Positions 1-27,533 of a stretch of DNA of 27,533 nt are shown one piece after another. This stretch comes from Thermoproteota archaeon. GTDB lineage: Archaea > Korarchaeota > Korarchaeia > Korarchaeales > Korarchaeaceae. The stretch is from assembly GCA_027491735.1 (NCBI GenBank), contig JAOZGP010000033.1, forward strand, positions 1 to 27,533. Reading direction: 5' to 3'. The number at the start of each line of letters is the position of its first letter. Positions within the stretch are counted from its first letter, which is position 1. The notes beneath the pieces were generated by a model. It did no database searches, was not told the origin of the DNA, and worked only from the letters and a program-made list of their open reading frames with translations. A program made the translations under genes and the position numbers.

Positions 1-74
1 GGCCTCGCCTCGATGTGCTCCAATACCAGCCTCCTCACGACCTCCTTTGGGTCTTCAAGTTCTGAACCTCTCAT
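1..74 (-). CDS. 5' part of an unidentified gene running off the left edge (MRGSELEDPKEVVRRLVLEHIEAR...)
   Basis: ATG at 74-72 opens a frame that stays open to position 1; TTTTTATCC TATA-like box about 20-27 nt upstream on the - strand. Confidence 0.5.
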   Translation of the reverse strand, partial: MRGSELEDPKEVVRRLVLEHIEAR

Positions 75-146
75 GAAGCGGAGATTTCAGCCGGATAAAA
101 AGTAGCTTGTGTGGACGAGTAGTTCCGGTGGATCCCCTATGAAGTT

Positions 147-223
147 ATTTAATGTGCCGTTTTAGCAGCGAAGGTGACATAGGTTTAAATAATTTAATGT
201 GCCATTCTATATTGAAAGGTGAC
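147..223 (+). repeat. Two imperfect 32-bp direct repeats with a 45-bp period flanking a TATA box; putative antitoxin operator
   Basis: ATTTAATGTGCC at 147-158 and 192-203; AAGGTGAC at 171-178 and 216-223 (both offset by 45); TTTAAATA at 184-191 lies between them. Confidence 0.75.
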
Positions 224-227
224 TGCA

Positions 228-935
228 ATGTACTTGGAGAGCTTCAGGGCGGAGTTAGCTAAGAGCTTGCTGGGCAGCTTGTTCAGGGTTAGGGATGTCG
301 AGAAGGTTCATCCTAGGGCCAAGGAGTACTTGCACAGGTTGAGCAAGAGAGGCATAGTAAGGCGCGTCGGCTGGGGCTGGTACTATATGCCCGTAGAGTA
401 TAGGGATGCTTGGGAATTCTTAGCCAGAGATAAGGGGTTCAAGGTGATAATCAAGCAGACGGCTGCGAGCATATGGAACTATGACTTCATCCACCGAGAC
501 ATATATTGGTTAGCCGTCGAGGACCGATCCTACAAGAAGGCTTTAGAGGATTTCGCAAGGCAGATGGGCTGGAGCTTCGAAGTGGAGTACTACGATAGAG
601 TACCCTACGAGTACGTGAGGGTCGACGAGTTGTTTGTTGAGTCTCCCGAATCCTGCATAGCAAACTGCATATCTGAGTGGTCCTTCACCGATGCGTTTGC
701 GATATTATACTTCAGGAGGGATGAAGTAGACTTCGAGAAGTTGAGAAAAATGGCTAGGTGGAAGCGCATATCTAAAACGGATACTAGGGTATGGACAGCA
801 ATAAAATACGGCTGCAGCTTACTAAACGAGAAGTTAGGGAGGCGAGTCTTCAGAGTCAGATCCACCGACTTAGAGCGTGAAGATATCAGGGAGTTGATAG
901 AGGAGGCCGCCGAAAAGGTGGTCGAGTTTGCCTAG
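228..935 (+). CDS. AbiEi-like type IV toxin-antitoxin antitoxin (N-terminal winged HTH)
   Basis: N-terminal YLHRLSKRGIVRRVGWGWYY matches the AbiEi wHTH pattern; overlaps a downstream nucleotidyltransferase; ATG 228 preferred to GTG 219 because a GGTGA SD lies at 218-222. Confidence 0.75.
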   Translation: MYLESFRAELAKSLLGSLFRVRDVEKVHPRAKEYLHRLSKRGIVRRVGWGWYYMPVEYRDAWEFLARDKGFKVIIKQTAASIWNYDFIHRDIYWLAVEDRSYKKALEDFARQMGWSFEVEYYDRVPYEYVRVDELFVESPESCIANCISEWSFTDAFAILYFRRDEVDFEKLRKMARWKRISKTDTRVWTAIKYGCSLLNEKLGRRVFRVRSTDLEREDIRELIEEAAEKVVEFA

Positions 936-1672
936 GGCCGTAGAGCTGATGAGGCGTCGCGAGGAGGAGATACTTAGAGCTTTAAAACACTTATCGGAGA
1001 AGACAGGCGGGTTCACTGCTCCAAGGCTCCTCCTTATTGGGGGTTATGCATTGAGAGCCTTTATTCCGTTCGCGAGGTTTACGAGGGACTGCGACTTCGC
1101 CCTCAAGAAAGAAGATGGATGGCGATAGAGAGGTTGCGCGATATGCTCCCCGATGGCTTCTCGGTCGAGCAGCTGGAGAAGCGCGGTAGCTACGGGTTCA
1201 TGAGATGCGTTAAGCTCGTCAAGCATGATAGGGCGGGGGTTAAGGTTTCCCTAGACTTCATGGAGGGCGAGATAAGGGGTAGAGGACGTAGGGACGTGAT
1301 ACTGATCGACAATGTTATGATGAGAGGAGTAAGGGCTACTATTCCTGTTGCCAGCGAGGAGATTACAGTTCTCGTTCCGAGCTACACCGACTACTTTATA
1401 ATGAAGGTCGTCTCAGCTAGGCCGTCAGACGTTCGTGACATAGCGTCACTCGTACTTGAACAGGGGCTCCCGCGGAACCTGCCCACGCGGATAAGACAGA
1501 TCCTACCTTATCCCGAAATTTTCAGGACGAGGCTTGAGGGAAGCATAATTCCTGTTATGAGGAGGCGTACGTTCATCGACGGCTGGAGGGGTATTTTCGG
1601 GACGACCAAGTACGGTGAGGAGGATAAAAACGTGTAATCGAGTCGTTAGAGAGACTCCTCGAGGAGCTATAA
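928..1672 (+). pseudogene. AbiEii-like nucleotidyltransferase toxin split by two 1-nt deletions (or sequencing errors)
   Basis: LLLIGGYAL...RFTRDCDF NTase motif in 928-1128; continues in another frame from ~1122 with MKVVSARPSDVRDI; adding one A to the A5 run at 1626-1630 extends it as KKRVIESLERLLEEL to TAA 1670-1672. Confidence 0.75.
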
Positions 1673-1730
1673 AATTCATAGCTAGGAAAGCTAATAATTT
1701 GGCTGAAGCATCCTCTATCGGGCTCCGAAT

Positions 1731-2080
1731 ATGTCCATAAAACCCGACGAACTAAAAGGCTTCCTGACGGGCTGTATAGAAGCTGGAAAAGCCTTGGTAG
1801 AGCTAGCTAGTCGGGGCTATGACTGCCTCCTGAGACCTTGCAGGGGTGCATTTCCTGTTCTGGTAGGAGCCATCGAAGCTTTGAAGAGCGTCGAGGGAGG
1901 AGAGGAGTTTCTGGAGAGTTTCTACGCTCCTTATCCTCATCCCATGCTCGAAGGAGTTCACAGGAAGAGTGGAGATTTCAGGCTGTTGATCTGCCCTTTA
2001 CGGCGCATGTGAAGCTTCCGGAGGATTACAGGCGGAGGTACGGCTTTCAGGTGTATATCGATGAGGTTGAATCGAGCTAG
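1731..2080 (+). pseudogene. Frameshifted/truncated protein with PRTase-like motifs
   Basis: LLRPCRGAFP motif; one extra C at ~1991 joins ...FRLLI to LPFTAHVKL...VYIDEVESS*, which resembles a PRPP-loop (hhhDEhxSG). Confidence 0.45.
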
Positions 2081-2189
2081 TAGAGCGGATAAGAGTAAAG
2101 GGTAGAGAGAACAATACAGCTTTTCGTGATGATAACAACGATAATAACATAATGATGACGTTTAATAGCTGGCGGGGTGATCTTCCCCG

Positions 2190-3086
2190 ATGTCTCTCTA
2201 TGTGGTCACGGGAGGACTTGGGTTCATAGGAGCAAATTTGGTGAAGGGGCTTGTGAGGAATGGCCACGAAGCAGTGATAGTGGACAATCTACACACAGGA
2301 TCACTGAAGAAGCTTCCCGACGGCATCAAATTCGTGAGAGGAAGAAGCAGGGACGTGATCAAGGTGAAGGATCGTGTGGACGGGATCTTTCACCTGGGCA
2401 TATACTCAAGCTCCCCCATGTATCGAGAGGATAGGAGGCTGGTGGCTCAGGTGGTCGAGGATGCCGTGAAGGTGCTGGAGTATTGCAAGGAAAGAGGAAT
2501 CAAGCTAGTGTATGCCTCCACCTCCTCCATGTACAACGGAAACCCTCTTCCCTGGAGGGAGGACATGCCCATACTGGTCAAGGACTTCTACACGGAGGCT
2601 CGCTACTACCTTGAAAGACTAGCTCAGCTGTACGGAGATATGTACGGAGTCAAAAGCGTTGGTCTGAGGCTGTTCAGCGTCTACGGGGAGGGAGAGGAGA
2701 GCAAGGGGAGGTATGCCAATGTGTTAACACAGATGATATGGGCCAAGCTCAGGGAGGAGCCCTTTGAGATATATGGAGATGGAACTCAAACCAGAGATCT
2801 TGTCTACGTGGGTGATGTCGTGAGGGCCTTTCTGCTAGCGATGGAGAGCGATGTTCAGGGGGTATTCAACGTGGGTTTCGGTAGGGAGGTCAGTTTCAAC
2901 GACATGGCCAGACTCACTGGAGTTAGGGTGAGGTACGTGGAGAACAAGATCAAGAACTATGTTATGAGGACCCTGGCTGATACGACGAAGGCTGAAGAGA
3001 TGCTTGGATTCAGGGCCCAGGTCCCTGTTGAACAGGGTGTTAGAATCTTAGAGAGTTACTACTCCAAGTTTCTGAGGGTCGTGTGA
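2190..3086 (+). CDS. NAD-dependent epimerase/dehydratase (extended SDR)
   Basis: VTGGLGFIG Rossmann motif, YASTSSMY, LRLFSVYG, IYGDGTQTRDLVYVGDVV; YxxxR in place of YxxxK. Confidence 0.93.
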   Translation: MSLYVVTGGLGFIGANLVKGLVRNGHEAVIVDNLHTGSLKKLPDGIKFVRGRSRDVIKVKDRVDGIFHLGIYSSSPMYREDRRLVAQVVEDAVKVLEYCKERGIKLVYASTSSMYNGNPLPWREDMPILVKDFYTEARYYLERLAQLYGDMYGVKSVGLRLFSVYGEGEESKGRYANVLTQMIWAKLREEPFEIYGDGTQTRDLVYVGDVVRAFLLAMESDVQGVFNVGFGREVSFNDMARLTGVRVRYVENKIKNYVMRTLADTTKAEEMLGFRAQVPVEQGVRILESYYSKFLRVV

Positions 3087-3087
3087 G

Positions 3088-3489
3088 ATGTTGTTGGAGC
3101 TCATGGTCCTTCTGGTGATCCTCCTCGTGATCTGGGTTGTCGTCTCCCTTCCAGTGTTCTTGGCTTCTAGGGTTGTGGAGGAGGGAACTTCATACACCAA
3201 GGCCATGCTGGCGACGTTGTCCGGGATAGTCGCCTCGTATGTTGTGATGAAGCTTTTAGAGCCCATGTCTCCGGAGATATCTCAGGTAGCTGGATTTCTC
3301 GCCACAATAGTTATCTACAAAGCGATATTCGAGACTGGATGGGCCAAGGCCTTCGCTATAGCTGTGATAGCAATTGTGGTGGAGATCCTCCTGGTAATGT
3401 TTCTGATGCTCTTGCTGTCCCTTCTGGGAATAGCCATACCCTCAGCGCTCTGGCCTCCTCATCCCAGAGCCAAGATGTTGCCCTTCTGA
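3088..3489 (+). CDS. Small integral membrane protein of unknown function (~4 TM)
   Basis: Four hydrophobic segments; starts 1 nt after the epimerase stop. Confidence 0.8.
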   Translation: MLLELMVLLVILLVIWVVVSLPVFLASRVVEEGTSYTKAMLATLSGIVASYVVMKLLEPMSPEISQVAGFLATIVIYKAIFETGWAKAFAIAVIAIVVEILLVMFLMLLLSLLGIAIPSALWPPHPRAKMLPF

Positions 3490-6400
3490 TCTCTTCTTTA
3501 CCTCTTTCAGGAAAAGGTGCAGCCTGTAGGTCGAGACGACCCGATCCTCGAGATATCTCCTGACTTTGTCCTCAAGGAACTTGGTGAAGCTCCTCCACCT
3601 CCCGAAACCTCTGTTCCTCAGGACCTGATGGCTGGACCCTATCTCGGAGAGCACATCCTTCAGGTGGACTCTCTCATCCCCTATGAACCTCACGACGTCC
3701 GGGGGTACTGGGTCGCCGAAGACCTCTCTGGCCCTGCTCCTGAGAACTGAGATCCTCTCAGACCCCCTCATCCCCAGGATCATGTAGTAAAGTCCAGGGC
3801 TCACCGGCCTAAGGGCCTCCAGGAGAGTGTCCAGATCGTACGTCACAAGGATGAAACCCGAGTTCAGGGCTTTCTGGATCTCAGACAAAACTCTCTCATT
3901 TGACTCAACGACCACTGCAACTTCCTTGACAAATCTACTGAACAAGACATTCTCTCCGTCGAAAAGAGCTAGATACAGAATCTTAACATCATCAAACTTC
4001 ACCAGAACCGCTTCCAGGGACATGATCCTAAGGGATGTGGAGGGTGCCGGTATTGAAACCTTTAGACCAGAGATCTCCACGGGAATTCTTCTCTCAGCCA
4101 TGATGTAGTCTACAACCCTTGCTGCATATCTCCTGGCGAGATCCCAGTTGGCACCAGAGGAGATGAACTCCAGATGGGCCTGATCATCCACCTGCATAAG
4201 AAGGATCTCGGTCATCTCGTCTGGCTCAAAGCCCAGGATCTCGTCCTTTACAAGCTCCCAATCCATGCTCTCAAGGATCCCTGCGTATCTAGGCTCATGC
4301 ACGCTCATGAGCTTTCTGTTACCCACGTTCACCACATCGTAAGCTATTGTCTCTAGATCTATACCGAACCTCTGCCTCAAGACCACACACATTATAGCGA
4401 GCCCCGTCCTGAGCCAGGTAAGGTCCTCAGCAGGATCCAACTCTATTGTGTGGCCGTAGGTGTAATCCGAGTACCTGCCTCCGGTCTCAGCTATCACTTC
4501 CAGCTCTCTCCTGTCCTTCACGAAGTAGGTCCTATCCCCCGACGATATCGGCCTGATGGGACCACTCAGGTTCCAGTAGACTCTGTTGGGCATCTTCCTA
4601 TACAGACCGAAGCCCGACACTGGAGGGTCCACCACACATATGACCTCGGAGTGCAGTCTGCCTCTTCTGTAATCTCCGAGCAGGTCAGGCACCTCCCCCC
4701 AAGATCTCTTCACCTTCTCGTACTCCTCGAGAGTGTAGCCGAATTTATCGCTTATGGCTCTGAAGTTCGTTACTGGGACCAGCTCGACCCCTGTGACGTA
4801 ACGTCCTCTTCTCCTGAGGCTGTAGACAACTCCGTCAGAGCTGTAGTCTATACAACCGACCTGAAACCTCTCTACGAGGTCGCAGTAACCTATGTCGGGC
4901 AGGGACCTCGGACCATCCGGTGACAGCATGACCCTCTTTATCCCGTAGGGAGGAGCGAATTCGTAGAAGTTCAGGTTTCTCCATGTTCTCTTACCTCTTT
5001 CAGTGAATTCAGCTCTTCTGATAAGACCTAGGCTCCTGAGAAGCTCTATCTCAGCTTGACTGAGGAACTGTCTGAGCGCGGGTGACATGAACTTGTACAT
5101 GGCCTCGAAGAGCGTTGAGTACTTGTTCTCAAGACTGACCAAGGCAATCTCCAGCCTCATGTTGCTCCACTTCTCCAGGGCCTTGACTCCTCTCAATAAA
5201 AGCTCTCTATCCCAGCTTCCCCATGGAAATATCACAGTCTCAGTGTACTTTATCCATTTTCTCCTGCCCTTTCTTCCCTCTCTCTGTCTGAACTCCCTCA
5301 CAGATGGAGGAAGCCCTAAATGAACTATTCTTATCACGTTCCCTATGTCTATCCCCTGAGCTAGAGTTCTCGGGCTTATCAGGACCTTTACAACTCCATC
5401 CCTGGCTAGCTTCTCGATCTCCTCCCTTCTCTCCTTATCGACAAGGTGATGGTGCGTGGCGACGCTTGATGTGATCTCAGGATGCTCGGATATCAGCCTG
5501 TTGTAGAGCTCTTCAGCTGATCTTATGCTACGCGTGAAGACTATCGTCACACCTCGATCCTCTGCGTACCACCTCAGGACCTCCACAGGGTCCACAACAG
5601 CCTCTGGAAGATGGAATCCCAGATATCTGGCGACCTCCCTGACGGAGTAGTATCTCCTCTTGAAGACCTCGAAGTCGTCCAAAGCTTCCAGAACATCTTT
5701 TCCGACCTCAGCTTTACTTATCTCCTCCCTCTTTTCCTTTATCTCCTCCCATACCTTCCTAAGGTTCTTACCCAGCACGATGTATACTCTGTTCTCCGGT
5801 TTAAATGGTTTGCCTCTCAGCACCTCGGTTTCTCTGCCATTTATCTCGGTGAGCAGCCTGGCCAGATCCCTTGGGTTGCCCAGAGTTGCTGTGAGGACTA
5901 CTATCCTGAAGTTCTTGGGAGATAGGAGCTTGAGAAGCCGGATCATCGAGATCAGAAGGGCTGTACATCTCGGATCATAGAAATCGAACTCATCCAGCAC
6001 GAGGAGGTCCATTCTCTTCACAAAACCATACAAGATCTTAGGTCCTCCTGAGACCCACCTCTTCATGTCCGACATCAAGAAGGCCGGGTTCGTTATCAGT
6101 AGATGAAGTCTGGAGGCCGTAAAGCCCTTCTTCCCGATCCTTCGTCTCCTCAGGGAGTCCATCGCCTCCGCCTCAAGACCAAGGGCCTCAGAGTACTCCT
6201 TGAGCCTTAATATCTGATCGTTGGCGAGAGCTAATGTGGGATAAACGACGAGCGTCTTCACTCCATCCTTAGCGTAGAGGAACCAGGCCTCCGTCTTCCC
6301 GCTCCCAGCACCGCTTATGAGTATCACGTTCTTGCCAGATCTGAGGGCCTCAATCGTCCTGAGCTGGTGACCGTAGAGCTTAGTGCTGGCGAGGTACTCT

Positions 6401-6537
6401 CTGGATGTGTTGGAGATCTCGGGCATGACCTCCATGAACGTGATGTCTGTCTCATCGGGCTCTTCCGCTCCCTGAACGTATCTGTAGAAGTCATATCCCG
6501 CCTTCCCCAAGATTTCTCCGGTGTCCACGGAACTCAT
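3442..6537 (-). CDS. Large SF2 DEAD/DEAH-box helicase, MrfA/SftH/Hrq1-like, with a C-terminal extension
   Basis: LYGHQ Q-motif, GAGSGKT, VYPTLALANDQ, DEFD, TAT, LAQGIDIG, QREGRKGR; 1031 aa. Confidence 0.9.
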   Translation of the reverse strand: MSSVDTGEILGKAGYDFYRYVQGAEEPDETDITFMEVMPEISNTSREYLASTKLYGHQLRTIEALRSGKNVILISGAGSGKTEAWFLYAKDGVKTLVVYPTLALANDQILRLKEYSEALGLEAEAMDSLRRRRIGKKGFTASRLHLLITNPAFLMSDMKRWVSGGPKILYGFVKRMDLLVLDEFDFYDPRCTALLISMIRLLKLLSPKNFRIVVLTATLGNPRDLARLLTEINGRETEVLRGKPFKPENRVYIVLGKNLRKVWEEIKEKREEISKAEVGKDVLEALDDFEVFKRRYYSVREVARYLGFHLPEAVVDPVEVLRWYAEDRGVTIVFTRSIRSAEELYNRLISEHPEITSSVATHHHLVDKERREEIEKLARDGVVKVLISPRTLAQGIDIGNVIRIVHLGLPPSVREFRQREGRKGRRKWIKYTETVIFPWGSWDRELLLRGVKALEKWSNMRLEIALVSLENKYSTLFEAMYKFMSPALRQFLSQAEIELLRSLGLIRRAEFTERGKRTWRNLNFYEFAPPYGIKRVMLSPDGPRSLPDIGYCDLVERFQVGCIDYSSDGVVYSLRRRGRYVTGVELVPVTNFRAISDKFGYTLEEYEKVKRSWGEVPDLLGDYRRGRLHSEVICVVDPPVSGFGLYRKMPNRVYWNLSGPIRPISSGDRTYFVKDRRELEVIAETGGRYSDYTYGHTIELDPAEDLTWLRTGLAIMCVVLRQRFGIDLETIAYDVVNVGNRKLMSVHEPRYAGILESMDWELVKDEILGFEPDEMTEILLMQVDDQAHLEFISSGANWDLARRYAARVVDYIMAERRIPVEISGLKVSIPAPSTSLRIMSLEAVLVKFDDVKILYLALFDGENVLFSRFVKEVAVVVESNERVLSEIQKALNSGFILVTYDLDTLLEALRPVSPGLYYMILGMRGSERISVLRSRAREVFGDPVPPDVVRFIGDERVHLKDVLSEIGSSHQVLRNRGFGRWRSFTKFLEDKVRRYLEDRVVSTYRLHLFLKEVKKRSEGQHLGSGMRRPER

Positions 6538-6573
6538 GTCATGTGATCAATGTCCCCGGAATAAAAATAACGT

Positions 6574-7461
6574 TCACGAGGGCTCGGAGGAGACGGTCAG
6601 GTACACGCCAAACATGACCACGGCTCCTCCCAGTATGGTGGTCAGGGGAGGGATCTCGCCGAATACCATCACACCGAGTATGCTGGCGCCCACAGGCTCG
6701 CCGAGTATGCTGGCGCTGACAACAGCCGCCTTCAGGTACTTCAAAGCGTAGTTGTAGGAGTTGTGTCCCAGACATGATGGTCCAACCGCGAGGAGAAGGA
6801 ACAGGATGTAATCTTCTATTCTGTATCCTACAAGACTATTTCTGGCCATTATGGCCGAGAAAATGAGCACCACAGCAGCTAAACTATAGACTACAAACGT
6901 GTAGGGAGCCAGGTCAAGTTTTCTCCTGAGCTTCCTGCCGGCCACCAGGTACGCAGCCAGGAGGATGGCCCCCATCAAGCTGAGCACATCTCCAAGAAAA
7001 CCTCCTCCTCTGAGGAGATCCCCACTGGCTATCACGACTGATCCAGCTATGGAGATCGCTATCCCAAGAGCTTCTCTTCGGTTGATTTTTTCTCCCAACA
7101 GGATCCAGGATATGAGAGCAACAAAGATGGGAGAAGAATCGACTATGACCGTGCTTGCGGCTATGGTTGTGTACAGAAGGGAGGCGGTCCAAGCTCCGAA
7201 GTGTCCTCCGAGGGCCAGGCCTGACACGAGAAGGGCCATGATCTCCCCTCCATCCAAGCTTCTAAGCTGTCCGATCGAACTGATCGCCAGAACTCCCATT
7301 ATAGCGCTTGCCATGGCAAGCCTAAAACCTGCTATCACCAGAGGAGGGGCTATACTCAGTCTTATGAGAATGCTGGCTGAGGAGACAGCGGAGATGCCTA
7401 TCACCAGGGCAAGCTTTGGGTTCACCCTTGGAGCTCCTTCCTTGGCCATCATGTCGTTCAT
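6574..7461 (-). CDS. DMT/EamA family transporter
   Basis: About 10 TM helices in two repeats; SPIFVALISWILLGEKI and GEPVGASILGVMVFGEIP motifs. Confidence 0.9.
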   Translation of the reverse strand: MNDMMAKEGAPRVNPKLALVIGISAVSSASILIRLSIAPPLVIAGFRLAMASAIMGVLAISSIGQLRSLDGGEIMALLVSGLALGGHFGAWTASLLYTTIAASTVIVDSSPIFVALISWILLGEKINRREALGIAISIAGSVVIASGDLLRGGGFLGDVLSLMGAILLAAYLVAGRKLRRKLDLAPYTFVVYSLAAVVLIFSAIMARNSLVGYRIEDYILFLLLAVGPSCLGHNSYNYALKYLKAAVVSASILGEPVGASILGVMVFGEIPPLTTILGGAVVMFGVYLTVSSEPS

Positions 7462-7654
7462 GGAGATCTCCCAATTCTCTCCTCCTTATACTGGATGTGC
7501 GAGTTGGTAGGATGTCCATACACCGTCATCTATAGCTTATAACGTTTGGGAGCAGCTCAAAATAGATCCATAAATCCGAACTTCTCTGAGAGTATGCTGA
7601 GTAGACACCAGCGAAGCTTTTTACATACAACCGAACGTAGACAGGGGGCCTTCA

Positions 7655-8602
7655 TTGAGAACAGTCATACTCACGCATGGAGATACAGACGGCGTGTGTT
7701 CCGGGGCCATAGCTCTGAAGGCCTTTCCTGACGCCGTCCTCTACTTTTCCAAACCTGTAGGTCTCCTGGAGGATCTATCGATAGCCGAGCAGGGGGACAG
7801 GGTCATTATATGTGATATAGCAATAGACGAAGTTCGCTGTGAGGAGTTGATCGATAGGCTTGAGAGACTCAACGAGGAGGGAGAGGTCTTCTACATAGAT
7901 CATCACCCTCCTCCGAAGAGGATCTCCAAGATGCCTGGAGAGGTGAGCTATAGCGATCCGAATGCGTGCGCTTCTGAGATGGCCTACTACACATTCAGAG
8001 ATCTAGTTCCTGAGGACGCGGATCTGATCTCCATATTCGGGGCTGTTGGGGATTACGCTGATAGAACTCCAGGTATCAGAAGGCTCATGAACAGATGGGA
8101 TGAGAGATTGGCTTACATGGAGTCGGGGATACTCTCTCAGGCTGTGATAATGCTCGGAAGGAACTACGATGCCAAAAGGAAGGTGATCAAGGAGCTTATC
8201 GAGATGCGCCTACCGAGCACTGTCGACTGGATGCTAAAGCTCGCTCTAAGGCAGTGTAGGGTGGATCTAGAGCTCAGAGAGGAGGTCAAAAGAAAGCTCA
8301 TCGTCCTGAAGAACCTGGCCTATGTAGTGAACCCTCACGGTCCGCTGGGAAAGGCTGCCAGTTTTGCAGCAGCGTTTGGTCACAGAAAGGTTGGAGTAGC
8401 TGTGGAGATTGTGAGGAGAAGGGGAAAGATGTTGGCGGACATGAGCATCAGAGCCCTGGAGGACTTGAATCTGAACGACTTGATCAGAGAGCTTGCTCCT
8501 AAGCTTGGGGGAGCGGGCGGAGGTCACTCTAGAGCGGCAGGAGCTCGCCTTCCCGAGGAAACCTTACAGGAGTTCCTGCATAGCCTCAACTTCTCCCTGT
8601 GA
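7655..8602 (+). CDS. DHH/DHHA1 family phosphoesterase (RecJ/NrnA-like)
   Basis: HGDTDG, ICDIA, YIDHH, GDYAD and C-terminal GGGHSRAAG motifs; TTG start. Confidence 0.92.
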   Translation: MRTVILTHGDTDGVCSGAIALKAFPDAVLYFSKPVGLLEDLSIAEQGDRVIICDIAIDEVRCEELIDRLERLNEEGEVFYIDHHPPPKRISKMPGEVSYSDPNACASEMAYYTFRDLVPEDADLISIFGAVGDYADRTPGIRRLMNRWDERLAYMESGILSQAVIMLGRNYDAKRKVIKELIEMRLPSTVDWMLKLALRQCRVDLELREEVKRKLIVLKNLAYVVNPHGPLGKAASFAAAFGHRKVGVAVEIVRRRGKMLADMSIRALEDLNLNDLIRELAPKLGGAGGGHSRAAGARLPEETLQEFLHSLNFSL

Positions 8603-8969
8603 GGTGGTCTCCCTGCAGGAGGATCAGTGGGAATGAGGAAATTCAGCCCCTCCCAATCTTCAGTGAGAGACTAAAGAGGAACTTTTCTCATACTCCACTC
8701 CGAGATGGCTGCGGTGAGAAAGATGAGAACGAAAGAAGATGATCCTCTCCTCTTCCTCATCATAAGGAAGGATCGCTGTAATGGATGCTGAGGAGGAACT
8801 TTTATTACTGGGAGAAGGATTCTTCCTCCACTTTCCTGGCAAGATACAGGAAGAATGGGAGAAGGTGAGGAAGATCTCGACAGGTATACTCTACCTAGTG
8901 AGAGTGGAAGGAAAAGGAATCTGGCTAGGATGGCCTATAGCGACAACATGATCGTTGCAATAATTTACG

Positions 8970-9002
8970 GTGGAGGTCCCCGTCTTTAGAGGGGGAGGAG
9001 GT
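8970..9002 (+). mobile_element. Possible relic of an IS200/IS605-family right-end hairpin
   Basis: CCCCGTCTTTAGAGGGGG hairpin (one mismatch) followed by AGGAGGT; resembles recalled archaeal IS605/IS1341 ends (CCCCGCCCTTTAGGGCGGGGAGGAGGTCA); no transposase or tnpB recognised nearby. Confidence 0.35.
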
Positions 9003-9084
9003 TGCGATCCGCCTCCCACACAGTCACTGCATCGATGCAGAGGAGCTCTCCGACCTGTCTGTGTGGGGAGGCGATCAGGCAATC
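9000..9084. other. Long branched stem-loop; candidate structured RNA or 3' UTR element
   Basis: GCCTCCCACACAG (9011-9023) pairs with CTGTGTgGGGAGGC (9059-9072), extended by GATC/GATC and GGTTGC/GCAATC; internal palindrome CTGCATCGATGCAG (9027-9040) and GGAGCTCTCC (9042-9051). Confidence 0.65.
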
Positions 9085-9523
9085 AAGGCTCCTCCTTGAC
9101 TGCCTCAAAAGAGACACAGGTCATCGTGTTTCTTATACCGGGTATCTCTCTCAGCCTATCCACGACGATCTTACCTATCTCCTCAACATCCCTTCCTCTG
9201 ACCTTTATGAGGAGGTCCCACTCCCCTGATATTATGTGGACTTCGCTGACTCCTGGCAATCTGACTACGCTCCTGGCAACGTCCCTCTGGTTGGCTCCAG
9301 AGCTCGGATCGTATGAGGCCAGTATGAAGGCCGTGGTCCCTCTGTTCAACTTTTTATAGTTAAGCCTTATGGTGAAGCTCTCTATCACCCCCTCCTTGAC
9401 CAACTTCATCAACCTATAGTGAATGGTGGTTCTTGGGACGTTCAGTTTGTTGCTGAGCATAGATATGCTTGCCCTAGCGTTCTTTTTCAGTTCCTCTATG
9501 AGCTTGAGATCGAGCTCGTCCAA
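9083..9523 (-). CDS. Lrp/AsnC family transcriptional regulator
   Basis: MDELDLKLIEELKKNAR...TIHYRLMKLVKEGVI HTH; ISGEWDLLIKV RAM domain. Confidence 0.95.
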   Translation of the reverse strand: MDELDLKLIEELKKNARASISMLSNKLNVPRTTIHYRLMKLVKEGVIESFTIRLNYKKLNRGTTAFILASYDPSSGANQRDVARSVVRLPGVSEVHIISGEWDLLIKVRGRDVEEIGKIVVDRLREIPGIRNTMTCVSFEAVKEEP

Positions 9524-9610
9524 GCGGGGACACCGGTCACCTTAGCAGGATAAAAAATATTAATTCTTTTGGTCCGTCGGAGATTCAACTCGGATGATCG
9601 TAACAACAGG

Positions 9611-10747
9611 TCAGCATCTCCTGAGGATGTGCACTGAAGCGTTGGAGCCCGTCCCTCCTATGTTAACAGCGATAGCCGTTTCAGCTCCTTCGACCTGACA
9701 TCTACCGGCTCTATCGCTCAGCTGGAGGTATATCTCAGCCACCTGATATACACCTGTAGCTCCTACCGGGTGCCCTCTCGCCTTGAGCCCTCCTTCAGGG
9801 TTCACGGGAAGCCATCCATCCCTGTTGAAGTCTCCTCCCTCAACTCGAATATGCGCCTTTCCTCTCTCCACTAACCCCAGAGCCTCCAGGTTGAGATATC
9901 CCATCACACTGAACGCGTCATGGATCTGGACGAGATCGATATCCCTTATCTCTAAATGAGCCATCTTCAACGCTCTTTTAGCAGCTAACTCAACCGACCT
10001 AAGTCTTGTCAGATCATCCCTCTGACATATGCTCACCACATCGGTTGCCGCCCCAAAGCCGGATATCTCAACAGATTCATCCGCCCTTCGTGATGAGATG
10101 ACCAGAGCAGCGGCTCCATCCCCGATAGGAGATGAGTCCAGCAGCCTCAGCGGTTCAGATATGTACGGGGATTTCAGATAATCCTCTAAGGATATCCTAA
10201 ACCTGAGCTGGGCATGTTTCGCGTCGACAGCGTTCTTATGCATCAAGATGGGGAGGTGAGCGAAGTCCTCCTCCGAGAGCCCATGCTCCTTCATGTACTC
10301 CCTCATGATCAGGGCGTTTAGAGAGGGAAAGGAAGCTCCTAGAGAGGATTCATATCTCGCATTTGCTGCAGTCGCTAGGGCGGAGGTCTGATCTGGGATA
10401 TCCGTGACGTCGGTCATCTTTTCAACTCCGATCACGAGCGCTGAGTCGAAGAGCCCAGACATGATCGAAATCGCTGCCCACATGATAGCGGCCCCTCCAG
10501 AACCACAGGCGGCCTCCACCTTAATGGAAGGAACACCAGCCATCCCTAGGGAATCAGCTATCACAGCTCCTAAGTTCTCCTGGCTGTTCATCACCCCCGA
10601 GGTCATGTTTCCGACGACGATGGCATCCACGGACTTAACCTCGGAGTCCTCTAGAGCCTTCAACGCCGCCTCCACAGCAAGATCCTCAAGACTATACTCC
10701 CAGAGGAGCCCTATCTTTGTGAACCCAGCACCGTTCACGTAGACCAA
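9611..10747 (-). CDS. Archaeal thiolase (acetyl-CoA acetyltransferase, SCP2-thiolase-like)
   Basis: VEAACGSGG with active Cys, DGAAALV, QIHDAF, GGLKARGHPVGATG. Confidence 0.93.
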   Translation of the reverse strand: MVYVNGAGFTKIGLLWEYSLEDLAVEAALKALEDSEVKSVDAIVVGNMTSGVMNSQENLGAVIADSLGMAGVPSIKVEAACGSGGAAIMWAAISIMSGLFDSALVIGVEKMTDVTDIPDQTSALATAANARYESSLGASFPSLNALIMREYMKEHGLSEEDFAHLPILMHKNAVDAKHAQLRFRISLEDYLKSPYISEPLRLLDSSPIGDGAAALVISSRRADESVEISGFGAATDVVSICQRDDLTRLRSVELAAKRALKMAHLEIRDIDLVQIHDAFSVMGYLNLEALGLVERGKAHIRVEGGDFNRDGWLPVNPEGGLKARGHPVGATGVYQVAEIYLQLSDRAGRCQVEGAETAIAVNIGGTGSNASVHILRRC

Positions 10748-11307
10748 GATAGCTCTCCCTCCCTGAGAGCCTTCAGGTTGAGATCGAGGTATCTCTCTGG
10801 GACAGCGATCCTCAAGGCTTCCTCAAACTTCTTCCTCCTTAAGGGCATGAACCTCATCGAAGCTCCTAGCACGATGATGTTGGTCACCTTAGCGTTTCCT
10901 AACCTAGCGGCCAGTGATTCTGCATCAATGAAAAGACTTCTCTCATTCAACAAAGCTTTTACGCGACTAGGGTCAGGGAAAACGTTGATCCCCAGGTGGT
11001 GTGGTATGTGAACCTTGGCCGAGAGGTTGACGACAGCCTTTCCCTCATCGGAGAGGTAGCCAATATGCCTCAAAGCCTCGTACATATCCATGGCTAGCAT
11101 CAGGTCGGCATGCCCCAGAGGGATGGTGGGTGAGAAACATCTCCCTATCCTGACATGAGAGCAGACGGATCCCTCTCTCTGAGCGAGCCCTCTCCTTTCG
11201 CTAACTCTGACTGAATAACCCGACAGCAGAGCCGCCTCAGCTATTACTCTCGACAGCAGGACGACTCCCTGACCCCCGACACCGCACACTATTACGTCGA
11301 ACTTCAG
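10735..11307 (-). CDS. iorB: Indolepyruvate:ferredoxin oxidoreductase beta subunit (probable CTG start)
   Basis: KFDVIVCGVGGQG, GLAQREGSVCSHVRIG, NIIVLGA; start placed at CTG 11307 overlapping the iorA TGA. Confidence 0.88.
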   Translation of the reverse strand: MKFDVIVCGVGGQGVVLLSRVIAEAALLSGYSVRVSERRGLAQREGSVCSHVRIGRCFSPTIPLGHADLMLAMDMYEALRHIGYLSDEGKAVVNLSAKVHIPHHLGINVFPDPSRVKALLNERSLFIDAESLAARLGNAKVTNIIVLGASMRFMPLRRKKFEEALRIAVPERYLDLNLKALREGELSWST

Positions 11308-13082
11308 TTCTCTTCCCTCCTCCTTATGGCTCCTACAGGACATACCTGTGAGCAGATACCACATCCAACGCATGCATCGAGGATCACAACCTTGCCTTTC
11401 ACGAGATCCATCGCCGGACAGCCTATCGACAGGCAGGAGAGGCAGCCGATGCATTCACCTCCCACACTGTACTTCACGCCGGTTCTCCCCCGCCTCCTAA
11501 CCGACTGGAGAGCGCACTCCCTTCTGAACACGACCACTGACGGCAGTGATTTGCGCCTCGCCATCTCGAGAGCGATTCTCATGGCGGTCCTTCCCTCTTT
11601 CAGATCGTAGGGATCGACTGTTATCAGAAATCCAACTCCAACAGCTCTGCACACATCCTCTATGCTTATTCTCGGTCTTTCTCTGCCCATGTGATCTAAT
11701 CCAGTTGACGGACTTGGTTGATGTCCTGTCATACAGGTCCACATGTTGTCGAGAACTGCTATGACTATCGGTGCCCTCGACACGACCGCCTCAACGAGGG
11801 GAGGTATTCCAGCATGAAAGAAGGTGGAATCCCCTATGACTGCCACGATTGGTCTGTTAACACCTGCTCTCCAAAGTCCTATCGCCATGGCCACGCTGGA
11901 GCCCATCGCTATGGCCATGTCTATGGCTCTCAGAGGATGATTTCCTCCTTGGTTGTAACATCCCCTGTCTCCCAGGACTACTGCCTCCTTCAAGCTCTTT
12001 ATAGCAACAAATGCCCCTCTGTGTGGACATCCAGGACAGAGCTGAGGTATCCTTCTGGGCACAAGTTCCCCCATGGTCCTCGGCGGATCACCTGTCAGTG
12101 CAGAGCACACATCCTCGTACGTGATCTCCCCGTACTGTCTGAGATGACCGCTGTGCTTCCCGATTATCTTGACTCCGATCCCCTTCTCATGAGCTAACAC
12201 GTATATCTGGTCCTCAACTACGGGATCCAGATCCTCCAGGACTACTACCCTCTCCAGGTGGGACAGGAAGTCGGATATGTCCGGCAGGGGATATGTTACG
12301 GATAGCTTGAGAACGTGTGGTCTCACGCCCTCCCTCTCCACAACCTCTCTGAGATGCAGGTAAGAGACTCCAGAGGTCACCACCCCAAGAGATCCCTCCC
12401 CCTCCTCGATGCTGAGCCAGGGTGGTCTTCTGACAAAGTCTTTGATCTCATCGATCTTCCTGAAGAGCTCCGGTATGTTCCTCCTGACGTTCGGGGCTAT
12501 GGAGACCAACCTGTCCGGATCCGACCTGAAGTTGGCGACCCTTCCAGGTGTTCTCTCGCCGAGGTCGACGGGCTCGAACATGTGAGCGAGCCTGGCGGTA
12601 TATCTCATGAGGACAGGCGTGCTGAACCTCTCGGATAGCTCAAAACAACGCTTAACGAGCGTCTTCGCATCACTCGGTGATGATGGCTCCACCGCCGGTA
12701 TGTGGCATATCATTGCGTGATTTCTCGTGTCGGTGGAGCTCTGAGAGCTCTCGGGTACAGGATCGTCGGCCGATATTATAAGGAGCCCTCCTGAGATGCC
12801 CGTGATCGCCGAGACAGCCAGAGGGTCCAGTATCCAGTGAGTGCCAAGGTGCTTCATGACGCAGGCGCTCCTCACACCAGACAGCGCTGCAGCATAGGCC
12901 TCCTCGAAGGCGACCTTCTCGTTGACCGACCAACAGACCAGCTCACCATCCATCTCGGCCAGATGTTTTATGACCTCTGAGCTCGGAGTTCCCGGGTATC
13001 CAGTCACCAGGGATGCTCCTGACTCATAAAGCCCTCTGGCTATGGCCTCATTTCCCGACATCAACTTGACCTCATAGCTCAG
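11304..13082 (-). CDS. iorA: Indolepyruvate:ferredoxin oxidoreductase alpha subunit (start CTG 13082, or TTG/ATG 13064/13061)
   Basis: GNEAIARG, GYPGTPSSE, NEKVA, CPGCPHR, GDRGCY, IGDSTFFHAG, MTGHQP, two C-terminal ferredoxin Cys motifs. Confidence 0.95.
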   Translation of the reverse strand: MSYEVKLMSGNEAIARGLYESGASLVTGYPGTPSSEVIKHLAEMDGELVCWSVNEKVAFEEAYAAALSGVRSACVMKHLGTHWILDPLAVSAITGISGGLLIISADDPVPESSQSSTDTRNHAMICHIPAVEPSSPSDAKTLVKRCFELSERFSTPVLMRYTARLAHMFEPVDLGERTPGRVANFRSDPDRLVSIAPNVRRNIPELFRKIDEIKDFVRRPPWLSIEEGEGSLGVVTSGVSYLHLREVVEREGVRPHVLKLSVTYPLPDISDFLSHLERVVVLEDLDPVVEDQIYVLAHEKGIGVKIIGKHSGHLRQYGEITYEDVCSALTGDPPRTMGELVPRRIPQLCPGCPHRGAFVAIKSLKEAVVLGDRGCYNQGGNHPLRAIDMAIAMGSSVAMAIGLWRAGVNRPIVAVIGDSTFFHAGIPPLVEAVVSRAPIVIAVLDNMWTCMTGHQPSPSTGLDHMGRERPRISIEDVCRAVGVGFLITVDPYDLKEGRTAMRIALEMARRKSLPSVVVFRRECALQSVRRRGRTGVKYSVGGECIGCLSCLSIGCPAMDLVKGKVVILDACVGCGICSQVCPVGAIRRREEN

Positions 13083-13210
13083 CAGTCAGCACCTCCTCTC
13101 CTGTAGATGGCGAAAAGATGAAATCGCAGCCAGAGATGAGTTAGCTGTCTCAGGGTGAGGGAGGATAAAAGCTTTGTTAATCAACTATAAAAGATTAGTT
13201 TATCAACGAA

Positions 13211-14137
13211 TTAATGGAGCATGCTTGCCAACGTGCTCGACGACGAGAATGAGAGGAGGAAGAGCAGAGAGCAGAGGGCACCCCTCCTTACAATGATCCC
13301 CAGGGAGAAGCTCGTCAGGAATCCTATCACTCCCAGAGAAATCCAGCATCCGAGGAACGACGTGCCTGCCAGTATGCCTCCGAACAGGAGGCTGAGCAGA
13401 TAGGCCTCTCTCCTCTCCTTTCCGATGATTCTTCGCCACTCCTCGTTGGTCTCGGCGTTACACCTCTCCAGGTCAGCCACCCTCCGTAACAGGAGGGACA
13501 TGTCCCTCCTGCTCACATTTGACATCAGGACCTTGGCCCACAGTCCCTTCTCCCTGGACAGCACGTCCTGTAGAGTTTCAATCCCGACAACAAGATTCGG
13601 ATGCAAGGAGGCCAGTAACTTAGCGAGCCCTCTTCTCCTCTCAACAGCGAAGGCGAGCTCATCCACGAATCCCGGATTTGCTCCCTCAATCATCTCATCA
13701 CTGAACCTGAACGTCGAGCTCACAAGCAAAAGAGGAAGAAGGAGTGAGACCAGAGCGAGAGAATCGACTCTTCTGAAGATCATGTTGGCAATCACGGCTA
13801 TCGAGAGAAGAAAACCAGTGGAGAGCACGAAACCAAGAACCTCCTTGGATCTGGAGAGGGTGTCCTTGAGAGAGATCCTCACGGTCCTTACGTAGGAGGA
13901 GAGGATCTCCTCAAAGCTAGCCCCTGAAAGCACGGATACAACGAAGTCATCCTCTTTTAGAAGCTTCCTCAAGCAGATCCCGTCCACGCAGCTCACGACA
14001 GCAGCCATTCTCACAGAGGGGAATTCCCTGCTGACCTCCATCACACCCTTCCACGGGCTCCACACGGCTCCTGATGAGAGGAGATAGAGGAACCTCGTTC
14101 TCCTGATCAGCTGGCTTGGACGCATGGCTCCCAACAT
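13211..14137 (-). CDS. Membrane protein, possibly a very divergent GspF/TadB-C-type platform protein
   Basis: Two repeats of a soluble segment followed by TM helices; overlaps the 3' end of a secretion ATPase; family assignment rests on context only. Confidence 0.55.
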   Translation of the reverse strand: MLGAMRPSQLIRRTRFLYLLSSGAVWSPWKGVMEVSREFPSVRMAAVVSCVDGICLRKLLKEDDFVVSVLSGASFEEILSSYVRTVRISLKDTLSRSKEVLGFVLSTGFLLSIAVIANMIFRRVDSLALVSLLLPLLLVSSTFRFSDEMIEGANPGFVDELAFAVERRRGLAKLLASLHPNLVVGIETLQDVLSREKGLWAKVLMSNVSRRDMSLLLRRVADLERCNAETNEEWRRIIGKERREAYLLSLLFGGILAGTSFLGCWISLGVIGFLTSFSLGIIVRRGALCSLLFLLSFSSSSTLASMLH

Positions 14138-15330
14138 CCTCTGGAGAACCTATAGATCTCCGAGACCTTCCTCCTTATCATGAACACCAGAAGGGATCCC
14201 TCTAGGGCATACTCCAGCCCCCAGCTTCTCCATTTGCTGAGGAGATGTCCTCTGGATCTTCCATGAGTGGTCGCCAGCACCTTGAACCCACTTTCGTGGG
14301 CCACAGCAAAAGCCCTCACATCTCCGGAATCCAGCAACTCCCCAAGAAACACGACATCTGGGTTCCTGTGAAGCAGATTTATCACAGCCTTCTCCCTATC
14401 GTCCCTTATCTCGTAGGCAACATGCTTCAACCCATGCTGATTCAGATCCTCTATCTCCCTTATCTCCTCGACGGAGATCACCCTGGTGTCCCTCGGAAGG
14501 GCTGAGAGTATGGCGTTGCAGAGGGTCGTCTTGCCAACACCTGTCCCTCCAAACACGATCACAGGATCCCCCTTATCCAAGGAGTTGAGGATGAGGGAGG
14601 CCTCTTCCTTGCTGACTGTTCCAAGTTTTATCAGGGTGTCAAGCTTCAGCTCCCTCATTGCAGACAGGTTCCTGATGGATATCGATCCCGTGGACGAGGG
14701 CGGTCCGTCCAAGCCAATCCTGATGGTCCTTCCCATGAACCTGAGGTCCACCTTGGCAAAGGGACTTATCAGGTCGAACCTCACCTCCTCCGAACACTCG
14801 ACAACTGTTCTGATCTTCTCAAACTCTCTCTCGCTCATGATCACATTCCTCACGGCCATCCTCCCCAACTCTATATGATCCAGGTAGATCTCTCTGTTCA
14901 ACACTCCGTAGACCTCGGTCACTCCATCTGAAAGGGCCAGAGACAAGATGGGCCAGAGCTTAGTGGATCTAAGGCAAACCTCCTCGACGAGCTTGGGCTC
15001 AACTCCCAGCTTCGATAGGAATTCAGCTCTCAACCTGTAAGCCTCCTCTAAATCGGGGTTCTTGGGGTAGACAGACCTGACATGGTGGAGCATGACCTCA
15101 GCCGAGGCGTCCATACCAGAGGCCCTGCTGTAAGGGATGAGGACCCCTCTTATTGGATCGAGGAAGCCTCCGAGAACGCTGACACATCCAGATACGTCAA
15201 CAGACCTCGAGTTCTTTGGTATTCTAAGGAGCTCCCTCCTAAAAGGAAACCTCCTGATCTTCAGGATCTCTCCACCCCTCCTCTCTATGAGGGAGAGGGC
15301 AGTTCTCAGGTCCAGATCGTTGAACCTCAT
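14107..15330 (-). CDS. Type II/IV secretion ATPase (CpaF/VirB11/FlaI-like)
   Basis: GGTGVGKTT Walker A, VISVEEIREI Asp box, LHRNPDVVFLGE Walker B, ATTHG His box. Confidence 0.88.
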   Translation of the reverse strand: MRFNDLDLRTALSLIERRGGEILKIRRFPFRRELLRIPKNSRSVDVSGCVSVLGGFLDPIRGVLIPYSRASGMDASAEVMLHHVRSVYPKNPDLEEAYRLRAEFLSKLGVEPKLVEEVCLRSTKLWPILSLALSDGVTEVYGVLNREIYLDHIELGRMAVRNVIMSEREFEKIRTVVECSEEVRFDLISPFAKVDLRFMGRTIRIGLDGPPSSTGSISIRNLSAMRELKLDTLIKLGTVSKEEASLILNSLDKGDPVIVFGGTGVGKTTLCNAILSALPRDTRVISVEEIREIEDLNQHGLKHVAYEIRDDREKAVINLLHRNPDVVFLGELLDSGDVRAFAVAHESGFKVLATTHGRSRGHLLSKWRSWGLEYALEGSLLVFMIRRKVSEIYRFSRGCWEPCVQAS

Positions 15331-15393
15331 TCGTAATGAGTTCTCGCAACAAGGAGATGGTGTGAAAATTGAGGAGAACTTCCCGAAAACTGT

Positions 15394-16746
15394 TCACAGA
15401 GGGGTTACGTGATCGCCCTCCCAACCCAAGTGCCTCATATAACTTCTGAGCTCGTCGGGAATCCTCACGATCCTCTCCTCTGGGAGGTAGTAGTTCTCGA
15501 ATATAGCGCATATAGTCCTGGTGGTCGCTAAGGCTGTACTGTTTAATGTATGGACGAGCTCCTTCCCTCCTCTCCTGGCGACCTTTATTCTGAGCCTGTA
15601 GCTCTGCCAATCAGTCACGTTGCTGCAGCTGACCACCTCCCTATACCTTCCCTGGGAGGGGAACCAGACCTCCAGATCATACTTCTTGGCGGCACAGTAG
15701 CCGAGATCTCCTCCCGCTATGTTCACCACCCTGTAAGGAAGTCCCAAGGTCTGATATATCTCCTCAGCGTTTCTTATGAGCCTCTCATGCCACTCCCAGC
15801 TCTCTTCAGGGACACAGAACACGAACTGCTCCACCTTGGAGAACTGATGCACCCTGAATATCCCCTTTGTGTCTTTACCATGACTTCCAGCCTCCTTTCT
15901 AAAGCAGGGGCTCACTCCAGCGTAGAGCCTTGGGAGCTCGTCCTCCGTGAATGTGTCTCCAGCGTGAAGGGCGGCGATCGGGTGTTCAGAGGTCGCTATG
16001 AGGTAGAGGTCCTCCTTGTCCACCTTGTAGATGGCGTCCTTGAAGGTCTCCAAATCCGTCACCTTTGTGTAGAATTCTTTCTTCAACATAAGCGGTGGGA
16101 TAACTGGTGTGAAGCCCTTCTTCATGAGGTGGTCAAGGGCCATTGCTTGAAGAGCCAGGTCCATGACGGCAACGTCCTTCATAAGGTAGAAGAATCTGGA
16201 TCCAGCCACTTTTCCGGCCTTCTTGGTGTTTATCAGTCCGAAGATCTCCTCCATAAGGTCCGCATGGCCCGGTATCTCGTGCTCCACAACCTCGTACTCC
16301 ACGTCAAATCCCTTGCACTCCTCTCTGAATCTCCTCAATCTGTCTGTTGGGACTTTCGGGACTCCCCAAAATCTGACTGGAACGTTGTAGCTCTCATCTG
16401 GACCTTCAGGGACACTCTCATGCACGAGGTTGGGCATCTCCATGAGGATGCTGTTTCTCTGTCTCTCAACCTCCTTGAGCTCCTTCTCCATCTGGATCAA
16501 CTTATCAGCGAGCTTTTGACTCTCTTCAATCAAAGCCTTCCTTTCTTCTCCAGAGACTGATCCTATCTCTCTGTTTATTCTATTCCTCTCTTCCCTCAAC
16601 TTATTGGTCTCTGTCAGGAGCTCTCTCCATCTCTTGTCAAGTTCAAGAGTCTTGTCAAGTAAAGAGAAATCCATAAACCTCTTCCTCAAGCTATTCCTTA
16701 TCAGATCAGGGTTGTTTCTCAGAGCGTCAAGCACGGACCAGCCCAT
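15394..16746 (-). CDS. serS: Seryl-tRNA synthetase
   Basis: N-terminal coiled coil, LIATSEHP, CFRKEAGSHGKDTKGIFRVHQFSKVEQF, KKYDLEVW, EVVSCSN, HTLNSTA; ATG 16746 follows GGAGGATGA. Confidence 0.97.
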   Translation of the reverse strand: MGWSVLDALRNNPDLIRNSLRKRFMDFSLLDKTLELDKRWRELLTETNKLREERNRINREIGSVSGEERKALIEESQKLADKLIQMEKELKEVERQRNSILMEMPNLVHESVPEGPDESYNVPVRFWGVPKVPTDRLRRFREECKGFDVEYEVVEHEIPGHADLMEEIFGLINTKKAGKVAGSRFFYLMKDVAVMDLALQAMALDHLMKKGFTPVIPPLMLKKEFYTKVTDLETFKDAIYKVDKEDLYLIATSEHPIAALHAGDTFTEDELPRLYAGVSPCFRKEAGSHGKDTKGIFRVHQFSKVEQFVFCVPEESWEWHERLIRNAEEIYQTLGLPYRVVNIAGGDLGYCAAKKYDLEVWFPSQGRYREVVSCSNVTDWQSYRLRIKVARRGGKELVHTLNSTALATTRTICAIFENYYLPEERIVRIPDELRSYMRHLGWEGDHVTPL

Positions 16747-16804
16747 GCACAATCATCCTCCAAAGAACCCCCTGATCGCTATAAAAGTATCCCACAAAGA
16801 CCTA

Positions 16805-16868
16805 GTGAACTACCCGCCCTAGAGGATCTCTCCCGCCCCTATCCCGGCCTCGCATCAGGACTTCATCT
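16805..16868 (-). mobile_element. Possible degenerate IS200/IS605 (TnpB omegaRNA) 3' end relic
   Basis: Minus strand reads GATGAAGTCCTGATGCGAGGCCGGGATAGGGGCGGGAGAGATCCTCTAGGGCGGGTAGTTCAC, ending like the recalled ...AGGGCGGGGTAGTTCAC right-end signature. Confidence 0.45.
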
Positions 16869-17128
16869 GGGAGTTAGAGAACTCTCACAGGCTTTTCTCA
16901 TCGATCTTGGAGGGGCACTAATTTCTCCAAGCACTTCCTCTTCCATCCGGTCTGAAAATCTTCTTCTATCACGGCTAACAGAACTCCCTCCTCATGGGAA
17001 CTTCTACCAAAGATTTTTTTAGTTACTGAGCCCATTTGAGCTGAACTATCCGCTTCCTCTTGTGTATCCCTCTCAAAAGGGGAAGGTCTCGCGAGCAGCG
17101 GAAGATTGATTGGGAGGGAGGTTGATCC

Positions 17129-18043
17129 ATGTCGATCGTCAAGGAGGGTTTCATCCAGTTTCAGGGCAAGGAGTTCTACCTGGAGGTGATGAGACCAGGA
17201 ATCTTCTTGCTCACTGAGGTGAGAAGGAGGATATCCTCCTTCAGAACGAGGGCCGGTCAGCTGGTTGAGGTGGTGGATCTCGAGCACATGGGGAGATGTC
17301 TATTCATAGACCACAAGATAATGTTCTCCCTGAACGACGAGTTCATATATCACGAGGTCCTGGTACATCCAGCCCTCCTGACCCATCCCAGTCCGAGGGA
17401 TGTGCTCATAATAGGAGGGGGGGATGGAGGCGCCCTGAGAGAGGTTCTCAAGCATCCAGTGGAGTCCGTAGACCTTGTTGAGCTCGATCCAGAGGTCACC
17501 AGGATCGTGAAGGAGCACTTCTACGAGGACTTCGGCAGGTACTTCGAGAGCGACAAGCTCAACCTCATCTTCATGGATGGAAGGAAATACGTGGAGGAGT
17601 GCGACAAGAAGTACGACGCTGTGATAGTGGACCTGACGGATCCTAAGGGACCGTCGGCTAGGCTGTATACCCTGGAGTTCTACAAAGCCGTCAGGAGGCT
17701 TCTGAGGGAGGACGGCCTCATGGTCACGCACAGCGAGGGAGCCAGACTCTACTCAAAGGTTTTCTCAAGGGTGTTCGCTGCGGTAAGGGAGGTCTTTCCA
17801 ATAGCCAGGCTGGCCAAGGCATTCGTGCCGTCCTTCAAGGACGAGTGGACCTTCTCCATTGGGAGCCTCAGATACGATCCAGCCTCACCTGAGGTCGCTG
17901 AGAGGCTCAACGAGAGGGGCATAGGCACGAGGTTCTACTCAAAGGAAGTTCACCAGGCCCTGTTCACGATGGACAAATTGATCGAAAGATGCATATCCTC
18001 AGGAACCCCAAACAGGGACGAGAATCCCGTTGAGGTCGACTGA
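17129..18043 (+). CDS. speE: Polyamine aminopropyltransferase (spermidine synthase family)
   Basis: DEFIYHEVLVHP, VLIIGGGDGGALREV, VELDPEV, DAVIVDLTDP; GGAGG SD upstream. Confidence 0.93.
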   Translation: MSIVKEGFIQFQGKEFYLEVMRPGIFLLTEVRRRISSFRTRAGQLVEVVDLEHMGRCLFIDHKIMFSLNDEFIYHEVLVHPALLTHPSPRDVLIIGGGDGGALREVLKHPVESVDLVELDPEVTRIVKEHFYEDFGRYFESDKLNLIFMDGRKYVEECDKKYDAVIVDLTDPKGPSARLYTLEFYKAVRRLLREDGLMVTHSEGARLYSKVFSRVFAAVREVFPIARLAKAFVPSFKDEWTFSIGSLRYDPASPEVAERLNERGIGTRFYSKEVHQALFTMDKLIERCISSGTPNRDENPVEVD

Positions 18044-18079
18044 AAAGGTAAATAAGGTATCAAGGGTCTGAAAGATGGT

Positions 18080-19186
18080 GTGAGAATGAGATCGACCATA
18101 TCGGTCATAAAGGCAGATGTCGGTGGTCTGGCGGGTCACCACATGGTTCCCGAGCAGCTCCTCGAAGTGGCTCGTAACTCCCTGGCTGATGGTAAGAAGA
18201 GTGGGATAATAGAAGATTTTCATGTGACTGCCGTGGGTGACGATCTTCAGCTCATAATGTCCCATACAAAAGGTGAGAATAATGAAGAGGTTCATTCGTT
18301 AGCGTGGAACACACTCAAGAAGGCAGCTGACGTAGCCGAAAAGTTAGGACTCTATGGAGCTGGTCAAGATCTCTTGAAGGACACCTTCTCTGGCAACGTG
18401 AAGGGAATGGGACCGGGAGTAGCCGAGATAGAGATGGAGGAGAGACCTTCTGAGCCTATAGTTGTGTTCATGGCCGACAAGACGAGCCCTGGAGCGTTCA
18501 ACCTTCCTTTATTCAGGGTATTCGCCGATCCATTCAACACGGCTGGCCTCGTAATAGATCCGAGCATGCACAGCGGATTCACCTTTGAGATAATGGATGT
18601 TTACGAGAACAGGATAGTTAAGCTCAACGCTCCTGAGGAGCTATATGATATACTGGCCCTGGTGGGGAGCATAGGCCGGTATATAATAAGGAGAGTCTAC
18701 AGGAGATCTGATGAGGAGACGGCAGCTGCTGTCAGCACAACCAAGCTGAACCTGATAGCCGGGAAGTACGTGGGCAAGGACGATCCAGTGGCAATAGTGA
18801 GGGCTCAGCATGGATTTCCTGCCTTAGGAGAGATCTTGGAACCATTCAGCTTCCCACATCTGGTGCCAGGGTGGATGAGAGGATCTCATTACGGTCCTCT
18901 CATGCCTGTCTCAGTGGGAGACGCTAGACCAAGCAGGTTCGACGGTCCTCCCAGGATATGTGCCCTTGGGTTCATACTTCACGAGGCCAGGCTCATCGGG
19001 CCTAGCGATCTGTTCTCCGATCCGGCCTTTGACGAGACGAGGAGGAAGGCCAACATAATAGCCGATTACATGAGAAGACATGGCCCCTTCATGCCTCATC
19101 GTGTGGAGTCTCAGGAGATGGAGTACACAACACTACCTAGTGTGTTGGAAAAACTGAAGGAGAGATTTGAAGAGCTTGAGGAGTGA
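18080..19186 (+). CDS. fbp: Bifunctional fructose-1,6-bisphosphate aldolase/phosphatase (class V)
   Basis: ISVIKADVGG, VGDD, LYGAGQDLLKD, MADKTSPGAFN, GKYVGKDDP, GWMRGSH, EMEYTT. Confidence 0.97.
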   Translation: MRMRSTISVIKADVGGLAGHHMVPEQLLEVARNSLADGKKSGIIEDFHVTAVGDDLQLIMSHTKGENNEEVHSLAWNTLKKAADVAEKLGLYGAGQDLLKDTFSGNVKGMGPGVAEIEMEERPSEPIVVFMADKTSPGAFNLPLFRVFADPFNTAGLVIDPSMHSGFTFEIMDVYENRIVKLNAPEELYDILALVGSIGRYIIRRVYRRSDEETAAAVSTTKLNLIAGKYVGKDDPVAIVRAQHGFPALGEILEPFSFPHLVPGWMRGSHYGPLMPVSVGDARPSRFDGPPRICALGFILHEARLIGPSDLFSDPAFDETRRKANIIADYMRRHGPFMPHRVESQEMEYTTLPSVLEKLKERFEELEE

Positions 19187-19189
19187 GAA

Positions 19190-19873
19190 TCAGTCGAAAA
19201 CAGATGAAGCAAACTCTCTGATCTTTTTTTCTGGATCGTCTGCTTTCACTACCGCTGAAGCGACTAGGACGCCATGGGATCCAAGCTCGATGGCCCTTCT
19301 GACGTCTTCCCCAGTAGTTATACCGGCTCCGCATATTGGAAGTGCCGAGTCGGAGTGTCTCCTCACGGCTTTCACGGCCTCGGTCACGACCTCAGGCCTG
19401 GCTCTTGAGACAGGGATTCTGGTTCCTATTAGGTCTGGGGGCTCAACGGCTACTGCTGAAGGATTTAATGAGGCCACAGCTCCTGCCTCAAAAGGATCCG
19501 TGCAACATACAACGGAGACTAATCTCTCCTCTGAGAGCATCCTCACACAGGAGGCTATGTGGTCGAGCCTCACCCTTCTCTCACTGTGGTTCAGCAGAGA
19601 ACCGCTTATCCCGTAGTGCCTCAGAAATCTCGGACTGATGCTTCCAGTGAAAGCTCCCGGCTCAACAGGGTCCACGTGTTGAACGAGCACAGGGATGTCG
19701 ACCTCTCTTGCCACGATCGGAGCTGATAATAAGTCAGGTATGATCCCCACCAGGACTCCTGTCTCCAAGCTCACTTTTTCAGCAGCCCTAGCTAACGAGA
19801 GAGCTCGATCACAGGAGGCTTCCAAATAAGCCTTCATATTCACCAAGATCCTGGGGACTTCCGTTGACATCAC
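19190..19873 (-). CDS. tpiA: Triosephosphate isomerase, archaeal type
   Basis: NMKAY, QHVDP, LLNHSERR, AVEPPDLIGT, CGAGI, GVLVASAVVKA; about 227 aa. Confidence 0.96.
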   Translation of the reverse strand: MMSTEVPRILVNMKAYLEASCDRALSLARAAEKVSLETGVLVGIIPDLLSAPIVAREVDIPVLVQHVDPVEPGAFTGSISPRFLRHYGISGSLLNHSERRVRLDHIASCVRMLSEERLVSVVCCTDPFEAGAVASLNPSAVAVEPPDLIGTRIPVSRARPEVVTEAVKAVRRHSDSALPICGAGITTGEDVRRAIELGSHGVLVASAVVKADDPEKKIREFASSVFD

Positions 19874-19951
19874 GGTGACAGGCCCATCACAAACCTTTTA
19901 AGTTTGGGTGCGTTCTCCATAGCTCAACAAATTTGAAGGGGGGTCAAATTC

Positions 19952-22033
19952 ATGGATGCTACATTACCTGGGGTAATCGTTGGTGCTTTATCCATTCTCG
20001 GTATCCTCATCGCCCTTCTCCTCAGATATAAGATATCCAGGATGGAATCCGGGACCAAGAGGATGATACAAATAAACAAAGCTATAAGGGTGGGCTCCAC
20101 CGCCTATCTTAAGAGGCAGTACAAGGTAATCTTGGGAGTGATGGTTGCGCTCTCGATTCTCATATACTCCTTAGATGTGATGATGAACGGAGGCATCCCG
20201 TTTATAGCTTGCTCCTTTGCCCTTGGAACAATCTGCTCTCTGCTGGCTGGATACATAGCTATGGATACAGCCACACTAACGAATGTTAAGGCAGCGCAGG
20301 CGGCCAGGGAGAGCGAGACAAAGCCCCTCAAGGTCGCTTTCTCGGGAGGAGTTGTGCTCGGGATAAGCGTTGTTTCGATGAGCCTTCTGGGGATCACAGG
20401 TCTATTCTACCTCTACTGGTTGCTCACAGGGGATGTGTACAAAGTTCCCCTGCTTATAATGGGATTCGGGTTCGGCGCTAGCTTAGCAGCCCTTTTCGCC
20501 CAGCTTGGAGGAGGGATCTACACAAAAGCTGCAGACATAGGAGCTGATCTCGTGGGGAAGGTGGAGGCCGGAATTCCGGAGGACGATCCCAGGAATCCGG
20601 CGGTTATAGCGGACAATGTGGGTGACAATGTCGGGGATTGCGCCGGAAGAGGAGCTGACCTCTTCGAGTCGCTCTCGGCCGAGATGATAGGGTCGATAAT
20701 AATAGGATCAGTCGTCTTCTTGGCCACAAGAAATCTGTACTTTCTGTTCTTTCCTCTCATGGCTGGAGCAGCGGGCATAGCGGGGACCTTGATAGGAGCA
20801 CTCTTCGTCAGACCAAGGAGAGGGGAGGCTCCGGTCGCCTCGATGAGAAAGGGGATGGTGGCTACCTGTATAACGCTGGGAGTTCTCTTCTACTTGGTAA
20901 CGCTTCCTATTGGACCGGGATATGTTTATCTGTATGTAGCCTCCCTGCTTGGCCTAGCTGTCGCTCTGGTGGTTGAAGCTGTGATAGAGTACTACACTGA
21001 GGAGCACAAACCCCTCAAGGAACTTGTTGATTCCACTAAGACTGGAACAGCCACCGAGATACTTATGGGACTGGCCCTGGGAATGGAAGTCCCAGTAACT
21101 CCTGTGATCACAGTTCTAGCAGCTTTAGGAGCTGCTTATATGCTCGGAAGGTCCTTCGGAGAAGCGGCTGGTATAGATCCACACATAGCTGGAATATATG
21201 GAACAGTGGCTGCCACGATAGGAGTTCTGTCCTTGACGGGAATAATCCTCTCCATGGACGGCTATGGACCCATAGCTGACAACGCCAGCGGGATCATAGA
21301 GATGGCCGACCTCGAGGAGGAGGTTGGGTCTGATGTGAAGGATGTACTCGATGCTGCTGGAAATACCACGAAGTCCTTGGCAAAGGGATTCGCCATGGCG
21401 AGCGCCATAATGGCATCCTTGCTTTTATTCCAAGCCTACGTGGACGTCGTCAAGATAAAGGTCTACAATCTGATGGAGCCGAGGACCCTGATAGGGCTGA
21501 TAGTGGGGGCAGCAATACCCTTCCTCTTCTCCAGCCAGGCTCTTAAAGCAGTCGGCAGAACTGCCTCCAAGATGATAGAGGAGGTTAGAAGGCAGTTTCG
21601 CGAGCATCCCGAGATACTCGATGGGAAGATCGAGCCTGACTACGCTAGGTGTGTGGAGATAAGCACGAAAGCCGCTCAGAGATACATGGTACCCCCAACT
21701 CTTGTGTCCCTTGTAGTTCCTCTTGTGGTTGGGTTCCTTCTAGGGCCGACGGCCGCAGGAGCTTTCCTAATAGGCGTGACGGCGTCCGGAATAATGCTGG
21801 CGTTTCTCATGAACACTGGAGGTGCTGCCTGGGATAACGCCAAGAAGTACTTGGAGAGGATCGGGTTGAAGGGAACCGATGAGCATAAGGCCGCGGTGGT
21901 GTGCGACACTGTTGGAGATCCTCTGAAGGACACAGCAGGTCCAAGCCTTCACATACTGCTCAAGCTTGTGAACAACGAGTCGATAATATTCGGAGCGGCT
22001 TTCCTGGCTTACTCCCTCTATCTTCTCGGATGA
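19952..22033 (+). CDS. hppA: Membrane-bound H+-translocating pyrophosphatase, predicted K+-independent
   Basis: GGGIYTKAADIGADLVGKVEAGIPEDDPRN, DNVGDNVGD, YGPIADNA, GNTTKS (Lys at the K+-dependence position), DTVGDPLKDTAGPS. Confidence 0.96.
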   Translation: MDATLPGVIVGALSILGILIALLLRYKISRMESGTKRMIQINKAIRVGSTAYLKRQYKVILGVMVALSILIYSLDVMMNGGIPFIACSFALGTICSLLAGYIAMDTATLTNVKAAQAARESETKPLKVAFSGGVVLGISVVSMSLLGITGLFYLYWLLTGDVYKVPLLIMGFGFGASLAALFAQLGGGIYTKAADIGADLVGKVEAGIPEDDPRNPAVIADNVGDNVGDCAGRGADLFESLSAEMIGSIIIGSVVFLATRNLYFLFFPLMAGAAGIAGTLIGALFVRPRRGEAPVASMRKGMVATCITLGVLFYLVTLPIGPGYVYLYVASLLGLAVALVVEAVIEYYTEEHKPLKELVDSTKTGTATEILMGLALGMEVPVTPVITVLAALGAAYMLGRSFGEAAGIDPHIAGIYGTVAATIGVLSLTGIILSMDGYGPIADNASGIIEMADLEEEVGSDVKDVLDAAGNTTKSLAKGFAMASAIMASLLLFQAYVDVVKIKVYNLMEPRTLIGLIVGAAIPFLFSSQALKAVGRTASKMIEEVRRQFREHPEILDGKIEPDYARCVEISTKAAQRYMVPPTLVSLVVPLVVGFLLGPTAAGAFLIGVTASGIMLAFLMNTGGAAWDNAKKYLERIGLKGTDEHKAAVVCDTVGDPLKDTAGPSLHILLKLVNNESIIFGAAFLAYSLYLLG

Positions 22034-23115
22034 ACTCTCCTCTTTTTTATCATCTCAGTCACTCCTCTATCTATGGCCTCTACTATCCTCCTTGATGCTT
22101 CTCTGAGCTCTCTGCTCAGCTCCTCTCCAAGCACTAGGAGGCTGTCCTCAATAATTATGTCCCTCTTGGGATACCTCAATACAAGGCCTTCGCTCTCCTC
22201 AAGCCTGAGTTCATCCCCACAGAGGGCGACGGGAACGAGGTTTCCTCCTGACGAAACATTTGAGACGAATGAACTGTCTAGAGATCTGGGACAGGTTCTC
22301 AGATGAGCTCCGACCACCTTCCCGTCGAAGACATAAACTCTGAGGTCGAAGTTCCTCAGGCGTCCATTGTCAAGAAACAGGGGAGGAACGTTCACCCTCT
22401 CCTGAACGAGCACGGGCCACTCCAAAATCTCGTCGCAGGACCTCACAAGCCTAACTCCCTTTCCACCGTAGCTTTTAAGGAGCTTAACGACGGCCTCTCC
22501 TCTCTCAGCCAGAAACTCTTTCAACTCCTCCTTCTCCTTGGCTAGGAATGTCCTCGGAATTTTCACAAGCTTGAAATCTCTCAGGACCTTGGAGACTATT
22601 TTGTAGGTCCTCCACTTGTTCTCCGTGCCAAGTCCAGCCTCGCTTGGATTGACAACTGGTTGAGCTATCCCCAAAGGGAACTTAAACGTCCTCCTCACAA
22701 TGAGATCCGGAACCTCATCTTCCAGACAGAGCAGATTGCCGCGGTATCTGGCCTCACTCTTCCTCACGAAAAAAGCCCTGTATCCGAGCTCCCTGAACCT
22801 GTCCCTTAAGATCCTCCTCTCCATCCCCATGTAGGCATTCCATTTCTCAGGTACTGAGATCGCAACTTTCCTCATCTCAAAACCGCTTCTGGAGCAGTAA
22901 TCCTCGCAGAGATCTATGAACAGATCCACTATCCTCAGCTGGTCCTCGAAATACTCTCTGAGATCCGGCCTACACCTAACGACATGTTCAGCAAGTTTCA
23001 TCGCATAGAACAACCCGCCTGATACGGCGTTCGCCTCCAAGAAGTACAGAACACCCTCCTCACCGATGACGAAATCTAGGCTGGCGTAAGGGTAGTACCT
23101 GAGACCCAGCCCCAA
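22018..23115 (-). CDS. Circularly permuted RimK/LysX-like ATP-grasp peptide ligase
   Basis: Core VVNP..NKW..IPRT..VVK..YGGKGV..VQERV..DLRVYV..SNVSSGG; the normally C-terminal D..ExN metal motif (SLDFVIGEEGVLYFLEAN) is at residues ~12-30. Confidence 0.85.
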   Translation of the reverse strand: MGLGLRYYPYASLDFVIGEEGVLYFLEANAVSGGLFYAMKLAEHVVRCRPDLREYFEDQLRIVDLFIDLCEDYCSRSGFEMRKVAISVPEKWNAYMGMERRILRDRFRELGYRAFFVRKSEARYRGNLLCLEDEVPDLIVRRTFKFPLGIAQPVVNPSEAGLGTENKWRTYKIVSKVLRDFKLVKIPRTFLAKEKEELKEFLAERGEAVVKLLKSYGGKGVRLVRSCDEILEWPVLVQERVNVPPLFLDNGRLRNFDLRVYVFDGKVVGAHLRTCPRSLDSSFVSNVSSGGNLVPVALCGDELRLEESEGLVLRYPKRDIIIEDSLLVLGEELSRELREASRRIVEAIDRGVTEMIKKRRVHPRR

Positions 23116-23117
23116 GG

Positions 23118-24497
23118 CTAACCCCTCTTCGATAGTCTTCTCAACTCCACAGCCAGGTAGAGGGCCGGGTTTCTGGCAGCTAGCACCTCATCCTCCTCAC
23201 AAAGCGGCACGTATCCCTTGAGGGTCAGAAGCCAGTACCTGATCCTCACCATGTCGAATCCACTCACCAAACCTCCTTCTCTGGAGAAGAAGAGCTTACA
23301 CTCCGGATACAGGATCCCCTTGAGAATTTCGTCCTTCCTAATGCTCTCTCCCTCGAGAGAGCTTCTATCAGATCCTATTTTAACCTTCAGAAAGGTTCTC
23401 AAGCTCTTCTCGTATGAACACATCTTCTCAGGGATCCTGACTATTCTAGTTGGGGAACTGAGCTCCCTTTCCGGGATTCCCCTTCTCAGGTTGTTGGGGA
23501 TCGAAGCGCCTATCTCATCTAGATACGGTTCGAGGTGGTCCAACATCATGAGGAACGACTCTCTCGCGCTTAAAACCCCATCTCCAGACAGAAATGTCGC
23601 CTCAATACCTTTCCTCACAGCCCTCTCTCTGTTCCTCTTGAGATATTTCCTTTCCTCAATTTTTATTCCATTCCTTAGCATGTCGACTGCTTGGATGGAG
23701 AGGGCGGCGATCAGATGGGCTATCCCTGTCAGGTACTCCTCCCTCGACTGGTTGTCCAAGCACCTGACTTCCACCCTGCTAGCCGTCCTGGAGGTGTGCA
23801 AGTCCTCCGGGATGTTTGTGAGGGGTCCTCTTATGGCGATCTCCGTTAACCTATCTCCTGTCCTATTGGTCACGAGCTCTGATCTGACGGAGCCAAGTCT
23901 CCTGAAGATCAGGCCATATCTCGACTTCCCCCTCTCCCTCCAGGGGATGAAAGTCAACGGTTTTCTCCTCAGAACGACTTCCTGAGATTCCTTGAGTACG
24001 CTGCTGTAGGCGATTCTAGCGCTCGCGAAGCCGTCCCTGGGCGAGTTGGCTGAGATGGCTATGAGCTCCGGAAGGTGATTCCTTATGTTGGAGTATATCC
24101 ACGCCAGGGCCTTGCTGCTGAGGATCCCTCCCTCTCTCATGACTGACACGCTTATATGGGTGCCGTTGATCGGAAGTGGAGTGCTGTCAATGGGGTGCAT
24201 GCTCTCAACATAGATGAACTGGTTTGTCTTAACTGCTGCAGATGCTAAAATGCTCCTTGAGAAGGAAATGGCTTTCTCTATCTGTGAGGGGCTCAGAGGC
24301 CTGGTCACATATTCCAGCTGTGAGGGATTCGGCTCCCACTGAATTCCTATAAGAGATCTCCTGGCTAGGTTGAGCTTTTCCTCATCTTGAAGAAGATCTT
24401 TGGCCAGATTGAGGAGCACAGGCTCAGGGAAACTGCTGAGAAATCCTGCTCTGTTAACCAGAAAGACTTCCTCCTCCACCCCCAACCTGATGATCAT
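23118..24497 (-). CDS. GCS2/YbdK-like carboxylate-amine (glutamate-cysteine-type) ligase
   Basis: LGVEEEVFLVN, SQLEYVT, SMHP, GTHISVS, LPELIAISANSP, FASAR, RVEVRCLD, NRERAVRKG in canonical order. Confidence 0.85.
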   Translation of the reverse strand: MIIRLGVEEEVFLVNRAGFLSSFPEPVLLNLAKDLLQDEEKLNLARRSLIGIQWEPNPSQLEYVTRPLSPSQIEKAISFSRSILASAAVKTNQFIYVESMHPIDSTPLPINGTHISVSVMREGGILSSKALAWIYSNIRNHLPELIAISANSPRDGFASARIAYSSVLKESQEVVLRRKPLTFIPWRERGKSRYGLIFRRLGSVRSELVTNRTGDRLTEIAIRGPLTNIPEDLHTSRTASRVEVRCLDNQSREEYLTGIAHLIAALSIQAVDMLRNGIKIEERKYLKRNRERAVRKGIEATFLSGDGVLSARESFLMMLDHLEPYLDEIGASIPNNLRRGIPERELSSPTRIVRIPEKMCSYEKSLRTFLKVKIGSDRSSLEGESIRKDEILKGILYPECKLFFSREGGLVSGFDMVRIRYWLLTLKGYVPLCEEDEVLAARNPALYLAVELRRLSKRG

Positions 24498-24500
24498 CGG

Positions 24501-25379
24501 TCACTTCTCCCCCACCGCATCAAAGAACTTGTTCAACGCCTTGACGAGCTCCTTTTTCTTCCTTCTTCCACTCTCAGAGACCTCGAGCTGAACTCCCCAC
24601 ACTCCTGGAATAGAGGAACACTCCCATATGATGTCTCCCCCCGTCCTCCACCCTTTCAAGCAAACTGCCACATCAAAGCTCTCTAGCGATGACCTCAAAC
24701 AATCGATGATCCTGAGATCGGCTGTCTGGTCCGGGAAAAAACCCAGCTCAACATCGAAATCAGTTCCTCTACACGTGTGAAAGTCTAGAACCCCTTTTAT
24801 ACATCCTTCCTCGATGATCCTCTCCATCGAGATCCTGGGAGGGGAGAGCCTTGAAGAGAATCGGTTAAAGTCCATGTAGACGCGGGACACCCTGAAGATC
24901 AGCAAGTGAGCACCTGTTTTCTTGGCCACGAGAGAGCCTATTCCCTCAGCCTCCTCATCGGCGAAGGGCTTCTTCGCGTGGGGGATCGTTATGAGAAAAG
25001 GTCTGTATCCTGGGATGTACTCATATTGCCCTGAGAGGTCCCTCATGGGAAGGGAGGCAAGAGGACTGCGGGACCACCTGAAGCCAACTTTGGATCTCAG
25101 GTAGTGTTCTCTGCTCATCAATATAGCCCTCTCAACGGTTTTCGTCATGACGTCGAGGAAGATCTCAGGATCATCTCTCAGGACGGTGAGCGCAGGAAGG
25201 GAGTAGGTCAGAAAGGCAGAGATCTTTGGGTTGCTTCTCAGAATAGACTTCATCAGATAGGCAATCTCCCTGGCATAGGACCTCCTGGCCCTCTTTCCCG
25301 ATGAAGGATTCCTCTTCATGAGCTTAAGATAGGCGTGCAGATCCAGCAGCTCCTGGAGGACCTCTCTCCCCTCGCTCAT
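24501..25379 (-). CDS. N-formylglutamate amidohydrolase-like Zn hydrolase with an ~120-aa N-terminal extension
   Basis: ITIPHA, SRVYMDFNR, LDFHT, DVELG, GGDI, GVQLEV motifs. Confidence 0.78.
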   Translation of the reverse strand: MSEGREVLQELLDLHAYLKLMKRNPSSGKRARRSYAREIAYLMKSILRSNPKISAFLTYSLPALTVLRDDPEIFLDVMTKTVERAILMSREHYLRSKVGFRWSRSPLASLPMRDLSGQYEYIPGYRPFLITIPHAKKPFADEEAEGIGSLVAKKTGAHLLIFRVSRVYMDFNRFSSRLSPPRISMERIIEEGCIKGVLDFHTCRGTDFDVELGFFPDQTADLRIIDCLRSSLESFDVAVCLKGWRTGGDIIWECSSIPGVWGVQLEVSESGRRKKKELVKALNKFFDAVGEK

Positions 25380-25400
25380 CCACCTCGATTGACCAGTCTT

Positions 25401-25430
25401 GCTTATAAATGCTCGCCGAGAGATTTTTAA
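25401..25430. promoter_or_regulatory. Divergent TATA boxes for the ligase operon (-) and the phosphatase (+)
   Basis: TTTATAA on the - strand at 25403-25409 (~24 nt before ATG 25379); TTTTTAA on the + strand at 25424-25430 (~23 nt before GTG 25453). Confidence 0.6.
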
Positions 25431-25452
25431 GGGGACATTCGATCTCCTTCCT

Positions 25453-25935
25453 GTGAGGCCTCCCAGAAACTTCTCATGGATCGAGAGCTATCTTGCCGCC
25501 TCAGCCATGCCAAGGGATTCCCTAGAGATAAAGTGGCTTAGGTCCTCCGGAATCACGACGATAGTGTCATTGGAGCCCATGGACGATCACCTGGAGGAGG
25601 AGGCTAGGTCCTTGGGAATCAGGGTTGTCAGGATGAGCGTTCCCGAGTTCTCCCCTCCGAGCATGGATGACATGCTGAGGTTCATCAGCATGGTGGAGGA
25701 GGAGAGAAGGAGGGGAGGAAGGGTACTGGTCCATTGCTATGCTGGGTGTGGGAGAACCGGCACGATCGTCGCTGCTTACCTCGTCCACAGGGGGATATCT
25801 GCCGGGGAGGCCATCGAAAGGATAAGGGCTCTCAGACCTTGTTCGATAGAGAGCATCTCTCAGGAGAGCTCAATTTACTGGTTCGAGAGAGTCATCTCGA
25901 GCGAACGCTCCCGTAATCGACAAGGGCCTTCATAG
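25453..25935 (+). CDS. Dual-specificity/CX5R protein phosphatase (Cdc14/DUSP23-like)
   Basis: NFSWI, VLVHCYAGCGRTG P-loop, RALRPCSIES..Q; GTG 25453 preferred over TTG 25399, which overlaps the TATA box. Confidence 0.9.
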   Translation: MRPPRNFSWIESYLAASAMPRDSLEIKWLRSSGITTIVSLEPMDDHLEEEARSLGIRVVRMSVPEFSPPSMDDMLRFISMVEEERRRGGRVLVHCYAGCGRTGTIVAAYLVHRGISAGEAIERIRALRPCSIESISQESSIYWFERVISSERSRNRQGPS

Positions 25936-27319
25936 CTCTTACAGCTCTCTCAGGTTCCGGATATGCGGGGATACCAAGCTGCTCGAACCTCCTCCTGAAC
26001 TCCCTCGCGTAAGATCCCTCTCCAACGTCGACCATCACGATAGGCTTGCCCTTCATGTCCACAGCAGCTATCTTGCTCGGAAGCTCTCCTGTCACCCCAG
26101 GGACGTGATGAAGAGCCAGCATTATTATTCCATCGACTTGAGGATCGTCCACGAGCACCCTCAGAGATTCAACAAACGACTCGTTGGTGGCAGAGCCTGT
26201 CAGATCTATTGGGTTGTGTATGGCAGCTATCGGAGGTACAACTCCAGCTTCCATGAGTTTCCTGAGCTTTCTCTCAGATTCCTCACTGGTCCTCGGAGCC
26301 TGCAGTCCACACATCTCGACGGCGTCAGCTGTCATGACTCCCACACCACCTCCATCTGTGAGAATCGCTATCCTCGGTCCCCCAGCCGGAGGCTGCGTCA
26401 CGAGGGCCTTGGCCATGTCGAACATGTGCTCCATATCGTCGGCCCTGAGGATGCCTGCCTGCTTGAAGGCTGCCTCATAGATGCGGTCAGACCCGGCTAT
26501 CGCTGCTGTATGGCTTGATGCAGCTCTGGATCCAGCACTGGTCCTTCCCGCCTTCAGGACAACTATGGGCTTCCTCTGGGTTATCCTCCTGGCGATCTCC
26601 AAGAACTCTCTTCCTCTGTCTATCGACTCCGAATACATCAAGATGACCTTTGTTTGATCGTCATTCCCGAGGTACTCCATGAGCTCCACCTCGTCGACGT
26701 CAGCCTTATTCCCATAGCTCACGAACTTAGCGAGACCTATGTTCTCCCCGTACATGTAGTCCAGACAAGCAACTCCAAAGGCCCCTGACTGGGAGATCAG
26801 GGATATGCTGCCTGGTGCTGGTCTGGGCAGCGACTCGAGAGGACGTCCCTCGAATTCCTTGCTCACAGGGAGAAACATTGTGTCCACGCCGTGATCCGGA
26901 ACCACAACTCCTACGCAGTTTGGACCTATCAACCTCATGCCGTATTTCCTACAGATCGAGACGAGCTCCTCTTGAATCCTCTTGCCCTTCTCTCCGACCT
27001 CCGCAAATCCTCCGCTGATCACTATGATGTTCTTGATGCCCTTTCTTCCACACTCCTCAGCTACAGCATTCACGAACTTGGCTGGCACGACTATCACAGC
27101 TAGATCAGGAACCTCTGGAAGCTCCTCAACTGTTCTGAATGTCGGAACACCTAGTATGTCCTCGCCGGGCTGTGGATTAGTGGCGTACAGCCTACCCCTG
27201 AAGATCCCCCTGCTCTTGTAGGTCAGCATTACCTCGAGAAGAGCATGACCAACTTTTCCCGGCTTGCGAGAAGCCCCTGCCACGACAATGGAGTTGGGGT
27301 GAAAGAACCTGTCCAGCAT
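25892..27319 (-). CDS. acdA: Acetyl-CoA synthetase (ADP-forming) alpha subunit
   Basis: FFHPNSIVVAGAS, IGPNCVG, ISQSGA, SYGNKADV, AASSHT phospho-His, NPIDLTG; ATG 27319 follows GAGGTGG. Confidence 0.94.
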   Translation of the reverse strand: MLDRFFHPNSIVVAGASRKPGKVGHALLEVMLTYKSRGIFRGRLYATNPQPGEDILGVPTFRTVEELPEVPDLAVIVVPAKFVNAVAEECGRKGIKNIIVISGGFAEVGEKGKRIQEELVSICRKYGMRLIGPNCVGVVVPDHGVDTMFLPVSKEFEGRPLESLPRPAPGSISLISQSGAFGVACLDYMYGENIGLAKFVSYGNKADVDEVELMEYLGNDDQTKVILMYSESIDRGREFLEIARRITQRKPIVVLKAGRTSAGSRAASSHTAAIAGSDRIYEAAFKQAGILRADDMEHMFDMAKALVTQPPAGGPRIAILTDGGGVGVMTADAVEMCGLQAPRTSEESERKLRKLMEAGVVPPIAAIHNPIDLTGSATNESFVESLRVLVDDPQVDGIIMLALHHVPGVTGELPSKIAAVDMKGKPIVMVDVGEGSYAREFRRRFEQLGIPAYPEPERAVRAMKALVDYGSVRSR

Positions 27320-27533
27320 CTGACCACCTCTCAGCTTAGGCATCAAGAGTTCTTTTAACAATTTTTACTGTCATGGATCTCGCGACGGTGGAGTTGAGGA
27401 GGATCCACAGGAGGTTCTGAGAAAGTCCCTCGCCTCAGCGGGAGGATGAATCAGGGAGTGGGTTGGAGACTGTTCGTCAGATCAAGTACCCTGCATCGAG
27501 CTTCAGGATGGTGAGGTCCTGACTGTACGCTAC

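Follow-up and report, generated by a model that had tools for sequence, protein, structure and literature searches.

Circular permutation is well established among ATP-grasp enzymes, with glutathione synthetase, glutathionylspermidine synthetase and the CP_ATPgrasp families as known examples. In CP_ATPgrasp_1 and CP_ATPgrasp_2, as in the family described here, the beta-hairpin with the D/ExN residues stands ahead of the pre-ATP-grasp domain. The non-permuted enzymes RimK, LysX, ArgX and MptN share with this family the core sequence and the counterparts of the invariant catalytic residues, but they differ in the order of the segments. The closest structural equivalent of our protein is 3k1t, a "putative gamma-glutamylcysteine synthetase" of Methylobacillus flagellatus, which we take to be a member of Pfam PF08886 GshA / TIGR02049. 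Our literature search found no description of a permuted RimK-like family; a major survey of ATP-grasp amidoligases may already describe the family or its gene module, and the RAGNYA paper deals with other permutations.

The window, i.e. the complete stretch of 27,533 nucleotides analysed here, harbors on its minus strand an open reading frame (ORF) for an ATP-grasp ligase of 365 amino acids (aa) with a TTG start, a member of an unnamed family of proteins about 390 aa long. We read it, with a probability of about 0.72, as a catalytically intact, permuted amide ligase whose permutation was inherited and which operates in a three-gene module for a glutamyl-type peptide or amide. The gene and the parts of its product are as follows:

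22018..23115, minus strand: circularly permuted ATP-grasp gene, whole (ORF, family alignment and AlphaFold model; Pfam and NCBIfam matches confined to the core)
23122..23127, minus strand: GAGGGG, a putative Shine-Dalgarno-like motif read from the sequence, 6 nt upstream of the TTG
23029..23088, minus strand: N-terminal beta-hairpin, residues 10-29, with the displaced Mg/ATP motif D14, E27, N29 (invariant residues, profile matches, model strands)
22888..23022, minus strand: three linker helices, residues 32-76, bridging the former C-terminal end and the former N-terminus (model helices H32-48, H50-60 and H62-76)
22696..22869, minus strand: pre-ATP-grasp (N) domain, residues 83-140 (structural alignment and hhalign)
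22216..22662, minus strand: central domain and first part of the C-domain, residues 152-300 (Pfam RimK, GSH-S_ATP and YheCD matches; invariant residues)
22126..22215, minus strand: beta-meander insert specific to the family, residues 301-330, which separates the GG strand from the last helix (strands E304-307, 311-315, 318-322 and 325-330)
22042..22125, minus strand: C-terminal helix, residues 331-358, which precedes the hairpin in ordinary ATP-grasps and is followed by the new C-terminus (structural alignment)

All strings quoted in the initial annotation are present in the ORF, namely the N-terminal GLGLRYYPYASLDFVIGEEGVLYFLEANAVSGG, then NKW, IPRT, GGKGV, DLRVYV and SNVSSGG, and finally ELREASRRIVEAI, which lies near the C-terminus and is followed by 17 residues. 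The TTG at position 23115 is the earliest ATG, GTG or TTG within the open frame and stands just 2 nt past the stop of the upstream gene, a proximity that could hint at a wrong start, a frameshift or the joined pieces of two tandem ATP-grasp genes. The chance of such an artefact is practically negligible, because the same architecture recurs in 25 or more cluster representatives and about 12 additional loci (L001-L010 and L012, with L011 being the region of the window itself) and is kept where the ATP-grasp gene comes first in its module (L004-L006). The upstream gene moreover encodes a GCS2-like ligase and no ATP-grasp, the downstream neighbour is a convergent pyrophosphatase gene, and D14, E27 and N29 at the displaced N-terminal end are invariant.

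The family comprises 25 cluster representatives at E<=1e-30, all of them full length, and its alignment contains 27 members with 21-84% identity to the window protein. Eight residues (D14, E27, N29, K167, K211, Q238, R259, R273) are invariant in 27 of 27 aligned members, and in the alignments each invariant catalytic residue has an invariant counterpart in the non-permuted relatives. The hallmarks of the ATP-grasp superfamily, i.e. two ATP-binding lysines, the hinge Q/E and the D...ExN Mg ligands, are found throughout the 27 members. Residues 152-300 hold K167, K211, GGKG, Q238, D257/R259, R273 and SNxxxGG, and this stretch is matched residue by residue in the non-permuted relatives. Positions 6-35 of the family profile match residues 309-338 of tubulin-tyrosine ligase (TTL; whole-chain E about 1e-7), as does the hairpin segment itself, which also matches residues about 263-290 of biotin carboxylase; positions 156-304 match LysX residues 72-202 (E 2.5e-10). 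Judged by its sequence, the N-terminal hairpin segment is no chance match.

HMM coordinates, model and structural alignments all bear out the clean permutation that had been proposed from the sequence, with the D/ExN hairpin at the N-terminus and its usual preceding helix at the chain end. Pfam RimK (PF08443; 28.3 bits) spans residues 164-306 but just profile positions 1-137 of 188; a colinear whole-domain match to the canonical RimK architecture is absent, and the D/ExN part lies at residues 10-36. When an HMM was made from 19 non-permuted relatives, its matches to the native protein came in reversed order, with HMM positions 266-292 at residues 10-36 and HMM positions 98-240 at residues 152-297. 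The initial annotation had predicted that moving the N-terminal residues to the C-terminus would raise the score. This rise was not seen with the non-permuted HMM, which gave 100.2 for the native protein versus 99.8-101.0 for rotations by 36-78 residues; rotations by 20 and 30 residues scored lower (90.4 and 97.8), and control rotations at 120 and 300 scored alike (100.9 and 100.8). This test carries no weight, since HMMER adds up the two pieces whatever their order and the insert at residues 301-330 blocks their merging; it is the domain coordinates, rather than the rotation score, that carry the information on the permutation.

The AlphaFold model of the ATP-grasp (pLDDT 79.3, pTM 0.81) is weak in places, with pLDDT 57-60 for residues 141-170 and scores of 47-52 for two of the five models; the hairpin strands E10-17 and E23-29 have pLDDT 82-86. 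The model aligns with many ATP-grasp structures at Z 9-18 and exhibits their three-domain fold, in which the D/ExN hairpin precedes the pre-ATP-grasp and central domains as in the structural class of circularly permuted ATP-grasps. Known permuted enzymes are its best structural matches, and the order of the Foldseek matches agrees. Solved permuted ATP-grasps align from residue 1 (residue 6 for 3k1t) to residues 300-356 with Z about 13-18, whereas RimK, LysX and ArgX align only over residues 82-350 with Z 10.6 or less. Residue 1 of these three non-permuted enzymes pairs with model residue 82, their residues to about 242 pair with model residues to 350, and the hhalign alignment to the non-permuted relatives begins at residue 85.

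The best structural match, 3k1t (Z 18.3, 291 residues, rmsd 3.7), is also the top Foldseek match (E 4.9e-11). Model residues 6..356 correspond to 39..423 of its 424 residues, and both proteins have the topology and the termini in common, i.e. the N-terminal hairpin and the C-terminal helix, but the sequence identity is just 17%. The PF08886 model matched one of the 27 family members (E 0.033), which does not place the family in PF08886, and a search with this model found no copy in the window's genome or 14 control genomes. Eukaryotic glutathione synthetase (Z 15-16.5) and GspS, YgiC and YjfC (Z about 14) likewise align in permuted order from model residue 1; the GspS family and eukaryotic glutathione synthetase differ by an identity of 8-16%, large N-terminal additions and an earlier chain end. 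A similar picture emerges for 3n6x, an example of the CP_ATPgrasp type (Z 16.9; sequence-profile E 5.7e-6, colinear), but 3n6x and the CP_ATPgrasp_2-type proteins are extended by about 110-130 residues at the N-terminus, and their chains stop directly behind the GG motif. Unlike CP_ATPgrasp_1/2, the window protein ends with the helix 331-358 and is devoid of an N-terminal extension, so that the termini are not shared.

In GspS, YgiC, 3n6x and eukaryotic glutathione synthetase the chain runs to model residue about 300-330; the break in our family lies one helix later, coinciding with that of 3k1t. This shift could stem from an event of its own or from a duplicated ancestor that was resolved separately. 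The position of the break point after, and not before, the helix preceding the hairpin provides a concrete handle on how permutations arise.

The view that the core is RimK-like by sequence held up; its best family-model matches in Pfam and NCBIfam are RimK, GSH-S_ATP, YheCD and MptN. The protein was also rightly placed outside the named permuted families, since it matches no named permuted Pfam model at E<=1. Within the family, CP_ATPgrasp_1 and CP_ATPgrasp_2 each match one of 27 members weakly (E 0.031 and 0.021) and neither convincingly; GSP_synth matches two of 27 weakly (best E 7.4e-5) and GSH_synth_ATP one of 27 (E 0.035), both with no match for the window protein.

The nearest relatives of the core are nevertheless permuted. 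A set of 133 classifiable matches contains 91 permuted and 14 non-permuted proteins as well as 28 of undetermined order, and the best 40 non-family matches of a core-only HMM comprise 32 permuted proteins, five of undetermined order, three fragments or others and no confidently non-permuted one. Closest by core are RimK-like proteins in permuted order, about 300 aa long (among the matches, 56 cluster representatives), whose source names are "hypothetical" or "ATP-grasp domain-containing". They share the termini of the window family and are colinear with it over their whole length (hhalign E 1e-48, colinear over 4-386), but their linker region is much shorter, most of the linker helices being absent, and their hhalign alignment also shows that the 301-330 beta-meander is missing. 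The family is part of a larger group of RimK-like proteins that are permuted and have identical termini, and it is colinear with the named permuted ATP-grasps of the CP_ATPgrasp_2 type. The larger group is a wider, largely unannotated group of rearranged enzymes and no one-off event. It is simplest to assume that the lineage of the window protein inherited the permutation and did not make it anew.

The initial annotation had also considered an independent permutation. In such a scenario the family would go back to a canonical RimK-like gene that underwent a duplication and truncation event separate from those of CP_ATPgrasp, GSP_synth and eukaryotic glutathione synthetase. The RimK, GSH-S_ATP, YheCD and MptN scores of the core with no CP family among them, the new termini one helix off those of GspS, YgiC, 3n6x and the eukaryotic enzyme, and the CP_ATPgrasp_2-type chain end directly behind the GG motif are all consistent with this scenario. 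The same holds for the N-terminal extension of the CP_ATPgrasp_2 type, which weakly matches the last helix of the family (pairwise E 8e-4, probability 24%), and for the free core tree, in which the CP_ATPgrasp_2-type rows form a separate group with a support of 99. We consider it improbable all the same, because the proteins nearest to the core are permuted and have identical termini, 3k1t has these termini too, and the alignment with the CP_ATPgrasp_2 type is colinear through the hairpin and the linker helices, the latter pairing with residues about 134-186 of those proteins. The phylogeny points in the same direction. The likelihood rose by 10.6 log units when the non-permuted rows were all kept on one side of the tree, and the AU test on the core tree did not reject a single split that divides permuted from non-permuted rows (p-AU 0.709). 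An independent event is accordingly not supported. The core tree is poorly resolved, with 10 of 56 inner branches well supported and permuted and non-permuted rows intermixed in the free tree, and a common origin is therefore "not rejected" rather than demonstrated.

The second proposal, an "archaeal intermediate" relevant to the origin of permuted ligases, survives in a weak form. In hhalign comparisons the family is roughly equally close to the non-permuted RimK-like group, with E 1.3e-30 over the core only, and to the CP_ATPgrasp_2-type group, with E 7.7e-29, the latter being colinear over 11-330 (291 columns) including hairpin and linker helices. The family is not purely archaeal and includes one member from an uncultured Aminipila bacterium. 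A metagenome scan for the bacterial subgroup yielded one weak locus outside the family (L013, 27% identity over 112 residues). A much bolder version would regard the family and the permuted RimK-like proteins of about 300 aa as near-ancestral survivors linking RimK to CP_ATPgrasp, GspS and eukaryotic glutathione synthetase, with the archaeal (TACK, Asgard) pair of a GCS-like and a permuted GS-like enzyme forming a glutathione-like gamma-glutamyl peptide pathway. We deem this highly speculative. If it were true, it would bear on how the permuted glutathione synthetase of eukaryotes originated, a matter so far unexplained.

Two further genes complete the module:

23118..24497, minus strand: upstream partner, a putative, divergent YbdK/GCS2-type carboxylate-amine ligase (459 aa, of which about 110 aa form a C-terminal extension) (TIGR02050, YbdK profile, adjacency)
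24501..25379, minus strand: first gene of the module, an FGase/PghP-type amidohydrolase of 292 aa with an N-terminal helical domain (PF05013, fold, adjacency)

The matches of the GCS2-like neighbour stay below the cut-offs of TIGR02050 (E 2.7e-14, 53.2 bits vs 176.4) and Pfam GCS2 (17.4 bits vs 21), and its profile matches YbdK (1r8g) with E 5.8e-4. PF05013 matches eight of eight hydrolase orthologues (best E 8e-11), with 20.2 bits for the window copy, which is below the cut-off of 28.9. The best folds for the hydrolase model (pLDDT 78.6) are phage poly-gamma-glutamate hydrolases, N-formylglutamate amidohydrolase and YndL (3a9l, 21dc, 2q7s, 2odf, 5onj), and family-model match and fold together assign the product of 24501-25379 to the FGase / PghP type. 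PDB searches with the single sequences of the two neighbours returned nothing useful, and the A3 profile gave no match either. Related loci were collected with a four-sequence alignment as query, and the three genes are adjacent in all eight loci, in two gene orders.

Fold and neighbourhood suggest that the module synthesises and trims a glutamyl-type peptide. The ATP-grasp chain opens with the Mg-ATP beta-hairpin (D14, E27, N29), proceeds through the three helices to the pre-ATP-grasp, central and C-domain elements, and ends with the helix that normally stands ahead of the hairpin. Like other ATP-grasps, the enzyme probably makes an acyl-phosphate on a carboxylate and hands it to an amine. 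Its most likely role, jointly with the YbdK/GCS2-type ligase, would be two successive ATP-dependent ligations leading to a small glutamyl-type peptide or amide, and the FGase/PghP-type hydrolase may trim or recycle this product. Successive peptide ligations by linked ATP-grasp and COOH-NH2 ligases are described as common in PMC4431377.

The partner hydrolase resembles cutters of glutamyl polymers, the TTL model matches 23 of the 27 family members and RimK 15, and the best sequence-profile matches include structures of TTL and TTLL. These observations would also fit a tagging system, in which the ATP-grasp, like RimK or TTL, modifies a protein or ribosomal peptide with amino acids such as glutamates, either at the C-terminus or at a side chain, and the FGase/PghP-like enzyme detaches the tag. 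We regard tagging as an unlikely competitor, because the second ligase is of the small-molecule YbdK/GCS2 type and always present, the eight loci show no conserved small gene or carrier protein alongside the module, and no conserved acidic tail is visible on either the GCS2-like ligase or the hydrolase. Under the preferred reading, the combination of FGase/PghP-like hydrolase, YbdK/GCS2-like ligase and permuted ATP-grasp represents a candidate glutamyl-type peptide pathway. According to a review (PMC7278568), no GshB has been recognised in archaea.

The present analysis adds an unnamed conserved family with RimK-like sequence in permuted order. Many proteins labelled RimK, ATP-grasp_3 or hypothetical are also permuted, and domain models therefore report just the truncated domain. 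The module was found in Korarchaeia-related, Njord- and Baldrarchaeota genomes, and the ATP-grasp and GCS2-like genes stand side by side in the same five of 43 genomes of the phylum.

The initial annotation had described the product of the open reading frame at 22018-23115 as a clean circular permutation of a RimK-like ATP-grasp, and all sequence strings that it cited are present in the translation. The ATP-grasp gene is the last of a tightly packed trio, with intergenic gaps of 3 and 2 nt:

24501-25379, FGase-type hydrolase, first gene of the module
23118-24497, putative divergent YbdK/GCS2-type ligase, second gene of the module
22018-23115, minus strand, permuted ATP-grasp of 365 residues with a TTG start

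The TTG is the earliest possible start codon of the open frame, lies 2 nt past the upstream gene's stop codon and follows a GAGGGG motif at a distance of 6 nt. At the other end, the gene is convergent with that of a membrane H+-pyrophosphatase (19952-22033, plus strand), the 3' ends overlapping by 16 nt, and the region downstream of the ATP-grasp gene contains nothing able to provide a C-terminal hairpin of the "normal" kind. The pyrophosphatase shows synteny in the related loci L001-L003 (74-92% identity) but in none of the Asgard loci.

Four lines of evidence document that the permutation is real. First, the Pfam RimK model matches residues 164-306 with its positions 1-137 of 188 only, the GSH-S_ATP model matches with positions 12-133 of 175, and the Mg-ligand part of both is absent on the C-terminal side. 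Second, in a profile built from 27 members of the family, which are 21-84% identical to the window protein, positions 6-35 match residues 309-338 of tubulin-tyrosine ligase and positions 156-304 match residues 72-202 of LysX; both matches are weaker with a four-sequence profile. Third, an HMM built from 19 non-permuted relatives aligns to the native protein in reversed order, its positions 266-292 falling on residues 10-36 and its positions 98-240 on residues 152-297. Fourth, D14, E27, N29, K167, K211, Q238, R259 and R273 are invariant in 27 of 27 family members, and each has an invariant counterpart in the alignment with the non-permuted relatives; judged from these residues, the enzyme looks catalytically intact.

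The AlphaFold model of the protein, obtained from a four-sequence alignment (pLDDT 79.3, pTM 0.81; three of five models at 74 or higher, two at 47-52), has the following order of elements:

residues 10-29, hairpin
residues 32-76, three helices
from residue 83, pre-ATP-grasp domain
between this domain and the beta-meander, central and C-domain elements
residues 304-330, beta-meander
residues 331-358, last helix

The top Foldseek ranks for the model go to known permuted ATP-grasps (3k1t, 3n6x, YgiC/YjfC, GspS and eukaryotic glutathione synthetases), and RimK follows at rank 22. The permuted structures lead because, according to VIA-align, they align from model residue 1 (3k1t from residue 6), whereas RimK, LysX and ArgX cover only model residues 82..350 with their residues 1..242 or less (Z at most 10.6). 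The Z-scores are 18.3 for 3k1t (model 6..356 to chain 39..423), 16.9 for 3n6x, 15-16.5 for the eukaryotic synthetases and about 14 for YgiC/YjfC/GspS. From these alignments, the last helix of the model corresponds to the one lying ahead of the hairpin in ordinary ATP-grasps, as had been proposed from the sequence.

This helix distinguishes the break point from that of other permuted enzymes. In GspS, YgiC, 3n6x and the eukaryotic synthetases, the chain stops at a position corresponding to model residue 300-330, and in CP_ATPgrasp_2-type proteins just past the GG motif, with about 110 extra N-terminal residues, whereas the window family, a group of about 300 aa and 3k1t retain the last helix at the C-terminus; their break thus lies one helix later. 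The family's last helix matches the CP_ATPgrasp_2-type N-terminal extension weakly (pairwise E 8e-4, probability 24%). The later break may reflect two separate events, a single duplicated ancestor that was resolved in two ways, or subsequent change.

A profile search over 1.84 billion representatives retrieved 320 proteins at E<=0.001. The 25 of them at E<=1e-30 have 334-419 aa and cover nearly the whole profile, apart from one fragment of 255 residues. The permuted architecture is the trait of a family and no accident. Its members, which include bacterial ones, are named "hypothetical protein" or generically in their sources. The comparison with the CP_ATPgrasp_1, CP_ATPgrasp_2, GSP_synth and GSH_synth_ATP models, which had been suggested as a check, gave no match of the window protein at E<=1; among the 27 members there are weak matches to CP_ATPgrasp_1 (one), CP_ATPgrasp_2 (one), GSP_synth (two) and GSH_synth_ATP (one). 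By these profile comparisons the family falls outside the named permuted Pfam families. It represents a known kind of enzyme but a new family, as yet without a name, situated in a conserved three-gene module, and may have been described before; the main survey of such ligases is that of Iyer et al. 2009.

An independent permutation event, as also envisaged in the initial annotation, finds no support. Fetched single-domain proteins of 250-500 aa were classified by the position of the hairpin piece as permuted (91), non-permuted (14) or undetermined (28), the permuted ones comprising 28 family members, 56 others, most of them near 300 aa, and seven of about 455 aa. With an HMM of the core only (residues 80-300, hairpin excluded), the best 40 non-family proteins include 32 permuted, five undetermined and three fragments or others, and none that is confidently non-permuted. 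In profile-profile comparisons, the family is colinear with the 300-aa group over the full length (E 1e-48) and with the 455-aa group from the hairpin, across the linker helices, as far as the GG motif (E 7.7e-29), and two members of the 455-aa group reach the Pfam CP_ATPgrasp_2 cut-off; the match to the non-permuted group comprises the core only (E 1.3e-30). A core tree of 59 rows (14 of 28 family, 24 of 56 short permuted, 7 of 7 long and 14 of 14 non-permuted, excluding the 28 undetermined rows) did not resolve the deep branches, and a tree with the non-permuted rows forced onto one side scored 10.6 log-likelihood units above the free search (p-AU 0.709). Based on the core neighbors, the profiles and the forced tree, a single origin of the permuted forms is not rejected, and nothing favors a separate event in the window lineage.

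The 56 cluster representatives of about 300 aa (among the fetched proteins P0034-P0140; alignment A6) carry the hairpin at residues ~2-40 and share the termini of the window family; they are labeled RimK, ATP-grasp_3, YheCD or hypothetical in sources and Pfam, and domain models detect only a truncated domain in them. Three distant matches (P0069, P0087, P0112; 2356-3684 aa) are giant proteins in which a non-permuted ATP-grasp module is repeated two to four times.

The three module genes adjoin in the window and likewise in all 7 of the related loci; their order takes two forms, and no additional gene is conserved across these loci, whose taxa are labeled uncultured "Nitrososphaerota", Candidatus Methanodesulfokora, Njordarchaeota and Baldrarchaeota. 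Of 43 genomes from the window's phylum, five encode the ATP-grasp (one among the 25 high-quality genomes), and the same five harbor the GCS2-like gene beside it. PF05013 matches all eight hydrolase orthologues, and the closest folds to the hydrolase model (pLDDT 78.6) are phage poly-gamma-glutamate hydrolases, N-formylglutamate amidohydrolase and YndL. Successive peptide ligations are the usual activity of ATP-grasp and COOH-NH2 ligases that are linked (PMC4431377). Adjacency and co-occurrence, the hydrolase family and fold, and this precedent suggest, with a probability of roughly 55%, that the module makes a small glutamyl-type peptide or amide in two ATP-dependent steps and includes a dedicated hydrolase. 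Tagging of a protein or peptide in the manner of RimK or TTL appears rather unlikely, and other roles are conceivable. Within the glutamyl-peptide reading, a glutathione-like product would be a bold subset; according to a review, no archaeal GshB is recognized (PMC7278568).

The N-terminal ~95 residues of the hydrolase (25095-25379) form an all-helical domain (H2-90 in the model) that precedes the FGase/PghP-like catalytic domain, residues 94-114 being a low-confidence linker. The GCS2-like protein ends in a conserved extension of ~110 residues (23118-23450) without family match, in which G394, L396, W422, G428, Y429 and D436 are invariant in eight sequences. In three related genomes (G012, G036, G037), the match of this partner contains one in-frame stop (TGA or TAA), which is probably a sign of read-through beyond the end of the gene.

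The rest of the window harbors ordinary archaeal housekeeping genes, including those for a class V fructose-bisphosphatase, seryl-tRNA synthetase, thiolase, helicase and ADP-forming acyl-CoA synthetase, and no tRNA genes; one canonical RimK-family gene is located elsewhere in the genome. Two further features were recorded:

25399-25935, plus strand, dual-specificity/PTP-type phosphatase (PTP-SAK, E 7e-21), divergent from the module
13211-14137, minus strand, ORF of 308 aa without Pfam match at E<=1e-5

The phosphatase neighbors the module in the window and is not conserved there in other loci. The 308-aa ORF overlaps the end of a T2SSE-type ATPase gene (14107-15330).
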